Below, one piece after another: positions 1 through 64,000 of a stretch of 64,000 nt of DNA (positions are counted from its first letter, which is position 1; each line of letters opens with the position of its first letter). The notes under the pieces were generated by a model. That model made no database searches, had not been told where the DNA came from, and was given only the letters and a program-made list of their open reading frames with translations. Origin of the DNA: an uncultured virus (IMG/VR IMGVR_UViG_2049941000_000086) (lineage: Duplodnaviria > Heunggongvirae > Uroviricota > Caudoviricetes). The stretch is taken from IMG/VR virus record IMGVR_UViG_2049941000_000086; one strand, 5' to 3'. Both the position numbers and the translations under genes were made by a program.

Positions 1-242
1 CAGGACACCCCCCTCACATAGTAGTTGTGGTAGTAATCCTGTATGGTAATGAACCCTCTGTGCTTGAAGAACCCGTCGTAGAAGTCCATCAGGTCCTCGG
101 GCTGAGTAGCGGCCAGGTCGAAGTCCCGGCAATCCTCGCTGTCGGCAAGGTCGCCAATCTCAGCGTAGGTACCGCACTTCCGGTATCCCTGCATCTTGGC
201 AACCCACAGGCTCTCGTCGAGAATCTTTTGCAGACTAAGCAT
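1..242 (-). CDS. hypothetical protein, partial (runs off the left end)
   Basis: Hand-translated MLSLQKILDESLWVAKMQGYRKCG..., open to position 1; start overlaps the upstream stop. Confidence 0.55.
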   Translation of the reverse strand, partial: MLSLQKILDESLWVAKMQGYRKCGTYAEIGDLADSEDCRDFDLAATQPEDLMDFYDGFFKHRGFITIQDYYHNYYVRGVS

Positions 243-314
243 CTTCTTCCTCCTCATTCGCCTCTCGCCATGCTTCATCGCACAGCCCTTCCAGTTCCTC
301 CATCNNNNNNNNNN

Positions 315-478
315 TATATATCGCTGAGTAACTGAGCTTCAGTCTCTCCTTCCCATACCAGGTCGTACATATCCCGGTCCATCTTCTCATGCCCGTGGTC
401 CGAGAACCAATCATAATTCTTGAAGCCCCACTCCCGAAAGTGTTCATTGTTAATCTGGTAAATGCGAATCTTATGCAT
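315..478 (-). CDS. YodL-like domain protein, N-terminal part (cut by N gap)
   Basis: MHKIRIYQINNE..F..Y....YDLVWEGE resembles the YodL-like N-terminus; GGGGG RBS. Confidence 0.45.
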
Positions 479-489
479 TGTTATCCCCC

Positions 490-900
490 TCACGCCGTGC
501 GAAGCAGCCCGCCGCCGCAAGACCTGAAGCCAATGGAACCGAACTCGGAACAATCCGGGTAAGTCAGGTTCTCCGTCCACGTCACCGCGTAACCTTCCCG
601 AATGTCATCCCTGTCCATGCCCCACTCTTCTTCGTGGTCGCTCACATACAGGTAAGACTCCATCTCCATGTCCTCACAGAAGGAACGAATCACCATGTAC
701 ACCAGAGCGCCGTTCTCGTCAAGGAGCCGCTTGGCAACTTCCTTCTGCCGCTCGTTCAGGTCGTACAGTCCACCGAAGGGAGGCTCGCTGACCATGACCT
801 TGTTGCTCCTGCGGAACGCTTCCCTCGCACGTCCGAAGACATCCATCATCTTCATCCGGCGCACAGCCTCAGCTTTCTTCATATCCAGAGAAATGTTCAT
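490..900 (-). CDS. hypothetical protein
   Basis: 136-aa ORF with GGAGG RBS. Confidence 0.75.
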   Translation of the reverse strand: MNISLDMKKAEAVRRMKMMDVFGRAREAFRRSNKVMVSEPPFGGLYDLNERQKEVAKRLLDENGALVYMVIRSFCEDMEMESYLYVSDHEEEWGMDRDDIREGYAVTWTENLTYPDCSEFGSIGFRSCGGGLLRTA

Positions 901-1102
901 CTCGTCGCCCTCCGTTCTTTCATCTTGACCCCATTGTAAACTTTTTCTTGTACATATTGTCANNNNNNNNNNCAGTCCTCAATCGTTTCAGAGCTGACAG
1001 GGAAGGTGAAGGTTTTACTGAACTCCGCATCACTGCCCTCCACAATGGAACCAATCGTTACGGTGGATTCGGTGTCGTAGTGGCATCCTCTNNNNNNNNN
1101 NC

Positions 1103-1654
1103 AAGGGATGCACCCGAAAGCTCTTCAACCGCAACCACGCCATCGTCACCGTGCTTCTCACTTCGGGCCTCAGAAATTCGGAACTCCGGGAGCTGCGCCT
1201 TTGCGACCTGATTCCCTCCGAGAACCGGCTGGTCGTCCGCTGCGGCAAGGGCGGGAAAACCCGCTCCGCACCCTATCCCCCAGCAGCACAGGAAGCGGTG
1301 GCCGCTTGGCTCTCTGACCCGCTCAGACCGTCTACGCTTCCCTCTGACGCGATTCTTTTCGGGAAAGGTACGGACACCGCCTCGTGGCAGATGTTCAGCA
1401 GGACGGAGCTGAGCACGATGGTGGAGCGTTTCACGAAGACAGTGCTGGGAAAAGAGTACGGCGTCCGCACCCACGCCCTCCGCCACGCCAACGCCTCCTA
1501 TCTGTGGGACAGCGGCATGAGGATGGAGGACATCCGCGATCTGCTCGGTCACAGCGATGTGAAAGTCAGCCAGATGTATATTTCCCGCCTGCGTCCTCAG
1601 ACCGCAACCGAATCCGCCACCAATGCGTTCGCGGCTCTGAGCGCCGCCGTATGA
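1103..1654 (+). CDS. tyrosine recombinase (XerC/D-like), catalytic domain; N-terminus lost in N gaps
   Basis: SGLRNSEL, GKGGKTR, HALRH, LLGHSD..SQMY catalytic motifs. Confidence 0.88.
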   Translation, partial: KGCTRKLFNRNHAIVTVLLTSGLRNSELRELRLCDLIPSENRLVVRCGKGGKTRSAPYPPAAQEAVAAWLSDPLRPSTLPSDAILFGKGTDTASWQMFSRTELSTMVERFTKTVLGKEYGVRTHALRHANASYLWDSGMRMEDIRDLLGHSDVKVSQMYISRLRPQTATESATNAFAALSAAV

Positions 1655-1667
1655 AAGGAGCGAAGCG

Positions 1668-2135
1668 ATGATCTACCTCATAAAATCCGGAAGCTATTCC
1701 GACGTTGTAATCCACGGATACTTCACCAACGAGGAAGACGCCTACGAATACTGCGAGCTTGTGAAGCAGAAATATCTTTCAGCCCCGGCTGGTGCTTGGC
1801 ATCTGGTCCTCTATGTGGAACCCGTGCAAGAAATGCAGGTGGAGTTCCCAAAAGAACGGCTCGCTATGCTCTATGAATACTCCGTTATCTTTTCCAAGCA
1901 GATAGACGAGGAATCCGACAAGCTGACGTGGCAGTGCGCTGGAGCTCTCGGACCAACGGCACATCCGGAGAACGGGAATATTCCTCTCGGAGAACGGTAC
2001 GAAATAAAGCGCAATGTTTTCGGGGACCAGGTACTCGTCCACGTTGCTTTGGATCACCCGGACCCGAACAAGGCTATGAAAATTGCCCAAGACTACTTTG
2101 CTCAGCTCCGTGCCGAGGGCAAGATTGAAGACTGA
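1668..2135 (+). CDS. hypothetical protein
   Basis: 155-aa ORF, AAGGAG RBS. Confidence 0.75.
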   Translation: MIYLIKSGSYSDVVIHGYFTNEEDAYEYCELVKQKYLSAPAGAWHLVLYVEPVQEMQVEFPKERLAMLYEYSVIFSKQIDEESDKLTWQCAGALGPTAHPENGNIPLGERYEIKRNVFGDQVLVHVALDHPDPNKAMKIAQDYFAQLRAEGKIED

Positions 2136-2265
2136 CCGCCATAAAACCGCAAAGGGACTGGACGCCTCACCGCGCCCGGTCCCTTTAATTTTTTGCGCTT
2201 TATATATAGCTTGCTATGCTGTTTACTCTCTGACAACGCCCGTTGCACGGGTCAGCTCTATGACC

Positions 2266-2496
2266 TTACTCAGGCTCATTGGTCTGCTCCTGTTCATGGT
2301 AGATGAAATCCCGATACCCCTCGGCATTGTCCAGATTCTCGTCCATGATTTTCACCATTGCCGTCACCACATCGGGAGCGTTCCAAAGGGTCTGGCACAG
2401 TCCGTGGAACTGCGTCTTTGCGGCGGCAACGTCCGTGATGCCCTCCGCATGGACGGAGTAGTTGCCGTTGATGACTTTGACGATCGCGTATTTCAT
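2266..2496 (-). CDS. small hypothetical protein (tail-fibre associated)
   Basis: 76-aa ORF, AAGGAG RBS, follows a fibre-like gene. Confidence 0.75.
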   Translation of the reverse strand: MKYAIVKVINGNYSVHAEGITDVAAAKTQFHGLCQTLWNAPDVVTAMVKIMDENLDNAEGYRDFIYHEQEQTNEPE

Positions 2497-2517
2497 GATG
2501 ATTTCTCCTTTTAATAA

Positions 2518-3384
2518 TTATGCTGTCCAACCGCTTCGAGTACAAATAATCGTGACGTTTGCCCAGGAGCCTACATTTATGGAAAAACTACGTGGATTCG
2601 CCCCATTCATCGTTGGTGAATAACTTCCGACAAGTCTTGTTGCCACTACGGAGTCCAACACAGTTAATCCATAAATCGCGCCCTCTGTGCCTGCGGCCTG
2701 AACAAACATAATCCCCACCCCATTACCGTTAAGGTCAAAGGTAAGGGTCACTCCGGAATTTGTGTTATTTGTTTGCGAAACACACCGCAAGTAACCGAAT
2801 CTATTATTTATTTCATCTGGAATATCCGTTGAGCGTATCTTATTCAGTCCGCCCTCTGTCACCTGTTCGCAGTTCGTGTTTTCGGTGAACGTGGCATTTT
2901 GGTCTATTTGTGTCTTGGCTCGGTACAGAACTCCGTTAAGGTAGAAGTAAGCCCCAGCAGGAATCACCGCTCCCGTGGTGTTCGTTGTTCCCGTAGCCTG
3001 AATGGAGGTCAGGTCTGCTTTTGCGGCCTTGCCCTCAAGCTGGGCAGGAGTGGCATAATCCGTTCCAGCCGTCAGCGGAGCCTGATAATCCGTCCCGGCT
3101 GTTGCGGCTGTCACACCCCCGGCCCCGTCACCCTTGAGGATGCCGTTCGTGCTGATGGTAGGCTGCGCTCCCACATCGGAGGCGGTCAACGTGATGTCCG
3201 CGCTTAATGCCTTATTGTTAACCGTCCTGCTGGTGGGCACAAAAAACGACGCGACGGATTGCCTGATCCACACCAGAATCGTGGAAAAGCTAAACCTGGA
3301 GTTTCCATCGTTGTGCAAGCCTACCAACACGTCGGAAGGGTTAATCTCGGACGATGCCGGAAATTGCGAATATTTTGTACCCAT
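2518..3384 (-). CDS. tail fibre-like protein
   Basis: RTVNNKALSADITLTASDVGA and GILKGDG..AGTDY fibre repeats; AT-richer C-terminus. Confidence 0.7.
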   Translation of the reverse strand: MGTKYSQFPASSEINPSDVLVGLHNDGNSRFSFSTILVWIRQSVASFFVPTSRTVNNKALSADITLTASDVGAQPTISTNGILKGDGAGGVTAATAGTDYQAPLTAGTDYATPAQLEGKAAKADLTSIQATGTTNTTGAVIPAGAYFYLNGVLYRAKTQIDQNATFTENTNCEQVTEGGLNKIRSTDIPDEINNRFGYLRCVSQTNNTNSGVTLTFDLNGNGVGIMFVQAAGTEGAIYGLTVLDSVVATRLVGSYSPTMNGANPRSFSINVGSWANVTIICTRSGWTA

Positions 3385-3395
3385 GATCCCACCTT

Positions 3396-3560
3396 CTACT
3401 CGGTCACGATGTTGTCTCCGCCCTCTGTGATGATGTCGTCGTCCTGCTCAGTGACGATGTAACTGTTTGACGGAGGAACCGGGGTCTTCTCAAAAGGTAC
3501 TCTTCCAAGCCTCAACCCCGTCTGCAAACCTGCAAAGAAACTTTCGATATCGTAGTCCAT
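3396..3560 (-). CDS. small virion-associated protein (54 aa, not in the ORF track)
   Basis: Hand-translated MDYDIESFFAGLQTGLRLG...IVTEQDDDIITEGGDNIVTE*; translationally coupled to the upstream gene. Confidence 0.65.
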   Translation of the reverse strand: MDYDIESFFAGLQTGLRLGRVPFEKTPVPPSNSYIVTEQDDDIITEGGDNIVTE

Positions 3561-4096
3561 CAATCCCGCCTCACATTCGCAGCCTGCAACATGGCGATGA
3601 TTGTTTCAGGCGGTGTCGGTCTTGTCCATGCTGGGTATCCAACCACATATCCGGTAGCGTCAAATACCGGAAGATCTGTGTCGATAGACGTTCCTCCACC
3701 GTACTGGCCGTTTTGGTTGAACGCAGAATAATACCATGTCAGGCCAAGATAGCTGCAGGTTCCCTTTACGCTCGTCCACCATCCGCTTTCCGTGTTCAGA
3801 TATAGCGTCATGAAATCAGGATGTGTGGAGATCAGGAATATGCCTACCCAGTCGTTTCCATAGTTTGGGGTCGTTCCATTGACGGCATATACACCAACGC
3901 ACTGCCCGTAATTCAGCTTGATATACGGGGTTCTGGTGCTGTGTTCGGCTGTTCCCAAGATTCCGGGGGCAAATACCAACCATTCAGAATCTGCCGTCCA
4001 CCCCAATGCTTGTCCTTCAGGCAGCGGAAACGGCGGCTTCCAAAGTGTCCGTCCGGCCGCAAGACCGGCGAGAAAGCTTCTCTGGTCATAGGGCAT
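3560..4096 (-). CDS. hypothetical virion/tail protein
   Basis: 178-aa ORF coupled to its neighbours. Confidence 0.7.
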   Translation of the reverse strand: MPYDQRSFLAGLAAGRTLWKPPFPLPEGQALGWTADSEWLVFAPGILGTAEHSTRTPYIKLNYGQCVGVYAVNGTTPNYGNDWVGIFLISTHPDFMTLYLNTESGWWTSVKGTCSYLGLTWYYSAFNQNGQYGGGTSIDTDLPVFDATGYVVGYPAWTRPTPPETIIAMLQAANVRRD

Positions 4097-4968
4097 TACC
4101 AGACCACCACCGTTTCATGCCCTTCGCCATCCGTGATCTTGATGGGTCTGCCTGAGTTATCGAAGTCCACAAGGAACGCATGAGAGATATTCCCGTCAAC
4201 CGTTTCTTCAAAGAATCCGTTTCCCCATCCGGAGAAATCCAGTTCCGTCGGCTTGCGAAGGCCGTACAGATCCATGTACCCGGCCGTACTCAGTTCTATC
4301 GAAGACGCTACGCTATCCGTGTAAGTGTAAGTATACACTGGCCAGCTCGTTACCACCGTCGATGAATACACCCGGTTTCCGCTGCCGTCCAGCGGCTCTC
4401 CGTTTACTGTATGGGAGACCGGCTGGCTTTTCCAGTACATGTTCTGCCCGTATCGGTTCGTCGCCTGTACCGGAGTCTGTGCGGTCACACTTCCGACGAT
4501 AAGCTGAATATGATTGTCCAGTACGCGGATGAACAAATCGTCCGAGGTGTCTTGCAGGAAGTATTTTTTGACCCGCGCTTCGGTGTTCACGCGGTCTACA
4601 GTAAGCTGCGCGATATCGCCCAACAAGTCAATCTCTGCGCCGCCTCCCCCTCCTCCGCCGAGTCCGCTAAGGTCAGTGGCGCAGAGGACAAATGCGTTGC
4701 TCATATCTCCCAGCGCAATGACTAAGACCTGATCTCCTGCCTGTGCAGTCTGCCCCAGCGCAGGCGGGCACCGCAGCGTCATGGAAACCGTATCAAAGGG
4801 GCGCTGCACGGTCAGCGTCCCGTCTCCGTTGTTGGTGATGACGGTAGCCTTGTATCCGTCAAGAGAGTGATTGAGCAGTTCGTCGCTGACCTTGTGCTTG
4901 AAAAACCGTTCCCAAAGCTGTTTTGCCAATTCGTACATAGCTCCGGATTCGCTTTGCTCCGCCGCCAT
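4096..4968 (-). CDS. putative tail tip/baseplate protein
   Basis: N-terminal OB-fold-like segment (ATVITNNGDGTLTV..GDQVLVI), Gly linker, beta-rich C-terminus. Confidence 0.55.
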   Translation of the reverse strand: MAAEQSESGAMYELAKQLWERFFKHKVSDELLNHSLDGYKATVITNNGDGTLTVQRPFDTVSMTLRCPPALGQTAQAGDQVLVIALGDMSNAFVLCATDLSGLGGGGGGGAEIDLLGDIAQLTVDRVNTEARVKKYFLQDTSDDLFIRVLDNHIQLIVGSVTAQTPVQATNRYGQNMYWKSQPVSHTVNGEPLDGSGNRVYSSTVVTSWPVYTYTYTDSVASSIELSTAGYMDLYGLRKPTELDFSGWGNGFFEETVDGNISHAFLVDFDNSGRPIKITDGEGHETVVVW

Positions 4969-5048
4969 ATGTCACTCTCCTTCCTTCCGTTCTTGGCTTC
5001 CCTTTGGGGAAGGTGCCCCGTAGGGGCGGATGGGCGGAACCCCCGTCA

Positions 5049-5921
5049 TTATCCGTTCTTCCGGTTGTATTCGTCGTTCCGCAGGATCATCGCCAGCACT
5101 TCTTCCCGCGTCGCCGTGTCCGTGGGTCGGTACTTCCCGTTCTTGGCTTCCGTGATGATGCCGCGCCGGATTCCCTCTTCCCAGTATGCCTCGCTCCACC
5201 GCCCCTTGTAGTCCGGGATGACCGGGGCAGGCTCTTCCGGCTTGTACTGGGGACGGCACGCCCCCACAACCTGACGAGGATAACGCACCTTCTCGCAGAC
5301 CATGCCCCCATTNNNNNNNNNNCCATTCGGTCTGAAAGAGCCATCTTCGTAGCCGGATATGATTCCTATTCTCCTGCCCCACGTAAAGAACTTTTCCGAC
5401 CATGTACCGATATAGTCAGGTTCATCCGATATTGGTTCCTCCGCCTTATATTGCGGACGGCACACGCCCACAACCTGACGAGGATAACGCACCTTCTCGC
5501 AGACCATGCCCCCATTGTCTTGACTGGTGTCTCCGCTGGTGGTGTTGCCCTCGATGGTCTTGATGTAGAGGATGCTTCCCCCAGACCGCTCCACATGGGT
5601 CACTAGTCCACAATGCTGAGGTTCAACTGTCCCAGAGAAGTTGAGGATGACGATATCCCCCACCTGCACCTCTCTCACAGGCACGGTCAGCTCCTGCTCC
5701 CTGTACCACCGCAGCAGGACGGAACAGGAAGCCGTTTTGCCGCCGCCGAAGAATGCCATGCGCTCCCCGGCCTGATTGAACAGCCAGCATAGGAAAATCA
5801 CACACCAGGGTACACCGTTCACGCCGTACCAAAAGCCGTATTTCGTGAGATTGCTCCCGGCTGGCTCCTCCGTATTCCCCAGCTCACCCCGGGCAAGCTC
5901 GATCACTTTACTCAGACTCAT
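5049..5921 (-). CDS. CHAP-domain endolysin with SLH-like C-terminus (two alternative tails across an N gap)
   Basis: PWCVIF, HCGLV, TIEGNT CHAP motifs; GIISGYEDGSFRPN and YRPTDTATREEV SLH-like motifs. Confidence 0.85.
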   Translation of the reverse strand: MSLSKVIELARGELGNTEEPAGSNLTKYGFWYGVNGVPWCVIFLCWLFNQAGERMAFFGGGKTASCSVLLRWYREQELTVPVREVQVGDIVILNFSGTVEPQHCGLVTHVERSGGSILYIKTIEGNTTSGDTSQDNGGMVCEKVRYPRQVVGVCRPQYKAEEPISDEPDYIGTWSEKFFTWGRRIGIISGYEDGSFRPNXXXXNGGMVCEKVRYPRQVVGACRPQYKPEEPAPVIPDYKGRWSEAYWEEGIRRGIITEAKNGKYRPTDTATREEVLAMILRNDEYNRKNG

Positions 5922-5930
5922 GGGGCCACC

Positions 5931-6748
5931 TCACGAAATCCCGTAATGAGCCATGATGCTCTGCATATTGGCAATTACCGTTGCTTCAGGTTCCGCACCA
6001 GAAACAACAGCCATATACTTGATGTCATAATTGCCACCGTATGTGTAACCGCCCATCCGCAAGGTTGTGGAGAACTCTGAATATCGGCCTGTTTTGCTTG
6101 GGACAAGAGCCCCTTTTTTGACCGCATCAACATAAAATGTACTGGCTTGTCCACCCCCGGCATCGGATACGGCAATACAATGGAATCCGTCAACAGCGCT
6201 TACACCAGTATTTGTATTTCCTCCATAGTAAGTGTAATTTATATTCGTTCCGTTTCTATATAAACCCGGAGCCTCGCCAATACTGTTGGAATATACGTTC
6301 GATATAAGTCTGCTGATACCAGAGGAACTCAGGCTTTTGAAAACCATATAGTTCGTGACAGGTGTATTTGCCGCACCAAGGTCATAACAGGCACTCATCC
6401 CGTCACCATTGAAATGCACAGACCCATCTGCCTCTATTTCCATCAAAGACGAACCGACAAGGGCTAAGTTGCCCCACGTTTCTATTCCGACCTCATAGTC
6501 TTCACACATGGCTTCGGCAAGGATGGAACTGGTCGCACTTGCCGTAAGTAAGGTGTAGATATTATAATCTGCCCCGTACACAAGTTCGCCACGCGTAAAA
6601 CCACTGTTTGCGTCTTGGATGGCAAGCAACCCATAAGCCTGCTTTTGTGCTGTGCTTAACGCATCCCATTGCGCTCTTGTCAGCAGCGGCACATCACCGC
6701 CTCCGCCGCCAGAACTACCCAACATCACAGGGTTTCCCCAAATGCTCA
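5931..6748 (-). CDS. putative receptor-binding/lectin-like virion protein
   Basis: MSIWGNPVMLG start, Gly linker, LTRAQWDALS motif, beta-rich LamG-like C-terminus. Confidence 0.55.
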
Positions 6749-7471
6749 TGTGTCTACCTCCGTAACAGTGCATTGCACCGACATTTCCGCCGTCGTTTCG
6801 GCTCCCACCGCATACGCCGTCAGCGTCCCGTTGTTGTTTTCGATCACCAAGCCCGTCACTCCGTCAGAGATAAGGCTTGCGATTTGTGCTGCCGTAGGCT
6901 GCAAATCGACCCGGCTGTTTGCCGTCACCGTTGCTCCTGTGACCGTCACCGTCTGCGAGTAGGGGCTTGCGCTCCCCGTCCATGTGTCGGAAAGCGTGAC
7001 GCTTCCGACTGCCGGTGGGTTTGCCTTTGCCGCGACTGCTTCCGCCAAATTTGCCACGTCAGCCGCCAGATAAGCCCTGTCCCAGTGCGCCGAAGTCCAC
7101 GCTTCCGCCGGGTCGATATCCTGGTTTGCTCTGTAAAGCAGCCCAAGCCGAATGCAGTAATCTCCTTCGTCGTAGGTGGCCGTCTCGTCGTAATCCAGAG
7201 CCAAGTTCCCGTTGGCGTCCTCGTCCGCTTCCCATACGTTCGCGTCCTCCGCTGCCGTCACCAGCTTGTAGATCGTGGGAGGGGTGGTGCTGGTGTCGGC
7301 GTACCGCTGCCCCGCTACGCCGGAGGTATACTGTGTCGGGGCTCCGTTTCCCGTCAGGATTTGGCTGTTCTGAAGAGTACCGGAGATTGCCATCAGTTCC
7401 GTGTCGTTGATGGCGGGTGCCATCCCGTCGATCCACACCGGAGCGACGTAGTTCCCGTTATACATCGGCAT
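6746..7471 (-). CDS. virion structural protein
   Basis: 241 aa; YDEGDYC..LYRAN..WT.AHW carbohydrate-binding-like motif; C-terminal domain paralogous to 24104-24448. Confidence 0.65.
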   Translation of the reverse strand: MPMYNGNYVAPVWIDGMAPAINDTELMAISGTLQNSQILTGNGAPTQYTSGVAGQRYADTSTTPPTIYKLVTAAEDANVWEADEDANGNLALDYDETATYDEGDYCIRLGLLYRANQDIDPAEAWTSAHWDRAYLAADVANLAEAVAAKANPPAVGSVTLSDTWTGSASPYSQTVTVTGATVTANSRVDLQPTAAQIASLISDGVTGLVIENNNGTLTAYAVGAETTAEMSVQCTVTEVDT

Positions 7472-7485
7472 TTATGACGACCCCC

Positions 7486-7935
7486 TCATAGGAACTTATG
7501 CTCCCTTGCGCACTTGTCGTAAATCTTGCGTATGATTTCCGCGCTCCGAAGCGTCAGCTCGTTTTTGAACTTCGGATGCTCCGCGCAGTATTGGTCGTAG
7601 GCTGTGATATCCTGTAAACACTGCTCGAAGTTCCCCTGGGTGTGCAGGTGGTCCGGTTCATTGATAAGTTCATCCGCAAACCGGAGTATCCTTGTCCGGC
7701 ACATGACGGCATACCGCTCGTCGTCGGCTTCGATGTGGGCTTTCAGTTCGCCCTTGATGTCGGTGATACTGTCCTGCATGGTCTTCCGCCAACCATTTTT
7801 CTCGTCTTTCTTTGACCAGTGCCGGTTCAGCAGCAGAGTAATAAGGCCAAAGATGCCTACCACCACTGCCGATATCCCCGCCGTCCCCAGCAGCGTTGAA
7901 AGGGTGATTGTGGCCTCACTCGCCGCGTTTTCCAT
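7486..7935 (-). CDS. membrane protein, putative holin-like
   Basis: N-terminal TM helix, then RILRF..Y..YC..HPKFKN motif; AGGAG RBS. Confidence 0.55.
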   Translation of the reverse strand: MENAASEATITLSTLLGTAGISAVVVGIFGLITLLLNRHWSKKDEKNGWRKTMQDSITDIKGELKAHIEADDERYAVMCRTRILRFADELINEPDHLHTQGNFEQCLQDITAYDQYCAEHPKFKNELTLRSAEIIRKIYDKCAREHKFL

Positions 7936-8208
7936 CGCACTTCTCCTCCGTACTCTCTTTTTTCTTGCGCGTGGACTTCTTCTTCGGCTTGACCTCCACC
8001 GGCTCCGGCACTTCCCGGATTTCGGCGATCTGCTTGCTGAGCTTCCGTACACGGTCTTCCCCGGTCAGCCAGTATTTCCCCAGCTCCCCGGTGATCTCTC
8101 TGGCGCTTCCGTCCCGAAAAACAAGAATCCTNNNNNNNNNNTTTCTAGCTCCCTTCTTTGGCTTTTTGGTGCCAACCTATCTTTTCCTTGCCCGATTCGC
8201 GCTTTCAT
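7916..8208 (-). CDS. hypothetical protein (interrupted by N gap)
   Basis: Hand translation ...ILVFRDGSAREITGELGKYWLTGEDRVRK...; start uncertain. Confidence 0.4.
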
Positions 8209-11200
8209 GTTGTGACTATAGTGTTGCTCGTATAGTACGTGGTGTTTACCGACGGGTCTCCGGTAAACGAACCTCCGGTGCCGGAGAACATATTGTAAGT
8301 TGCCAGAGTCGCCGCCGTTCCGTTTCCGCCGCTGGGAATCCTGTATTGCGTTGTGTAACTTCCGGTCTGAGCAGAAGACAGTTTGATCTGTGTGCAGTTT
8401 TGGAACATGGACATGTAGCAGTACGGTTCCAACTGTTCCGACGGGAGTACCGGAAGTTCTTCCAACGCCGTGCAGTCTGAATACATGGTAATACAACATC
8501 CTGGCGCAAGAGTTGTTGCGGGCATCGCGGCGGCCTTTTTCAGCGCTTCGCATCCGGAAAACATTGAGTTATAACAGTAAGTAGCAAGCGTGGTCGCCGG
8601 AAGTTCGGGAGGCTCCGTGATTCCGGACAATGCGAACTTCGCCATATAGCAGTCTTCGCTGAGCGTCATGGCCGTGAGTTCCGGTGCTTTCACCAGCGCC
8701 TCACAACTGCGGAACATATACCGGCAGCATTGCGCCGCCATCGCCGGGTGCCCTCCGTTTTGCACCGTTTCCCAGTCCAGCAGGGCTTCTATCGTCCCGT
8801 AGGCGGACACGCCGCTTCCGATGATGTGCCACCCGGCATTGTCTCTGTAGTCTGTCAGGACCGTGTTTCCGATCCCACGAAGGTAGAGATTGTTTCCGGC
8901 TCCGGAGGTAATGGAAATGCCGTTCCATTCCTGCCAGTTTTCTCCGTCGGTGGAGTACTCCATCGTCCCGTCCCATGTAGCAACCTGTCCGTCCGGGTAA
9001 ATACTGAATGGAGCGTTGGAAGAAAACCGCAGCCATACTCCTTCGGTGGGCTCCGGCTCCGGGGGCCATTCCGTCACCGTAGCCACGGGATAGTCATTTA
9101 CCGACACCGCAGATATTGTCATAGCCCCGTTGTACGCCAGCGGTCTTGTAAAGCCCTGGATCAGATGCCGCTCCACCGGGCTTCCCGGCTTGTCCGTCCG
9201 CACGATTTCCACAAGGGAGTTGAGGTCGATGTGCATCATTTGGATGCAGCTTATGCTCACCGCTTTCTGCAAGACGCTGCTTCGCTTCAGCCTCCATTCC
9301 GCCAGGTCGCGGCACTGCGTCGAGGTGGCGTAGCCGCTTGCGCTTTCGTACTTTGTCTTTCTCCCGATGAGATATACGTTGGTATCGCTGCGCGGGTCAT
9401 AGTTCGTCGCCCGTCCTCCGGGCTGCGAGTAATCGTCCAGCATTTCCCCCACAACGATATAGTCGTTGTAAACGTCTTCTTTCTTGACAGTGTAAGCCAT
9501 TCCAAGGAGTTGTGCTTCCTCCGGGGTAAAACGCCAGAGCACCGGCTTGTTGATATCCAGGATGTCATCCTGGCTTGGATCGACGCGCAGCCTGCCGGTG
9601 TTGTCGTAGCCCACCCATGCGTTCACCATTCCGGCCAGACCGATGATGATCTGTGCTTTCGTGCCTCCGTCTCCGTTCACCGTCAGCGTGTAGGGGCTGT
9701 CCGTCATGGAGGCTACCGTTCCGTCCGTCAGCTCCTGCGTTTTCCCGTTGTAATACTCCGTGTAAACGGGGGTCATATTGTCCAGGGGAAGTCCATTCCC
9801 CCGGTCCTCTGCCAAAAGCTCCGTGATGGGCTCAAAGATATTCGTGCCCACTGGAACTTCGTATGTGCCCTCCAGCTTCCCACCCAAAGTCCCGTCCAGC
9901 TCCGCCCATTTGTCCAGCAAGCGATAAGTCACGCTCTTTGTCTTCGGGTCTATTTTCTCCTGCGGGTTGTCGATAACGAATACCCCGGTTTGCCGGTAGT
10001 ATTCGCTCCCGTCCGAGAGGACAAGCCCTTCGTCCAGCGCAATCTCCTGTCCAAACCACACCTTGTTTACGGTGGTTTCAAAGGCCAAGTCCGCGTTGTC
10101 CAGCGTCACCGTGGCGCTGAGCCTCTGCCCGTTCTGAAGATTAGCAGTCACCGTACCGCTGGCGATAAAGGCGTGGCTTCGCTTGTTGCGCGGGTTGTTA
10201 TCAAGCGCGTAGGCAGTAGTTCCGTTGGGATTCAGGAAGCGCAGACGGCAGAGCTTTATAAAAGGAGTTCGGAGCTGCTTCAGATAGTCCTTTTGCCGCT
10301 CGATGGTGTTGAGATCACGCCCGACAAGGACATACAAAACGGCAGGATTGGAGTCGTAGTAGCCGCTTCCGGGGATTGCCGCCGTCAGAGAATAAATATA
10401 GGTCTGCNNNNNNNNNNNNNNNNNNNNNNNNNNNNNNNNNNNNNNNNNAGTGGTAAGTCCCGTATCGCTGTAGGTCTTTGCGTGTCCCTGATAGATGGTG
10501 ACCCCGTCCCGCTTCAGTGTGTATGTCACCGTCGTTCCGTAGTTTCTGAGTGTCCAATTAAGCACGACGTCGGTGGAAGTCTGGCTGGCTTCGATCAGGT
10601 CAGGCGTTTCGATCTGCGGGCGGACCGCCACGGTGATGCTGGTCCCAGTGCTGTCGTAATATCCGTTTGCTTTTGCGTACACCGTGTAAACGTAGTTGGT
10701 TCCGGGGTTCGTGCCGATATCCGTGTAGCTGGTCGCGCTGGTGCTTCCCACCTTGGTTCCGTCCCTGTAAACGTCATATCCGGTCGCTCCAGAAGCCGCA
10801 GCCCACGTCAGGCTGACGGTGCTTACCGTCTGCGTGTAATTCAGGTTCGTCACATTGGGAAGCTGGGGCTTGTTGGCTGTACTGATGCTTGCCGCGTCGC
10901 TGTCCCACCGTCCGCTTGCCTTTGCGGTGACGGTATAAAAGACGCTGACTCCGGCCCCGGCGCTGGAATCCACGTACTTTTCCGTGTTTACGCTGGCGAC
11001 GGTAGTCCCGTTTTTCTTGACAGTATAGCTGGAAGCTCCGGCCACCGCATTCCATTGTATCGTCGTGGATGTGCTTGTATAGCTCGCCCTCAGATTCGTC
11101 GGTGTGTCCAGTTTGCCTTGTGAGGTGTAGTTCACCACCGTCGGCTCGCTCTCCGCGTAGGATGCGGACCACGCCGCTATCTGCCTCGTATAAGCCTCGC

Positions 11201-12308
11201 CGTCGTCGATCCCAGTCTCCGTGTAGGGCGAGGAGGAGATCGTGCTCAGAAGATTCCCACTGCCGTCGTACACCTTGTATGCGCTGGCGTTGGTCACGGC
11301 GGTAAAGGCGATCTGCACTGTTCCCTCTGTCGGATAGGTGATTCCCGTGACCGTTGGGCTTGCAAGCTGGCCCTGGATGACGGTGATGCGAATATAGCCT
11401 TCACCCCGATGTCCTGCCGCCGCCGTTGTTCCGTCCGGCTCCGTGATGGTGCTGCCTTCCTGCCCGCTGATAGTAGAAGCGTCCGTCAGCCAATAGCTGC
11501 TCCCAAGCGCGTAGCCGCTTGGAACGCTTCCTGCCGTGGAGGATGTCAGTACAAAGCCGCTGCCGCCCCCTCCGGGATAGACGTACTCTACCACGTTCGG
11601 GGCTGTCCCCGTAGTCTGCGTCCCACCGGCCCCACCGCCGTACCAGCCTCCGCCTCCCATTCCCTGCTCGGTGAAGCTGCTGTTTTGCCAGTATCCACCG
11701 GCCCCGAAAATGCCGTTGCTGTACCAGTGATTTTGCAGGTTGTAGCCCGCGCCCGTCGCGCCTCCTCCGGTCTGCGTACCGCCCTGTCCGTAACGTCCGC
11801 TTCCACCGGCCAGTCCGGAAGCCCCTCCGCCGCCTCCGGCGTTCAGGTCTCCGCCGACGCCGCTCCACGTATTCGTGTAATATCCGGATTGCCCGCCTCC
11901 TCCTGCCGTCAGGACGCGGTGATACAGGCTGTTTTGCCCGATCCTTATATCGCTTCCCCCGCCGCTGCCGAAGTAGTAATCTCTGGTACTGTAGCTGTAA
12001 TGTCTGGCTTGCCCTCCGTTGTAGCCCACGCCTCCCGGAGTAAGGAAAACGGTTGCTTTGGCGCTCAGCGTCAGTGTACCCGCCGCATATCCTCCAGAGC
12101 CGTCCGCAGTTCCGGCGCTCCATCCGCCGAGACGTTCTTCAAAGTAACCGGCGGCGCTGCCCCATGCTTCCAGCCGATATATCCCCTTCGGCAGCGCCAT
12201 CTGTAAGCTTTGGCCCCTCCGTCCGTCGGAATTGCGGTAAGTGTAGTTCAGGATATCGCCGGTCAGCAGCTTGTCCGGAATACCGTCCCAAAGATTGTAT
12301 GTTGCCAT
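8205..12308 (-). CDS. large multidomain tail protein (Gly-rich domain, FN3 repeats, tail hub-like domain, LRR/BspA-like C-terminus)
   Basis: GGGG-rich N-terminus; W.AV.GA..Y.V FN3 repeats; ELPATTLA..CY.SMF..C repeats; GGAGG RBS. Confidence 0.85.
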   Translation of the reverse strand: MATYNLWDGIPDKLLTGDILNYTYRNSDGRRGQSLQMALPKGIYRLEAWGSAAGYFEERLGGWSAGTADGSGGYAAGTLTLSAKATVFLTPGGVGYNGGQARHYSYSTRDYYFGSGGGSDIRIGQNSLYHRVLTAGGGGQSGYYTNTWSGVGGDLNAGGGGGASGLAGGSGRYGQGGTQTGGGATGAGYNLQNHWYSNGIFGAGGYWQNSSFTEQGMGGGGWYGGGAGGTQTTGTAPNVVEYVYPGGGGSGFVLTSSTAGSVPSGYALGSSYWLTDASTISGQEGSTITEPDGTTAAAGHRGEGYIRITVIQGQLASPTVTGITYPTEGTVQIAFTAVTNASAYKVYDGSGNLLSTISSSPYTETGIDDGEAYTRQIAAWSASYAESEPTVVNYTSQGKLDTPTNLRASYTSTSTTIQWNAVAGASSYTVKKNGTTVASVNTEKYVDSSAGAGVSVFYTVTAKASGRWDSDAASISTANKPQLPNVTNLNYTQTVSTVSLTWAAASGATGYDVYRDGTKVGSTSATSYTDIGTNPGTNYVYTVYAKANGYYDSTGTSITVAVRPQIETPDLIEASQTSTDVVLNWTLRNYGTTVTYTLKRDGVTIYQGHAKTYSDTGLTTXXXXXXXXXXXXXXQTYIYSLTAAIPGSGYYDSNPAVLYVLVGRDLNTIERQKDYLKQLRTPFIKLCRLRFLNPNGTTAYALDNNPRNKRSHAFIASGTVTANLQNGQRLSATVTLDNADLAFETTVNKVWFGQEIALDEGLVLSDGSEYYRQTGVFVIDNPQEKIDPKTKSVTYRLLDKWAELDGTLGGKLEGTYEVPVGTNIFEPITELLAEDRGNGLPLDNMTPVYTEYYNGKTQELTDGTVASMTDSPYTLTVNGDGGTKAQIIIGLAGMVNAWVGYDNTGRLRVDPSQDDILDINKPVLWRFTPEEAQLLGMAYTVKKEDVYNDYIVVGEMLDDYSQPGGRATNYDPRSDTNVYLIGRKTKYESASGYATSTQCRDLAEWRLKRSSVLQKAVSISCIQMMHIDLNSLVEIVRTDKPGSPVERHLIQGFTRPLAYNGAMTISAVSVNDYPVATVTEWPPEPEPTEGVWLRFSSNAPFSIYPDGQVATWDGTMEYSTDGENWQEWNGISITSGAGNNLYLRGIGNTVLTDYRDNAGWHIIGSGVSAYGTIEALLDWETVQNGGHPAMAAQCCRYMFRSCEALVKAPELTAMTLSEDCYMAKFALSGITEPPELPATTLATYCYNSMFSGCEALKKAAAMPATTLAPGCCITMYSDCTALEELPVLPSEQLEPYCYMSMFQNCTQIKLSSAQTGSYTTQYRIPSGGNGTAATLATYNMFSGTGGSFTGDPSVNTTYYTSNTIVTT

Positions 12309-12328
12309 TCGTTCCACCTCCCCGTATT

Positions 12329-13800
12329 TTAAGAGGGGATACCCCAAATCCCGGTCTCTGCCGCGTCTTCGAGCGCGATCCACGGAACCGACACCGTCTG
12401 CGCAAGAGACTCAGTTTTTTCGTTGGTCGCAGTCGTCACAGCTCCGTTGAAGCGGACGCGCATCACGTCTCCCTTGCTGCTCTTGAGGAACAACGGCTCC
12501 TGCGTGACGCTGAGCGCCGTCAGCGCGTTTCTGATCGTCAGGCTGTCTGTATACCTTCCGTTCGTCACCGTCCCCACAAGGGCCTTCAGCACTCCGCTGC
12601 GGTAGTTCTGCGGTGCAGGCTGCACCGTTGGGTTCGCAGTGAAGTTTTGCAGTACGTTGGGGGCGTTGTTGTTGGAGATGCTTCCCGGTTCCATGTTGTA
12701 TTTGAAGTGGAATTGCGTACTGACCGTAAAACTCCCGTCCCCGTTTTGGCTTGTGGTCAGCAGCGTCCAGCGGTAAAAGACGGGGCTTATGGCGGTGCTC
12801 TGAACCGGGCTTCCGATGATGGAACCGGCGCTGTTTGTCGCAGCTACGAGATAGTCGTAGGGGCCTTGTCCGCTGGCGCAGCCGTAGTCCGTAATGCTTC
12901 TGACGCCTACGCCCACATCCGCGACTTTCACCAGAACGCCGCTTCCATCCTGTTCTCTGAATATAGCCCATCTGCTTTGACCGCTGGCCGTACTTAGTCC
13001 GGTCCAGTCGATGATGACGCCGTTCACGTCCTTCTGCACCCCGACCGTCACGGTCCCCGTGGTAGGCGTCACGCTGTAGCTGACGGTAAATGTCTGCCAG
13101 CCCGTGCTGAGAAGAACGCCGCTGCTGGTCTGTCCGGTGGCCCGGAAGCTGTAATTGAATCCGCTGCGGAAGCCACGGTAGGTGCAGGTATATACCGCCG
13201 CGCCGTAGATGTTGCCGCTGTCGTAGATNNNNNNNNNNNNNNNNNNNNNNNNNNNNNNNNNNNNNNNNNNNNNNNNNNNNTGCTTCCCTGCGCGATCTCG
13301 TACCGCACCCAGTCCAGGGTGTCCCCCTGCGCCTGTGAATAGGTAAGCGTGAAAGTATAGGCGCTGCTCGTCACCGTGGCGGGGACGGAAGCCAGATTGA
13401 AGCTGGGGTTGCTCCGCGTGATGAAAACACTTGCGCTGCTCTGCGTCACGCTGGCCTCCTCCCCGTTGTCGTCGTAATACTGGGTAATCACCATCTTGTA
13501 TTCGTTCCCGTTGGTGACCCCAGCGCCGCTCAGGGCGGAGGCGCTGATGGTATAGCTGTAGTATTGCAGTTCTCCCAGTGCGTCTGCTCCGTAGAACGGT
13601 GTTGAAAACGTGACCTTCCCCGTCGTGTACTTCTGCGTACTGGCCTCGTTATTCAGGTATATGGTTATCTTCATGCCCGTCATGACCGGGTAATCTCCGT
13701 TCACCTGCCACGAGACCTTCATGGGCAGCGTCGCGTCGATGACGCCAAGCCCGATACCACTTTTCAAATCGGGGATTACGTTGGTGGCTTGAAATAGCAT
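12329..13800 (-). CDS. tail protein (one gene; frame break only at the N gap 13229-13280)
   Basis: After the gap IYDSGNIYGAAVYTCTY..SVTPTTGTVTV runs in frame into the 12329 ORF; lies directly after the tape measure gene. Confidence 0.75.
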
Positions 13801-13823
13801 GGCTTATTTTCCCCCTTCGTTTA

Positions 13824-16800
13824 TCAGACCGCGCCTTTGTATTGCCCAAGGCCGCCCGCCAACCTCGCCAGGTCTGCCACGGTCATGCTTTTGGCATCGC
13901 TTTCGCCGATTCTGATTCCGTTGATGTTGTAAGTATCTCCGCTGGTGGTGTTCGTGTTGGTGGTCGTGACCGCCCCCGCGCTTACGGGGATGTCCGCCGT
14001 TTCAAATCCGCCGGAGTCCATCATTCCCAAGTCGCTGTTGGCAAGGTCCATCATCCCGTTGCCCCACGCGGATTCTACGGGGGTCAGCGTTTTCCCGTCT
14101 TCTCCTACTGCCCAGCGGTTTCCCCAAAGGTCCTGTATCGTGCTTCCGGCATTCACGCCGGTCTGGTACAGTTGTCCGTTCAGGATCAGCAGGTGTTCTC
14201 CGTTGGCGTTTCCGTCTACCGCCCGCACCCAGCCGGTCGTCGTATCTCCCCGGATGCTTCCGAAAGTGCCTCCCTCGCCGGAATGCAGGGAGTTTATCAG
14301 GGCTGTGATTTCCTCCTGCGGAGCACCGGAGGCCACCATGTCTTCCAGTTGCAGCAATTTTGCCGCGTATTCAGGGTCGGCTTCCATGAGATTGGAGTAT
14401 TGCGCCCAAGCTTCGGGGTCCGTCCATCGCAGCGGGTTTGTATAGGCGTTCATTGGAGCGCCGTATATTCCCTTTCTGACTTCGGCCATGCTCTTGGCAG
14501 CGTTGGCCTCTACCGCATCCTGAAGGGTGTCGTATTCGCTCCCGTCGTAAAGCCGGTATTTGGGTTTCCCGTTAGATCCCGTGACCGCCGTAATGACCCC
14601 GACGTTTCCGGAACCAGTTCCACCGCTTCCGCCGNNNNNNNNNNNNNNNNNNNNNNNNNNNNNNNNNNNNNNNNNNNNNNNNNNNNNNNNNNNNNNNNNN
14701 NNNNNNNNNNNNNNNNNNNNNNNNNNNNNNNNNNNNNNNNNNNNNNNNNNNNNNNNNNNNNNNNNNNNNNNNGGCGCTGTAGTCCACGCCTTTCTGGCTG
14801 CCGTAGAGCTGGCTTCCGTTGAGATACCAGTAGCCGCTGGGGTCGTAGGTCGCGCCGATCAGCTTTCCGAGATATTCGTTCTGCGCGTGGAGCATTGCCT
14901 TTTCTTCGTCGTTGGCGTCGAACCACCGGGCGGAGTTCACCTTCATGAGATTGATGATGACGGCTTTCCACAGCTCGTCGATGCTCATGTTGGTCTTGTC
15001 CATCCCGGCGATGGCTTCTTCCAGCGCCCCGGTCATGTCGATGCCGTACTTGTCGGCTATCTCTTTTGCCCGGTCGCGGAGGTACGAGTAGGCGTCCTCC
15101 ATCGTCCACTCGCCGTTCTTTATCTTCTCGGAAGCCTCGTCAAAGGCATCCTTGAAAGCGCCGACGGCGGTCTCGTACTGCTTCAGCTTCTCATTGAGTA
15201 CGCCCACGCTGGCCCCCAGGCTGTTCGCTACCTCCTGCGTCAGACCGTCGATGCCGTAGTTCAGGTCTTTGAAGCCGCCGATGCTGTCTTCGAGGACGTA
15301 ACCCAGGTCTACCCCGTAGGTGTCCTGAATCCGCGTCATGGCATCGTACATATAGTCGTAGGCTTCCTTGAAGGTCATAGCCCCGGCCTTTATCTGCTCG
15401 GTGACGTACTCCCACGCGCTCTTGAATTCCTTCCAAGCCTGCTCCCGCTGGTACTTGTTCAGATCATCCTGCGCCTTTTTCAGCGCGTCCTGTGCGCTCT
15501 TGACGTTCTTTGCGTTGGCCTGCCACTCCCACTGACCCGTCTCCGCGTTGTAGTACCGAACAGTGCGCTCTTTCTGTGCGTTGGCAAGGGCGGCTTCCGC
15601 CTGCTGTACCGCAAGGATTCTCTCTTCGAGGGTCAGCTCCTTTTCCTTGTCGGCAACGAGCTTGTCGTAGTATTCGTCAACCTGCTTCTTGAGGGTATCG
15701 AACATCTCCTGCTGGAGTTTCTTCTGTTCTTCCAGCAGTTTCTTTTCTTCTTCCAGCTTCTTGAGGCGCTCTTCCTCCGCTTTGGCGAGGTCGTCGTTGA
15801 TGTTCTTCTGGATGTTCCACCACTCGGTACTCAGACCGAGGATTTCTTCTTCCAGCGCCTTTATCTTGGCTTCATGCTCCGCCTTGTCCTCTTCCGCGAC
15901 TTCCTCCGCCTTGAGGATTTCGAGCTGGCCGCGCAGATATTCCGCTTCGTCGTGGAGCGCCGCCTGAATGACCTTGCGCTTGGCGTTGATCTCGTCCAGG
16001 CTTTTCCCGCTGGCCTGCAAGAAACTGAGTTCCGCCTTTTCCAGACTGACGATGGCTTTCAGCCGTTCCAGTTCAGGGTCTTTGGTGCTCTCCGGTGCAG
16101 TGGATACTGGGGTATAGCTGCCCCGTCCGCCGCTGCTCGTGTCCGGCTTATAGCTGCTCCGCGCCCGCAGCGTGGCGATATAGGAGTCCCACTCGGCTTT
16201 TTGTGCCTTGACCCCTGCAAGCTGAGATTGTGCGATATCATAATGAGATTGCGACGCCCCTGCGCCGGTAAATGCCAGAACGCCTGCCATCTGTGCCTGT
16301 GCCTGCTGGTTCGTCATAGCTGCTACCGCAGCACCGGCAATGTCCCAGTAGGCGGCGGCTACTGCTTCCAATTCGCTGATGGCGCTGGAGAATTCCAACT
16401 GTTTCTGCGTGTCGATGAAGTCCAGAAGGGCGTCCTTACTTCCCAATACGCTTTCTTTGGTAAGCAAAGTCGCCGTGTCGAAGTCATACAGCTTATCCGT
16501 GCTGCCGGGGATTTCCGCCTCCAGCTTGACCATGGCGTTGTAGACTTCGATACTTCCCGCACCGAAGTCCGTCATGGCGGTGATGACTTCTCCGATGGCG
16601 GTGTCGTACTTGGTCGCCGCGTCGCTGGCTTCCGCAAGCCTTTCCGTCAGGGATTTTGTGTATTTCGATGTGCCGTCCTGCGCATTCCCAAGGTCGCGTG
16701 TGTGACCCGCAACGCCGCTTCCGCTTTCTTCAACTCGCTGGTAAGTACCGTCCAGAATGGAAAGCGCAGTCTCGTAAGCGTCTACGGTGGTCGTCGCTTC

Positions 16801-19452
16801 TTCGTATTCTTTTTTCAGCCGTTTGTACTCGTCCGTCAGAACGCCGAGAGCACGAGCCTGCGCGTTGGTCATGCTCTCCGCTTTCATGGCGTCGTCGATG
16901 GCTTTTTCGTAAAACGCTATGGCTTCCTCATAGGAAAACTGCTGATTGATACCGCCGTAGTCCATGTTTACTTTCCTGTCCCCGGACAGGATGTTCTGAG
17001 ACATGCGGTAGGCTGCCTGGTTGTCTATGGTGTACTGACGGGCCTTGGCTTTTGTTTCATCATCGATGAGGCCGATTGCGATTTTACGCAGTTCGTTTAC
17101 ATCGTTGATGCTCTCCCATTCTTCGTTATACTTATCCGTAGTTTTTTTAAGGAGATCAATCAGTTCGTCCCGGCTCAGGTTTTCGCTTCCGAGTTTTTCG
17201 GTAAGGTCATCGTATTTGTCGGTCAGGTTCTGAATGCTTGCCGCTTCCGTGGCCGCTTTTTCTAGCGACTCCCGCCTCGCCTGTTCTACCTGACGGTAAA
17301 TCATGATAAAGGCGCTGACGGCCGTAATCATGAGGCCAATGGAAGTGGTCGCAGCCGTCATGTTGGAGGTTGTGCCTTTCAGCACGTCCCCAAGGTTCTT
17401 AAAGGTATCTCGCACGTCTTTGAGTGCGCCTATGACCTCTTTGCCCTTAAAGATGGTAAACAGACCCGCTGCTGCGGTAGCGGCAAGACCGGCATTGTCT
17501 GCAAAGTCTACGACTGCCGTGGAAATGTCCAGAATACCTTTGATAAAGTCGGAGTTAATGGTATTGGCGATAAACTCCGTCCAGGTGTTCTTGAGGATGT
17601 TGGTCTTGGCTTCCCAAGTGTCCAGCATGACGCCGATTTCTTTGTCTGCGCTTCCGGCGCTCTGCGTAGTCTTGTCCAGCATCTCCTGCATCATGTCGAA
17701 GTTCTGGACTAGAGCGGTCAGTTGGTTGGTACGGAGCTTGCCGCCCAAGCTGGAAAGGACTTCAAAAAGTTCCGCCTGATTGACGAGACCTTCCTCGCTG
17801 GCCTTGGCAAGCGCGGCGATAGCTTCCATCGGGTTGATGACGGTCCCGGCTGCTTTCGCTGCCGCCAGCGCGTCTTTCGCGTAGACCTGGAGGATGCCGT
17901 CCAAAGACTTCACGGATTCTTCCGTGATTTCGATTCCGTCCTCATACTCGCCGACGGCTCCAAGGATGTTCAGTATCAATGCGCGGAGGGCGGTGGCTGC
18001 CTTGGTGCCGGTCTCCTGCGTGACGCTTGTGATTGTTCCAAGGGCGGCTATGGTTTCTTCAAACGTCATGCCAGCCTGCGCTGCAATGCTGGAAACAATA
18101 GGCATACCTGCTGCCAGCTTTTCGATGCTGGTAGCGTAGTTATTCTCGATGATGTTTGCGGCGTCCAGCGTCTTGTTCAGAGTGGCGATGTCGCCGTTCA
18201 TTTTCCACGCCGCGTTGGAAGCAATCAGGAATTTGTTGGCTACGCTGCTGGTAACGTCACCGACGAGCTGCGTCTTTGTGGCAATTTCCGCAAGCTGTTC
18301 GGACTGATCTCCGAAACCGGCCTTGGCAAATTCCGCCACGCTCTCCAGATAGTCCTGCGCGGCAACGCCGTAAGCGGACGCCACCTTGTATGCGGCCTCC
18401 GCTGTTCTCTGCATTTGCTGGTCGGTACGGTCCGTGACCTTCTGGATATTGGCAAGCTCCGTGTCCACCTCTTTCATGGTGGCAAGGGCTTCCCGCAGGC
18501 TTCCGATGACCTTTGTGACGATGTTGCCGCCAATGTACCAGCGGGCGAACTTCTGAATGTTCATCCAGAAGGATTCCGTCACCTTGTCGAGTTTATTGGT
18601 TTCTTCTCTGACCTCTGCGAGCTGCGCTTTCTCCTTTTTAAGCCCGGAACTCAGGCGATCAACGTCACCTACAAAAGTCTTGCTGGTGCTGTCAAGATTC
18701 TGAAGTTCTCTCTGTGCCTCCCGTGCTTCTTTTTCGATTTCGTCGAAGGTTCCTTCCGGGTATTGCGCTTTGAGTACCTCAATCTGCCGAATGAAGTTTG
18801 CGTATTCCCGGCGAAGGGAAACTACCTGATCTTCAGCTTTCTTCTGTGCCGCCGCCTGACGCTGGGCCTGCTTTTCAGCTTCGGCAGCATCCTTCTCGTC
18901 CTGTTCCCGATTGAATCGGGACATTTGCAGCTTGAGCTTGTTCTTTTCTTCGGTGGCTTTCCGCTCGGCTTCCAGTTCTTTCTGCCGCTTTTCTTCAGCT
19001 TCTCTGGCGTCTTCCTCGTCCCACTTCCTATACTGCTCAAAGACATAGCGTTTCAGCTTGACAAAATCATCCGCCTGCTTCTGCGCGATCTTGTCAAGCT
19101 CTTTGTAGTTTTTGATTTCGGACTCGGTGACGTTCCCCTGCGCGTCTTCGACGGTTTTGAATGCGGTAAGTGCCGTTTTCTGATATTCTCTGGTTTTTTG
19201 GATAAGGTCTCCGGTCGCTTTGTCCACGGTTGTTGTAGACCGCATGAGCGTTCCGTATTCTTTGTCCAGCCGTCCCGCCTGTGTAGCAACGTCCCGAAGA
19301 TCTGTCGCCAGCTTCTTCGCCGCCTGAGCGCCGCTGCTGTCAATGGTGATTTTGACATTCCCGATGCTTTTTGAAATGTCATTCTTTATCGCTGCGATAG
19401 CTTTGCTTACTTCGCTGTAATCCGGCTTGAATACCAGTTTAATCTCTGCCAT
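13824..19452 (-). CDS. tape measure protein (one gene across the N gap 14635-14772)
   Basis: TP901-like core (VDTELANIQKVTD, SSIAAQAGMTFEETIAALG), long helical region; post-gap frame joins 13824-14489. Confidence 0.92.
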
Positions 19453-19475
19453 TTCGTTCTACCGCCTCGTTTCCG

Positions 19476-20066
19476 TCAGTAGTTCCCGTCCGCGTCATCT
19501 CTTATAACGCCGGTAATGTGGTCGCCGGGTTCTGCTATTCCCCGCCTTTTCAGTTCCGCTTCTACGGTTCTTTCCAGTCTGCCGCCCTCGATCAGTTCTT
19601 CTATAAAGTTCTGCCAGAAAGGACGTTCCGGAATTCCCTTTCCCTTTCTGGGTTCATATTGGTAAGGGGGTTCTTTCTTTTCAATTCTCCCGATAAGCAG
19701 GTCTCCGTCTACGCCGTACCAATCCAGGTTTTCGTGTTTGCCTGTTGGCTCGTAGGAAAGACCGGCAACCCATTCCATCGTAGCATAGTCGAAGGGGCCT
19801 ATCTGTTGCGTATATTCTTTTTTTGTCACGGCTTTTCTGAGGGACACGCCCATGCCTCGGTGTTCGCTTCTTCTCAAATACGTTTTTGGTTCGTATATGG
19901 CGTGAGAGTATACGTCGTCACGGATGTGCTCTTCCAAAGCGTCTTTCATATCCGCGTAGACGGCGTTCGATATTTCTTCGCCGACTTTCGCGTTGAGTAT
20001 CAGCTTTGCTTCTTTCTCTATCGTCTCGAACCCGGACGCTTCGATTTTTACCCCTATATCCGCCAT
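19476..20066 (-). CDS. putative tail/neck component
   Basis: YEPKTYLR...ERPFWQN motifs; position upstream of the tape measure gene. Confidence 0.55.
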   Translation of the reverse strand: MADIGVKIEASGFETIEKEAKLILNAKVGEEISNAVYADMKDALEEHIRDDVYSHAIYEPKTYLRRSEHRGMGVSLRKAVTKKEYTQQIGPFDYATMEWVAGLSYEPTGKHENLDWYGVDGDLLIGRIEKKEPPYQYEPRKGKGIPERPFWQNFIEELIEGGRLERTVEAELKRRGIAEPGDHITGVIRDDADGNY

Positions 20067-20138
20067 TCCGTTCACCCCCGTCCAAGGCACAAATCAAAAC
20101 CTGCGCCCCGCACAGTCTTTGATTTATCCCCTGTTTCT

Positions 20139-20172
20139 ACAAATCCCCCGGCCCGAAAGCCGGGGGATTTGT
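20139..20172. terminator. stem-loop terminator after the major tail gene
   Basis: ACAAATCCCCCGGC / GCCGGGGGATTTGT perfect 14-bp inverted repeat. Confidence 0.7.
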
Positions 20173-20183
20173 TTTGCTGTGTT

Positions 20184-21358
20184 TTACTCGGAGGTCACTT
20201 CCACATTGATGACGGTGGAATACGTCGCTTCACCGTCCGTGAACTCGATCTCCACCTCGCCGTCTCCCGCAGTCGAACCTGCGGAGATGACGCCGCCCGC
20301 GCTCACGGAGGTGCCGGTGGGCAGGCCGGAGCCGGTGTAGGTGANNNNNNNNNNNNNNNNNNNNNNNNNNNNNNNNNNNNNNNNNNNNNNNNNNNGCCGG
20401 TGGAGTAGCTGGTGGGCTTGACGAGGGTGTTGTCGGGCATCACCAGATACACGGGGATCTGCTTCGTGGTGCTGATGGGCAGGCTCACAAGACCGCCGAC
20501 GACGGCAAGACCCTGCACGATCTCAGCGTCGGAGCAGGGGCTGTAGACGTAGTAGGCAAGCGGGTTGCTCACGTCGCCGCACAGGTCGGTGGTGCTGGAA
20601 ACCACGGCGTCGTCCTCGCTCAGCGCCATGCCGGTGATGACGGTGGTATCTGCGTTGGTCTGGTCGCCGGAGATGTTGGCATTGGCCTGCAGCTTGAGCA
20701 CGGGAACCGTGACATACAGCCAACCCACGCGGGTGCCGGAGTTGGCGCTGCCGCCCACGTTGGAGTACACCGCGAAAGATGCGCTGAAATGCACGATCTT
20801 CGGGTCCATGAGGGAGCCGATGACCGCCTTGCGAGCGGTGGCTTTCTGGATGAAGTACCACACTTTGTACTCCTGATTCACCACAGCGGTGAAGCCGGAG
20901 ATCACGCCGCTGGAGCTGATGGGATAGGCGGTGCCGTCCCGGAGGATGGGGCTGGCCGCGCCGACGGGCTGGATGTAGCACACGGCCTCGTCGAAGCCGA
21001 GCTGCGCCGTAGGAGCACCGTCAGAAACGTCGATGGTCAGGCTGGTGCTGGTGGCCTTGATGACCTGAGCCACGGGCACGGGAGCGCCGTAAGTGAGAGT
21101 CGCGCCCACCTGAGCCGCTTTCTCCCAGAAGGAGAAGTCCACGGCGGTGAACTCGACGGTCAGGCTGGCGTCGGAGGGCAGGGTCGCCACAACGGGGTTG
21201 CCGAGACCGGCACGAATCTCGTTGAGGTTCACGCTGGTGCTGACGCTGCCGGTGTTGAAGCTTTTGGACTGATAGAGGATGTCCCCGGAGTCGGGGTCGG
21301 TCAGGATGACGTTGCCGACGCCCTTCAGGAACAGGCTCTTATCGGTAAAGGTAATCAT
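20184..21358 (-). CDS. major tail protein with C-terminal Ig-like domain
   Basis: AAGGAG RBS before MITFTDKS; EIRAGLGNPV motif; high-expression codon bias; ends ..VEVTSE* after the gap. Confidence 0.8.
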
Positions 21359-21775
21359 AGGATTGTCACTCCTTACTCTGTATTGAGGATAGATGGTGAT
21401 CTGCGCAGCCCCGGAGTTTGCGGAGGCCGTGTATCCGTTGCTTGCCGGGTAGAGCGTGTCGCTGGGATAAAGGTCGTCGGCGGGGTAAAGCCCGCCCACC
21501 CAGTTCGTTGCCACGGCGCGGTAGTAAACGATCTGCCGGATCATCCCGGTATTCAGTTCCGTGGTCGGCGTGTAGCTGTCCCCCACGGCTCCGAGGATAT
21601 CCAGCCAGTTCACTCCGTCGGAGCTTTCCTGCCACTGATAAAACAGTGTCCCGCCGTCCGATACGGTTGCTTCCACCGTCAGCGGTGCCGCCAGATCGCC
21701 TGCGTTATACGCCGCCGAGACCGGCTGCGTTGTGATGGTCGGTGTCTGCGCCGAAGTAACTGCCGTCGTCCTCAC
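21359..21775 (-). CDS. Ig-like domain, in frame with and upstream of the major tail protein (no stop between them)
   Basis: PTITTQP..LTVEA..YQWQES.DG.NW.DI.GA..SYTP Ig motif; LYPADDLYPSDTLYP repeat. Confidence 0.65.
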
Positions 21776-21787
21776 CCCCTTTTTCGA

Positions 21788-22621
21788 TTATTGCGCTTGT
21801 TCCTCGATTCCCTCGCGCACGGCGTTCAGGGCCGCGCCGCTTGCGAATTCGGAAAGTGCGACTTTCGCCGCGCTTTCTTCCTTTTTCCGGTCGAAAAAGG
21901 GGTTCGGAACCGGATTGCCCTTCTTCCATTTCGTACCCTGCGCTTCGGCCACGCCGCAGATGATGTAGTCCAGGGTGCGGTGCAGCGCCCGTTGTCTGCT
22001 TTGCAGCTTTGCAATGGGCCATCCGTATATTTCCTTTTCGTCGGCCCCGCTTAAGGTTGCCAAGTCGGAAACAAGGTCTTCCAGTTTCACGTCCAGTTCC
22101 GGCGCTTTCTTCGCCGCGATCTCTTTCTCCGTGTCCACCAGTTCCGGGTTGGCGTCGTCAGGCTGTATCTCCAATCCGTTCTGTGCCGCAAGGATAGGCC
22201 GCAGGCGCTGGAATTTTGCCGGGGTTATCTCGCAGATTTCTTCTCCGTCCGGTGAGAACAACAGGGCTTTCAGCCTCCCATTCGCGTCAACCCTCGGTCG
22301 GAACAGCGCGATACGCTTCTCCACAGGGCGGCCCTGCCCAAGTCTTAGGCTAAGAGCCAGGAAAAGCACCGCCCGTACCATAAGTCCGGTGGGTAGCTGC
22401 TCGTCCGCTACGCTCTGATTGTCCAGAGCGTAGTAGGCTTGCAGGAGGGGCATATTGAGGAATACGCGGGGTAATCGCTGGTGCATGAACTCGATTGCCG
22501 CTTTCGCCGTCAGGTATTCCTCGTATTCCTCCACGAGAATGGGATAGAAAGTAAGCCCTTCCGTTTCCACGGGTTCGTAGCGTCGTATCTGCCTGAGATA
22601 CTTTGTCGGGATATCGCTCAT
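21788..22621 (-). CDS. hypothetical tail-assembly protein
   Basis: 277-aa ORF, GGAGG RBS, in the tail operon. Confidence 0.7.
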   Translation of the reverse strand: MSDIPTKYLRQIRRYEPVETEGLTFYPILVEEYEEYLTAKAAIEFMHQRLPRVFLNMPLLQAYYALDNQSVADEQLPTGLMVRAVLFLALSLRLGQGRPVEKRIALFRPRVDANGRLKALLFSPDGEEICEITPAKFQRLRPILAAQNGLEIQPDDANPELVDTEKEIAAKKAPELDVKLEDLVSDLATLSGADEKEIYGWPIAKLQSRQRALHRTLDYIICGVAEAQGTKWKKGNPVPNPFFDRKKEESAAKVALSEFASGAALNAVREGIEEQAQ

Positions 22622-22649
22622 GTTTCTGCTTTCCTCCCGAATCTATGAA

Positions 22650-23300
22650 TCAACGGTCCTTCGAGCGGTGTGAAACTCTCCGTTCCGCTGTTTCCTTTTG
22701 GTTGCTTATGCGAATCGGTTGACGCCCCAGTTCTCCACGGTGCCGCCGCCGCCTGCCATGTAGGTCAGGCTCATGACGAGNNNNNNNNNNCATTGCGTAG
22801 GCTTTGCTGAGACCGCCCACGCCCATCGTCGTCTCCAGATTGGCGTTCACGTAAATATCGAAGATAACGCCGATCTCCACGCGGAAATCGTCCAGCGGCG
22901 TCTCACGCCCCATGTAGACTTTCAGGCTCGTCTGCGCCTCGATCTGGCTTGGCATCCACCATTGAAGGGGGTACAGTCTGTATCCCTGCGGGTGCTGCGC
23001 CTGCTCCTCGTCCGTATTCAGCGTGGGATGGTGGCCGTCAAAAAGCATTGACAGCTTCTGCTCCGGCGTGGGGTTAAGATAGGCAAGCGGGTCATCCGCG
23101 TCGTACCACAGACGCTTCATCAGGCGGCAGCGGGGATAGCGGTTGTTGTCCGGCGGCGTATATCCCGGCATAGGCAGGTCCATGAGATAGCGGCAAATGA
23201 GCAAGGGAATCTTTGTGGCCGGTTCCATTACCGGGAAGTCCGCCACCCGTTCATACGGATAGGTAGGACTAAGTACGCTTATCTCTTTTTCGTCGTCCAT
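22650..23300 (-). CDS. hypothetical structural protein (C-terminus uncertain, N gap)
   Basis: GGAGGTG RBS; operon context. Confidence 0.6.
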   Translation of the reverse strand: MDDEKEISVLSPTYPYERVADFPVMEPATKIPLLICRYLMDLPMPGYTPPDNNRYPRCRLMKRLWYDADDPLAYLNPTPEQKLSMLFDGHHPTLNTDEEQAQHPQGYRLYPLQWWMPSQIEAQTSLKVYMGRETPLDDFRVEIGVIFDIYVNANLETTMGVGGLSKAYAMXXXXRHEPDLHGRRRRHRGELGRQPIRISNQKETAERRVSHRSKDR

Positions 23301-23449
23301 CTCACTTCACCTCCCTCGTCCTTATTCGGCGGAATACGGCACGGCTTCCGTCGGTCGCCGCTTGAAGATTCCGCCGAAACGTCCTCTCCAAATCGAATCC
23401 GCTTCGCTGGGTTTCGATTTGGTTTTGTGCCGGAACTCCCCGTGGGGCG

Positions 23450-24025
23450 TTATCCCCTTGCCGCCTTGTATTCTTCCAGCTCCCGCTTTGCTTCCTCCGT
23501 GGCTTTCAGCAGCGCCTCCATCGCCTCCGGCGTGGTCTGCGCCGACATCATCATCTGGAACCTGCTCAGAGTGTCGTTCATGGCGGGAAGCATACCGTAG
23601 CACTCTGCGTTCAGGAGTTTTTCCAGCAGCTTGTAGTCCGCCACCAGGTCGTAGATTTTGCCCTGAAGTTCCTTGTCCGCCGTGCGCTTTTTGATGCGCT
23701 CAAGCTGGCTGATGAGGAAGCTGCGAGACGCGGCCTCGTAACTCTCGTCCGTGATGCTCCAAGGGTCTGCCTCCGTCTCTGCGTCATAGCCGAGGCGGAG
23801 ATACAGCTTCAGCAGCGCCGCCGTCATGTAACGGTGCTTCCGCACGGCGCTTTCCTTGTAGAAGGGCGGCAGCGGGTCTCCGTTCTCCGTCCCTATCTCC
23901 ATCTTGTCGAAGCATCCGGGGCTGACGTCCTTGATGAATTCTTCCTTGTCCCTCATGGAGACGTAACTGACGGCGACATCCCGCAGATGTTCTTCCGTCA
24001 GGCAGACGTTCTTCACGATTTCCAT
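23450..24025 (-). CDS. hypothetical protein
   Basis: 191-aa ORF, AAGGA RBS. Confidence 0.75.
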   Translation of the reverse strand: MEIVKNVCLTEEHLRDVAVSYVSMRDKEEFIKDVSPGCFDKMEIGTENGDPLPPFYKESAVRKHRYMTAALLKLYLRLGYDAETEADPWSITDESYEAASRSFLISQLERIKKRTADKELQGKIYDLVADYKLLEKLLNAECYGMLPAMNDTLSRFQMMMSAQTTPEAMEALLKATEEAKRELEEYKAARG

Positions 24026-24103
24026 GCAGTTTTTCCTTTCTTTTTCACGGATTCCGCGATTCTATCCTTATCTTTTTCCGTTCCTTCGGATTTTTGGTGC
24101 CAT

Positions 24104-24448
24104 TTATTTACTTTCCATGACGATGCACTGTAAGGTCATTTCAGCGGAGGGGGTTCCGCCAAGCGCATAAAGCGTCAGCGTCCCGGAGTTATTCTCCACC
24201 AGCATGGCTTCAACTCCGTCCGTCATCATGGACGAAAGCTGCGCTGCCGTGGGCTGAAGATCTACGATGCTCTTGGAATCCGTGCTTACTCCGGTCACGG
24301 TAACGGTTTGGGAATAAGGGTCGCTTCCGCTCCATGTGGTGCTGACGGTGATAGAGCCGACGGATACCTTTGCGCTTCCACCCCCGCCGCCGCCTCCGCC
24401 TCCCTGTGCGGACGCAGCCATTCCACGGGCGATATTGTCAACTGCCAT
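24104..24448 (-). CDS. small virion protein, paralogous to the C-terminus of 6746-7471
   Basis: PYSQTVTVTG..VDLQPTAAQ..ENN.GTLT shared. Confidence 0.7.
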   Translation of the reverse strand: MAVDNIARGMAASAQGGGGGGGGGSAKVSVGSITVSTTWSGSDPYSQTVTVTGVSTDSKSIVDLQPTAAQLSSMMTDGVEAMLVENNSGTLTLYALGGTPSAEMTLQCIVMESK

Positions 24449-24451
24449 GTC

Positions 24452-24784
24452 TCAGCCCTCCCCCACAGCCGCGCCGAACACGGTCACGCTTCCGGCGCTG
24501 CCGCCGTTTACCACCTGCATCTCGCGGATTCCGGCGGTCGCTACGCTGTAGATACCCTCTGCGGTAATGGTTTCCGCCACGCTGTAATCCGTCTGGTTGA
24601 TGGAAGCCAGCGCGATGAAATTACCGTTCTCCGTGTCCGCTTTTCCCTTGATGGTCACGTTCAGAGTTCCTGTTCCGGTCGCCTGCACCGTCACGCTGTC
24701 CGCCCCATAGGGGACGTAGAAGGTGCTGCTCGTCGTACCCGTGCTGCTCGTGTCCAGAAACACGAAATTTGCCAAAACCGCCAT
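24452..24784 (-). CDS. small beta-rich virion protein
   Basis: 110-aa ORF, GGAG RBS. Confidence 0.7.
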   Translation of the reverse strand: MAVLANFVFLDTSSTGTTSSTFYVPYGADSVTVQATGTGTLNVTIKGKADTENGNFIALASINQTDYSVAETITAEGIYSVATAGIREMQVVNGGSAGSVTVFGAAVGEG

Positions 24785-24815
24785 GTCTAAAACACTCCCT
24801 TATCTAAAACTGTGA

Positions 24816-26141
24816 TTAAATGCCCTTGAGGTATATTTCCGCGCTGGCGCTGTAATCTCCGTAGCTTGCCGTCACCGTCAGCGGCGTCGTGCTTCCGCCC
24901 CAGCAGGTGACAATCAGGCTGTTTCCGCTTTCTTCCACGGTGTACGCCGACGGATTTGCCCCGGAAACGGTATATTCCACCGCAACGCCGGTCATTTCTC
25001 CGTCTTCCATGTATTCCGCTTCCAGCGTCACGCTCTGATACATGCGGAGCTGGGCGGGAACGTCCTGCAAAAATACCACCTGTCCGCCGCTCTGAGCGCC
25101 CGCCACCGTCACCGTATAGGTTGACATAATGTTCTCATTCTGCATCAGCTTACAGGTGATCGTCGCCGTTCCTTCGGCGTTCGCGGTCACATTTCCCGCC
25201 TCGTCCACGCTGACAACGCTCTCGTCGCTGCTTTCCCACAGGTAGGTGATGGGATATTCCTCAGAATTCTCGACGATCTGGCCCATCCTGCGGCTTGTGG
25301 GGGCGATTGCCCCTGTGCCACCGACGGTCATGGTCGGTGCGCCGGAGAGTTCGATTTCCCATGTGAAAGTGAGACCTTCGGCTACGCGGTTCACCATGTC
25401 GTCGATCTCGTCGTTGGGTTCTTCGTACCTCGCCGTGAAGCGAATGACCCGTGTGGAGTCGAAATCCCCGGTCATTTCCTCGAAAAAGTCCGTGAATCCG
25501 GTGATTCTGTAAGCCCCGGAGCCGAAAATCATGCGGGAATTGGTGCCGAGCTGCTTCGTCCAGCGGTTCGCCGCGCAGGTGATGTTGAAATATCCTTTGG
25601 TGATGTTGTCCCATTGCTGGCTGTCGTCGGAGTTGGCGCTTGCCCGGTCGGTCTCCACCACAAAGGGTTCCTGAAGCACGTTGCCGTAGTAGTCCAGGTG
25701 ATTCCATGTCACCCGGCAGCGCCTTACGATGCCCCCGCCGTCCCCGTTGGAGATGTCCAGCGGGTTAATCATGAGCCAAACGGCCCCCATTGCCCGGAAT
25801 TTCGTGCCTTGGGGGATATAGGGGAGCGCCGGTTCCTCCAGCATCAGGTGTTTGTAATCGTCAAATTCGCGCTGGATGGCGGAGCTGGGGCGTACCACTT
25901 CCGCAAGGCGGAACTTGCAGGGAACCCACTCGTCTTCGTCAGGACCGTAGAACCCAAGGGCTTCCCCCTTGAAGAAATCCGAGGCGTATTTCAGGTATCT
26001 CTTCTTAAAACGGTCGGTTTCCGCCATGTAATACTGGTTTTCCCGGCTGGAATACTGCGCAGGCACGTTCCAAGCCGGGTCACTCACCGTCCCGCCGAAG
26101 CTCAGAAGGGCGTTTTTTACGGTTTTATCGAGGGTAGCCAT
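24816..26141 (-). CDS. head-closure/neck protein with Big_2 Ig-like domain
   Basis: WESSDESVVSVDEAGNVTA..EGTATIT Big_2 motif. Confidence 0.65.
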   Translation of the reverse strand: MATLDKTVKNALLSFGGTVSDPAWNVPAQYSSRENQYYMAETDRFKKRYLKYASDFFKGEALGFYGPDEDEWVPCKFRLAEVVRPSSAIQREFDDYKHLMLEEPALPYIPQGTKFRAMGAVWLMINPLDISNGDGGGIVRRCRVTWNHLDYYGNVLQEPFVVETDRASANSDDSQQWDNITKGYFNITCAANRWTKQLGTNSRMIFGSGAYRITGFTDFFEEMTGDFDSTRVIRFTARYEEPNDEIDDMVNRVAEGLTFTWEIELSGAPTMTVGGTGAIAPTSRRMGQIVENSEEYPITYLWESSDESVVSVDEAGNVTANAEGTATITCKLMQNENIMSTYTVTVAGAQSGGQVVFLQDVPAQLRMYQSVTLEAEYMEDGEMTGVAVEYTVSGANPSAYTVEESGNSLIVTCWGGSTTPLTVTASYGDYSASAEIYLKGI

Positions 26142-26154
26142 ATCCCTCCCCCTC

Positions 26155-26850
26155 TCAGGCAAGCACGATGTTCAGCCCGTTCGAGCGCATCGTCTTGTAG
26201 GCGCAAAGCTGCTCGTACTTGTGCAGTTCGTCGTTGAAACTCTGGCGGTTTTCACGCAGCCGGAGCGAAAGTTTGTCCATATAGTTGGCTTCGTTGACCG
26301 TGGAGAAGCTGGAATCGTGGATTTTGGGCTGGAGATTCAGCCAGTTGCGGCTAAAATCCTCGTCCCAAGCCACGCATACAGCCAAGCCAAACAGCCGCTT
26401 CTGGCTGATGGTCAGGTCGTTGAACGTGCCGTCCGTGTAGAAGTCCAGCTCGTAATGGACGCCCGCTGCCGTTTGCTGGGGGAAAGTAACGATGCCCGTC
26501 TCCGCGTCGTAGACCGCACCGGGATAGGGCGTGACGCTGGTTCCGTCCTCTCCGTAGACGATGCAGGACATGAGTTCATAGCCCAAAAGCCCGGTATCGA
26601 CCTCTGTTTCCCCGGCAAGGCTCTCCTCCGTGCTTTCCCACGAGTAGTCGCCGTACTCCGGCTGCACCATGTCCTTTTCCAGATAGTCCAGCAGTTCTGG
26701 CGGACTGTTAAGAAGGGGGAGCGCAAACAGTACGCTGTCGCTCTTGGCCCTATAGAATTGCGCGGGACTGACGGTGATCTGTTCCCGCCACCGTTCGTCG
26801 TCCAGCGCCTGCATAGCCGCATTTATTACTTCGCTCCAGCCCGTAGCCAT
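26155..26850 (-). CDS. putative head-tail adaptor
   Basis: MATGWSEVI start; position after the capsid genes. Confidence 0.55.
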   Translation of the reverse strand: MATGWSEVINAAMQALDDERWREQITVSPAQFYRAKSDSVLFALPLLNSPPELLDYLEKDMVQPEYGDYSWESTEESLAGETEVDTGLLGYELMSCIVYGEDGTSVTPYPGAVYDAETGIVTFPQQTAAGVHYELDFYTDGTFNDLTISQKRLFGLAVCVAWDEDFSRNWLNLQPKIHDSSFSTVNEANYMDKLSLRLRENRQSFNDELHKYEQLCAYKTMRSNGLNIVLA

Positions 26851-27042
26851 CTGCGCAACCCCCTTCGTCGTCGCTCGGCGGAATGGGCAGTATCCGCGCA
26901 AGCGCGAATACCGCCAGGATTCCACCGGCTCCTCCTCTCCAAATCGCACCCGCTTTGCTGGGCTGCGATTTGGTTTTTCGCTTATCTCGTTTCCTGCGGA
27001 ACGTCCTTTCCAAACCGAAAGGCAAGCTTTCGGTTTGGGTTT

Positions 27043-27774
27043 TTATACCTGCTCGGCGTTCATTCCCTCGATAATGGCGCTGAAAGCGTTGTCCTTCATC
27101 CCGGCGGCTTTCGCCATCCGGTTCAGTTCCGCCACGATATCCCGGTGGACGTAGGGATTCTTGTCCATCCACCCCTCGTAGTAGCGCCGCGCCACCATCT
27201 CCTTGTGGCCCTCGCAGAGCTTGGGGAAGATTTCAAGCATCTTGTCCCCCAGTTCGATCATCTTGGCAAAGGCTTTCCGGTCGAGCAGTTCTCCTTCGCT
27301 GTAGTTCACGCCAAGGGCTTCGCGCTCGTCCTCACTGAGACCGTCCACCACGATGAGCCAGCGCCGGTCGAGGCACATTCTGGTGATGTTGTCCAGAATC
27401 CGGCTCAGGTCGTTCTTCGGCACGAAGAACTCGCCCGTCTTTCCGATGATGCGCCCATACATTCCGCCGGGGCCGAAGTCCTGCACGTTGTCGTTTGCCA
27501 CGTCCGCCATCCACAGGAAGTGAACCTGCTCCGTGCTGGCCGTCACCTGAACGACCTGGGGCTTCTGCGCCGCCGACATCGCTTCCTTCATCGCCGCCAT
27601 CTGCGCGGCCATTTCTTCCCGCATTGCGGCGAGCTGCGCTTCGTACTGGGCTTTCAGTTCCGCAACAGCGTCCTTCTCTTCGACGGGAGCGGCGGTCTGT
27701 TCCGTTTCCTTCTCTTCCGTCTTCACAGCCGTGGTCTTCCGCGTCCGCGTCTTCTTCACTGCTTCGTCTGCCAT
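27043..27774 (-). CDS. hypothetical head-module protein
   Basis: 243-aa ORF, AAGGA RBS. Confidence 0.75.
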   Translation of the reverse strand: MADEAVKKTRTRKTTAVKTEEKETEQTAAPVEEKDAVAELKAQYEAQLAAMREEMAAQMAAMKEAMSAAQKPQVVQVTASTEQVHFLWMADVANDNVQDFGPGGMYGRIIGKTGEFFVPKNDLSRILDNITRMCLDRRWLIVVDGLSEDEREALGVNYSEGELLDRKAFAKMIELGDKMLEIFPKLCEGHKEMVARRYYEGWMDKNPYVHRDIVAELNRMAKAAGMKDNAFSAIIEGMNAEQV

Positions 27775-27938
27775 CGTCTCAATTTCCTTTCTTTTTGATG
27801 GTTGCCGTCCGCCGGTGCCGCCCCGGCGCTAGTCACTGGATACGGCNNNNNNNNNNNNNNNNNNNNNNNNNNNNNNNNNNNNNNNNNNNNNNNNNNNNNN
27901 NNNNNNNNNNNNNNNNNTTTCCCGCCCCGCAGAAAGGC

Positions 27939-29153
27939 TTAGATGTTGATGAGGCCGACCTTGCTGGCGAACACGGAAACGCTGTCCAGCGCGGTGGTCA
28001 GGTTCAGCTTCACCATGAAGTCGGGGTTCTTCTCGGCCTCGATCTCGATGGTGATGGGGGTGTAGCTGTTGTAGGCGATGGTCATGGGCTTGTAGCCGTT
28101 GGAGGCCAGCATCCAGATCTTATTGGTGGGGAGCATGGTGCTCACGTTGCCGAACTGGGTGCCGGGGATGACCACATCCACCAGAGGCATCAGGCGCACG
28201 GCCATGTACTCGCCAAGATAACCGGCGCTGATATAGTCGCGGCCAAGCAGCATGGCGAGGGCGGCGTCCATATCGGCATTGCTGGAACCGGTGGCCTGCG
28301 TAGGCAGCACCTTAGACAGAGCCACAGCGCCGCCGTAGGCGATCAGGTTGCGGATTCCGGTGTTGTTCACGGCGGCGATCTTGTTCGCCAGCGTGACCCA
28401 GTTCACGGAGCTGAAGTTGTAGATCAGCCCGGTGGGGATCAGCGCGGTGTTGCTGGCAGCAGCGGTCATGGCCGCGTTCCACAGGCCCATCGTCTTGGCA
28501 TACATACCGGCGACGAGGTTCGCCATGTACTTGCCCCAGTCGGTGTTGTTGCCGACCATCTGGTGCCATTTGATGGAGATCTCAGCGGTGCGGGGGGAGG
28601 GCTGGAGGGTCACGGTCCGGTCATAAAAACGATTCTCAGGAACGCTGCGGCTCGCGCCCCAGGCGCTGTCCTGGAACACCGGGATATCACCGGAAGAGAT
28701 GGTGATGGCGGCGGTCTCCGCAAAGCCAACTTCCACCACGTCGGCGAAGACGCTGACGGCCTCGCTGTAGACGCGGGGCAGGATGGGAGTCAGGATATCT
28801 TCGTAGATGCCCTGGAGGACGGCATAGAACGCGCTGTTGCCGTAGAACTCCTGACCCCTCTTGGAGAATTCCTCGAAGGTGGCGGGAGCCTTTTTGCCGG
28901 TGTTGGCGCAGGCCATCTTGGCGGCATACAGCAGATGCTGCTTGCCGAACCGCTCGTTGACTTCCTTATACTGCTTGTCGTCCAGATGGGCGGTAGCAGC
29001 AGGCTCGGCGCTGTTCAGCGCCTTATGCACGGCGTCCTGGCCCTTGCGAGCGTACTCGTAGGTCAGCAGCGCACCGGCGGCGACGATGTTGGAACGCTCG
29101 TCATTGCCGGAGAACACGCTGTTGGGGGTGCTGTTGAGAGTGATTCTGCTCAT
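27939..29153 (-). CDS. major capsid protein
   Basis: 404 aa, strong codon bias, GGAGG RBS, follows the protease and decoration genes. Confidence 0.8.
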   Translation of the reverse strand: MSRITLNSTPNSVFSGNDERSNIVAAGALLTYEYARKGQDAVHKALNSAEPAATAHLDDKQYKEVNERFGKQHLLYAAKMACANTGKKAPATFEEFSKRGQEFYGNSAFYAVLQGIYEDILTPILPRVYSEAVSVFADVVEVGFAETAAITISSGDIPVFQDSAWGASRSVPENRFYDRTVTLQPSPRTAEISIKWHQMVGNNTDWGKYMANLVAGMYAKTMGLWNAAMTAAASNTALIPTGLIYNFSSVNWVTLANKIAAVNNTGIRNLIAYGGAVALSKVLPTQATGSSNADMDAALAMLLGRDYISAGYLGEYMAVRLMPLVDVVIPGTQFGNVSTMLPTNKIWMLASNGYKPMTIAYNSYTPITIEIEAEKNPDFMVKLNLTTALDSVSVFASKVGLINI

Positions 29154-29175
29154 GGTTGCTTATCCTCCTTCCGTC

Positions 29176-29769
29176 TTAGGGCGCGTAGATGGAGACCTTC
29201 TTCGCCACCACGTCGTAGTAGCCGAAGGACTCGCTGGTGCCCTCGATGAACTTGCCGGTGCCCCGGAGTTCAAAGTAGATGCTGCCGTCGTCATCAGGAG
29301 CGGCGGCGGCGCTGGTGAGCTTGCCGGAGGCGATGGTGAAGAACGTGTCGGTGCTGGTGTTCAGGGTGACGTTGCCCTCGCCGAAGCGGTACACGCTCTC
29401 GCCGTCGAAGTTGATGCGGGTAAAGGTGCTGTACCGACCGGCAGGAACACCGAGGCCCAGCGTCCGCACACCGATGAAGTAGTTGTTGCCGTCGGGAGCG
29501 GAGATAAGCTGGTTGTCGTAGGTGTTGCAGGCGTAAATCACGTCGTCGGCGGTGTTGGTGTTGGCCGCAGCCACCATCTTCCAGGTGTTCTCGTTGTAGA
29601 CGCCGCTGAACCCTTCGCAGGGGAGCAGGCTGTCCCGGACGCAGAGCTGGCCCGCGTCGCAGTCCGTCGCCGTGGTGGAGACGTAATACTTGCCCGCGAT
29701 ATTCGCCAGCCGGTCGTTCTCGTTGTTGGTGATCCGCGCCTCAAACGCGGTCTTGGCGGTGAAGCTCAT
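29176..29769 (-). CDS. putative capsid decoration protein
   Basis: 197 aa between the protease and capsid genes; strong codon bias. Confidence 0.6.
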   Translation of the reverse strand: MSFTAKTAFEARITNNENDRLANIAGKYYVSTTATDCDAGQLCVRDSLLPCEGFSGVYNENTWKMVAAANTNTADDVIYACNTYDNQLISAPDGNNYFIGVRTLGLGVPAGRYSTFTRINFDGESVYRFGEGNVTLNTSTDTFFTIASGKLTSAAAAPDDDGSIYFELRGTGKFIEGTSESFGYYDVVAKKVSIYAP

Positions 29770-29783
29770 TACTTCATTCCTCC

Positions 29784-31169
29784 TTACTCAATGTTCAGGC
29801 TGCGGAGCAGGGCGCCCACGCTGCCGTCGTCGCCCTTGGGGGCGTTGATGCCGTCCCAGGCGAACTGGTTGTCCTTCTTCTTGCGGTTGGCGGCGCGGTA
29901 CTCCACGTCCTTCTGGGCGCAGATGCTCATGACGCGCTGGCAAACCTTTTCGTCGCCGCAGAAGTTGCCGTCCTTGTCGGCGCACTCGGTATAGTCGCCG
30001 CCGTCGATCTCGGCCATGACGCAGGCGATATCGTCCTCGCAGACCTTCTCTTCGGCGCAGCGGTCCTCGTTGAACTTGGCGAGGGCGGCCTTGGCGGCTT
30101 CCTTCATGGCCTTGATCCGGCGGGTGTTCTCCTTCTCGGTCATGGCCTTGATGGTGGCGTTGGCGTCGTCGCGCTCCTTCTCGGCCTTGGCGAGTTCCGC
30201 GCTCAGCCTCTCCACGCGGGAAGTCAGACCGGCGAAGTAATCCTCAGCGTTCATCTGGAAGTCTTCGCCGAAGTTCACGGTCGCGGCCAGCGGCATGATC
30301 CGCTCCGGCGCGATGGTTTCGTCGGCGCTTGCCAGCCGGTAGCTGAAGGAGTCGTAGTTATCGTTCCGCATGGCGACGAGGATGCTCTTGTCTTCCTCGT
30401 TCTCCTTCGCGGCCATCACGACGTAGCCCACGAACCGCTCATTGAGCTTGGCAAGCTGCTTCTTCGTGAAAATCACGGTTTTCTTCACTCCTTTGTCAGA
30501 GTTATTTTTTGGGGGCTCCGGGTTCTCCTCGGCGGGCGTCCCCTGGCCCCCCTCGGTTTTGGGATGGTACGAGGCGACTTTGAGCTTCAGACTGTTCCAC
30601 TTTTCGCTGCTCATCGCCTTGAGTGCCTGGATATTCGCTCCGGGGATTGCGGGAGCCACCGTATCGTGCAGGATCGTCACACCAAGACCCCGCCACGCGG
30701 TAAACACGCTGTATCCGTCTTCTTCGTGCTCTTCGGTGACTTCCGTTTCGGCGCTGACGCTCATGCGGCCCTGTTCCGCAAGAACGTCGCACAACTGCCG
30801 GTTATAAAAACGCCAAAGCTTTCCCCTGGCGATAATCCACGTTCCGTCTTCGCCGGTCTCCGTAATGATGTCGCCGTCCCCTTCGCCGATAGCCCCCACG
30901 ATGCGCTCCGCGTTGGGGCCGGTGAAGTCCGCGATCAGTTCCCCGCGCCACATGGCTTCGTCCATGTTGTGCCCGTCTCCATAACGTCCCGGACCGGGAT
31001 AGGCGCAGAGGATGGGGGTTCCCTTGAAGGTGTCCGCAAACTGTTCGATATTGCGATAGTCCCAGTTGTTTCGGTTGAGGCCGCTCCGCATCACGCGGAG
31101 CCGCACGTTGTAGTTGAGGTCGCTGTCCCTGTCCAGAACTTCCAGCAGACCGTAGACAGTCTCGCCCAT
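29784..31169 (-). CDS. prohead protease/scaffold fusion
   Basis: GLNRNNW, GHNM, MSVSAE protease-like motifs followed by a coiled coil. Confidence 0.7.
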   Translation of the reverse strand: MGETVYGLLEVLDRDSDLNYNVRLRVMRSGLNRNNWDYRNIEQFADTFKGTPILCAYPGPGRYGDGHNMDEAMWRGELIADFTGPNAERIVGAIGEGDGDIITETGEDGTWIIARGKLWRFYNRQLCDVLAEQGRMSVSAETEVTEEHEEDGYSVFTAWRGLGVTILHDTVAPAIPGANIQALKAMSSEKWNSLKLKVASYHPKTEGGQGTPAEENPEPPKNNSDKGVKKTVIFTKKQLAKLNERFVGYVVMAAKENEEDKSILVAMRNDNYDSFSYRLASADETIAPERIMPLAATVNFGEDFQMNAEDYFAGLTSRVERLSAELAKAEKERDDANATIKAMTEKENTRRIKAMKEAAKAALAKFNEDRCAEEKVCEDDIACVMAEIDGGDYTECADKDGNFCGDEKVCQRVMSICAQKDVEYRAANRKKKDNQFAWDGINAPKGDDGSVGALLRSLNIE

Positions 31170-31240
31170 ACCGCTTCCCTCCTTGTTGGTTTACCGTTAT
31201 GCGATATTACGTAAACACTATAAAACAGGCTGTTCCGTCA

Positions 31241-31444
31241 TCATACGAAATCGTCCGGCTCGATCCGTTCTACTCCGGTGATTTCGTAGGGTTTCTCTTC
31301 GTTGAAGCGGAGCTTCATTGCCCGTTCCGCCTTGGTTTTCGCCGCCGTGTCGCTCTCCGCCTGCACCCGGAACTGATACTTCCCATCTCCGATTTTGGCG
31401 TGAACGACGTAGAGGTATTCCACTACGTTCCGCTTGACGTTCAC
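31241..31444 (-). CDS. hypothetical protein
   Basis: 67-aa ORF coupled to the upstream gene. Confidence 0.6.
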   Translation of the reverse strand: MNVKRNVVEYLYVVHAKIGDGKYQFRVQAESDTAAKTKAERAMKLRFNEEKPYEITGVERIEPDDFV

Positions 31445-31680
31445 TCCGCCTTACCTTCTTTCAGCCGCTCCAGCATGATATTCCATGCAGCACAGATGGC
31501 GGCGGCAAGGGCAGCGGACACCACCGGGGAAAGCACGGCCCACAGGGCGCTCCAGCTCTCCGGCCAGCCGCCTTTCAGAATGACGACGATCTCTGGCACA
31601 AGAACGCCGCCAAATGCCTGCGCCGCCGTTTTCAAAGCCCTTATTACCCAGTCAGGCTGTTTCTTCAGCCATTCTTTCAT
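31441..31680 (-). CDS. holin-like membrane protein
   Basis: RALKTAAQAF motif and two TM segments. Confidence 0.6.
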   Translation of the reverse strand: MKEWLKKQPDWVIRALKTAAQAFGGVLVPEIVVILKGGWPESWSALWAVLSPVVSAALAAAICAAWNIMLERLKEGKAE

Positions 31681-31698
31681 AGTCGTTTCCTCCGTTTC

Positions 31699-33426
31699 TT
31701 ATCCGATGGAATCCACGTCGTTTTCCTGCCCGTCGCTGGTCACGCCCTCCGCCTCCGGCCTCCCACCGGGATTCATGTCATGCGCCGCAGCAGGCGGCAA
31801 ATTACCCTCCCCTGCCTTGCTCGAATATGTGGATATCAACGGCAATCTCTTCATAAGTACGCCGCTCTTCGCTACCATGTCGCTCCAGCAAATGTCATCC
31901 AGCAGGCTGCGGTCATGGAGTGCGTTGTACTGGATGGCGGCGGGGAGGATGCCCAGCGTCATGTCGCTGCGAAGCTGCTTCTCAAGCTGGTTGTCCATGT
32001 AAAGGTCGCCGAACATGTGGAACTCAAACTCATGCCGCAAACGAAGGTCTGCGATGGCGCAGGCCATCAGGCGTTCCACCCCGGTATAGATAGGGGCGAG
32101 ATACTTGCCCTCAATCTGGAAGGAAATCTGCGCAGCGCCAGCCCTTGCTTCGTCGGAAGCCGGGATCAGTCCGCTGAGACCCGCCTGCGTGATGATGTCG
32201 CTGTTGCCCTGACTCACGATTTCCGAAGTGGACGACACTTCGTTGAATGTCTCCAGCTTCATGTTCTCTGCCGGAGCAAAGTAGATGGGGACGCCGCCGG
32301 TGTTGTAGGCTGCCATGAGCTGATTCCACAGTTCCGTGAAGAGCAGTCGCCCTGCATTGCTGAGTTTGTACTGGTCTGCGGTATTGGTGTCCTTGCTCTC
32401 GAAGTACGGAATCTCTCCGTGAACGAATCCCACGAGCGGGTTCTGGTAGAGCTGGAGCTGAAGCTGAGTCAGATCGGCGAATTGCAGGAGTTCGATAAAC
32501 AGACCGGCCATCGGAGGCGTCACTTCCGGTAGCGCCTCGTCCACTTCGATGGTGAACGCCTTGTCTACCGGGAGCGTCACCCAGTAGTACCACCGTCCGT
32601 TTTCCCGTATCACTTCCGCGTCCGGGTCGATTGCCCGCACCCGGCTCATGTCTATCCCGGTACGGGCGGCGTACACGACTTTGCTTCCCTCCCGTCTCGG
32701 AGCGGGGGTCACGAGGCTGTTGAAGTCGTTCCAGTAATTGTCGAAAAGCCCCTCCGGGAACTGCCTCACGTCAGTTCCTGGTTGAGTAAAGTACATCATG
32801 TCGAACGCCAAGGTGTACTTGCTGATGTTGTTTCTCCCGACTATCTTTATCCACTCGGACGGAAGCTGCTGGTAAAAGGCGTGGTTGATGCGGTTGCGGC
32901 TCTTGTCGGCGCTGACCCGGTAAGTCCAGAATGTCTTACCCTCCAGCATGGATTTGGCCCCGGCTTCCCGCGCCAGTTCTGCGGGCTTCATGGCCTTGCG
33001 CAGTTTTTCTGCCAGCCTGTACTCCCGCCAAAAAGAATCGCCCATTTCCGCCGTATCCGTCAGGCTGGGGGCAACGTAATTGTGATAGGTCAGCAGGCTG
33101 GAGTAAGTGCGCCGCATATGGCGGTAGGTGTAGTTGGTGTAGTCCAGGCTGCGGGAGGCTTCGCGGAGTTCCGCTTCGTTGAGCTGCGGATGCCGGAGCA
33201 TTTCCGCTACTTGGTCTTTGGTGTAGTTGATGGGGCTTGTGCCGATGCTCTCGAAGCGCCGGTTCATGATCTGCGGGCTGGCATACATGGCCCCGCTGTA
33301 ACCAAACAGATTAACGAGGCTCTGCACCGGAACGCTGTATTCGTCCGCCATGCTACGGACTTTGTTGAATATCTCCGGGAAGGAGCCGTATTTCACTTTT
33401 TGCAGTTCTCTCAGGTCAGCACCCAC
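31699..33426 (-). CDS. portal protein
   Basis: 575 aa just downstream of terminase; C-terminal GGRP tail. Confidence 0.75.
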   Translation of the reverse strand: MGADLRELQKVKYGSFPEIFNKVRSMADEYSVPVQSLVNLFGYSGAMYASPQIMNRRFESIGTSPINYTKDQVAEMLRHPQLNEAELREASRSLDYTNYTYRHMRRTYSSLLTYHNYVAPSLTDTAEMGDSFWREYRLAEKLRKAMKPAELAREAGAKSMLEGKTFWTYRVSADKSRNRINHAFYQQLPSEWIKIVGRNNISKYTLAFDMMYFTQPGTDVRQFPEGLFDNYWNDFNSLVTPAPRREGSKVVYAARTGIDMSRVRAIDPDAEVIRENGRWYYWVTLPVDKAFTIEVDEALPEVTPPMAGLFIELLQFADLTQLQLQLYQNPLVGFVHGEIPYFESKDTNTADQYKLSNAGRLLFTELWNQLMAAYNTGGVPIYFAPAENMKLETFNEVSSTSEIVSQGNSDIITQAGLSGLIPASDEARAGAAQISFQIEGKYLAPIYTGVERLMACAIADLRLRHEFEFHMFGDLYMDNQLEKQLRSDMTLGILPAAIQYNALHDRSLLDDICWSDMVAKSGVLMKRLPLISTYSSKAGEGNLPPAAAHDMNPGGRPEAEGVTSDGQENDVDSIG

Positions 33427-33446
33427 GGTCCGTCCCTCCTTATCCC

Positions 33447-33791
33447 TTATTTGTTTTCGGCTTCAGCCGCTTCCTGTGCGGATTCCTCCGCCAGCTCTTG
33501 AAGTATCGTTTCCAGCTTTTCTATCGACTCGGAAATCTTGCGGAGCATTTCCGGTTTTTGCCGCTCGATCTCTTCCTTGATAAGCACGATGTTGCAGTTC
33601 CGCACCCAGCTCTCGTCGGCTTTCGTCAGCCGTACCGCGTCGTCTTCGGAAAGTTCCACGCTCTGCTTCGGCGGCTCTCCGTCGGTGTAGACGAGGGTGT
33701 ATTCCGGCGTCACCCGGCTGAACCGCTGTGGCCCCATGCCGTCAATAGTCTCCGGCTTCGTGGGCATCGCGTAAAGGTGATAGCTGTTCAA
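33447..33791 (-). CDS. hypothetical protein
   Basis: TTG start with AGGA RBS, overlapping the terminase stop. Confidence 0.6.
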   Translation of the reverse strand: MNSYHLYAMPTKPETIDGMGPQRFSRVTPEYTLVYTDGEPPKQSVELSEDDAVRLTKADESWVRNCNIVLIKEEIERQKPEMLRKISESIEKLETILQELAEESAQEAAEAENK

Positions 33792-35673
33792 TAGATTCTT
33801 CCTCTCTGCCGCGCCGCTACCAGTCTTCCCTTTCCTCCGACGGAAGCCGCCTCCATTGGGCTTCGGTTGGCATACTGCCGAAGAAGGTCGTCGTAGTCGC
33901 TCTTGGTCTGCCGTTTGACGAGGTTCTGCCATTCCAGCCTCTGCGCCACCCGCAGGGCGTATTTCAGGGCTGACCAGCTGTCTCGCTGGATGTGCTGGCT
34001 GATTCGTTTCTCAGCGCCGTTAATCACCTTGAGGTTCTGAATCTGCCCCACCAGTTCCCCGGTCTTCCGGTAAGCGTTGTATATAACGGCGTCGCTTCGG
34101 TCATCCTTGATGCGGTGGTATTTCTTATAGGCTTCCAGTCCGCTCTGCCAGTTGGAGGTAAGGAGCTGGACGTTGCGGTATTCAAACTGCGTCTGCGCGT
34201 ACCGCACCATGTCGGCGTCCGGGTCCGTCACCCCAAGCCCGCCAGCTTTGATTGGGTACAGTACCGGGAGCGCACCGGGCAGTTCGATGGAACTCTGGAA
34301 TTCGTGGTTCCACGAACACAGGGGCGGGAGCCCGTCGCCGATGTCNNNNNNNNNNNNNNNNNNNNNNNNNNNNNNNNNNNNNNNNNNNNNNNNNNNNNNN
34401 NNNNNNNNNNNNCGGAGCCGAATTGCCATGCGTCGATGGCGAGATAGGTGTCCGCGCCGTCAAAGCAGAAACGGTTCCAAATTGCCTTGACTTTCCGTGC
34501 CTGGTCCATATCCGGCGTGGGTCGCCAGTCATCCACATACACGACTTGCTTGAGGTACTTGTCCCGCTTGATGTGACTTCTCTGTCTCGTAAGCTTCAGC
34601 ACAACCAGAGCGCACTTGGCGTTGATCGGCCCGTCCGCGTAGCTCACGTCGTATCCGACGATATAGATAACGTCCTTCGGAAGATACTCGTTGGCGTTGT
34701 CTTTCAGGCAGGTGTGGTTCTCCATCATCAGGAGGCTCCGGCAGTCCGTGAGGGTACTGTCCGATACCATAGGGTTGCTGTCCGTCCCCGTGTAGAGGCT
34801 GCACAGTTCCCTTGCGAACTGATCCGGGGTAAGTTCCTGCTTCCGGCTTTCCGCCCAGGAGACCGGGCGCATCTGATTCAGCAAAAGAACGTCGTATGGA
34901 ACGTCCATCACGAACGCGCTCTGCCCCTGCTGCATCATCGTCAGGTGTCGGCATCGGTTCTCGTAGGCGTAGCTTTGCCGCCTCCCGGCGGACGTGATGC
35001 TGTGCTGCTTGTAGGGTATATAGGCTCGGCTCTTTCTTCCCTGCACCACATAAGGGAGCCGAACGGCGGGGAGGACTACCTGAACGTAATCGTCTTCGTC
35101 GAACTTCACCCCGTCCTCCTGCGCAATCTCTTCCGCCACGCTCTTGTGGAGGTTGATACCGCGCCGCCCGGTGATGGAGAGAGAACTGCCGTAGTCTGCG
35201 GTGGATATTGCGAAATTGTCCTTGCTGGAACTGTCCGTCTGGAAGTGCGCCGTCAGTATCGGATAGTCATGCTCCAACGCCCGGTGCGTTTCTCTTCCTA
35301 TGGAAGCGGTCTGCTTCAGGCTTGGGCCGATATATAGGGCTTTCGTTCCCGGCCACGTCAGGTCCTCGGTTTCCTCCTCCAGCAGGGAGGAATGGCTCTT
35401 GCCAGCCCCGCGCCCTTCCGTCAGATCGACGTACTGGTAGTTGGCCTTAGCCCGCATGTTGACGCGGTGCAGGATGGGCAGTTCGTAGTTGGCTTCATCG
35501 CTCCGGCAAAGGTCGGCAAGAAAGTCTGGGAACCACCGGCAAGCTGCCATGAAAAGAACCCATCCGTCTCCCAAGCTGTCGTAACTGTAGGCGCTCGTGT
35601 ATGACTTCTTCACCCATCCGGTCCCCGGCGACCATGTATAAGCTCGTCTGTATCCTCCGGGCATATCAGTCAA
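33788..35673 (-). CDS. terminase large subunit (one gene across the N gap)
   Basis: Walker A GRGAGKS, acidic VAEE, nuclease YIVGYDVS and QRDSWSALKY. Confidence 0.88.
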
Positions 35674-36639
35674 ACCCTTCCCGTCCGAAGTCGGAATAGA
35701 CCTTGTCCCTCCGCACTTTCGGGGCCGGTTCTTCCGCCGCTTTTTCAGGCGTCCAGCCGTCGTTGCGGGTCAGGTTCAGGTATTCGTAGACTTCCTGTTC
35801 CTGCTCGTTGGGTTCTGACGCAAACTCATGGGCGTAGTCTCCCATCTTTGCCTGCTCTGGGAGAACCGGGATATCCGGAAGGTCGTTGTTCTCCCGCATG
35901 GTGTTGATGATACTGAGCATGGCGTGTTCGGCAGCGTCCACGGTCTCCGGGTAGTGCTTGCTGCGGCACCACTTGAAGAAAAGTTCCATGAACTGCTCTT
36001 TTGTCAGTTCCGCGCCGACGCCGTATTTCTTCTGCATGGCGTCGATGATCCCGTCCACTCTCGCGGTTTCAATGGGCTTGGCGTCCTTCTTCCGAAGGTT
36101 CTCCGCCGCAAGGTTGTCCTGAATCATCTTGTTCATGGTGCTGGCGATGGCGGCGCTGTCCTTGTCGCCTTTGGCGATGCACTTGTCTCTTAATAGCGCC
36201 ATGCGGCTGCAGCTTCGCAGGGTGTCCTCCTGCTGTGCGTCCATGCCGCCTGCGGAATCGAGCCGGGTAGAGTACATACGGAATATCCCGTCAAGACTCT
36301 TGTAGTCCTGAACCGTGTAGGGGTTGTCGGGGTCTCCATATCCCCAGTCCCGCTCCCAGCGTTCCTGCTCACTGGCCCCGTCGGCGATGACGGTCTCAAC
36401 GTCGGTCTCGCCGTCGATGAAAGTCTCCTGTCTGGGAAGACCCTCCAGATATTCCAGATAGGCTTCCCACGTCGGAACGGCCTGTGCCGTATCGACCGGC
36501 AGATTCAGGGTCGCGCATATGCAGTACAGCGCGACGTCCCCGCCTATGNNNNNNNNNNNNNNNNNNNNNNTATGTCCCCGGCCAGTTCAAGAAAACGCTT
36601 GCTTATTTCTTCTGCTTTCGCGTTTTCCGGTATTTGCAT
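35666..36639 (-). CDS. terminase-adjacent protein (possible small subunit; N gap near the 5' end)
   Basis: GGAGG RBS at MQIPENAK; post-gap frame open into 35666-36277. Confidence 0.5.
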
Positions 36640-36809
36640 TTTGACCTCCGTTTACCAACCTCCCCACCCGGAGCGGAGCCCGACCCGCCCCGGATGGTAC
36701 GAAAGGAGGTATACGCGCTTAGTCCCAAGCGCCCACAAGGAAGAAGAATGAAACAAAAAAAGAATGATAGCATTGGCGGACATTCCGCTTCACGCTATCA
36801 TTCTTTCCC

Positions 36810-37781
36810 TTATTTTCGGCGTTTTGGTGCCAGTTTTTGCGCTATCCTTCGGTTTTCATAGGAGAAGTCTTCAAACCGTGGAACGCTTCTAAACAAGATT
36901 TTGTTGTTGCACCACTGCTGGAGCATTCGTATTTCATATGGAGCGTGTGGCTTGTCGTACACCATGACGAATGGGTCGAACCGAAGCTCCCGCAATGTCT
37001 CAACGCGGTATAAGTTTTCTTCCATGGTGCTATTGTAATTCGTGAGGACATATACCGTTCCATACTGTCCATGTGGCTTGTGCTTCGCCCTTTTCGCGTA
37101 TTCCGCAAATTTCTCTTTCAGGTCGTCTTTTGGGTTATCCCAAGCGAAATGGATTTCCTTTATCCTCATTTGGTTTATATCGTCTATGTCATCACCGTTG
37201 AGCAAACGAATATCCAAACCTTGGGTGAAATCCAGCCTTGCCCCGGTCTCACGATACTGCGCCATCAGTTCCCGCTTATCCCGGCAGGCTGTGATGTTTG
37301 GATCAAGGATTTTGATTTCCTTTTGCCCGTTCCAGAAGTCCGAGACGTCGGCCACTTTGGTGCTGACGCATCCCTCTTTCGCGGCCACATGGCAGAATGG
37401 GCATTGCCTGCTACAGCCCCTGGAGGTCATTGAAACGGCATACTTGAACTCAGGGTAAAGGCTGTAATCCGGGAAGCACCTCTCTATTTCAGGCGGAAGG
37501 TTTTCGTTCTTGCTCTTATCGAAGTGTTCCTTCCCGTCTTCGCCAAGGCTGATGCAGTAGCCGGTTCCACCCTTGATTACCAGGTCCGCGTTCATCGGCT
37601 CCGGCACATCCGGTGAGTAGGTGTCGGAAAAGACCTTGCTCATGTAAACGATATCATAATGCTCAAGGTCGCTCCACCACCACTCTACCGTATCTCCTTT
37701 GGCTTTGTGGTACGCGCTGATCCGCATGAGCGCCAGGTTCGGAAAATTGTGACCATCGACGTCAATCAGACCGATTCTCAT
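36810..37781 (-). CDS. radical SAM protein
   Basis: SRGCSRQCPFC CxxxCxxC motif; PNLALM N-terminal motif. Confidence 0.85.
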   Translation of the reverse strand: MRIGLIDVDGHNFPNLALMRISAYHKAKGDTVEWWWSDLEHYDIVYMSKVFSDTYSPDVPEPMNADLVIKGGTGYCISLGEDGKEHFDKSKNENLPPEIERCFPDYSLYPEFKYAVSMTSRGCSRQCPFCHVAAKEGCVSTKVADVSDFWNGQKEIKILDPNITACRDKRELMAQYRETGARLDFTQGLDIRLLNGDDIDDINQMRIKEIHFAWDNPKDDLKEKFAEYAKRAKHKPHGQYGTVYVLTNYNSTMEENLYRVETLRELRFDPFVMVYDKPHAPYEIRMLQQWCNNKILFRSVPRFEDFSYENRRIAQKLAPKRRK

Positions 37782-38383
37782 GACTCCTCCTTATATATGA
37801 ATTTATATCCTCCGACCTGTGCCAGTTTTCCGTTGGCGCATTCCGTTGCTTTGACATAATTTACACCCACGGCAGCAGCAGCTTCTTTTGCTGAGTAATA
37901 TGTACCCACAACAATGCCGTTTTTAAGCACCACGGTCTTCTTTCTCCCGCACATCTTTGGATTCTGGTAGTCATGTTTGGAAGCAATTTTCGCATAATTC
38001 ATCTTCTTGCTTCTCTCTTTGAAGTCCGTGTGAGCTACCGCCCTAGCTATCCGAGTTCCGTAGGTGTTTTGCTCCAAATTAGTAGCCCATTCCAAATTCT
38101 CTGCACGGTTATCTGTTTTGACCTCGTTTTTATGGTTTACAGTTGGTTTGCCGAGCGGATTGTCCAAAAAAGACAATGCCACAATCCGATGTATTGAGAC
38201 TAGTTTGGGCTTTTCTTCCCCGTTGCAAAGCGCAACTCTATGATATCCAGCAACGGAATCCTTGGGCTTCAACACTTTTTGGGTATAGTTGCTATATATT
38301 CTTCCCTTTGAACTCACCCAGTACTGATTTGAGTATGCCGGAAGATTTACCCTAGTCCAGATTTCTTCGATGGTACTATTCAT
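37778..38383 (-). CDS. NUMOD4-HNH homing endonuclease
   Basis: YWVSSKGRI, IHRIVA..F, VNHKNEVKTDNRAENLEW; AT-rich. Confidence 0.88.
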   Translation of the reverse strand: MNSTIEEIWTRVNLPAYSNQYWVSSKGRIYSNYTQKVLKPKDSVAGYHRVALCNGEEKPKLVSIHRIVALSFLDNPLGKPTVNHKNEVKTDNRAENLEWATNLEQNTYGTRIARAVAHTDFKERSKKMNYAKIASKHDYQNPKMCGRKKTVVLKNGIVVGTYYSAKEAAAAVGVNYVKATECANGKLAQVGGYKFIYKEES

Positions 38384-38388
38384 TGTAC

Positions 38389-39283
38389 TCACAACTTTCC
38401 TATTGCTTGATAGAAGTCGCCTTCTATTCCTTTTTCCTCGTTTCCAAAGTNNNNNNNNNNTAATAACGGCAATGCAAAAGGATTCCACTTCCGAGCTCCA
38501 CCTTACGCTTTCTGGCCCATTGATGGCGGCAAAGGCAAGACCGAATCCCTCTATGCCGCTGAACAAACTCCCCATTGTCGGTCTCTTTTCGTACTGTGCC
38601 GATATCCTCCGCATCAGCCAGCACCAGAACCCGCTTCGCTCGTTGGCGAATCCCACGGCGATACTGTTCCCCAACGCTTTATACTTCGGGGTATCCGCAT
38701 CCTTGTGGGTCTTCCCGTCTTCATCGACCCACTCCCCCAGATCAACCCACGAATCTGGGAAGCCCTGAAGCCTACAGCACTCTTTCGGGGTGAGTCTGCG
38801 CACGATACTATCCGACATATTGTTTTCCTCCCGTTCCATGACCGCTTGATGGTCGTGCATACAATCCAACGCATTTGCTATCGGAGACATGGACACTTGG
38901 TTGAGCTGACCGTTTCCTATGGAAACTGCTCTCTCCTGTTTATCATCCATGCTCTGTATCACCACCTTTGGAGTATGACCTTGGTTCGCTATGGGATGGC
39001 AGGGGTCTCCCCACTTCGGATGCGAGTAGTTTCCGGGGCTTGTGACCTGGGTAGTGTCAAACGGCAAAGCGTCAACAATCATCGGCACATATCCCCCTCC
39101 CATTCCCATGCTTGCAGGAAGCGTCGTACAATCTTCCGTCTCCTTTTCCGTCGCGTGGTTTTGATTGCTTTCCAGTATGATAGGCATATTCCCACCGCCG
39201 GTTCCGTATCTGGCGATTATCGGCATTGCGTACTCATCTTCTCTCCACCAATAACGCCTGACTTGGTTATAGAGTTTCTTCAT
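38389..39283 (-). CDS. C5 DNA methyltransferase part 3 (TRD-like repeats, motifs IX, X, I, II; permuted)
   Basis: RRLTPKECCRLQGFP, YKALGNS, GSLFSGIEG, WSSEV; end inferred across the gap. Confidence 0.8.
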
Positions 39284-39458
39284 CTCCAGAATCCGCGCCC
39301 CCTGCGTCCCACAGTTCCAGCACGATAGCGGTATAATCTGTGATCCTGCTCTGATGGTCTCCGGTCAGGGTCGGGGATATTTCCCCCGACCCGTTTCCCC
39401 TTGCGTCGTAGATGCGTCTTTCCGGAGATTTCCGTTCGCGCTGCCCGTCTTCAACCAT
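39267..39458 (-). CDS. C5 methyltransferase part 2 (single TRD-like module)
   Basis: DARGNG.GEISPTLTGDHQSRITDYTAIV; coupled to both neighbours. Confidence 0.6.
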   Translation of the reverse strand: MVEDGQRERKSPERRIYDARGNGSGEISPTLTGDHQSRITDYTAIVLELWDAGGADSGDEETL

Positions 39459-40878
39459 TGTCGCTTCCCTTTTGTTCCGTCTGAGCCACATAGGTTTGCT
39501 GATGCGTACCCGGCTCGGATGAAAGGCTCCCGGCAACGTCTTCCAAGTCTCGGACTTCTTCTCGCTGATTCTGGGTAAATGCCGATACCCTGACGACGTT
39601 GTTCAGGTTGAGGCTGACTCCTTGATTCTTTGCCTGAAGCGTTCCGTTTATCTCCGGGTTTTCCGTTCCGTTCCGGCAATCTACGGCGGCGACCGCATGT
39701 TGCTCTATCGTGTTGAGCGTATACATGACGTCGGACTCGGCGTATCCGTTTCCGAAGTGGGACTTTCTCGTTCCGTTCCCCTCGATTGCAAAGGTCTTTA
39801 CTTGTTCTTTGTTCAGGATCATCATCCCGCCCTGATTGCAGGCAGGACTCCCGCCGTTCAAGTCAAGCGTTCTTGAGGTGTCAGCCTTGTATATCCCGCT
39901 GTGCGGGTTCTTTGATTTCATGGCGTTGGAGTCGTAGGCGGATATGCCGTAGGCTACCGCATGTGGCGTACCGTGGCTGTCTGACAGGATAGTCGGAGAC
40001 TTGTCCGTCTGATAGTTTGCTCCGCCTTTTCCTCCCTGCTGATCGATTCCGTAGGCGAATACGCTCTGATTGGTGAAGGTACTCAGCGCACCGGTGTGTT
40101 CGTCCTGGATCAGGATTCCTTTTCCTCCTCCGGGTTTTCCTGCCCGCTCCTGGAAACTGAGCGCCCGGACTGTCTCTCCAGCGCTTCTTTTAGTTCCGTC
40201 GGCAGTTCCTTCCCCCTTCTCTCGGCACGATTCAGGATTCCGAGGCAGGCTTTCTCCGACAGCCGATACTTTTCGTCCGGGTTCGTCTCCAGCACCTGCG
40301 ATAGTTTCGTCGGGTTCTCCGCCCTCGGTTTCTCCCCGCAGTTGAGGGTCAAATAGAATCTCCGGCGCGGTGAGTCCGTTGAAATCACATACGAGGGCAA
40401 TGCGCTTTCTGCGCTGCGGAGTTCCGAAGAACTGGGCGTCCACGGTACGATAGGCGAGACTCCAGCTTCCCATCTCCGAGTAGTAGCATCCGTACTTTGG
40501 TCATCCCCCGTCAGGCACAGGAACTGTAGGGGCCGTTGGGTCTGCGACGCGGATGATTTCCGTGAGGACCGTTTGGAAGTCCCTGCCGGAATTGCTGGAA
40601 TAGGCTCCGCAAACGTTTTCCCAGACGAAATAGCGGCATCGAACATCGACACCTGTTCTCCCCATTGCTCTGTCACGTTCCCGCATCTCCTTTGCTATTC
40701 TGATCTGTTCCATAAACAACCCGCTCCGGGTCGTTTCTTCATCGTCCAGTTCTTCGTGTTTCATCCCTTTGCGAAGTCCCGCAACGCTAAGATCTTGGCA
40801 GGGGGACCCCCCGGTCAGCACGTCAACCGGCTCTATGTCCCACCCGTGGATATTTTTTACGTCGCCCAGATGTTTCAT
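39451..40878 (-). CDS. C5 DNA methyltransferase part 1 (motifs III-VIII plus TRD-like repeats) with in-frame TGA at 40501-40503
   Basis: HLGDV, GGSPCQDLS, WENV, PQRRKR in one frame across the TGA. Confidence 0.8.
40110..40676 (-). CDS. overprinted ORF resembling the M.EcoHK31I beta subunit
   Basis: LSQVLE..KYRLSEKACLGILNRAERRGKELPTELKEALE in an alternative frame inside the methyltransferase gene. Confidence 0.65.
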   Translation of the reverse strand: MTEQWGEQVSMFDAAISSGKTFAEPIPAIPAGTSKRSSRKSSASQTQRPLQFLCLTGDDQSTDATTRRWEAGVSPIVPWTPSSSELRSAESALPSYVISTDSPRRRFYLTLNCGEKPRAENPTKLSQVLETNPDEKYRLSEKACLGILNRAERRGKELPTELKEALERQSGRSVSRSGQENPEEEKES

Positions 40879-41294
40879 TTCCCGGTGCTCCCCATCCGTC
40901 CGTCTCCGCGCTCCGTTTCGTCCAGTTCCGCCACGACTTCCAGCTCCACCTTCGGGATCGGCAGGATAACGATTTGGCTGATTTTGTCCCCGGCCTTGAA
41001 CATGTAGTCCCGTCCGGTGTCCTCGCTGTATATTTTCACGATGATGGAGCCGGTATATCCTGCGTCCAACAGGCCCGTACTTGTCAGGCTGTGCTTCACG
41101 TTGAGGCCGCTCTTGCTCACCAGCAGGCCGCAGTACCCTTCCGGCACTGCCATGTGTACGCCGGTGTCGTGGACGGCATGTCCCCCGGCGGGAACGACAA
41201 AATCTTCCTTTGCACACAGATCCCACCCCGCGTCGTCGTCGTGGCCGTGCTTCGGCAAAAACGCGCCTGGGTCAAGTTTCACTTTGACGATCAT
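40875..41294 (-). CDS. dut: dUTPase
   Basis: AGWDL, SKSGL, GLLDAGYTG, GDKISQ, RGDGRMGSTG. Confidence 0.95.
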   Translation of the reverse strand: MIVKVKLDPGAFLPKHGHDDDAGWDLCAKEDFVVPAGGHAVHDTGVHMAVPEGYCGLLVSKSGLNVKHSLTSTGLLDAGYTGSIIVKIYSEDTGRDYMFKAGDKISQIVILPIPKVELEVVAELDETERGDGRMGSTGK

Positions 41295-41327
41295 AATTCC
41301 TTATCCCCCTTTTTCTTTCCCTTGTCT

Positions 41328-41690
41328 TCACGGAGCGACGCATCCCNNNNNNNNNNNNNNNNNNNNNNNNNNNNNNNNNNNNNNNNNNNNNNNNNNNNNN
41401 NNNNNNNNNNNNNNNNNNNNNNNNNNNNNNNNNNNNNNNNNNNNNNNNNNNNNNNNNNNNNNNNNNNNNNNNNNNNNNNNNNNNNNNNNNNNNNNNNNNN
41501 NNNNNNNNNNNNNNNNNNNNNNNNNNNNNNNNNNNNNNNNNNNNNNNNNNNNNNNNNNNNNNNNNNNNNNNNNNNNNNNNNNNNNNNNNNNNNNNNNNNN
41601 NNNNNNACTTCCGTATTTGCGGACGATGTACTTCATGTAGCCCCACCACCCCCGGTTGCGGGCATGTCTGTTGTAGCCCAAGTCAATCAC
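41328..41690 (-). CDS. hypothetical protein, mostly in the N gap
   Basis: WWGYMKYIVRKY N-terminal fragment; GGAGG RBS. Confidence 0.4.
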   Translation of the reverse strand: MIDLGYNRHARNRGWWGYMKYIVRKYGSXXXXXXXXXXXXXXXXXXXXXXXXXXXXXXXXXXXXXXXXXXXXXXXXXXXXXXXXXXXXXXXXXXXXXXXXXXXXXXXXXXXXXXXGCVAP

Positions 41691-41712
41691 CCCCTCCGCG
41701 CAGTTCCGGTCA

Positions 41713-42564
41713 TCAGTCTTCTTCCGTCTTACCGAATACGATTTCCCGGAGGACGTTTGCTTTCTCTTTCCGCTTCTCCACTCTCCGGCTGTCTCCCGAA
41801 AATACCATCGGTACGCACATCTCCAGCACTCTGTCGTAGATGCGCTTATATCGGATGCTCTCCTGCGACCGCATGTCTTTCAGCGATAGGTTGGTGGTTA
41901 CTATAAGGGGCTTGCCCGTCCTGTACCTTGCGTCTATGAACTGGTATACCGTTTCCGCCGAGAATTCCGTATCTCTCTCAACGCCAAGGTCGTCAACGAT
42001 AATGAGGTCGTATTCCATTGCCTGCCGGACTATGTCGTTCATCTCGAACTTTGAAATTCCGAGTATTACCGGGAACGACGTCATCATCACGGGTACGCCC
42101 CGGTCTATAAGGGCGTTGGCGATACATGCTGCCGCGTAAGTTTTTCCGGTCCCTACCGGGCCGCTCATAAGCAGCCCGGTATTCTGAACTTTGATTTCGT
42201 CCCAATGCTCTACGAACGCTCGGCACTTCTGGATGTTCTCGTTCCCGTCGGAATCCTCGAAGCGAACATCACGAAGACTCTCGTCCGATATCCCGCTGAC
42301 GCGCATATTTGAGATTCGGATTCGGCGCTGCTCCTCCTTGAAGTCCTGCTCCTTTTTGGCGTATGCGTCTTCCCCGCACTTGCACAGGCACGGCACCGTA
42401 AATATCCTGCCCATGATCTCCGTTCTGCACTCTTTCTGCTGTCCGCACACCCCGCAGCACAGGAGACCGTCTTCATTCCGGAAGTCTCCGTCCTCCGCCT
42501 CGGCAGGAGCGGTATTCCTCACGATTTCCTCCAGCAGGAAGTCTCCCAAAGATTCCAGCGCCAC
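41713..42564 (-). CDS. DnaC/IstB-like helicase loader ATPase
   Basis: Zn-binding Cys pairs, GPVGTGKT, LIIVDDLG, TTNLS, RIYDRVLEMC. Confidence 0.92.
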   Translation of the reverse strand: MALESLGDFLLEEIVRNTAPAEAEDGDFRNEDGLLCCGVCGQQKECRTEIMGRIFTVPCLCKCGEDAYAKKEQDFKEEQRRIRISNMRVSGISDESLRDVRFEDSDGNENIQKCRAFVEHWDEIKVQNTGLLMSGPVGTGKTYAAACIANALIDRGVPVMMTSFPVILGISKFEMNDIVRQAMEYDLIIVDDLGVERDTEFSAETVYQFIDARYRTGKPLIVTTNLSLKDMRSQESIRYKRIYDRVLEMCVPMVFSGDSRRVEKRKEKANVLREIVFGKTEED

Positions 42565-42565
42565 G

Positions 42566-43447
42566 TCACAATGCTCCTTCCGTGTCCGAGTAGTCATAGT
42601 TGGCAGTCCGGCTTCCGCTCCCGCCATTTGGCTTCTTTCCCTTGATGCTTGCAAACGCCACGCCCATGTATCCGTTGGCAATGCTGTCGGAAATGACAGT
42701 CATCACAGCCTCATCCCCGTACTGTTCCGCGTAGCCCTTTACCTGCGTGATGAACTTCTTTATGCTCACAGGCTTGTAGGCTTCCCGGCGCTGTTTCTTG
42801 TACTTCAGCCATTCCACCACGGAGTCTGCCATCGGTTTTGAGAGTACGGACAAATCCTTCTCGAACTCTTCTTTCCCGTAATCCGTCTTCTTGGAGGGTT
42901 TTTTCTCGTCTTTTTCATTCCCCCCCAGACCCCCCTTTAGGGGGGTATCTTCTTCTATATCTTCTTCTTTATCTATATCTATTCTTATTCTAGGTGCGTT
43001 ACATTGCGTTACATCGTAACGCTCTGTAACGTTACATAACGTTACGCCGTTATTTTCCTGTAATGCCTTTTGCCGCTGCCTGTAATTTGCTACGCGGTTT
43101 CTGTTCTGCTCCCGAATCTTATCCAGTCCCTCTGCGTTCTGATGCGCGGCCCAATCCTCGATCACGAGGAATCCGTCCCGTCGAATCATGCCGAGGCTTT
43201 CCAGCGCATCGAGCGCAAGTATCACCGTGTTCTCCTCAAAGTCCAGTTCATCCGCCAGCATCTTCGGCGTATAGGGGATGTTCTCCGTGAGAAATATCAT
43301 CCCGCCAGCATTGCACTTCCCTGCCAGAGAGAGGAGCATCACCCAGATAAGAACGATGTTGTTTCCGTCCGGCAGCTTGCGGAGATGCCGAATCTTCCGA
43401 TTCTCGAACATGTCCGTAGTTATCTTTATCCACTTGACTTCTGACAT
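42566..43447 (-). CDS. phage replisome organizer/initiator
   Basis: VKWIKITTDMFENRKIR..LPDG N-terminal domain; internal iterons. Confidence 0.9.
   Translation of the reverse strand: MSEVKWIKITTDMFENRKIRHLRKLPDGNNIVLIWVMLLSLAGKCNAGGMIFLTENIPYTPKMLADELDFEENTVILALDALESLGMIRRDGFLVIEDWAAHQNAEGLDKIREQNRNRVANYRQRQKALQENNGVTLCNVTERYDVTQCNAPRIRIDIDKEEDIEEDTPLKGGLGGNEKDEKKPSKKTDYGKEEFEKDLSVLSKPMADSVVEWLKYKKQRREAYKPVSIKKFITQVKGYAEQYGDEAVMTVISDSIANGYMGVAFASIKGKKPNGGSGSRTANYDYSDTEGAL
42955..43047. repeat. putative replication origin (GTTAC/GTAAC iterons plus AT-rich tract) inside the initiator gene
   Basis: GCGTTACATTGCGTTACATCGTAACGCTCTGTAACGTTACATAACGTTAC next to a TCTATATCT-rich tract. Confidence 0.65.
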
Positions 43448-43459
43448 GTCCGCCTCCAA

Positions 43460-43909
43460 TCAGAAGGGAAGACCATCTTCGTCGTCATCGTCCGATTCGT
43501 AGAACTTCGGTCCGTCACCGGACGAACTGTCGTCGTAGCTTGCGGCGGTCTGTTTCTGCTCCGCAGGAGCGCCCATGTCCGGAACGACGCTGGGGCTGTT
43601 CACCCACGCGACTTTCAGATCCCAGTAAGTCTTCCCGTCGTATTCCCGGCTCTCCATATCTCCGATAAGGCAGATAGGGTCTCCCCTCGTCAGGTCGCGG
43701 CAGTAGTTGACGGTCGCCTTGTCGAACGCCTTGCATTCGATGTACTGCTTTTCGTCCGTGCCGTCCTTCAGCCCGCACATGACGGAGAACTTCACGAAGT
43801 ACCCGCCTTTTTTTGTTTCGAGAAGCTGTGCGTCTCGGCTCACCTCTCCGTAAACCAGCCGCCCGGTTTTGGAGAGCTTAACCACGCCGCCCATAGGTAC
43901 GAATGCCAT
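43460..43909 (-). CDS. ssb: single-stranded DNA-binding protein
   Basis: OB-fold pattern; acidic tail ending DGLPF. Confidence 0.8.
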   Translation of the reverse strand: MAFVPMGGVVKLSKTGRLVYGEVSRDAQLLETKKGGYFVKFSVMCGLKDGTDEKQYIECKAFDKATVNYCRDLTRGDPICLIGDMESREYDGKTYWDLKVAWVNSPSVVPDMGAPAEQKQTAASYDDSSSGDGPKFYESDDDDEDGLPF

Positions 43910-43930
43910 CTTTCTTTTCCTCCGTTTCGA

Positions 43931-44590
43931 TTACCAATGCTCAGGATATCTTGTGAAATAGTGTCCGCCGACGTGCAGGAAGATTTCACCGTACAGCGGC
44001 GTGGTGGCGAAGAATACAACGTCAGGCTCCAGAATCGGCGTCTCCGTGATCGCCAGCATTACTGCTTCGTACTGATCCTCACCGGGCGTAATGTCGCCGA
44101 GCTCCAAAGCTCCGTCGCTGGGGGCAAACTGGCCCGGCTGATACAGCACCTCAAAGACAGTATTTGGGAATTTGTCGCTCAGAACCCGGTTGAGTACCAC
44201 CTCTATCACCAGCCGCATCCCCAGCAACCCTTCCCCACGCGCTTCTCGCCACGCCAGCCGCGCCAGAACTTCGATTTCTTCCGAGGTAATGATGATACCC
44301 TTCCAGCGCTCCGCGCTTTCCTGCGCGATTATGGGGCGGTCTACGACGATTTGCTTTTCCACGACGACCGGGATTTCCACTTCCACGAGTCGGGGAACGT
44401 TGACGTATTCGGTGACGGTTTCCGTTACGGTCTTCTCGACGAACACGATCTCCGGTTCCGGGGTATCCGTCGGCTCTGACGCTCTCGCCGTCATTGGGGC
44501 ATTGAGCAGTTCCCACAGGGCGAAGCACACGACGGTCATAACCGTCAGACCCAGCAGGAAGCACAGCTTTCTGACTATAGGCTTCACCAC
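43931..44590 (-). CDS. SleB-like cell wall hydrolase (Hydrolase_2) with N-terminal TM helix
   Basis: LARLAWREARGE, VVLNRV..FPNTVFEVLYQPGQF, GGHYF. Confidence 0.88.
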   Translation of the reverse strand: MVKPIVRKLCFLLGLTVMTVVCFALWELLNAPMTARASEPTDTPEPEIVFVEKTVTETVTEYVNVPRLVEVEIPVVVEKQIVVDRPIIAQESAERWKGIIITSEEIEVLARLAWREARGEGLLGMRLVIEVVLNRVLSDKFPNTVFEVLYQPGQFAPSDGALELGDITPGEDQYEAVMLAITETPILEPDVVFFATTPLYGEIFLHVGGHYFTRYPEHW

Positions 44591-45054
44591 TCCAGTTCCC
44601 CCGTTTCCTCGTCGATATAGAGACCCTCGGTCTCGTCCTCCGGTTCTCCCTCGCTCATCGTCTCCATGAGTTTTCCGATAAGCCGCTGCGGGATGATGAC
44701 GCTTACTTTCGCGTCCTGCCCCTGAATCTGCTCCCCTGCCCGTTTGCCTTTTGTCGGGGTGTAGGTGTATTCCCTCAGTCTGCCAGCCAGCAGGACGGTA
44801 TCTCCCTTGCGCAGTTCCTGAGCCGCAAGATAAGCGCCGGGGCTGTCCTTCTCTATGACCACGCAGTTCACAAACGTGTGCTTCTTCCATCTGATGGAAA
44901 AACTGCACCGTCTGGTTTTATCCCGTTCCCGGATGCTGACCTTGGGGGGGTCGCTTATCTCCCCCCAAGTCAGCATGTCGTAGTAACGGGCTGTTCTGTT
45001 ATCACCGGGCTGTCCTTCGGATATATCCCGGTCAAGCACCTTGAACTGGCCCAT
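44584..45054 (-). CDS. second SSB-like OB-fold protein
   Basis: FVNCV, LRKGDTVLLAGRL; acidic tail. Confidence 0.55.
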   Translation of the reverse strand: MGQFKVLDRDISEGQPGDNRTARYYDMLTWGEISDPPKVSIRERDKTRRCSFSIRWKKHTFVNCVVIEKDSPGAYLAAQELRKGDTVLLAGRLREYTYTPTKGKRAGEQIQGQDAKVSVIIPQRLIGKLMETMSEGEPEDETEGLYIDEETGELEW

Positions 45055-45069
45055 TCGTTTACCTCCGTA

Positions 45070-46134
45070 TCAGGAAAAGAAGCTGCCTAGGACGTCGTCT
45101 TCGTCGTCGGGCTTAATGGTTACCGCTTCCTTCACCGGCTCAAAGGCCACGTCCTGCGCGGTCGGCTCTGCGGATTCCTTCTTGGGTCGTCCGCGTCCCT
45201 TCTTCACCTGCTGGTCAGCCTCGACCGAGGCTTCGCCGTCCACCGTTCCTTCCGTGTCCGAAGGGTTAATCTGGACGCTCTGCTCCCTAATCTCCCCGGT
45301 TCCGGGGTCCACGTTCATCACGTCGAAGGAAGCGAGGGCTTCCGCGTCCTTGGCCTCCTCGTCCTCGCGCTCAAGGACCGTGTCGATGTTGGTGATGGCG
45401 CGGAGCTGGACGTAGCCGCTGTTCAGCAGACGGCGAATGACCGTCTTTTTCATCATGGTCTCGGTGGCCGAATACCACGGGCTTTTCTTCTTAAGCCGCT
45501 CCGCCTCCTCCGGGCTGAGGTCGCCGCTGATAAGCTGGCGGTATTTGGAACGGTCGAAAGTCTTGGAGTACTGCTCGGCGTGATCGAGAATTGCGCCGAG
45601 GCTCATGTACTCAGAGCGGAAGAAGCCGTCCTTTTTCTCAACGTAGGCGTAGTAGCCGATGATGGGATGCTGCTCCGCTTCCTCGTCCGTGGCGTAGATG
45701 GAGAAGTCAAACTCCGGGCGCTTCGTCCGGCGGTTGCGTCCGACGTACTCTCCCTCACGAATTTCCACGCAGTCCATGTCGGCCACGTCGCCGCCCGCCA
45801 TCGCCATTGCGATGAGACCCTTGTATGAAATCTGGAAGCTGGCAGTCCCGGCGTAAGGAACGACATAATAGCCCATGCCGAGCATGAGACCCATGCCCTC
45901 GCCCCGGAGAGCCGCCGCCACGATGGAGGCGGGATTGCAGTTCTGGAGTTCCGTGCTGGAAACCACAAGGGAAATCAGGCTCCCGGTCAGACGGGCGGCG
46001 CTTTTGGCGTCCGGCGTGGCTTTCTTAATCATGCCCTGGAGGGCGTTGCCCTGAATGGCAACGGAGAACTTTTCCTGCTTGTTTACGATAGCGCCATTTC
46101 CGCTCGTGGTAAGCGCGTTGTTAGGTCTAGCCAA
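45070..46134 (-). CDS. recT: RecT-family recombinase
   Basis: CNPASI, YVVPY..FQISYKGL, MMKKTVIRRLL. Confidence 0.9.
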   Translation of the reverse strand: MARPNNALTTSGNGAIVNKQEKFSVAIQGNALQGMIKKATPDAKSAARLTGSLISLVVSSTELQNCNPASIVAAALRGEGMGLMLGMGYYVVPYAGTASFQISYKGLIAMAMAGGDVADMDCVEIREGEYVGRNRRTKRPEFDFSIYATDEEAEQHPIIGYYAYVEKKDGFFRSEYMSLGAILDHAEQYSKTFDRSKYRQLISGDLSPEEAERLKKKSPWYSATETMMKKTVIRRLLNSGYVQLRAITNIDTVLEREDEEAKDAEALASFDVMNVDPGTGEIREQSVQINPSDTEGTVDGEASVEADQQVKKGRGRPKKESAEPTAQDVAFEPVKEAVTIKPDDEDDVLGSFFS

Positions 46135-46140
46135 TGTAAG

Positions 46141-46716
46141 TCATCCTTTCACATTGAAATCTTTTCTCAGCTTTCGCTGTATGCTTTTTATCCGGTCGTT
46201 TGCCCAAGCGTCGGAATGGCCGAACGCCTTTCCTATTCCCGTCTTTGGCTTCCCGTTCATCCGCATGAGGACAATCTTCTTTTCCTGTTCCGTGAGCCTT
46301 GCGTCGAGGTACATTTCCAAGAGCAGTTCTTCTGCCGATCTCTCGGCGTTCCAATCGACCAGCGCGTCTGCATATCGGACTTCCGTGTCTCCGCCCTCGT
46401 CATGGAGGAGAGATTGTTCCAAAGAAATGTCCCCGTCTGGCGTCCGCGTCCTTTCTCTCCATGCCGCGATGATGCTGTTCCGAATTACCGGGGCGGCAAA
46501 AGTGGCGAACTTCAGGTCGCGTGAATCGTCAAATGCAAGGGACGCTTTCCAGAGTCCGATATAACCGTCCTGAATCGTGTCGTCCGTCACCTTGATGGCC
46601 ATGTTGTTGGCGATATACGGGACCAGCTTCATGTTCTCCAGAAACAACCCCTCGGCTTCTTCAAGGCTACGCCGACACCCGCTTTGCTTTTTCGGAGGCT
46701 CGCTTTGCCCGGTCAT
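46141..46716 (-). CDS. sigma-70-family sigma factor
   Basis: NMKLV, QDGYIGLWKA..FD..KFATFA..IRN; region-4 HTH. Confidence 0.85.
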   Translation of the reverse strand: MTGQSEPPKKQSGCRRSLEEAEGLFLENMKLVPYIANNMAIKVTDDTIQDGYIGLWKASLAFDDSRDLKFATFAAPVIRNSIIAAWRERTRTPDGDISLEQSLLHDEGGDTEVRYADALVDWNAERSAEELLLEMYLDARLTEQEKKIVLMRMNGKPKTGIGKAFGHSDAWANDRIKSIQRKLRKDFNVKG

Positions 46717-47047
46717 ATTCTCTTTGCCTTTCGTTGATAGCTTCCCGGTGCTTGGCTCGGTAGGCAGCGTCCGCAATACGTTTCTGCTCTCGGTGGGTCT
46801 CGCGATACTGCCTACGGTACTCGCTGTCCCGGCGTTTTCTCTCTTCTTCTTTTTTGAGCTCATCTGCGCTTTTCGGGAGACCTGTTTCCTTTGCCCGGTG
46901 CTTTCTCTTTCCCGGTTCAGGAATGTAGTCTCGCCTATTTATCTCCCGTCTTTCCTCCGCCGTAAGCGGAAGTGCTTCGCAAATGATATCCCAAAGGAAG
47001 ATGCTCTCCAGTTCCTCCGGGGAATAGTGGTTGTTGACGCATGACAT
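46667..47047 (-). CDS. basic hypothetical protein
   Basis: YRETHRE/YRAKHRE repeats; AGGAG RBS. Confidence 0.55.
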   Translation of the reverse strand: MSCVNNHYSPEELESIFLWDIICEALPLTAEERREINRRDYIPEPGKRKHRAKETGLPKSADELKKEEERKRRDSEYRRQYRETHREQKRIADAAYRAKHREAINERQREYDRAKRASEKAKRVSA

Positions 47048-47058
47048 GTTACCAACTC

Positions 47059-47496
47059 CTAGAATTTCCGCTTGGCATACAACGCGAGGAGACAGGCTTC
47101 TGCGCAGTTGTCGTCGTCCTTCTTGCTGAGTTCCGTCCGTTTCAGGTTCACGCCCGGGAACAGCCGCTTGCAGACCTCCACGCTCTGCGCCTTGTCCGAA
47201 GTAAGCCCGAATTCTTTTTTCCAACGCTGTGGCATGATGGGCTGGTACGATATGCCGATAGCGTCAAGCATTCCCAAAAGCCAGCCGTAGGTAGTCCCGA
47301 AGTTAAACGAAGAAGTGACTCCGTTGCCATGAAGCGCGTGAACCTGTTCGATGCAGCAGACGTGCGGGAAGTTCTGCTTGATGTCTGTCAGATAGCGGAT
47401 ATACCTTTCTTTGTTAAAAGGGATTACCGCAACATCGTTATCTTGGATTGCCGCCATCGCGCCTTTCGCGCCGGGGTCAATGCCTATCCAAATCAT
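47059..47496 (-). CDS. RuvC-like Holliday junction resolvase
   Basis: IGIDPG, CIEQV, FNFG..YG, PQRWKK, AEACLLA. Confidence 0.85.
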   Translation of the reverse strand: MIWIGIDPGAKGAMAAIQDNDVAVIPFNKERYIRYLTDIKQNFPHVCCIEQVHALHGNGVTSSFNFGTTYGWLLGMLDAIGISYQPIMPQRWKKEFGLTSDKAQSVEVCKRLFPGVNLKRTELSKKDDDNCAEACLLALYAKRKF

Positions 47497-47687
47497 TTCT
47501 TTTCCTCCCGGAATACCTTCCCACCCAGATACAGCTTGTATCCCGCTTTCCGCAGTTCGTCGCGCCGCGCCCGGTCGGGGTAGCAGGACGGGTAATCGGT
47601 CTGCGCCATCACCGCCCCCTGCGCGTTCCGTACTTCAAACCGTGCCCCCTTCTCCGGAAGGGGGATTTCCTTCTTCCGCACCGCCAT
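47493..47687 (-). CDS. hypothetical protein
   Basis: 64-aa coupled ORF. Confidence 0.6.
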   Translation of the reverse strand: MAVRKKEIPLPEKGARFEVRNAQGAVMAQTDYPSCYPDRARRDELRKAGYKLYLGGKVFREEKK

Positions 47688-47691
47688 CGTC

Positions 47692-48630
47692 TCAGCCCTC
47701 GATCTTCTCGAACCAGATGCCGATACGGTCGAACGCCGCCCGAAGCTCTACGAGCTGACTGCGGGTAGCCCGGACACGGAACGCCAAAGTGTAGACGTTC
47801 TCCTTCGGCACTTCGCCGTGCTGGTAGACCGTCTGCTCCTGCGCCGGAGCGGGTTCATCGTCCAGCTTGTACTTCGCCGCCTGCGCCTGTGCCGCAGCCC
47901 TGGCCGCTTCCTGCCGCGCCTTTTCCTGTTCCTCGGCTTCTTTCCTTGCCGCTTCCGCTTCCCGCCTGCGGGCTTCCTCAGCTTCCCTGCGAGCGTCCTC
48001 GCGGCGCTTGGTTTCCGCAAGCTCGCCGTTCATCTTCATCACGGCGGCGAGGTCGTGGTTCTTGGCGTAGGCTGTCAGAAGCGTCGCTTCAAATTCGCTA
48101 CCGAGACCACGGATGGCATCCACTCCGTCGGCGCACATGTCCATCGCCTGAGCAATTTCCTGTTGGGCCTGCTCCACGGTATAGGTGACGTTCCCCCACT
48201 TGGGGTTCTGCACCTGCTCGAAGGACAGATAAGGGGCAAGCGTTCCGATGTTGTCATCGAAGAAAGTCCGAAGGCCGGCCAGCTTCTCCGCCTTGCGCTG
48301 TTCGACGTATTTGTTGATCTGCTCGCTGAGGTTGGTCTCGCTCTCGTAGCAGACGGCGGTGAGCGCCTTGCACTTTTCTTCAAATGCCGCCAAGGGCGCG
48401 GTGAAGTCCCGCTTGATGCTCTTGCGGTAATCGTCGATGGTCTTTTCCACCTTGCGGATACGGGCCAGCACATTCTTCCCTTCGACTACGTCTTCCTCGC
48501 GGAGAACCATCTTTTCATAAGGGGCCATCAGCTCCCGGAGCTGGGATTCCACTTCCGCAAAATTTGCGGTGAGGATCGTCTCCTTGATCGGCGTCAGGTC
48601 CGTCGTCAGCTTAAATTCCAGATCAGGCAT
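47692..48630 (-). CDS. DUF1351-like coiled-coil protein
   Basis: NFAEV..Y..RKSIKRDFTAPLAAFE pattern; next to YqaJ. Confidence 0.7.
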   Translation of the reverse strand: MPDLEFKLTTDLTPIKETILTANFAEVESQLRELMAPYEKMVLREEDVVEGKNVLARIRKVEKTIDDYRKSIKRDFTAPLAAFEEKCKALTAVCYESETNLSEQINKYVEQRKAEKLAGLRTFFDDNIGTLAPYLSFEQVQNPKWGNVTYTVEQAQQEIAQAMDMCADGVDAIRGLGSEFEATLLTAYAKNHDLAAVMKMNGELAETKRREDARREAEEARRREAEAARKEAEEQEKARQEAARAAAQAQAAKYKLDDEPAPAQEQTVYQHGEVPKENVYTLAFRVRATRSQLVELRAAFDRIGIWFEKIEG

Positions 48631-48868
48631 CCGCTTTCGCCTCCTCCGGCATGACCTCGACGATCTCCTTGCACTTGAAGCCGGGTTCCGGGCAGTTCAC
48701 CGACACCACGACGGCCTCACTCCGATCGCTCTTGTAGGTAGGGGCATAGACCTTCTGGCCCAGCCGCAGGTTCAGCTTCGTCTTGTAGGTATAGGTCTTT
48801 CCCGTGGTAACGCCGTCGCTGGCCGTGTACTTGACCTCGACGTACTCGAATCCGTCATACTGATTCAT
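48623..48868 (-). CDS. hypothetical protein
   Basis: YTYKT..L..GQKVYAP motif; AAGGA RBS. Confidence 0.6.
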   Translation of the reverse strand: MNQYDGFEYVEVKYTASDGVTTGKTYTYKTKLNLRLGQKVYAPTYKSDRSEAVVVSVNCPEPGFKCKEIVEVMPEEAKADA

Positions 48869-48885
48869 TCTTTTCCTTCCTTTCT

Positions 48886-49533
48886 TCAAAACCGTATCGG
48901 TGCTCCGGGGCGCTTCCCCGTCTGTACCGATTCCCAAAATTCTTCTTCCTGCTGAAGTAGCCACGCGAGATCAGCTTCATGCTCGCTGCGTTCGATAACG
49001 AATGCGTCCTTCAGGGTGATATCCCCGTTCATGTGCCACAGGGCCGGTTGCAGTACCACAAAGTCCCATCCGGTCGCAAGCAGTTGGTGGATGCACTGGC
49101 AGTAATACGCTTGAGGTATTTGACCGTCCCACTCTCTCCATGCCTCCCGGCTGTTTGGGGCAGAGGTCTTAATCTCCAAAATTCCGTTCCGACCGTCAGA
49201 AGATGTAATCTGCCCGTCAAGCGTCGCAAACAGCCAGGGCCGTTCCTCCTGATACAGAATGTCGTAGGGGTGGTACTCAATCCCGTATTCCGGGTGGAGG
49301 GCGGCGTAGAAGCCTCTCACAGCGGCCTCCATCAAATGCCCTCGTCCAACGTAATCCTTGCCGCTGATATCCTTCCGTTCCCTGCGCCCGGTGTGGATTT
49401 CCCAAAGTTCGTTTTTGGTCATCCACTTGGACATCCCGCAGACCGCCGCCGCCTCTGAAGCGCCCAACCCCCGCTCTGCTCGTCCCGCCAGCCAGGATGC
49501 CCGGTCAGGGTAACTAATTCGTTGGAGTGCCAT
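48886..49533 (-). CDS. YqaJ-like exonuclease
   Basis: GLGASEAAAVCG, ATLDG, LEIKT, YYCQCIHQL. Confidence 0.92.
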   Translation of the reverse strand: MALQRISYPDRASWLAGRAERGLGASEAAAVCGMSKWMTKNELWEIHTGRRERKDISGKDYVGRGHLMEAAVRGFYAALHPEYGIEYHPYDILYQEERPWLFATLDGQITSSDGRNGILEIKTSAPNSREAWREWDGQIPQAYYCQCIHQLLATGWDFVVLQPALWHMNGDITLKDAFVIERSEHEADLAWLLQQEEEFWESVQTGKRPGAPIRF

Positions 49534-50177
49534 TACGCCTGCATCACGTCAACGAGGTGGTAGCGCCCGTAGCCGCTGGTCCGCCCGCTGCCGATACCGA
49601 GACCGAATCCGGCGAGGTTGATGAAGCTGCAAAGTTGGTCGAGGCTGTAAACGTGGTCGGTGTAGTCCATCTTGAAGACGGCTTTCCAGCCGGAGAAGTG
49701 GCTGAGGCGCGTAGTGATGGGGGCACCGCGCTTCGGGGACATGAGGGTTTCCTCCAGCGTCCACTTGGCGAATGTGATGGGCACCAGGTTCCGCATCGCC
49801 ACGATGTTCACGGCGTTATCGACCTTCGTGGCGTACTTGTCGATCTCATTGCGGACGACGGCCTGACCGAAGGACTTCTTCAAACCGAAAGCGGAAATGC
49901 AGGGGGCGTTGTCTTTCAGCAGGGACTTGAGCATGGCTTCGTCACAGTCCTTGTAGGTGTCGGTGGTGGGCAGATCGTCCCGCCAGTGAATCGCGGTGAT
50001 GATGTCCTCCCAGGGGTTCGGGACTTCCCGGACCTTCTTGCGGTCGTCAGCCATCAGAGCGCGGCGATTCCGGGCGTTCATCTTGTTCAGGACGAGATCG
50101 CCGTCACCTTCGATGGTGATGATTGCGTGCTTGATCTTGATGGGTTCGATTTCGAGAATGTTGGCGTCCTTTTTCAT
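49533..50177 (-). CDS. solo RAMP/Cas7-like protein (Vipr-like effector candidate)
   Basis: ITIEGDGDLVL first strand, PCISAFGLKKS (cf. PxIPxSSLKG), C-terminal Gly loop AGFGLGIGSGRTSGYGRY. Confidence 0.75.
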   Translation of the reverse strand: MKKDANILEIEPIKIKHAIITIEGDGDLVLNKMNARNRRALMADDRKKVREVPNPWEDIITAIHWRDDLPTTDTYKDCDEAMLKSLLKDNAPCISAFGLKKSFGQAVVRNEIDKYATKVDNAVNIVAMRNLVPITFAKWTLEETLMSPKRGAPITTRLSHFSGWKAVFKMDYTDHVYSLDQLCSFINLAGFGLGIGSGRTSGYGRYHLVDVMQA

Positions 50178-50210
50178 GGTTTGCCGTTCTCCCTTTCTGA
50201 TTTAGAATTG

Positions 50211-50953
50211 CGCTCATGGGCGCGAGAATGACCTGTAATGTTGTGTCCTGTGCTATAAGGAACTGTTGTTGCTAGTAGTATTCCTTTGTATCCAGCAGTG
50301 TGTATATGGCGTTACAGGCCATTCTCCCGCCCGTGGGCGGTGTCCCCGGTCATCGTCGAAAGCTCGATGTTTTGTCATGCTGCGTTCTGTCCTCTGCCGA
50401 AGTGACATAGGCAAAAGTCAACTGTCTGCTGCGATTCCGTATCGTGCTTGGAGAGCATCAAGCCCTCGACGATGACCGGGGCGGTGATGTTTGTTCCGGG
50501 TTATGCTGTATTGTTCTGGTCTATCGCGTAATGACTTGTGCTGTGCTTTACTTTATTTTTCTGTACGGTCTGTGGTCGCTCCAGAGAGCGCCGGGAAAGG
50601 TTCTACCTTCTGTTATAGTGTGCTATCGTATAGTCTTGTCTTATAACCTGTTGTGAATTGACAAGTCCGCTGTTGCCATGATTGATACTGTTGAAAGTGA
50701 ATTTGTGATTTGAAGGGAGAGCCCTTCCCGGTGTCCTCTGTTTTGTGCTGTAATGCAGGATAGTAAAGCGTTCTCGGCTGTTACGTTCTGATTTGTACCG
50801 AAGTGCGATGCGCTTGCACGGCGAGTGCGCGGAACGCTCGTTTTGATTTATAGTGTGTTGTTATGTCTCACGCTGTTATTTCGTGAGTAAAGGTGTTCAA
50901 TCCGTTTTTGCAGGATTATTTGTTGGGAGCCGAACGCTCCGCGCACTCGCCGT
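50211..50953 (-). ncRNA. guide-RNA-like array: four ~27-30-bp stems and six tracts of NN+ACA-like pentamers
   Basis: Inverted repeats 50211-40/50310-39, 50344-72/50453-81, 50584-610/50712-38, 50818-44/50927-53; YGT-NN periodicity on the + strand; strand inferred from the flanking genes. Confidence 0.8.
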
Positions 50954-50959
50954 CAGAGT

Positions 50960-51466
50960 TCACGCCGTCTTGGATAGTTCCTCCACCGCCTCAATCAGCC
51001 GGGTCAGTTCCGCCCGGTCTTTGAGGATGCTGTATTTTCGCTGAAAAGCCAGCAGTTCACTCAGGGCTGATTGGAGAAGCCGCTGATATTCGTCGTCGTT
51101 GCGGACGGTGAATTCGATGGACCTGTACCCACGTTCCTCCTCGTTGCTTTCGGAATCAACGCCGCCGGACAGGTGGAATATCCTGACGGGTTCTGATACT
51201 TCGTCGTCGCTTTCTGCCGTTCGGATAATCAGGTGGTGGACGATGGTTCTTGCTTCCTGCTTGCGCCACTTTTCGGCGGCGGCATCGTTGTCCCATGTGA
51301 AGCACTTGTGAAGCTCCGTCGCTTCGTCCCGCGCTTTCTCTACGATTTGCTCCGGCGTTGCAGTGTCACCGATGCTTTTGATTTCCCGATAGACGCCCTG
51401 TGCGTTCGCTCCGTGGAACAGGCACTCAAAGCGCGGGTCCCAGCTCGCTATCAGTTCTCCCCTCAC
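50960..51466 (-). CDS. hypothetical protein upstream of the array (accessory candidate)
   Basis: TPEQIVEKARD..LHKCFTWDNDAAAEKWRKQEAR motif; GGAGG RBS. Confidence 0.75.
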   Translation of the reverse strand: MRGELIASWDPRFECLFHGANAQGVYREIKSIGDTATPEQIVEKARDEATELHKCFTWDNDAAAEKWRKQEARTIVHHLIIRTAESDDEVSEPVRIFHLSGGVDSESNEEERGYRSIEFTVRNDDEYQRLLQSALSELLAFQRKYSILKDRAELTRLIEAVEELSKTA

Positions 51467-51686
51467 TTTCTTCCTCCTTCTGAATCAGCCGATACCTGGC
51501 GTACCGGCAAGTATCGCCGTCGCTGTTCTTTCCTTCTTCCATCGTGGTGACGATGTTGTGGCCGAGCCTTTTCAAGTCGTAAATTCTTCCGGAAAGTCTG
51601 GTGCAACGAAAATGCTGGATGGCTTCCCAGCTCGTGATGCTTCCGTGCTCCTGAAGGTAGGCCAGGATCTTTTCGCTGTCGCTCAT
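51426..51686 (-). CDS. winged-HTH protein (HTH_39-like)
   Basis: ILAYL..GSITSWEA..CTRLSGRIYDLK..G..I..YARYRL. Confidence 0.75.
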   Translation of the reverse strand: MSDSEKILAYLQEHGSITSWEAIQHFRCTRLSGRIYDLKRLGHNIVTTMEEGKNSDGDTCRYARYRLIQKEEESEGRTDSELGPAL

Positions 51687-52306
51687 GCTGTCACCTCCAA
51701 TTTCTTCGCCGCCGATCTTTCCCGGTCCTTCGCCCGGATTTCCTCCCGGTGCTTCTCCCGCCATCGCCGCTTGTATTCCCTTATCTGCTCCTTGTGAGTG
51801 AGGCGGTACATTGCCCGGTAGGCAGCTATCTCGTCCTTGTGTTCCTCCGCATATCGGCGGAACCGTTCGGCGTACTGCTCCTTGTTTGCCTCGTAGTGCG
51901 CCTTGTGGTACTCCGCCAGTTCTTCCCGGTGGGTCTCGCGGTAAGTACGACCTCGCTCTTTCTCTTTCTCAGGTTCAGCTTCGCGCACTGCCTTTGCCCG
52001 CTCAAGCACGGTCTCACGATTGGCGGCGTACCATTCACGATGCTTGGCATTGATTTCCTCGCGGTGGGCTGCACGGTAGGCTTTCTTCTTCTCGTGGATC
52101 TCTTCCCGGTGATCGTTGTGATACTTCCGTGAGCGGAGCGCCGCTTTCGCCGCCTTGGGTTCTCTCCGCTCCTGGCGGATCTCCCAGTCCATTTGCCTCG
52201 CGGCTTCGTACTCTTCCCGGTCAAAGGCGAGCTGCCCTTCGATTTCCGCATCGTATGCCGCCAGTTCTTCCAGTTCTTCCGGGGTAAATGGGATTAAGGC
52301 ACTCAA
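51683..52306 (-). CDS. hypothetical protein with YxxxHREE helical repeats
   Basis: Repeated Y/W-x-x-x-H/N-R/K-E units. Confidence 0.65.
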   Translation of the reverse strand: MSALIPFTPEELEELAAYDAEIEGQLAFDREEYEAARQMDWEIRQERREPKAAKAALRSRKYHNDHREEIHEKKKAYRAAHREEINAKHREWYAANRETVLERAKAVREAEPEKEKERGRTYRETHREELAEYHKAHYEANKEQYAERFRRYAEEHKDEIAAYRAMYRLTHKEQIREYKRRWREKHREEIRAKDRERSAAKKLEVTA

Positions 52307-52464
52307 CCAAGAATCACCACCCCTCGGACGATCATCACCGCCGCAAACAGGAGCAGCCCCCACACGCCGCCGCAGATGNNNNNNNNNNNNNNNNNNNNNN
52401 NNNNNNNNNNNNNNNNNNNNNNNNNNNNNNNNNCATCAATGATGCGCTCTTCTTTGTCATTCAT
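52303..52464 (-). CDS. small membrane protein (N gap)
   Basis: Hydrophobic C-terminus; coupled to its neighbours. Confidence 0.45.
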   Translation of the reverse strand: MNDKEERIIDXXXXXXXXXXXXXXXXXXXICGGVWGLLLFAAVMIVRGVVILG

Positions 52465-53024
52465 TGCGCCACCGCCCTTGCTACCGCCGTCTTGGTGACG
52501 CGCCCTGCGGGGAAATCGTACCGGCGCTTCACGGTTCGTGGGTTCACACCGAGCCATTCCGCGNNNNNNNNNNTTTCGGAGTGAAGAATCAATTCACGCC
52601 CCGGAAATGCTCTATCAAGGCTGGCGAGCGCATCGTGAAATCCGGCGAACTTGCTGACGTCCACGTTTCTTTCTTTGCAAGGTTCTCTTGGTGATTGCGG
52701 CTTTCTGGCGCTTGGGTCTGGTATGAGACCCATTTTCATGGCGTGACGGACGTTTTCACTCGGCGTTACCCATTCCAGATTTGACACATTGTTATGGTCC
52801 TTAACGCCATCAATGTGGTTGACTTGCGGCTTGTTCTCCGGGTTTGGAATAAAGGCTTCGGCGACAAGACGATGAATGCCCTCCATCTTTATCCCGTCCC
52901 ATACAGTCCGGTATCCGCGCCGCCATCCAATAGTGGTCTCCGCTTCTACACCGTAAACGAGCTTTCTCACGGTCCCGTCTTCGTAAACCCGAAGTCTGTC
53001 TCCGCGCATGTCCTTGTATCTCAC
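52461..53024 (-). CDS. HNH endonuclease fused to an HTH-like C-terminus
   Basis: [40 protein letters not shown]. Confidence 0.75.
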
Positions 53025-53242
53025 TCTTTTGCGTCCTCCCCTCTCATGAATCGGACGAACGCCCGCTTTGGAATCTTGACTCGGTTTCCTGCGATGATAG
53101 TACGGAACCCAAGGAGTTCTGGCCTCTCCCGCGCTTGCTGCCGGATGGTATCCGCATTGGCCCCAAGGATGTGAGCCACGTCAGCGCAAGTCAGAACTTC
53201 CGTAGGCATTGACTCGATCTGTTCAAGAGTTCGGGCTACCAT
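53021..53242 (-). CDS. excisionase-like HTH protein
   Basis: [25 protein letters not shown]. Confidence 0.7.
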
Positions 53243-53447
53243 CTGCGTCTTCCCCCATTCTCGAAACAAGCCTGTCCAAAGCGTCCCTCAACTTGGATTC
53301 TGCTTTCTGAGATACGGCCTTTCCGTGAAGAAGCTGGCTTACATATTTCGGGTTGAGTTTTGCTTCTTCTGCGACGTCCCGAATCTTCAACCCGGCGTTG
53401 TGTATGTCTCCGATGAGTTCGCCGGTCCACTGAGCAGGCATATTCAA
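53223..53447 (-). CDS. Cro-like HTH regulator
   Basis: DVAEEAKLNPKYVSQLLHG; GGAGG RBS; divergent from the repressor. Confidence 0.8.
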   Translation of the reverse strand: MNMPAQWTGELIGDIHNAGLKIRDVAEEAKLNPKYVSQLLHGKAVSQKAESKLRDALDRLVSRMGEDADGSPNS

Positions 53448-53472
53448 TCTAACCTCCTTCCACTTTTAATAC

Positions 53473-53501
53473 TTGACTTTGGTTAGGTGCTGGGTTAGAA
53501 T
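53473..53501 (+). promoter_or_regulatory. sigmaA-type promoter toward the repressor
   Basis: TTGACT-17 nt-TAGAAT. Confidence 0.6.
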
Positions 53502-53581
53502 AGCTATGCCAGTAACTAAATCTAAGCCCAGCGGCCTAACCATGTCCGGCTGTCTTCTTACCGATTTCAGCTTTCCCCTCC

Positions 53582-53609
53582 ATTATACTAACTTGGGTAA
53601 GAATTGCAA
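53582..53609 (-). promoter_or_regulatory. sigmaA-type promoter toward cro/lytic genes
   Basis: TTGCAA-16 nt-TATAAT on the minus strand. Confidence 0.6.
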
Positions 53610-53665
53610 GCCAAAAATCTTATTTTGGTTAGGTTCTACTTTCTGCACAAAAATGGGGGTGCGTT

Positions 53666-54190
53666 TTGGTGTTTTTTCACATATTCGGTGCATTGTGCGA
53701 GAGAAGTGGGGAGTCTAAGAGTGCTGCTGCAAAGGCGTGTGGTCTGAGCAATTCCACTGTTACTAAATGGAAGAAGACCCAGGCAGTACCTGAGTCTTCA
53801 ACGCTAATGAAGATTGCGGAGCACTTCGGCGTCACGATGGATTACCTTCTCGGTGCTACGCCGGAATCCTATCTACTCGGCACAGAGTATCAATTAAAGG
53901 AAGCTGAAAAGGCATACGGCAAAGAGACCGACCCAAATGAACGTGAAAGACTTGGCGGCCTAATTGACTTCTTGCGCGATTCCGTATCCGATCAACGAGC
54001 ATTGCTCTCTGCAACAAAAATACCCGCCACCGAAAGTGGTGACGGGAGTGATGATACTAGCGATAAGTCAGAACTCATGAATCTTTATGATTCTTTTGAT
54101 TCTTCCGATCGCGCTCGGCTTTTAGCATTCGCGCAAGGGCTAAGACTTTCTCGTATTCCTCATGAGAAAGTTCCTCCAAAAGACGCTTGA
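53666..54190 (+). CDS. CI-like XRE repressor
   Basis: AAKACGLSNSTVTKWKK..P..TLMKIAEHFGVTMDYLLG. Confidence 0.88.
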   Translation: MVFFHIFGALCERSGESKSAAAKACGLSNSTVTKWKKTQAVPESSTLMKIAEHFGVTMDYLLGATPESYLLGTEYQLKEAEKAYGKETDPNERERLGGLIDFLRDSVSDQRALLSATKIPATESGDGSDDTSDKSELMNLYDSFDSSDRARLLAFAQGLRLSRIPHEKVPPKDA

Positions 54191-54218
54191 ACTCGGTTCT
54201 CATTTCTTCATCGTTCAT
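54075..54218 (-). CDS. 47-aa antisense ORF overlapping the repressor 3' end (antirepressor candidate)
   Basis: AAAGGAGG RBS 7 nt before ATG; helical MNDEEMRTEFKRLLEELSHEEYEKVLALARMLKAE. Confidence 0.6.
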   Translation of the reverse strand: MNDEEMRTEFKRLLEELSHEEYEKVLALARMLKAERDRKNQKNHKDS

Positions 54219-54357
54219 AGCATTTCCTCCTTTGGTATTACTGTAACACGTTCCTTTGTCGAATAAGCTCAGAAGGTGTCTTAGCTTCGTTTGATTTTCT
54301 TGTAAACTGAGTATAGCACATACTGGTGTACGATTAAACGGACACCAAAAGACGCAT

Positions 54358-55554
54358 TTGCGTCGCTTGAAAGGTGGATTGTCGTTGGTCTGTATCAAAT
54401 GCGGGGCCGAAGTCGCTGATGCTCCATTCTGCGGTAAGTGCGGTGCAAGGCAAGAAAGAGTCGTGCCTAAATCCCGTGGCTTGAAAAAGCGTGGCAACGG
54501 CCAGGGTTGCGTTTACAAACTTCCGAACGGGAAGTATCAAGCTATCGTCACGCGGGGGTACGTTTTGGACGAGAACGGTAAGCGTCATTTGAGACGCCGG
54601 ACCAAGGTGTTTGACAAAAAGAAAGACGCTATCCTTGCTTTGCCAGACCTGATGCGTGAACGCCAATCCGAAACAGTACGTCTCTGGACGTTCAAGGAAG
54701 TATTCGATAAATGGATACCAACGCACAAGGCAGGAAAGTCTACCATAGGCAATTACAGCGCCGCCGTCAAATACTTTGACACTTTGTTCTTTGTCCCGTT
54801 TGCTGATATAGACATTGACGACTTGCAGGAGTGCATAGACGATTGCCCACGAGGGCGAAGGACAAAGGAAAACATGAGAGCTTGCGCAGGACTGATGTAT
54901 AAGTTTGCCATCCCGCGCCATGCCACGCGAGATAACCTAAACCTATCGGAATACCTGTCCGTTGACGGGGACGCTGCGGCACACCGGAGTTCGTTTGATG
55001 ACGCTCAGATACGTCAGATAATCAAAGCGGCGCAGAGCGGAACTGTACCCTACGCCGAAGAAGTTATGTGCTTGGTCTTCCTTGGATTTCGACCGTCAGA
55101 GTTTCTGGAACTCACCGATGAGAGCTACAACAAAGAAAAGAGGTGCCTTACGGGTGGAGCGAAGACAGAAGCCGGTAAGGGTCGAACTGTGACGGTCTCT
55201 CCTTTAATTCTGTCGTTCGTCGAATCAAGGGCTGAGAGCAAAGGTCCGCTATTCAGAAACCCGGATGGGAAAACTTGGGGGCTGAAGCACTTTACGGAGA
55301 AAGCCTTTTACCCGGCTCTTGAAGCCATTGGGATCGAGAACCCTATCGTCACCATCGGAGGAGGACTCAAACGCCATAAATATACCCCCCACTCCTGCCG
55401 ACACACCTTTGCCACATTGATGAAGAAGGTAGAAGGTGCGGAGAAAGACAAGTTGGAACTGATGGGGCACACGTCCGGCGAAATGCTCCGATACTACCAG
55501 GATGTTGGCGTGGAAGACCTCCGGAAAATCACCGACAACCTTTGGAAAGCCTGA
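54358..55554 (+). CDS. tyrosine integrase with N-terminal zinc ribbon (likely start TTG ~54385)
   Basis: CxxC..CxxC, RGNGQG arm-binding motif, GFRPSE, KTEAG, HSCRHT, MGH..YY. Confidence 0.93.
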   Translation: MRRLKGGLSLVCIKCGAEVADAPFCGKCGARQERVVPKSRGLKKRGNGQGCVYKLPNGKYQAIVTRGYVLDENGKRHLRRRTKVFDKKKDAILALPDLMRERQSETVRLWTFKEVFDKWIPTHKAGKSTIGNYSAAVKYFDTLFFVPFADIDIDDLQECIDDCPRGRRTKENMRACAGLMYKFAIPRHATRDNLNLSEYLSVDGDAAAHRSSFDDAQIRQIIKAAQSGTVPYAEEVMCLVFLGFRPSEFLELTDESYNKEKRCLTGGAKTEAGKGRTVTVSPLILSFVESRAESKGPLFRNPDGKTWGLKHFTEKAFYPALEAIGIENPIVTIGGGLKRHKYTPHSCRHTFATLMKKVEGAEKDKLELMGHTSGEMLRYYQDVGVEDLRKITDNLWKA

Positions 55555-55560
55555 TTTCTA

Positions 55561-55813
55561 TTATCGCAGCGTTATCGCATATTTCGGAGTAAGTACCCCG
55601 CAGGGCCTTATAATATAAAGCTCTGCGAGAAATAGCTTGTTGAATGGCATTCAAGAGGTCAGCGGTTCGATCCCGCTTATCTCCACCAGAGGGAAAAGCC
55701 CGGAAGTCTTTTATTTACAAGGCTTCCGGGCTTTTTCTATGTCCTAATTACTTACTGCCAAAATCCTGCCAAATCCATTAAAACCTTTTGCTACTATCGC
55801 AACGGTTATCGCA
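55561..55813 (+). mobile_element. attP region: core = 3' part of tRNA-Ala(GGC) at 55640-55688, flanked by TTATCGCA arm-type repeats
   Basis: TTGAATGGCATTCAAGAGGTCAGCGGTTCGATCCCGCTTATCTCCACCA with no tRNA 5' half; repeats at 55561, 55572, 55794, 55806. Confidence 0.85.
55693..55737. terminator. bidirectional terminator-like hairpin after the att core
   Basis: AAAAGCCCGGAAGTCTT / AAGGCTTCCGGGCTTTT. Confidence 0.7.
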
Positions 55814-55899
55814 CATTTTGTCCATATTCCCCTTGACTCCCAAAATTCTGTACCGGAACGAACCGGGGCAAGCGCCGAAAACGAAGGAAGGGGCTGGAA

Positions 55900-56202
55900 T
55901 CAACCAGTCCCTTCCTTTTTTGCTTTTTTCTTCCCAACCCTCAGAGAGCATATTTCCAATTTTGGGTTTATTCCCCATTCTTGGAGGAGGATTGTCTTGC
56001 GGGTGCTACTCAAGGGCTTAATACCTTTATCGCGCAGGATTCCCAAGCGCCGCTCGTGCTCGGCTTTGTCAAATCCGCATCCAACGCAGCCGCCGAGTCG
56101 GCTGCACTCACGCTCGTTTCGGACGCGGCCATTCTCTCCGCATAGGCAGTTTGGCTTGGGGGATGTCTCCACTTCGGTGTATTGCGGGATATAGATGCTC
56201 AT
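55900..56202 (-). CDS. Cys-rich hypothetical protein
   Basis: C..C..CVGCGF. Confidence 0.65.
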   Translation of the reverse strand: MSIYIPQYTEVETSPKPNCLCGENGRVRNERECSRLGGCVGCGFDKAEHERRLGILRDKGIKPLSSTRKTILLQEWGINPKLEICSLRVGKKKAKKEGTG

Positions 56203-56459
56203 TCGTCGTCACCGTCCTTTGTGGGATATTCAAAAGGGGGGAAGAAGTTCCGCCAGTCATGGCCGTTCAGGAAGTCGATGATCTCGTCTCGCTCCTTTTC
56301 CAGCCGCATAACTTCATCACGGATTTTCTCGGCTCTGACGGCCAGCGCCGCAACGACGGAATCAGGCAGAGCTTCGCAAAATAGTTTGCGCTTCCTTTCC
56401 TCGTCCGACAAATCTCTGTAGTCGGTAGAGACCAAATCATAATAATCTTTGCTGGGCAT
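56199..56459 (-). CDS. hypothetical protein
   Basis: GGAGG RBS at MPSKDYY. Confidence 0.6.
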   Translation of the reverse strand: MPSKDYYDLVSTDYRDLSDEERKRKLFCEALPDSVVAALAVRAEKIRDEVMRLEKERDEIIDFLNGHDWRNFFPPFEYPTKDGDDE

Positions 56460-56649
56460 GGCGCTGTTCCTCCCCTCTGGCGTTCCAGTCGCGGACCGCC
56501 TGCATCTTTCCACCGTTGACCCAAGGGTGATAGTTCTTGCAGTTCTTGCAGCCAACCCACCCGTGCGGGAACGGTTTATATACGTTCTTCTCCTGCCCCT
56601 TGGCTCCGCAGGCGGGGCAATCGTTCAAGGCGTATGATTGTCTTGACAT
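56437..56649 (-). CDS. Lar-like zinc-ribbon protein
   Basis: LNDCPACG..VGCKNC..AVRDWN. Confidence 0.6.
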   Translation of the reverse strand: MSRQSYALNDCPACGAKGQEKNVYKPFPHGWVGCKNCKNYHPWVNGGKMQAVRDWNARGEEQRHAQQRLL

Positions 56650-56786
56650 CTTCCGATGACTTCCTTTTCGATGACTTCAGCCGCCGCGCTGAGAACATCC
56701 GGTAGCGTGATGGGAACTTCCCAAAGGTTCGCCTCAGCCCACTCCGCGTATTCACGGAGCCGATCTACAAGTTCTTGCATAGACAT
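56625..56786 (-). CDS. hypothetical protein
   Basis: LREYAEWAEANLWEVPITL. Confidence 0.55.
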   Translation of the reverse strand: MSMQELVDRLREYAEWAEANLWEVPITLPDVLSAAAEVIEKEVIGRCQDNHTP

Positions 56787-56790
56787 ATCA

Positions 56791-57282
56791 TCACAACCCT
56801 TCCGGACGCTGAATCCCGATCTTCGCAAGCAGTTCCCAGTTGGCTGGCTTATACTCGTTGCACCATTTTTGTACTGTCGATTTGTGGACTCCTATGAGAT
56901 TTGCAATTTCCTCGTATGTGGCGTTGTTTTTTTCCTTGTATTCGACGATTGCCGCTCTCTGTCTTCCCTGTGCTTTCGCCTTGTATTCTTCAGAAGCAAT
57001 CCGCCTGCGGACACGCTCGCGGTCATAAGGCTTTACGTCCGGTGGTAGTTCTCTTCTCGGTCTTCCCTTTTTCTTCGGCTCCGGTGGATCAGGTTTCGCC
57101 TTTGCCGACGCCGCAAACAAGCTTGGGACATACCGTTTCTTGCTGCCAATCAGACGCTTGGTACACCCGTCGCCTGCGGGGCATCTGCGGGCTTTTCCGG
57201 CAACGTAGTTATAGTCGCAGCATTTGCCCTTCGAGGTTGTTCCAAGGTAAATACATCCCTTGCAGTATGCGTCAACCGGCAT
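56791..57282 (-). CDS. Cys-rich plus HTH protein
   Basis: CKGCIY..CCDY..CPAGDGCT; TYEEIANLIGVHKSTVQKW. Confidence 0.7.
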   Translation of the reverse strand: MPVDAYCKGCIYLGTTSKGKCCDYNYVAGKARRCPAGDGCTKRLIGSKKRYVPSLFAASAKAKPDPPEPKKKGRPRRELPPDVKPYDRERVRRRIASEEYKAKAQGRQRAAIVEYKEKNNATYEEIANLIGVHKSTVQKWCNEYKPANWELLAKIGIQRPEGL

Positions 57283-58135
57283 CGGTATCTACCTCCAGTT
57301 CTGCCATTTGGGAGATCGTCTCCTTGATTCTCGTCACTGCTATTTGGTAGTACCGTTCGTCAAGCTCAATACCGCAAAAGCTGCGTCCAGTATTCAGTGC
57401 CGCGACGCCCGTGCTGCCTGAACCCATGCAGAAGTCCAGCACCACGTCTCCTGGGTCTGTGTAGGTCTTAATAAGCCATTCTTCCAACCTTACGGGCTTC
57501 TGCGTACTGTGATAGGCTCCGCGCTGTTTGTCCGTCGAATATGTGAGAACGCTCGTAGGATACCGCTCCGTCGAGTCGTAGGAAATCAAGCCGTATTCGC
57601 CGTAATCCGTACTCATTTTAGAATTGCGCTTGTGGTCTGCGGTGCTGACCTTCCGTTCGTGGCCGTATGTCTTTTGCGGGTGGTATGTGACCGGAGTTTT
57701 CCGGTAGAAAATGCAAATATCTTCGTGCGCCCTGAGCGGCATCCGGTTTGCATTGAGAAATCCCGTCGGCGTCGTTTTGTGCCAAACAAGGTTGTAGCGC
57801 CAGTCTTTCGGATTACTGTTCATCAGCTTCGCTGTGAACATGCCGCCGGAGTGGAGGGCAATGACTGCGTTTTTCTTGCAAACACGATGCAGTTCTTTCC
57901 AGAGCTTATCCATCGGAAGGGGAACGTCCCATTTGTTTCGTGTTGCCTGATAAGGCGGGTCGGCAAGCACCATATCAACGCCGTGATCGTGGAAGTTACT
58001 CAGTTCCTCGATGCAGTCGGCACGGACCAGGTTAATGAACTGTGCGCGATTCTCACCGTAGAACCGTATGAAGTTCGCTTGGTGATCTCCGATCAGATAT
58101 TCCCAGCTACCTATTTTCTGCCACACGGTCATCAC
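57272..58135 (-). CDS. beta-class N6A/N4C DNA methyltransferase
   Basis: DPPY, HSTQKP, VLDFCMGSGST, GIELD. Confidence 0.92.
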   Translation of the reverse strand: MMTVWQKIGSWEYLIGDHQANFIRFYGENRAQFINLVRADCIEELSNFHDHGVDMVLADPPYQATRNKWDVPLPMDKLWKELHRVCKKNAVIALHSGGMFTAKLMNSNPKDWRYNLVWHKTTPTGFLNANRMPLRAHEDICIFYRKTPVTYHPQKTYGHERKVSTADHKRNSKMSTDYGEYGLISYDSTERYPTSVLTYSTDKQRGAYHSTQKPVRLEEWLIKTYTDPGDVVLDFCMGSGSTGVAALNTGRSFCGIELDERYYQIAVTRIKETISQMAELEVDTDAG

Positions 58136-58380
58136 CTCCCGACCACAACTTCAAACCCGCCGCCCTGTTTGCAGCGAAGGAATGCCAGAGGGTTGTCCCG
58201 CAGCAGTTCACGGTTCTCGATCATGCAGTCGATAGCCTGCTCTATCGTTTTCGCATTGAGCCGCATCTTGTGGCGCTTCAGATCTTCCGCAAAGGCGGCG
58301 TCAAGCTGGTCCCTCACTTTAAGAAGGGCGGTGGTAAACCCGTGGTTGAATCCGAATTCCATGCGTTCCAATTCCGTCAC
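58132..58380 (-). CDS. hypothetical protein
   Basis: 82-aa coupled ORF. Confidence 0.6.
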   Translation of the reverse strand: MTELERMEFGFNHGFTTALLKVRDQLDAAFAEDLKRHKMRLNAKTIEQAIDCMIENRELLRDNPLAFLRCKQGGGFEVVVGR

Positions 58381-58381
58381 C

Positions 58382-59297
58382 TCAGTCCTGGTCCCAAAAG
58401 CTGATGTTCTGTGTCATGCGCTCGAAGCGATCTTCTTCCTGCTGGAAGTAGCGCTCGTCAATCTCTGTCCCGACAAAGTTCAGTCCCGCTTCATAAGCCG
58501 CTATGCGGCTGCTACCGCTGCCGAGGTGAGTGTCGAGGATCGTCATACCCGGCTTTGCGTAGTTGGCAAATATCCAGCGGTACAGGTCAATCGGCTTTGC
58601 AGTAGGATGAAAGCGTGGATCACTGGCTTTCCCCTGCGGAGCGCATTCAAACACCTTGGCATTGCTGTTGAAGCTGGTCCATGCGTATTCAGCCATCGCC
58701 ATGCTGAAACTCTCGCTGATGCTGAGTTTGCGCCAGATCAGGAAGCACCGCGTTGGCGGAAGACTGAAGTAGTTGCCGCCCCAAATTATCTGCGCCTGGG
58801 ATACGCGGAAAAGCTCATCGAAGTATTCTTTTCCAGGGGCCACGTCCCAGGCTATGATTTTTTTCCGTACTTCTCCGCCCAAGTCCCGCCTGTCCTGGCT
58901 ACCTTCGTCTCCGACGGTGAGGTACTTTCTCCAGGGGTCTTTCTTTCCGCCGCCGTGGAATCTGAGACGACGCTTGTTTTGTATCTCTCGAATCGGCTTC
59001 CCGGACTGCCAAAGCGGTTGTACGTCGGGGTGCTTCTCTCTCTCTCTCTCTCTCTACATTAACAGTCTGTGAACTTTCGTTATAACGGTCGAAACGTCCG
59101 CGCTGATTGCGGTGCTCTATGTCTTCGGATTGAAGCGCGTCTCCGTAAGGGGGGTCGCATACGGCCAAATCCACGCAGTTGTCGGGCATGGCACGGAGAA
59201 GGTCCATACAGTCCGCATTGAATGCGACGTTGAACTTGCCATCCGTGTCCAGCGTCTGCTCAGCACCGTGGATATCAAGGAATGTGATTGTCTCCAT
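58382..59297 (-). pseudogene. second beta-class DNA methyltransferase, currently out of frame at a (GA)10 repeat (phase-variable candidate)
   Basis: DPPY in the 5' frame; IIWGGNYF, HPTAKP, LDTHLGSGS in the 3' frame; repeat at 59035-59055. Confidence 0.8.
59035..59055. repeat. (TC)10T dinucleotide simple repeat inside the methyltransferase gene
   Basis: Direct reading. Confidence 0.95.
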
Positions 59298-59442
59298 CGT
59301 TTTCCCACCATCCTATGCTCAGTTCTCCGGTCAGCACGTTGCGCAATATCTGCACCGTTCAGTTGGTATGCAGTTCCAGTTCCTCGTAGAGATTCACTTC
59401 GACGGTTTCTTCCTCTTCCGGGGTCACGGTCTCGTCATTCAT
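59275..59442 (-). pseudogene. small conserved-looking ORF with in-frame TGA
   Basis: ..LYEELELHTN*TVQILRNVLTGELSIGWWEN..; coupled at both ends. Confidence 0.5.
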
Positions 59443-59863
59443 CGGAGTTGCGAAGATCGGTGGAGGCATTCAACGGCTCTAAAATATCAGCCAAGTTACG
59501 TGCCGCTTCGCCGCTGTCACAACAAACCTTGACTTTGACTTCTGCCTCTCTACTGGTTTCGTGTTCCGCAACGACTGCCGCTTTCAGAAGCAGAAGGTAA
59601 TTGATGTGGTCGGTAATCTTCTCGTTCCACAACTCCAAAGGATAGGAGTGGCCGCTCCTGCACATGTCGTAGATAGAAATTGTATGTTTAGCCATCATAC
59701 CAGCGAGAGCTTCGGTGGGCGCACAGCCCATCATTCCCGCTGCGGCTTTGAAGTTGTGCAGGCGATCACCTCCGGTGGCATACTCACCCGCTTTCTTCAG
59801 CAGGATGCCCTTACAGGTTTCAATCTGATCTTCGATAATCTTCTCGAACTGTTCGCTGTTCAT
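59435..59863 (-). CDS. hypothetical all-helical protein (possibly nucleotide-modification associated)
   Basis: KAGEYA..DRLHNF..MAKH..EKITDHINYL; AAGGAG RBS. Confidence 0.65.
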   Translation of the reverse strand: MNSEQFEKIIEDQIETCKGILLKKAGEYATGGDRLHNFKAAAGMMGCAPTEALAGMMAKHTISIYDMCRSGHSYPLELWNEKITDHINYLLLLKAAVVAEHETSREAEVKVKVCCDSGEAARNLADILEPLNASTDLRNSDE

Positions 59864-59884
59864 TGGTGTCTCTCCTTCGTTTAT

Positions 59885-59959
59885 TGGCAGGGATGGAAGG
59901 ATTCGGACCTGCGCGTAACTGGTTCAAGGCCAGATGCCTTTCCGCTTGGCTACATCCCC
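59885..59959 (-). tRNA. tRNA-Gln(UUG), atypical (C33, T-loop UCCGAAU)
   Basis: Cloverleaf GGGGATG..CATCCCT-G-CCA; anticodon loop CCTTGAA. Confidence 0.75.
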
Positions 59960-60260
59960 GTGTTTCACGATATCGGCGGAGGATCGGTCGCCGTAACCAT
60001 ACACCACGCCAGGGCGCTCCTGAGTTGGCCCGCGTCGCCACGCCACTTCCTCACCTTCGGTTGAGACTTCCGAAGCCTCCGCCGCTACCACGGAACTTTT
60101 CAGCCCTGCGCCCGCACAGGTCGCATCCGTTTTTTTTACAGGGCCGGAGCCAGCCACTATTATTTATCATCCGCCGAGATTGTGCGCTCCCGAACGGTGA
60201 AGCCCGTCTTCACCCCGTCCCTTGTTATGGACGATTTGTATAGGTGAAGCTAACCGGGCG

Positions 60261-60334
60261 TGGAGCGAGTGACCGGATTTGAACCGGCGCTCCCAGCTTG
60301 GAGGGCTGGTGTTCTACCTCTGAACTACACCCGC
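60261..60334 (-). tRNA. tRNA-Gly(UCC) with C33
   Basis: GCGGGTG..CACTCGC-T-CCA; CCAGC CCTCCAA GCTGG; GGTTCAAATCC. Confidence 0.9.
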
Positions 60335-60696
60335 ATAAAAAAGGGGAGGAGGTGCTTGCACCATGCGCTCTCGGAGTCGAACCTTCGTAGCTCGCGGACT
60401 CGAACCACTCTGCGCACCTCCGACTACTACCGTTCGTCGTGGTTCCCCTATTTTGCCGCCTCACGGGAATAGGAATGACGGTTGTACCCATGCCAGCGGA
60501 CTTTCAAAAGCCGTCTTTATCGCTCTCCTCGCGCCTGACTCGCACAGGCGGCACGTCTGCCGGTGCTATGCCGGGAATAGGTTGCTCACCCAGCTATGCG
60601 GACTTTCGCCCCGTTAATCCGCTTTGTACGGTCTTTCCTATGTACGCAGCCCGACCGTCAGTTCCCGCGTACCGCTATTCACGGGTTGCGGCCCCG

Positions 60697-60768
60697 TGCC
60701 GATCTGCCGGAATCGAACCGGCTTTCCCGGATTTTACCCGGAGGACACCCTATGTCCCATCGTCGGCA
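60697..60768 (-). ncRNA. tRNA-like element, no CCA, non-canonical anticodon loop
   Basis: TGCCGA/TCGGCA stem, GGACA/TGTCC arm, CCGG GTAAAAT CCGG, GCCGG TTCGATT CCGGC. Confidence 0.55.
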
Positions 60769-61100
60769 TATACGATTCGTTTCGAGTGATTACCACGAGG
60801 TCGAAACGCTTCCCCCTTCCGGGGTATACCTTTAAGCTCCTCGTTGCCGTCTGTTCCGTGCTGCCACCCGAATTGCCGTTTTACACTACTCCTGTCGGTT
60901 TCGTTTCGTAACCAACCTGCGTTTCTCCGATACTCACCCGGCTCGTCCGTCCGGGACTGCACATCTTGCATCGGCGCTTGGCTGGGATTTCGGCATTGGC
61001 ACCCCGCCGCGCTTGGCCTTATCACCGACCCTCGTGTGTCGAGGCTAAACAAGCCGCACACGAATCCAGCTTCTCGCGCTTCCTCCACCGCTTGCGGGAT

Positions 61101-61189
61101 TGGTGCCGGGGACGGGATTTGAACCCGCATCACCATCTTCTCGCGCCACCGATAGGATGGCATCCTAACCCTTAGACGACGTTCCCGGC
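61101..61189 (-). ncRNA. tRNA-like RNA with 18-nt anticodon loop and CCA end
   Basis: GCCGGG/CCCGGC-A-CCA, D arm, CCATC..GATGG, GCGGG TTCAAAT CCCGT. Confidence 0.65.
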
Positions 61190-61457
61190 ATAATGCCGGT
61201 CTTTCCCGGCTGTCCATCGGTCTATTCCGATTGTCGTGTGGTCAGGAGACACACCCTCCGGCGCTCACTTTTCTTGCATGGTTTCTGAGCGTTCCCCATA
61301 GCCCCATGCGCACCCGGCTCTTTCCTTTGTCCCCGGCGTGTCCGAGTCATCCGGGAGGCTCCCTTGTCAGAGGAGGGAGAAAAAACGGGTTTAATCACGG
61401 TTTGCCCACCGTCCGGGGAGAGGTCTTATCCCCGGCTCTTATACCTTGCGGAACCTC

Positions 61458-61610
61458 TGGTGCCGAGGGGAGGATTTGAACCCCCACGGTTGAACGACAC
61501 TTCATCCGGTAGCAGATATGGATTGTACTTCTCCACAGCTTGTCAGTGCCAGCACTTCAACTTAGTCTCCGTGTCGTCTGCTCGCTTTTTCCGCATTAAG
61601 CTACCTCGGC
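61458..61610 (-). ncRNA. tRNA-like RNA whose anticodon arm is replaced by a long insertion; CCA end
   Basis: GCCGAGG/CCTCGGC-A-CCA, D and T arms, GACGACAC/GTGTCGTT stem enclosing ~60 nt. Confidence 0.7.
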
Positions 61611-61645
61611 ATAATGCCGGTCTATTCCCGGCAGGCAGCGATGTC

Positions 61646-62362
61646 TTACAGCATCACGGTTACGTTCGGCATGTCCTGAAGCTGCTCCTGAAGCCATGCC
61701 TTTGCGGTGTTCCTGGCGGTCAACTTCCACATGCCGCCGTCCGCTTCCCGGAACGTGATGCCGCGCTCGGATATACGGATCAGGAAGATGCCCTCCGGCT
61801 GCTCGATCTCCTGGAAGGTGCGGTAGGGGCGGAGCTTGACCAGCGGCTTGATCGTCGTGTTCTGCGCCAGGGCCGCGCCCTTCTGCGTCACGATGGTGCT
61901 TGCCACGCCGTTGTCCGTGTACGTCACCTTCGCACCGGTAGTGATCTGGCTCAGGAGCGTGAGCGTGTACTCGCGGTCTCCGCCGTCCTGGAACCGGGTC
62001 ATCAGCGCCACGGCTGCCTGGTCGAATCCCATCTGCACCTCCGGTTCCCATCCGGGGATGTCAATGGCTCTGGCGTTATACAGGACGTTCCGCTTCCATC
62101 TGGTGTCTTCACTGGGAGAGTCATATACGTCAACCTCGTCGTGGCCGGTGACGGAGACGAAAATCTGACGGTCCTGCTGTTCTTTCTTCACGAGCTGTAC
62201 CAAAGCGTCCAAGCTGTTGAGCCGCACCGTCTCCGGAGAGTCGATGGCAGGACGCAGTTCCTCGGTGTGGTCTGCGTAAAGAACGTAGGAATGATCGCCC
62301 TCCGTATAGACCAGAGGGCTGCTCATTTCCTCGATTTTTTCGATCGCTTCTTTCAGCATCAT
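61646..62362 (-). CDS. conserved phage hypothetical protein
   Basis: LRPYRTFQEIEQP..F..READGGMWK; AAGGAGG RBS. Confidence 0.8.
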   Translation of the reverse strand: MMLKEAIEKIEEMSSPLVYTEGDHSYVLYADHTEELRPAIDSPETVRLNSLDALVQLVKKEQQDRQIFVSVTGHDEVDVYDSPSEDTRWKRNVLYNARAIDIPGWEPEVQMGFDQAAVALMTRFQDGGDREYTLTLLSQITTGAKVTYTDNGVASTIVTQKGAALAQNTTIKPLVKLRPYRTFQEIEQPEGIFLIRISERGITFREADGGMWKLTARNTAKAWLQEQLQDMPNVTVML

Positions 62363-62373
62363 CTGTTACCTCC

Positions 62374-62724
62374 TTACTTGGCGATCCGGAGAATCGGTGC
62401 CGGTTCCTGCTCTTCTCCGTCGAAGCTGGCCTGCCCCGGAATCTGCGGGGTCATTTCCACCACGGAGAAATCTCCGTAGCTCCCCTGGCTCGCGTACAGT
62501 GCCGTCTTCACAGGGACGGTAGGCTGAAGAACGCTCTTTGCCGTAACGCTGACGCTGATGGTCTGGCGCTCGTCGTCAGGCAGGAACTCCACCGTCAGCG
62601 TGATTTTTCTCTTTGCCGAAGCTTTCGTGTTCGGGTCGAGAATGTTTTGCAGGACGCGGCCCATTTCATAGTCAACACGTTCCGTGATTGCGCCGCGAGC
62701 CATTTCAAGGATGCTCTTTTCCAT
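62374..62724 (-). CDS. conserved phage protein (often labelled replication terminator-like)
   Basis: GAITERVDYEM..NILDPNTKA..KRKITL. Confidence 0.75.
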   Translation of the reverse strand: MEKSILEMARGAITERVDYEMGRVLQNILDPNTKASAKRKITLTVEFLPDDERQTISVSVTAKSVLQPTVPVKTALYASQGSYGDFSVVEMTPQIPGQASFDGEEQEPAPILRIAK

Positions 62725-62826
62725 TTGGTTTCACTCCTTTCCGTGTGTTTCGGTATTCCGCTGCTCTTCAGGCGGGAACCGTTTACGCTTAAAGTCTAGC
62801 ACACGCCTTTGTACTCCGTAAGATTT

Positions 62827-62906
62827 CGGGGCGGGGTGGCCTCGAACCACCGGGGGATCACTGTCCCCAGCGACGCATCGCCGTACTTCCCTGTACCACC
62901 GCCCCG
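62827..62906 (-). ncRNA. tRNA-like element with 8-bp acceptor stem, long variable arm and collapsed anticodon loop
   Basis: CGGGGCGG/CCGCCCCG, GTAC/GTAC, GCGA TGCG TCGC, GGGGA/TCCCC, GGTGG TTCGAGG CCACC. Confidence 0.6.
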
Positions 62907-62998
62907 TATCTACTCAAGGGGGAATTTAATCTCCGTCGTTCCCGGAGTCACGGGGCATCACCCCCTTCATATCATTTTCGTGGCGTCACGAAAATGGT

Positions 62999-63376
62999 CT
63001 ACTTCTGATAGGTTCCGAGGACGTTCCGCTCCGCCCGATCCTCCGCCCTTTTGTTCATCCACATGAGGGCTTCCTCGATGTGCGTCAGGGCGCAGGCGTT
63101 TTCCCGGCAGGCAAACTCTCCGGCCTGAAACGCTTTCAGCCGGTCACGGACGATTTCCAAAAGGTCTCCGTCCAGTACACCAGTCCGCGCATCAGGGTCA
63201 GTCCTCGCGCCCTTCTGAAACCTGATTTGTTCGCTGGTCACACTACCGCCGCCAGTTTCGGTGCTGCGCCACATCAACACCGTATAGTCGTGGTACGCTC
63301 CGCCGGGGCCGATCTCCCCTTCACGGAAGACTTCGTTCAGATTGTTTCTCTTCTGAATCGTCGAAAGTTTTTCCAT
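62999..63376 (-). CDS. tad1: Thoeris anti-defence 1 signal-sponge protein
   Basis: [58 protein letters not shown], as recalled for Clostridium Tad1. Confidence 0.88.
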
Positions 63377-63378
63377 CG

Positions 63379-63819
63379 TTATTCTCCCTCCTTTTTTACG
63401 GTAATCTTCGGCTCCGTCCCCCAAATGTGAACGGGGTCTGCGTCAACCGTCCAGCTCTCCCGTTTGTCCTCCGGAAGCTGGTGCCAGAAGAAGTTGCGGA
63501 TGACCGAGTACATATCAAACGCCACCTGAACATCCTCTGTCTTACGGAAATGCTCAAGGTTGCCACCGGATGCGGCTCGCATCGCCAGTTCAAGCATCTC
63601 CTTGCAGGCATCGCGTCTGAGTATGCGTCTGTCGAACTCCGGGTCGTCCGGCTTGTATTCATAGTTCAGCCAAGCCAGGTCTTCCGCCATGTCCCACGTC
63701 TGGCCTATGCACATCCTAGCCCACTTCTCACATACATTCTGTAACAGCCGGAGCTGCCGCTCGTTGAGCGTGATGGTGTACTTCTGCTCCGGAGGCGTCT
63801 CCGTTTTCTTTCTCGCCAT
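63379..63819 (-). CDS. hypothetical protein
   Basis: 146-aa ORF, GGGAG RBS. Confidence 0.75.
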
Positions 63820-63837
63820 TATCTTTCGCTCCCTTCG

Positions 63838-64000
63838 TTATTCGGTGCCATCTTTGTCTTCGGATTGAATACCGTCTTTCTTCGAGACGTATACGCCCCA
63901 CTCCTTGATGTCCGTCTCGTGCGTTTCTTCGCTGACCGGGATTCCCAGGAATCGCAGACGGTTCTTCGCTATAATGGCGTCGTTCTCCGTCTCCATGTGT
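63838..64000 (-). CDS. hypothetical protein, partial
   Basis: Open frame ..ETENDAIIAKNRLRFLGIPV..DGTE*. Confidence 0.45.
   Translation of the reverse strand, partial: HMETENDAIIAKNRLRFLGIPVSEETHETDIKEWGVYVSKKDGIQSEDKDGTE

Follow-up and report, generated by a model that had tools for sequence, protein, structure and literature searches.

The locus and its surroundings

The window, i.e. the whole stretch of 64,000 nucleotides that was analysed, is a temperate phage of gut Clostridia. Its genes include those for an integrase, a replisome organiser, an IstB/DnaC-like loader, SSB, RecT, YqaJ and a tape measure protein. It replicates with the replisome organiser, the loader and SSB; the original prediction had named an initiator/DnaC module. 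Between two minus-strand ORFs lies a gap of 783 nt (50178-50960) with four long inverted repeats, which have stems of 23-29 bp and loops of 73, 86, 101 and 90 nt. The genes and features that we refer to are listed here in the direction of the minus strand:

50960..51466, minus strand: P0002 (168 aa, GTG start), putative Vipr accessory protein (vap)
50818..50953, minus strand: hairpin 4 (inverted repeat I4, 91% complementary), 23-bp stem 50818-50840 / 50931-50953
50841-50930, minus strand: guide array A, ~18 pentamers, inside hairpin 4
50741..50817, minus strand: guide array B, ~15-16 pentamers, between hairpins 4 and 3
50582..50740, minus strand: hairpin 3 (inverted repeat I3), 29-bp stem 50582-50610 / 50712-50740
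50611-50711, minus strand: guide array C, ~20 pentamers, inside hairpin 3
50482..50581, minus strand: guide array D, 20 pentamers, between hairpins 3 and 2
50344..50481, minus strand: hairpin 2 (inverted repeat I2), 26-bp stem 50344-50369 / 50456-50481, enclosing guide 2
50368..50452, minus strand: guide 2 (array E), 17 NN-ACA pentamers, enclosed by hairpin 2
50211..50339, minus strand: hairpin 1 (inverted repeat I1), 28-bp stem 50211-50238 / 50312-50339
50239-50311, minus strand: guide array F, ~14 pentamers, inside hairpin 1
49533..50177, minus strand: vipr (P0001, 214 aa), predicted RAMP protein, Cas7-like, with a C-terminal glycine-rich loop GFGLGIGSGRTSGYGRY
48886-49533: gene for a YqaJ-like exonuclease, its start abutting the vipr stop
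45070-46134: gene for RecT, in the same window

Six pentamer arrays alternate with long hairpins

The identity autocorrelation of the gap peaks at lags 5, 10, 15 and 20 (0.31-0.33). At most other lags it is ~0.21-0.28, with lags 2 and 7 reaching 0.30-0.32. On the minus strand, each of the four loops, as well as each of the two inter-hairpin linkers, is a run of NN-ACA pentamers in a single register, and together the six span 50204-50930. Array D has the cleanest register, with column counts of A 13/20, C 13/20 and A 13/20. The window scan found no comparable pentamer runs elsewhere in the window, nor on the plus strand. The arrays lie by turns inside and between the hairpins, each of which is unique, and the same layout is present in relatives.

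We compared this arrangement with 80 related viral loci. Period-5 NN-ACA arrays were found upstream of vipr on the gene strand in 80/80 of them and on the other strand in 0. For the three fixed bases, the frequencies over 182 unique arrays are A 0.84, C 0.76 and A 0.95, and the NN positions are near uniform. An unbiased scan of 64 trinucleotides on both strands returned ACA on the gene strand in 76/80 P0001-like loci. MAGs that harbour relatives of the window's Vipr belong to Oscillospiraceae, Ruminococcus, Blautia and other Clostridia.

A close relative is represented by a 33-kb contig (run X6), in which the genes on either side, the stems of the hairpins and guides B and E are conserved. Compared with window positions 50242-50926, its loops F, D, C and A hold other sequence; loop F is unchanged in length (71 nt), D goes from 91 to 302 nt, C from 87 to 69 and A from 90 to 97. 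The sole change in guide 2 is 50383 C>T, which turns ACG into ACA and leaves NN unaffected. From these sequences, guides seem to be swapped as cassettes between conserved stems in close relatives. The nearest record (G001, 100% identity over 2 kb) is the same phage, and for this reason it is not an independent comparison.

Tandem and direct repeat scans of the window revealed no CRISPR repeats. Rfam assigned no family in the arrays and, in the window, three tRNAs only, and PADLOC on the window returned a Cas11a match at E 0.039 and nothing else. The promoter and terminator scan gave nothing above chance. In RNA libraries the locus is represented by one 233-nt contig over 50148-50380, which comes from a polyA library and may be DNA carry-over. 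RNA-labelled sequencing runs contained 0.05-0.07 of the sampled words; the sequencing-run data are Logan contigs, which carry neither strand nor end information.

P0001 is a Vipr homolog

VIPR (Viral Interference Programmable Repeat) was introduced in a 2026 preprint, whose text describes a phage-borne minimal RAMP protein, Vipr, with GGY/NN pentamer guide RNAs (10.64898/2026.04.26.720920). According to the same text, the NN bases pair with double-stranded DNA by a '1 nt skip rule', in which the skip falls mostly on the wobble base. A family profile of P0001 (A2), built from 75 sequences, matches PDB 36pp_D, 'SUSP1 Vipr protein', with E 4.8e-14 and 158 profile positions covered. The Pfam search of P0001 gave no match and PHROGs gave a weak one, to phrog_4652 of unknown function. 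Structure prediction from the single sequence reached a pLDDT of 28.6, and the AF2 model with an alignment reached 95.3. The top Foldseek matches of the P0001 model are Cmr4, Csm3 and type VII Cas7 (E 1.6e-6 to 1e-4, TM ~0.5). Vipr proteins are minimal RAMP homologs that have an RRM core and a glycine-rich loop. By the profile match and the predicted structure, P0001 is a Vipr homolog with a Cas7-like fold. Its family comprises 2,305 proteins at E <=0.001 among 2,422 candidates (196 cluster representatives), and G190, G194 and G204 are invariant across the 75 sequences.

The text of the structural preprint on SUSP1 Vipr (10.64898/2026.04.26.720927) describes one protomer per repeat, with the GGY bases flipped out and held; G1 is read by D177 and H17 and G2 by R138 and W178, and Y3 fits into a narrow pocket. 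SUSP1 D177, W178 and R138 align with S197, G198 and L158 of P0001. In the P0001 clade, GIGSGR stands in place of the G[ED]WRP of SUSP1 and distant homologs, and xRLxHF in place of their R[YF]R, so the GG-reading residues are absent from this clade. We infer from the alignment that ACA would be recognised by the altered G-loop and thumb of P0001.

The second gene of the locus, P0002, matches phrog_15946 of unknown function and has no Pfam or PDB match. A P0002 homolog lies upstream of the arrays and on the same strand in 79/80 related loci. We regard P0002 as a candidate Vipr accessory protein (vap).

Guide 2 spells motif A of a family-A DNA polymerase

On the reverse complement of 50368-50452, the NN bases of guide 2 read TC GC AT GA GC AG GT CT GC TG CT GC GG GA CA TG AA, identical to the seventeen in-register dinucleotides reported earlier. 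The remaining three bases per pentamer are mostly ACA/ACG. The first 16 NN equal codon positions 1-2 of SAIEARVLAWLAGEQW, PolA motif A. The original prediction had expressed this decoding as an IUPAC pattern, with 32 fixed bases, and had proposed searching viral databases with it. The pattern hits polA-type genes: it has 21 matches in viral_contigs, and 21/21 are in frame as AD[FY]SAIEARVLAWLAGE[QH]W. PF00476 (DNA_pol_A) was present in 3/3 host ORFs tested among these matches. The site aligns with Taq polymerase 'DYSQIELRVLAHLSGDEN', which is motif A and bears the catalytic aspartate. Because 32 fixed bases are matched 21 times, always in frame and in one motif, a chance match is impossible. 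The in-frame matches and the Taq alignment bear out the decoding as family-A polymerase motif A over 16 codons.

The spacing between the paired bases was examined on five complete target contigs, which total 234,598 bases. Guide 2 with one flanking pentamer matched 34/36 bases at a one-base skip, 22-23/36 at skips 0, 2 and 3, and 21-22/36 when the order of its dinucleotides was shuffled (five shuffles). A skip of one base is the only skip that fits guide 2. The best score of guide 2 proper is 33/34 bases because its 17th dinucleotide (AA) misfits the Arg codon after W. The wobble-skipping code that had been proposed from the sequence is therefore confirmed in that the reading is non-contiguous, skips the wobble base and equals the '1 nt skip rule' of VIPR. 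The claim that the window holds no polymerase also stood, as tblastn for polA gave a best E of 2.6.

Carriers of the target and targets of other guides

The targeted polymerase type was found in 1,675 phage records. Terrisporobacter, Streptococcus Javan, Ruminococcus and Oscillospiraceae phages are the nearest carriers with a name, and several are classified under Ca. Heliusvirales. Against six named phage polymerases, guide 2 matched 29, 32, 29, 28, 28 and 23 of 34 bases, and the losses are largely at Arg, where CGN is used instead of AGR (the guide carries AG). At <=3 mismatches the guide 2 site was found in 6/201 host-order genomes, and the reversed control gave 0. Among the six is an Oscillospiraceae MAG (G007, holding L124) whose guide 2 PolA motif A site (C27:28288-28334, 3 mismatches) lies on a different contig from a prophage that encodes a Vipr homolog.

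Guides from five other loci (L044, L045, L046, L056 and L064) match the same PolA ORF. Relative to motif A they lie at -228, +144, +147, +177 and +531 nt, on both strands and each in codon phase 0. The three between +144 and +177 land on the stretch aligned with Taq 'RRAAKTINFGVLYG', which is motif B. These five guides were not chosen for a PolA match and are thus independent support, found in a local database that the first scan had enriched for the PolA gene. When 182 guides were scanned against 0.8 Mb, 6 reached at least 90% at skip 1 and 0 did so at skip 0 or 2; the maximum of the shuffled controls was 0.889. Another pair of loci is connected by a guide of L049 (2346-2405), which matches the vipr gene of L040 (3052) at 22/24 bases with a one-base skip.

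The six guides showed no self-target in the window, where the best match was 25/40 bases. Exact 10-11-codon cores of guides A, B, C, D and F had no match in viral_contigs, and the exact core of guide B had none in metagenome_contigs either. Guides A and F had no match at <=3 mismatches in the five polymerase-bearing contigs, and guides A, B, C, D and F gave background scores both there and in the fetched loci (0.87 Mb). Since mismatches within the core escape detection, the blank exact-core scans do not show that the guides are target-less. Guide D has a candidate target in a metagenome contig (L142:1189-1251), with 12 consecutive codons VEIVAARFREDI, 32/40 bases and phase 0. The 117-aa ORF that holds it has no PHROG match. 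By its sequence, this could represent a genuine target or just a chance match of the 22-base core.

The locus as a VIPR system

We consider 49533-51466 (minus strand) to be a VIPR locus of a temperate gut Clostridia phage, with a probability of roughly 85%. The small accessory gene comes first, followed by the six guide arrays and then vipr. By analogy with SUSP1, the minus strand of the locus would be transcribed, and each pentamer would be bound by one Vipr protomer, which would hold the fixed ACA and display the two variable bases. The guides would be expressed and then processed, probably through cleavage of the long stems by RNase III or another double-strand RNase. The displayed NN would then pair with double-stranded DNA, every third base being skipped, and a guide of 16-17 repeats would thus read ~48 bp of target, given the one-base skip. 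As in the SUSP1 case, the bound Vipr filament would block transcription of the target.

Guide 2 would pair with the template strand of polA. As the skipped base is the wobble position, it would recognise motif A (SAIEARVLAWLAGEQW) despite synonymous codons. The likely effect, judged from the known system, would be that the polymerase is silenced in competitors within the same host, namely Heliusvirales-like phages or prophages of Firmicutes. The original prediction of an attack on a gene of rival phages is supported at the level of sequence, as the window is without polA and without a self-target and the gene is recurrently matched. Silencing or interference by the locus would be expected on the model of the described VIPR systems.

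Alternative explanations

The guides are very probably read as minus-strand NN-ACA RNAs. The same VIPR system could instead have guides transcribed from the plus strand as TGT/NN ('xGY'), antisense to the vipr operon, and guide 2 would then pair with the polA coding strand or mRNA. The fixed triplet ACA falls outside GGY and the listed variants (NNNGG, YNNNG and NNNNG), while TGT on the other strand fits the YNNNG class given in the methods of the discovery preprint (10.64898/2026.04.26.720920). TGT/NN also resembles GGY at 2/3 positions (G at position 2, pyrimidine at position 3), and motif homology therefore argues weakly for the other strand. The WGT/NN and TGH/NN classes in the text of the Evo-PIN survey (10.64898/2026.10.21.760802) would suit TGT as well, and the plus strand has a sigma-70-like TTGCCG-16-TAGAAT at 50181-50208. 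However, such promoter-like sites are at chance level (1 found vs 1.1 expected), and the RNA structures point the other way. Among 132 strong flanking stems, 115 are stabler on the gene strand, 16 on the other strand and 1 is equal, with means of -33.4 vs -26.1 kcal/mol (Wilcoxon p 1e-17); this asymmetry consists of G-U pairs on the gene strand, which are A-C mismatches on the opposite one. Hairpin 2 as minus-strand RNA forms 26/26 pairs unbroken with -69.2 kcal/mol and z -7.08, against -65.2 kcal/mol and z -3.76 as plus-strand RNA. In phiSUSP1 the canonical GGY arrays share the strand of vipr, and in loci of a distant homolog (P0178-like) GGC, GGT, AGG (a shifted GG) and similar triplets are on the gene strand in 57/63. 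The GG-reading residues of the protein, moreover, are not conserved here. Given the stem stability, the z of hairpin 2 and the strand of the phiSUSP1 arrays, we read the guides as minus-strand NN-ACA RNAs and find transcription from the plus strand improbable.

Other ways of explaining the arrays concern what the protein does with them. Ring proteins of the type of TRAP (trp RNA-binding attenuation protein) bind period-5 triplet repeats, (G/U)AG, with free spacers. The arrays look like such a substrate, with a triplet to be read about every five bases and free spacers in between, and 5/6 guides of the window are without an established target; an oligomeric RNA-binding protein could thus read the triplets as a sponge or operon regulator, NN would be uninformative and the polymerase match would be chance. 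This is hardly credible in view of a 32-base pattern that is matched 21 times, always in frame and in one motif, and of five further guides that match the same gene in phase 0. The NN bases are hypervariable and exchanged as cassettes among close relatives, and the neighbouring P0001 is a Vipr homolog, unrelated to TRAP. The spacers here carry the information. It could also be proposed that the target is destroyed and not silenced, with the YqaJ-like exonuclease (48886-49533) as a nuclease effector. Its gene abuts vipr, and VIPR types III-V carry nucleases or helicases according to the preprint's text (10.64898/2026.04.26.720920). A YqaJ homolog is, however, near vipr in 4/80 related loci as opposed to 79/80 for the P0002-like gene, and YqaJ with RecT is an ordinary phage recombination pair, which makes a nuclease effector very unlikely.

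RecT/single-strand annealing proteins cover 5 nt per monomer, and we had also considered a loading site for such a protein, together with a MazF ACA decoy, a replication origin and the TRAP-like sponge. All four were dropped, given the NN match and the Vipr homology.

Relation to known systems

The code of the arrays is the published VIPR rule and the principle is therefore not new. The text of the discovery preprint distinguishes seven VIPR types and its methods list NNNGG, YNNNG and NNNNG variants (10.64898/2026.04.26.720920); the word 'polymerase' is absent from its main text. A further preprint also treats VIPR (10.64898/2026.10.15.759431).

The locus is most readily compared with the type II VIPR of Escherichia phage SUSP1 (Vipr, vap1 and vrRNAs). 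Both have a homologous RAMP protein (E 4.8e-14), pentamer arrays on the vipr strand with three fixed and two variable bases, and a one-base target skip on the wobble position. Both are phage-borne, with targets in competing mobile elements and without a self-target. However, the fixed trinucleotide is ACA here and GGY in SUSP1, the G-loop is GSGR here and GDWRP in SUSP1, and thumb R138 is not kept. In VIPR systems each vrRNA, ~100 nt long, is capped by an invariant structured 3' tail, which is a pseudoknot in the SUSP1 clade. The repeated tail and leader are plainly visible in phiSUSP1, whereas the repeat scan of our window found no repeated leader and no 3' tail/pseudoknot of the SUSP1 kind; unique 23-29-bp stems bracket every second array instead. 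An array has 14-20 repeats here, compared with the 9-16 given for VIPR in the text of the preprint, and all arrays are enclosed by the accessory gene and vipr. The product of the accessory gene matches nothing named. The target is an essential replication enzyme, in contrast to the satellite and lysis-lysogeny genes that the preprint's text reports.

The text of the Evo-PIN survey (10.64898/2026.10.21.760802) describes 21 non-canonical VIPR-like clusters with 6,318 sequences and gives GAC, CAC, WGT and TGH as examples. Like our locus, these clusters have period-5 arrays with other fixed trinucleotides and adjoining Vipr-like folds. ACA/NN is not named among the examples in the survey's text, the full list being its Fig. 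S10A. The P0001 family could be its WGT or TGH class if the survey sequences are oriented oppositely. Strand evidence, hairpin architecture and targets, as presented here, do not appear in the text of the survey.

The backbone of class 1 CRISPR-Cas (Cas7: Csm3, Cmr4, type VII Cas7) shares the fold of the guide-binding subunit. As in Cas7 filaments, one subunit per guide repeat and periodic base flipping would be expected. On the other hand, CRISPR repeats, other cas genes and a contiguous spacer are missing here, and the period is 5 with 2 paired bases, compared with a Cas7 period of 6 with 5 paired.

The locus is a divergent VIPR variant, with the ACA trinucleotide, hairpin-bracketed cassettes and a different partner gene. 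Slightly below even odds, in our estimate, is the fuller claim of an undescribed VIPR type. The change from GGY to ACA would have come about through the replacement of D/E-W by S-G in the G-loop and the loss of the thumb arginine. The guide cassettes would alternate inside and between unique long hairpins, which would be host double-strand RNase sites and recombination handles by which phages trade guides, and the clade would aim the wobble skip at motifs that are invariant in the protein (PolA motifs A and B). If this is true, one guide reaches diverged rival phages and synonymous escape mutations are useless to them.

Since the G[ED]WRP clade goes with GGY and the GSGR clade with ACA, the comparison points to the residues that set the trinucleotide. 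One alignable family with two triplets is a natural experiment in trinucleotide recognition, and it suggests that orthogonal VIPR scaffolds exist for side-by-side use. The natural target is unusually clear, as the catalytic motif of an essential polymerase is repeatedly matched by independent guides of the clade, and PolA targeting illustrates how a virus benefits from a wobble-skipping code. Besides tails and ribozymes, hairpin-bracketed cassettes would be a third guide arrangement, and they offer an idea for how guides are processed and exchanged.

Further observations in the window

A phage sigma-70 family factor is encoded at 46141-46863 (minus strand), between a Holliday junction resolvase and RecT; the VIPR locus belongs to this early operon too. 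One of the Rfam tRNAs spans 150 nt (61461-61610, minus strand, 36.6 bits) and may carry an insert or intron; two ordinary tRNAs lie near it (59888-59959 and 60264-60334). A 501-aa ORF at 37778-39283 (minus strand) joins a fragment of a C-5 cytosine methylase to NUMOD4 and HNH_3 domains; a homing endonuclease may have interrupted the methylase gene or been fused to it. In the tail region, a 1,392-aa protein (8205-12383, minus strand) contains an ALK/LTK glycine-rich domain (PF12810, E 3e-28).

Follow-up and report, generated by a model that had tools for sequence, protein, structure and literature searches.

The locus considered here raises the question of whether a short non-coding array in a phage genome carries guide sequences and, if it does, against which gene they are directed. 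It lies in a window of 64,000 nucleotides, the whole stretch of DNA that was analysed, where a 780-bp gap (50178-50959, minus strand) is occupied by four long-stem hairpins and six pentamer tracts. The gap is flanked by two minus-strand genes, which encode proteins of 168 aa (50960-51466) and 214 aa (49533-50177). It is considered probable that the locus is an RNA-guided system of the VIPR type in which one tract, guide 5, is aimed at AAA_24 genes and probably silences them. This reading is built on what was observed directly, namely the repeat code, the homology and fold of the 214-aa protein, the target match, its dependence on skip and register, and its codon phase.

VIPR, for Viral Interference Programmable Repeat, was described in 2026 preprints (PMC13142463). 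According to the available text of that source, Vipr is a small RAMP protein that polymerises on RNAs (vrRNAs) made of GGY/NN pentamers, and the NN bases alone pair with double-stranded DNA, so that every third base of the target, usually the wobble position of a codon, is skipped. The same text mentions 'a related consensus' in some VIPR types and 'staggered arrays' (PMC13142463). Further features that mark a VIPR system are an RRM core, a G-loop and a thumb in the Vipr protein, tracts of 9-16 units, a conserved structured 3' tail behind each tract (a pseudoknot in the SUSP1 clade), expressed vrRNAs that co-purify with Vipr, and a vap accessory gene next to vipr.

Guide 5 (50739-50818, minus strand) is the linker tract between hairpins A and B and parses into 16 consecutive in-phase units of 5 nt, each built of two variable bases (NN) followed by a semi-conserved triplet. 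Read 5' to 3' on the minus strand, the NN are TG GC TC CT GT AA GA TA GC GA CT CT CT TT GC AA, and the triplets are CAA GCA GCA TCG ACA TCA ACG ACA CGA ACG TTA ATC GCA ACA ACA ACA. The dinucleotide list and the 80-nt range had already been put forward in an earlier note on this DNA, and both agree letter for letter with the minus-strand pentamer parse. When the NN list was laid on the window at a spacing of 3 nt, in any orientation, no match with three or fewer mismatches was obtained (best 17/32); the actual spacing in the window is 5 nt.

It is clear that the period of 5 nt is not limited to this tract. Across the region of the window and those of nine relatives, the autocorrelation of ACA peaks only at lags 5, 10, 15, 20, 25 and 30, with counts of 79, 66, 68, 65, 51 and 49, the remaining lags having counts of 0-20; this is far beyond chance. 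In 545 called units from nine loci, the triplet composition on the strand that carries the sense of the vipr-like gene is A.67, C.63 and A.82. The entropy of the NN positions (4 and 5) in these units is 1.98 and 1.99 bits and that of the triplet positions 0.98-1.51 bits, of which only the NN values are unbiased because the unit caller selects for ACA. The tracts of the window contain 8-17 units each.

The tracts occupy both the loops of the hairpins and the linkers between them, all described here on the minus strand. Hairpin A (50818-50953) has arms at 50931-50953 and 50818-50840 that are 91% complementary, and its 90-nt loop carries guide 6, with in-phase units at about 50841-50886. Hairpin B (50582-50740; arms 50712-50740 and 50582-50610) encloses guide 4 in a loop of 101 nt. 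Between hairpins B and C lies guide 3 (50482-50581), with 17 in-phase units at 50485-50569. Hairpin C (50344-50481; arms 50456-50481 and 50344-50369) carries guide 2 in a loop of 86 nt, and hairpin D (50211-50339; arms 50312-50339 and 50211-50238) carries guide 1 in a loop of 73 nt. Overall, the four inverted repeats have arms of 23-29 nt that are 79-91% complementary and loops of 73-101 nt. Each tract is followed by a hairpin arm, and the loop-proximal part of the stem is common across loci, with a 5' arm ending in ..GAGGGCTTGT and a 3' arm of the form ACAAG-YY-CTTC. The start of the loop and the 5' arm of the hairpin can also pair as an alternative small hairpin.

This array matches no known RNA family in the searches that were made. 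At the gathering threshold, Rfam returned for the whole window only three tRNAs located elsewhere and no family that matches the array, and an E-value scan of the array region gave a single meaningless microRNA row (E 0.19). In the phage GenBank collection the array region has no DNA match; one 42-nt match falls elsewhere in the window. The architecture itself recurs in related loci. All nine viral relatives (9/9) have an array of two to four hairpins with arms of 24-50 nt directly upstream of a homologue of the vipr-like gene, and their loops and linkers are A/C-rich with a period of 5, with no nucleotide similarity to the array of the window. Among relatives found in genomes, pentamer tracts are present in the same place in 9/10, in metagenome-assembled genomes (MAGs) labelled Oscillospiraceae, Ruminococcus, Lachnospiraceae and others. 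The hosts of the VIPR-like loci are gut and rumen Clostridia MAGs.

The 214-aa protein (49533-50177, minus strand) is a RAMP protein with a C-terminal G-loop, GFGLGIGSGRTSGYGRY. It has 2305 unnamed homologues without a Pfam domain, which form 744 clusters at 50% identity. Its structure model (pLDDT 78.8) finds its best Foldseek matches in Csm3/Cas7 (E 3.6e-6 for Csm3), and VIA aligns it to Cmr4 with a Z of 10.3 (rmsd 3.3, 150 residues aligned) and to Csm3 with a Z of 10.0. A shallow profile of nine sequences of the family reached SUSP1 Vipr at E 0.48 only. With the 57-sequence family profile (A2), the search against solved structures returned PDB 36pp_D, the 'SUSP1 Vipr protein', at E 1.1e-13 and as the sole match below E 0.4, with profile positions 57-217 aligned to residues 23-188 of the chain. 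Direct comparison of the family with SUSP1 Vipr by hhalign gave a probability of 98.1% and E 7.6e-14. By these profile comparisons the 214-aa protein is a Vipr homologue, with a predicted RAMP/Cas7-like fold.

The gene directly upstream of the array (50960-51466, minus strand; phrog_15946) is a candidate accessory, vap-like gene. Of 19 related loci, 18 have a homologue of this 168-aa gene at the corresponding position and on the corresponding strand; in the one locus that lacks it (L024), the vipr match is without its first 71 residues and there are no tracts. The 168-aa protein was assigned to no Pfam family, and neither sequence comparison nor fold comparison at E<=0.001 linked it to a solved structure. 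On the other side of the vipr-like gene lies a YqaJ-type exonuclease (48886-49533, minus strand; PF09588, E 3.9e-24), which adjoins vipr in only 2 of 19 relatives. YqaJ is part of the recombination module of the phage itself and stands outside the conserved VIPR unit.

For the comparison of guide 5 with genes, the score is the number of read bases matched out of 32 (16 NN), with a skip of one base between successive NN in the target, and the target family is assigned at the level of Pfam as AAA_24 (PF13479). When 61 genomes from the order to which one VIPR-carrying MAG belongs were searched for PF13479, two AAA_24 genes were found. One of these (L028), found by Pfam alone (204 bits), contains APIVKEWADIVLFLN, and this motif is the best site of guide 5 in it, with 23/32, a value above those of all 100 shuffled guides (maximum 22). 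A further 40 AAA_24 homologues were gathered by protein similarity, the guide being unused. In the close homologues (at least 44% identity), the best site of guide 5 is the same motif, in frame, in 13/13 cases and with scores of 22-27/32; examples of the motif are SPLVKEWADMVLFAN (L030, L031) and APLVKEWADMVLFAN (L032, L038).

Searching with the guide leads to the same place. A seed of 11 of the 16 units (22 bases) matched 31 viral contigs, and 31/31 matches fall at the motif [TV]A[AP]LVKEWADL[LV]LFANY, with scores of 28/32 in 25 contigs, 27 in three and 26 in three. The version of the site that scores 28/32 is 47 bp long and codes for LVKEWADLLLFAN. All five of the records that were scanned against Pfam have a PF13479 gene (E 2e-53 to 2e-67; 174-222 bits against a cut-off of 27) at the site, which lies inside the match; in the other 26 seed matches the motif is again encoded, within open frames of 247-397 aa. 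The number of matches expected by chance for the 22-base seed is about 0.003, an estimate scaled from the 11 scattered, chance-like matches obtained with an 8-unit (16-base) seed of guide 6. The probability of a score of at least 28/32 is 1.7e-13 per site.

Both the length of the skip and the register of the pentamers matter for the match. In five whole target records, a skip of one base gives 28/32, of which 22 matches are guaranteed by the choice of these records with the skip-1 seed, and skips of 0, 2 and 3 bases give 18-20. The other four pentamer registers give 19-22/32 in these records, and 300 shuffles of the unit order of guide 5 give a mean of 20.5 and a maximum of 24. Given that these five records were chosen by seed, it is the gene found by Pfam alone (L028) and the 13 close homologues that provide independent support. 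The match is in frame at 45/45 sites. In the 32 distinct sites, the major base has frequencies of.85 and.97 at the two codon positions that are read, 1 and 2 respectively, and of.54 at codon position 3, which is skipped. Ordinary homology cannot give such a match, because the read bases recur every 5 nt in the guide and every 3 nt in the target. These comparisons support the reading that guide 5 would encode, in a two-of-three code, the motif A-[AP]-L-V-K-E-W-A-D-L-L-L-F-A-N of AAA_24 (presumably Sak4-type) ATPase genes.

The earlier note had decoded guide 5 into a peptide that resembles a motif ascribed to Sak4-like (AAA_24) recombination ATPases, and had proposed that the target lies in a different module from that of this phage, which encodes RecT and YqaJ instead. 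The motif is real, being present in the homologues that were gathered independently of the guide, and the matched genes are indeed AAA_24 wherever the Pfam scan was applied. Guide 5 has this motif as its best site and differs from the targets at units 1, 3 and 8. The exact search pattern that had been suggested would return nothing, unit 3 being different in all targets seen. As for the phage itself, a RecT annealing protein (45070-46134, minus strand; PF03837, E 1.2e-28) accompanies YqaJ, AAA_24 is absent among the 69 window ORFs that were scanned, and the window contains no site for guide 5. The AAA_24 genes belong to other phages and prophages, unrelated to the phage of the window; the sole shared signal is a weak match of a 398-aa integrase-like ORF. 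These target phages range in G+C from.47 to.64 and none of them carries vipr. In the genomes of one host family (that of the VIPR-carrying Oscillospiraceae MAG G007), 1 of 121 has the site with at most one seed mismatch.

Nonetheless, the match is not perfect, and guide 5 may be real without being active on the AAA_24 genes sampled, its true target being a variant beyond those sampled, in which ...ASLVKEYADLLLFAN is encoded, or the tract itself being a decaying copy. No perfect 32/32 target for guide 5 was found in the collections searched, and the best score is 28/32, that is, 87.5% of the read bases. Unit 8 is TA where 32 of 32 distinct targets have TG, in a Trp codon, and unit 3 has a one-base difference at every target. 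These two mismatches speak for an inactive guide, as do the degenerate triplets in the middle of the tract (CGA, TTA and ATC) and the statement, in the available text of PMC13142463, that most of the top natural targets of VIPR match perfectly. Unit 1 (TG) finds no match at any target; its T is the base with which the preceding stem ends, and without this unit the score becomes 28/30. The value of 87.5%, or 28/30, compares with an average of 89.2% of read bases matched in the natural targets of SUSP1, as given in the accessible part of 10.64898/2026.10.15.759431, and this argues against inactivity. Moreover, the Trp is invariant in the 32 distinct sites, which means that a variant with Tyr may be rare. 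A guide 5 that is inactive on the AAA_24 genes sampled is regarded as rather unlikely, and the reading in which guide 5 is aimed at the AAA_24 genes found here is preferred.

Other searches delimit the reach of the match. Exact 10-unit halves of guide 5 gave no match in viral contigs, and at three or fewer mismatches the guide was found in 0 of 5 genomes of VIPR hosts and in none of the 401 genomes that represent a single host family. A central 10-unit seed gave three matches in metagenomes, which score 21-25/32 in DUF7033, LacI-family and HisKA genes and are at chance level. The AAA_24 genes of the VIPR-bearing relatives L014 and L029 were also considered as targets and rejected; they belong to a different subfamily and score 19/32 and 18/32. 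For guides 1-4 and 6, no target was found in the five target records or in the window, and exact 9-unit seeds of guides 3 and 4 gave no match each. When 86 tracts from 17 relatives were compared with the AAA_24 target records, none reached 18/20. A single site of 19/20 for guide 6 (L133) was seen and stands unsupported.

The strand from which the guides are transcribed has to be considered separately, and the AAA_24 result is independent of it because the pattern in a double-stranded target is the same either way. It is likely that the guide RNA is made from the minus strand, which has the sense of vipr and carries ACA. The public RNA runs that were located contain no more than 7-8% of the sampled words, as unstranded contigs. 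In the stems of 26 hairpins, the non-Watson-Crick pairs are G.U on the vipr-sense strand in 61 cases against 16 on the other strand, counts that are not all independent given that the set includes some near-duplicates (L008 and L009); in nine further hairpins the vipr-sense strand is again ahead, 11 against 6. The same system, with the same double-stranded target, could be served by guides from the plus strand, antisense to vipr and made of UGU/NN units. These units are nearer to the canonical GGY/NN, UGY sharing G2 and Y3 with GGY, and in the plus-strand reading position 3 is a pyrimidine in 83% of the units. According to the available text of 10.64898/2026.04.26.720927, G1 and G2 are read in SUSP1 Vipr by D177 and W178 of the G-loop and Y3 by R179, and this Y3-contacting Arg aligns with the nearly invariant R199 here. 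Period-5 arrays with the triplets GAC, CAC, WGT and TGH followed by NN have been found beside Vipr-like folds through the periodicity of language-model entropy, with 21 clusters of such non-canonical VIPR-like arrays reported in the accessible part of 10.64898/2026.10.21.760802; the TGT of the plus-strand reading fits both WGT and TGH among them.

Transcription signals for the plus strand can also be pointed to, in the form of a promoter-like site at 50181-50208 that faces the array and of two terminator-like hairpins with T-runs, the counts of both kinds being at the level of shuffled sequences. In addition, the mismatch of unit 8 to the Trp codon would become a U.G wobble. Against the plus strand stands the bias of the stem mismatches, which are G.U on the minus strand in both sets of hairpins. 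The 5' arm keeps GG opposite the variable YY of the 3' arm, and an inverted hairpin unit in one relative (L023) has its wobble pairs on its own ACA strand. The ACA is always on the vipr-sense strand, between two co-directional genes, and in SUSP1 all GGYNN pattern matches are on the strand of vipr (17/17). Furthermore, the array folds better on the minus strand, with a z-score of -16.4 against -9.6 on the plus strand (20 shuffles each). Taken with these observations, plus-strand guides appear improbable, and the minus strand is retained as the source of the guide RNA.

That the A/C-rich hairpin array is instead a protein sponge, an mRNA leader or a replication origin, its likeness to AAA_24 being due to chance, could draw on the lack of targets for the other five guides, but this is extremely improbable given how rarely such a score arises at one site, the dependence of the match on skip and register, the convergence of independently found targets on one in-frame site, the excess of seed matches in one gene family over the chance expectation, a spacing that precludes ordinary homology, and the Vipr homologue encoded next to the array. 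More specific candidates of this kind, namely an Hfq/Crc-type sponge, a TRAP-like ring-protein site, a Rho site and a MazF decoy, as well as a replication origin and a retron or DGR template, were set aside solely on the grounds that the neighbour is a Vipr homologue.

Within the preferred reading, that of a VIPR-type system with guide 5 directed at AAA_24 genes, the following mechanism can be proposed. The owner of the locus would be a temperate phage of gut or rumen Clostridia, with the locus laid out as a candidate 168-aa accessory gene, a guide RNA array and the gene for the Vipr-like RAMP protein of 214 aa. Transcription would run through the vap-like gene, the array and vipr together. 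The long stems may act as handles or processing elements, perhaps as RNase III sites, and their cutting would release the tracts of loops and linkers as pieces of about 60-120 nt. By analogy with SUSP1, each Vipr protomer would bind one conserved triplet (ACA in the sense of the gene) and the protein would coat the tract, presenting NN bases that would pair with double-stranded DNA with every third target base skipped. The filament on guide 5 would then bind the AAA_24 gene of competitors, most likely leading to transcriptional silencing. The phage of the window uses RecT/YqaJ and has no site for its own guide.

The locus is closest to VIPR type II, known from Escherichia phage SUSP1 and a Pseudomonas fulva prophage, with which it has in common a small phage-encoded RAMP protein homologous to Vipr. 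It resembles the SUSP1 type also in its tracts of 8-17 pentamers with a conserved triplet and hypervariable NN, in an array that is co-oriented with vipr, in an apparent natural target with a one-base skip on the third codon position, in having as target a coding motif that is conserved in a competing mobile element, and in a minimal locus of vipr and one candidate accessory gene. Several features set it apart. In place of GGY the array has the triplet ACA, which reads UGU on the opposite strand, and the positions of D177 and W178 in the G-loop are Ser-Gly, with the Arg kept. The tracts lie in the loops of 23-29-bp hairpins and between them, the stems being mutually different, and no common invariant 3' pseudoknot tail, as in the SUSP1 clade, was identified. 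The candidate accessory gene encodes an apparently unrelated 168-aa protein without a fold match, and Clostridia from gut and rumen (Oscillospiraceae, Ruminococcus and Lachnospiraceae MAGs) serve as hosts. As for the non-canonical arrays, the available text of 10.64898/2026.10.21.760802 describes neither natural targets nor a hairpin-enclosed architecture.

Beyond VIPR, the closest solved folds by Foldseek and VIA are the Cas7 filament proteins of Class 1 CRISPR systems (Csm3, Cmr4), and a G-rich loop and a periodically interrupted guide-target duplex are common to both. Unlike Class 1 CRISPR, the locus lacks a CRISPR array, cas genes and identical repeats, and the period of its guides is 5 nt with two read bases and not 6 nt with five. 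Tentatively, the locus can be proposed as a distinct VIPR lineage of gut-Clostridia phages that would read an ACA scaffold instead of GGY, store its guides in the loops of long G.U-rich stems and in the linkers between them, from which they are perhaps released by RNase III, and through near-invariant read positions cover with one guide a broad, otherwise unrelated set of AAA_24 phages (G+C 47-64%) and not a single specific competitor. The ACA/UGU clade may already be classified among the published VIPR types.

The experiments on VIPR carried out so far concern two clades from phages of Proteobacteria, with GGY repeats. Here the one-base-skip code finds, from sequence alone, an apparent natural target for a divergent non-GGY array in a different group of hosts, and the control by skip length and register mirrors that of the paper in which VIPR was discovered. 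This supports the view that the skip code would be common to the Vipr family at large and not confined to a single clade. The locus suggests, too, that alteration of the G-loop allows another triplet to be read, a point of relevance for the engineering of orthogonal VIPR scaffolds. For the biology of these phages, the locus would be a concrete case of phage-against-phage interference at a recombination/replication ATPase that the attacker itself does not use. The finding is of value chiefly because it confirms the skip code independently, from sequence only, in a type without GGY, and does so with a concrete natural target.

An AAA_24 gene of their own is carried by two VIPR-bearing relatives; these genes are L014 (record G002), which is from the same phage as L005, and L029 (genome G007), which lies approximately 2 kb downstream of the vipr in L015. 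Both genes belong to a different subfamily that is devoid of the LVKEWAD..LFAN motif, and guide 5, the two-of-three code of which resembles an AAA_24 motif, scores only 18-19 of 32 on them.

The dinucleotide code of guide 6, the tract in the loop of hairpin A, reads CG TA GC AG TA AC CT AA AA AG. A candidate site was found on the minus strand of a 98-kb viral contig (L133, ~597-626), where 19 of the 20 read bases are matched and which falls at the 3' end of an ORF (..RYARYTLNK*). Given that the remaining 10 seed matches look random, the proposal of this contig as a target of guide 6 is considered unsupported.

With respect to transcription of the array, a promoter-like site is found on the plus strand at 50181-50208 (TTGCCG, 16 nt, TAGAAT; 9/12), at the vipr end of the array and directed into it. 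Its position matters for deciding from which strand the array is transcribed, even though the number of such sites is that expected from shuffled sequence. In L023, a relative labelled Gastranaerophilales, two hairpin-plus-tract units are found at 1113-1245 and 1267-1391, and one whole unit runs opposite to vipr, with its G.U pairs tracking the orientation of the unit itself. TATAAT is found in the 5' arm of both units, and for this reason the hairpin units may be modules that are each transcribed on their own. In L024, another vipr relative, the match spans only residues 72-210, and the pentamer tracts and the 168-aa gene are absent from the 2.5 kb upstream of this match; this locus may be decayed or rearranged.

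Elsewhere in the window, a C-5 cytosine DNA methylase signal is divided between two minus-strand ORFs (37778-39283 and 40501-41226), and the larger also contains NUMOD4 and HNH_3 domains. This arrangement resembles a methylase gene into which a homing-endonuclease module has been inserted, or to which one has been fused. In the tail region, adjoining a tape-measure-like 1626-aa ORF, a 1392-aa protein (8205-12383, minus strand) has an ALK/LTK glycine-rich domain (PF12810, E 3e-28). Three tRNA matches are found on the minus strand, at 59888-59959, 60264-60334 and 61461-61610; the last covers 150 nt for a model of 71 positions, which suggests that it holds an intron or insertion. Near these tRNAs, beyond the integrase-bounded phage region, a 141-aa ORF (62999-63424, minus strand) matches the Acb2/Tad1 hairpin domain (PF24729, E 4.5e-7) and may encode an anti-CBASS or anti-Thoeris nucleotide sponge.

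Follow-up and report, generated by a model that had tools for sequence, protein, structure and literature searches.

VIPR systems, CRISPR-related and RNA-guided gene silencers first described in 2026, combine a small phage-borne RAMP protein (Vipr) with vrRNAs composed of 9-16 YNNGG units; the NN pairs are matched to double-stranded DNA while one base is passed over per unit, most often the wobble position, natural targets, for the most part in frame, are called at an NN match of at least 80%, and no self match is reported at that level (10.64898/2026.04.26.720920). The accompanying cryo-EM work places one Vipr protomer on each repeat, with anchors held by the protein and NN pairs presented (10.64898/2026.04.26.720927). 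Vipr, as published, binds RNA in the mode of Csm3, Cmr4 and Cas7, the backbone subunits of class 1 CRISPR systems, and tests of the skip code have used GGY-type guides from phages of Proteobacteria. A search by entropy periodicity has put forward 21 clusters of non-canonical VIPR arrays (10.64898/2026.10.21.760802).

Here we analyze a periodic locus in a 64-kb stretch of uncultured phage DNA (hereafter, the window). Given its Cas7-like RAMP gene, its conserved partner gene, its tracts of five-base units and their agreement with the published skip rule, the locus is, on sequence grounds, a VIPR system. It is congruent with the type II VIPR of Escherichia phage SUSP1 and of a Pseudomonas fulva prophage in having a phage-borne, stand-alone Cas7-like RAMP with a loop rich in glycine (G-loop) and no CRISPR array, in its five-base units (three fixed bases and two free, with 13 working units here and 9-16 in published systems), in the one-base skip at the codon wobble, and in targets that are genes of competing phages, regulators included, with a self match below 80%. 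We consider it highly probable that the segment 50839-50928 forms the loop of a vrRNA, the first to be transcribed, in the VIPR system of a bovine-gut Bacillota prophage, that the guide it carries (guide 6) targets the HTH_39 gene of sibling phages, and that the phage's own HTH_39 gene shares eight of 13 units with this guide by descent.

The array lies in an ORF-less stretch of 780 bp (50180-50960) flanked by two minus-strand genes (Table 1) that form part of a prophage early/recombination module. The sequence from 50200 to 50960 repeats every 5 nt, as peaks of the autocorrelation at lags of 5, 10, 15 and 20 show, and on the minus strand it resolves into six tracts of five-base units, each consisting of two bases (NN) and an ACA-like triplet. 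Stems close four of these tracts, the other two being linkers; the stems correspond to four long inverted repeats, 79-91% complementary, whose arms measure 23-29 nt (stems of 23-30 bp) and whose loops span 73-101 nt. A logo built from all the window's 101 units shows positions 1-2 to be essentially free (0.03-0.06 bits); at positions 3-5, with 0.44-0.55 bits, A (62%), C (59%) and A (66%) prevail. As minus-strand RNA, the stem of the guide-6 element would form 21 Watson-Crick pairs and two G.U pairs. No 3' tail was recognized after the repeat tract in the array; stems of 23-30 bp join the ends of four tracts instead. A possible small hairpin, GGAGC-GTTCG-GCTCC, spotted by eye, overlaps the 5' part of the guide-6 loop.

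Table 1. Features of the locus and of the guide-6 target site in the sibling contig G002 (positions refer to the window unless prefixed C1).
Feature	Position	Strand	Basis
vipr candidate, 214-aa Cas7-like RAMP with C-terminal glycine-rich loop GIGSGRTSGYGRY	49533-50177	-	AlphaFold2 and Foldseek
Stem-closed element	50211-50339 (loop 50239-50311)	-	inverted repeat, pentamer phase
Stem-closed element, guide 2	50344-50481 (loop 50370-50455)	-	inverted repeat, pentamer phase
Linker tract	50482-50581	-	pentamer phase
Stem-closed element	50582-50740 (loop 50611-50711)	-	inverted repeat, pentamer phase
Linker tract	50741-50817	-	pentamer phase
Closing stem of guide-6 element, 3' arm	50818-50840	-	inverted repeat
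Guide 6 proper, 13 units, flush with 3' stem arm	50839-50903	-	unit phase and target match
5' part of guide-6 loop, five degenerate units (TC AC TA CT AA)	50904-50930	-	matches nothing in targets
Closing stem of guide-6 element, 5' arm	50931-50953	-	23-bp inverted repeat, 91% complementary on DNA
Conserved 168-aa partner, candidate vap accessory gene	50960-51466	-	adjoins vipr in related loci
Near-self site, codons GDTCRYARYRLIQ of own HTH_39 gene	51480-51518	-	8/13 units, 19/26 bases versus guide 6
Guide-6 target site in G002	C1:2804-2841	-	one skipped base per unit

Searches for a known identity of the array were negative: Rfam at gathering scores returned three tRNAs and no CRISPR family over the whole window, no CRISPR repeat-spacer array was found and no cas genes were seen in the window, and the array showed no DNA similarity to GenBank phages. 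Relaxing the Rfam search to E<=1 yielded one chance hairpin match, MIR8622 (E 0.19), which was discarded. Three further candidates, all of them analogies, were dropped after the RAMP fold and the decoded targets came to light: a ring protein of the TRAP type that reads triplets separated by 2-nt spacers, an annealase track with some 5 nt to each subunit, and a replication origin.

The candidate vipr gene belongs to a large family, with more than 2,300 homologues, all of them unnamed. No Pfam family was assigned to its 214-aa product, a PDB sequence search gave no match, and tblastn against GenBank phages returned nothing. Its AlphaFold2 model, built with 51 diverse homologues as input, has a pLDDT of 94.8, and the best Foldseek matches in the PDB are Csm3/Cas7 of type III-A, Cmr4 and Cas7 of type VII (E 1e-6 to 1e-4, prob 1.00). 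Residues G190, G194 and G204 are invariant in the 51 homologues and constitute three of the five invariant columns, all within GIGSGRTSGYGRY. A 5-nt periodic stretch lies directly upstream of the vipr homologue (51-100% identity) in all ten viral contigs, and the related loci that we inspected have similar stems and NN-xCA units with wholly different stem sequences.

Of the 14 loci searched, 13, among them the window's own contig (L008), have a homologue of the 168-aa partner adjoining vipr; the sole locus without it (L169) has only a partial vipr match. The 168-aa protein corresponds to phrog_15946, of unknown function, with an AlphaFold2 pLDDT of 72, no Pfam family and no PDB fold match at E<=0.001. 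The neighboring genes include phage recombination YqaJ and DUF1351 (both by Pfam), together with an ORF at 45070-46134 that, from its entry in the ORF list, we take to be RecT. Three homologous loci in genome collections are in Bacillota metagenome-assembled genomes (Oscillospiraceae, Eisenbergiella and an unclassified Bacillota), and the sequencing runs that contain the window sequence are mostly bovine-gut metagenomes.

Read on the minus strand in steps of five, the guide-6 loop (50839-50928) yields the series TC AC TA CT AA GG GA CC AC CG TA GC AG TA AC CT AA AA, reproducing the dinucleotides that a sequence-only reading of this segment had extracted. That reading had also predicted that relatives would carry a G-[ED]-P-T-R-Y-A-R-Y-T-L allele of the HTH protein, and such alleles are indeed present in two independent phage contigs of about 98 kb, G002 (98,344 bp, rated complete; the same contig as L036) and L046 (98,158 bp), where the HTH_39 homologue (PF14090 in both) matches guide 6 at all 13 units, with every one of their 26 bases identical. 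The site comprises the last 13 codons of the gene, G-D/E-P-T-R-Y-A-R-Y-T-L-N-K, and the allele is GDPTRYARYTLNK in G002 and GEPTRYARYTLNK in L046. The G002 target reads GGC GAT CCA ACG CGG TAC GCA AGA TAC ACC CTG AAC AAA, followed by the stop codon; that of L046 begins GGC GAG CCA ACA and continues as in G002, so that the two differ solely at skipped wobble bases (GAT/GAG and ACG/ACA), one of which changes D to E.

These matches also delimit the guide. Its 13 working units are GG GA CC AC CG TA GC AG TA AC CT AA AA; the five 5' units of the loop match nothing, with pattern 00111 or 01101 in all targets scored, so the working guide is taken to be the 13 units flush with the 3' stem arm. The 11 units to which guide 6 had been confined in the sequence-only reading do all match the sibling sites, and the guide extends two units beyond them.

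An initial scan of 23 viral loci encoding HTH homologues had already found two (L013 and L014) that exceed the self match at the same codons, with pattern 2222222120212 over the last 13 units (10/13 units, 22/26 bases) and the peptide GDPTRYARYFLEN. Contig collections were then scanned with a pattern that specifies 19 bases and leaves two doubtful units open, yielding three matches among viral contigs, four among metagenome contigs (one identical to a viral one) and none among contigs of a one-genome-per-species collection. In all six distinct matching contigs the site falls at the homologous place of an HTH_39 homologue, in frame, and in two of the six the seven bases left open match as well; three contigs besides G002 and L046 match at 10/13 units and 22/26 bases, in frame. 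Exact 10-unit (20-base) control patterns from four other tracts gave no match in viral_contigs in any of the four scans. Judged by these sequence matches, guide 6 naturally targets the winged-helix HTH_39 gene of sibling phages (G002, L046), to which binding is predicted.

The kinship of G002 with the window is evident from protein identities of 86% for RecT, 84-93% for DUF1351, 89% for a 113-aa gene, 69% for YqaJ, 67% for a RuvC-like protein and about 57-58% for HTH. This kinship (RecT, DUF1351, YqaJ), taken together with the perfect sites, indicates that close relatives are targeted and that self escapes through mismatched units, as the sequence-only reading had proposed; the escape involves five of the 13 units instead of the three it had counted.

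Neither vipr nor the 168-aa gene of the window has a close homologue in G002. Between HTH and YqaJ that contig contains an ORF of 226 aa, the C-terminal half of which can be aligned, though weakly, with the Vipr profile over the G-loop GLGQWRNSGKGRF (hhalign prob 32%, E 5e-4), together with a positionally equivalent array of 5-nt period whose gene-sense strand reads NNNGG/NNNGC. The slot is occupied in the window by the 168-aa gene (p168), the ACA/NN array and vipr, and in G002 by the 226-aa Vipr-like gene and a GG/GC-anchored array, and on the strength of this ORF and array the siblings appear to differ in the VIPR cassette that they bear there. The start codon of the G002 Vipr-like gene follows 101 nt downstream of the guide-6 site. 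Scanned against the entire 98-kb G002 contig, guides 1-5 gave nothing above background (scores <=6); the 12 tracts of G002 likewise gave nothing above background against the window, and no reciprocal targeting was seen. A wider reading of these data, which we advance tentatively as a possibility, would make the locus a member of a distinct VIPR lineage of Bacillota phages, with a guanine-free ACA anchor and guides bracketed by long stems in place of a 3' pseudoknot, in which siblings swap cassettes of different anchor type at the HTH-YqaJ slot; guide 6 would then shut off the rival's VIPR/recombination operon, with the HTH allele acting as an address label.

Guide 2 provides a second decoded example. 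Its last ten units match at least 120 viral contigs. In the 80 loci examined the site is a DNA polymerase A motif, DLSNIEGRVLAWLAGEQWK, encoding ..S-N/A-I-E-G-R-x-LAWLAGEQWK, with an NN identity of 27-32 of 34 bases across these polymerase loci, and it lies in frame within an ORF of at least 300 codons in 79 of them. One target ORF was identified as a family A DNA polymerase (PF00476), and we take the target peptide to be the motif A region of this enzyme. A guide from a related locus (L006) matches RQVGKVAELALGY, motif B of the same polymerases, at 11 of 13 units in nine of the 80 loci. The polymerase matches of these two guides indicate that the one-skip code holds for the ACA-anchored branch, which is thereby predicted to aim at conserved, hard-to-mutate codons of other phages. 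Exact 10-unit patterns from guides 1, 3, 4 and 5 had no match in viral_contigs, a search that targets with a few mismatches would escape. Within 480 kb of related loci, a set too small to discriminate, the one-skip rule did not score above skips of 0 or 2 bases (top scores 7.5, 7 and 7).

The strand from which the array is transcribed was approached through the closing stems. A strand-blind finder, which treated G.T and A.C mismatches alike, returned 16 elements, in which the vipr-sense strand has 25 G.U pairs and the opposite one five (binomial p = 3e-4), and a hand-picked set of 17 elements favored the vipr-sense strand by 35 to 9. Given this bias, the vrRNA is most likely transcribed from the minus strand, the same as the vipr gene, with ACA as its anchor instead of GGY. 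Contigs from four RNA-labelled runs cover little of the region and are strandless; one, of 233 nt, lies on 50148-50380. A scan of 49400-52400 for promoter and terminator consensus sequences gave counts not above those of shuffles. The target logic of the guides is unaffected by which strand is transcribed.

Transcription from the plus strand, antisense to vipr, would instead produce UGU/NN units (YNNNG) followed by a 3' hairpin tail, with the same target. This arrangement places the tract before the small hairpin, as in the published layout of repeats followed by a 3' tail, and its UNNUG unit fits the alternative YNNNG given in the original preprint (10.64898/2026.04.26.720920); TGH/NN is likewise listed among non-canonical VIPR repeats (10.64898/2026.10.21.760802). 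The sole promoter-like site in 49400-52400 lies on the plus strand, at 50181-50208, but at shuffle level (one found, mean 0.9). Against this, the G.U pairs of both stem sets favor the minus strand, the array sits inside a minus-strand operon, the array that the sibling G002 has in this position gives NNNGG/NNNGC when read in gene sense, and guide 2 has no such hairpin, all of which makes plus-strand transcription unlikely.

The window itself contains a partial match to guide 6. Aligned with one skipped base per unit, eight of the 11 units from GG to CT match at 51487-51518 on the minus strand, in frame with the phage's own HTH gene (51426-51686; HTH_39, PF14090, E 6e-19), exactly the count that the sequence-only reading had reported. 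No other site in the window reaches 7/11, the next best being three sites at 6/11. To gauge its significance, the order of all 101 dinucleotides was permuted among the six tracts and every 11-unit sub-window was scored on both strands; a maximum of 8/11 was reached in 20 of 200 shuffled guide sets (about p = 0.1), so the self match is not significant by itself. As support for the code, which had been claimed for it, the match is therefore weak when taken alone, although unique in the window. What gives the self match a meaning comes from outside the window, in other phages whose homologous genes carry perfect matches at these codons.

Against the 13-unit guide, the self site (scored on L011, a contig identical to the window there) has eight full, three half and two null units, that is, 19 of 26 bases or 73%; this is the best self site, and no self target of guide 6 in the window reaches the published 80% NN cut-off. 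The self and G002 HTH genes have 67.4% of codon positions 1-2 in common, and sliding 13-codon windows share 12-22 of 26 bases between them, with 19 in the guide window. Self thus matches guide 6 in part because its HTH gene is homologous to the target gene, and by this comparison of sequences the match is at the level predicted by descent alone, neither enriched nor clearly depleted. A guide aimed at the most conserved stretch of the HTH gene (22/26, 85%) would exceed the 80% line; we make no claim of selection here.

These figures bear on a further explanation, put forward in the sequence-only reading, whereby guide 6 imperfectly binds the phage's own HTH gene and weakly tunes its own early operon, VIPR genes included. 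The self site is the best guide-6 match in the 64-kb window, it lies some 600 nt upstream in the same minus-strand operon, and the system may have some tolerance for mismatches. Perfect 13/13 targets elsewhere, however, imply that guide 6 is not tuned to self; the self match equals what homology alone gives, its in-window significance is about 0.1, and it falls below the level used to call natural targets, at which the original preprint gives no self match (10.64898/2026.04.26.720920). Autoregulation of this kind, for which our analysis yields no support, is accordingly very improbable: at eight of 13 units the own HTH site has too few to be a predicted guide-6 target, even if mismatch tolerance here may still permit a weak effect. 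The weakest alternative, that the ACA tracts are not guides at all and form a binding track or sponge for a ring- or filament-forming RNA-binding protein, the HTH match being chance, can draw on a resemblance of three fixed and two free bases to triplet-plus-spacer protein-binding RNAs, on the non-significance of the self match alone and on the four of six tracts that found no target in exact-pattern scans of viral_contigs, but is scarcely credible in view of the match of all 26 bases that two contigs show at the corresponding codons of a homologous gene, the polymerase-motif matches of guide 2, which extend to at least 120 contigs and are in frame at 79 of the 80 loci examined, and the absence of matches for four control patterns of equal information.

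For the preferred reading, guide 6 as a vrRNA guide against the HTH_39 gene of siblings, we propose the following course. The vrRNA would be transcribed from the minus strand, and the last 13 five-base units of the loop would each combine a free dinucleotide (NN) with an ACA-like anchor. On the model of the solved SUSP1 complex, Vipr copies of 214 aa may polymerize along the RNA, hold the anchors and present the NN pairs; we infer that ACA takes over from GGY the role of protein-held anchor. The NN pairs would read double-stranded DNA two bases at a time, skipping every third base, which corresponds to the codon wobble. The 23-30 bp stems may, in our interpretation, serve as processing or capping elements, and their length suggests RNase III as a guess. 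Binding at the end of the rival HTH gene could block the rival's early operon, including its VIPR-like cassette. Filament assembly, gapped pairing, triplex formation and transcriptional silencing are attributed to this locus by extension from the VIPR papers and would operate here as they do there.

Several implications follow. Applied without fitting to an ACA array, the one-base-skip code recovers perfect or natural targets, namely a sibling regulator and a polymerase catalytic motif, and the skip code is thus general across anchor types. A partial self match of a guide may be the homology shadow of a rival's target, which calls for caution when self-targeting is scored. Should the tentative reading as a distinct lineage prove true, the locus would be a case of VIPR against VIPR between near-identical phages.

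In comparison with class 1 CRISPR systems, whose Csm3, Cmr4 and Cas7 are the best structural matches of the 214-aa protein, the RRM core and glycine-rich loop are alike, whereas the cas genes, repeat-spacer array and acquired spacers of those systems were not seen here, and their guide period of 6 with 5-base pairing segments contrasts with a period of 5 and 2-base segments. The differences from type II VIPR are these: a GGY anchor there and ACA on the gene-sense strand here; a conserved 3' tail there (a pseudoknot in the SUSP1 clade), described for type II only, and 23-30 bp stems on four of six tracts here; Proteobacteria as hosts there and Bacillota (Oscillospiraceae and Eisenbergiella metagenome-assembled genomes) here; and, in this locus, a 168-aa partner without a recognizable DNA-binding fold. 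The published VIPR relatives NNNGG, YNNNG and NNNNG are unmatched on the favored strand, while TGT/NN on the opposite strand fits YNNNG.

The non-canonical VIPR arrays (GAC/NN, CAC/NN, WGT/NN and TGH/NN) resemble this locus in the 5-nt period, the non-GGY anchor and an adjacent Vipr-like fold (10.64898/2026.10.21.760802). The plus strand of our array reads TGH/NN, and the family may therefore already be among those 21 clusters; for the present locus, by comparison, the strand is deduced from G.U bias and two guides are decoded to real genes. Solo and rival-directed vrRNAs likewise aim at close relatives, including sites at or near their VIPR genes, and their wobble skipping defeats synonymous escape as it would here, but they are GGY guides of Enterobacteriaceae phages, and the site found here is inside the HTH gene and not in vipr (10.64898/2026.10.15.759431). 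The 2026 preprints thus already contain VIPR itself and its skip code, regulators of rival prophages as targets, guides at relatives' VIPR loci and non-GGY anchors, and this locus, which is no new kind of system, adds to them a fully decoded example from the non-canonical Bacillota branch.

Guide 2 of the window's VIPR array decodes over its 17 units as S-A-I-E-A-R/S-V-L-A-W-L-A-G-E-Q-W-K, and it matches family A DNA polymerase genes of phages at a conserved motif, in at least 120 viral contigs. Identity between guide and polymerase sites at the two free bases (NN) of each unit amounts to 27-32 of 34 positions, and the sites lie in frame in 79 of the 80 loci examined for this guide. In 9 of the 80 loci, RQVGKVAELALGY of these same polymerases is matched at 11 of 13 units by a guide from a related VIPR locus (L006), whose vipr is 71% identical to that of the window. 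The window's VIPR family seems to aim repeatedly at this polymerase.

Coordinates of guides, tracts and cassettes in the window and in related phages
Feature	Location	Strand	Remark
Guide 2	window 50368-50452	-	17 units
Linker tracts between stem-closed elements	window 50741-50817 and 50482-50581	-
Guide of related VIPR locus	L006:1161-1210		matches polymerase RQVGKVAELALGY
Additional NN-xCA tract	L009:4542-4641		20 units, downstream of vipr
Vipr-like ORF and periodic array	G002:C1:1430-2703 (loci L036/L038)		slot equivalent to window's VIPR

Both linker tracts, which may be guides as well, keep the unit phase geometry of the loops, with the last NN one base ahead of the next stem; searches of viral contigs with exact 10-unit patterns found no target for either. 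Elsewhere in the window, a periodic signal at 5/10 nt, yet without pentamer coding, occurs at 42946-43080, where four copies of the 12-nt tandem repeat TATCTTCTTCTA are followed by closely spaced GTTAC/GTAAC repeats; this region may be an origin or operator. At 61461-61610, on the minus strand, an Rfam tRNA match covers the full 71-position model but is spread over 150 nt, so the tRNA gene seems to contain about 80 inserted nt. ORFs immediately upstream of the HTH operon are broken by stretches of N (bases masked or unknown) at 52380-52433 and near 52560.

Among other related phages, L013 encodes at 5797-7301 homologues both of vipr (distant, 20% identity) and of the 168-aa partner gene, and its HTH allele is matched by guide 6 at 10 of 13 units. 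The extra tract in a further related locus (L009) lies downstream of vipr, and arrays are therefore possible on either side of this gene. In G002, the sibling phage targeted by guide 6, the equivalent slot is occupied by an ORF of 226 aa whose G-loop is Vipr-like (hhalign probability 32%) and, on the gene strand, by an array of NNNGG/NNNGC units with a 5-nt period. Comparison of the tracts of this array with the window returned no match, and the cassette is probably a VIPR of another type than the window's.
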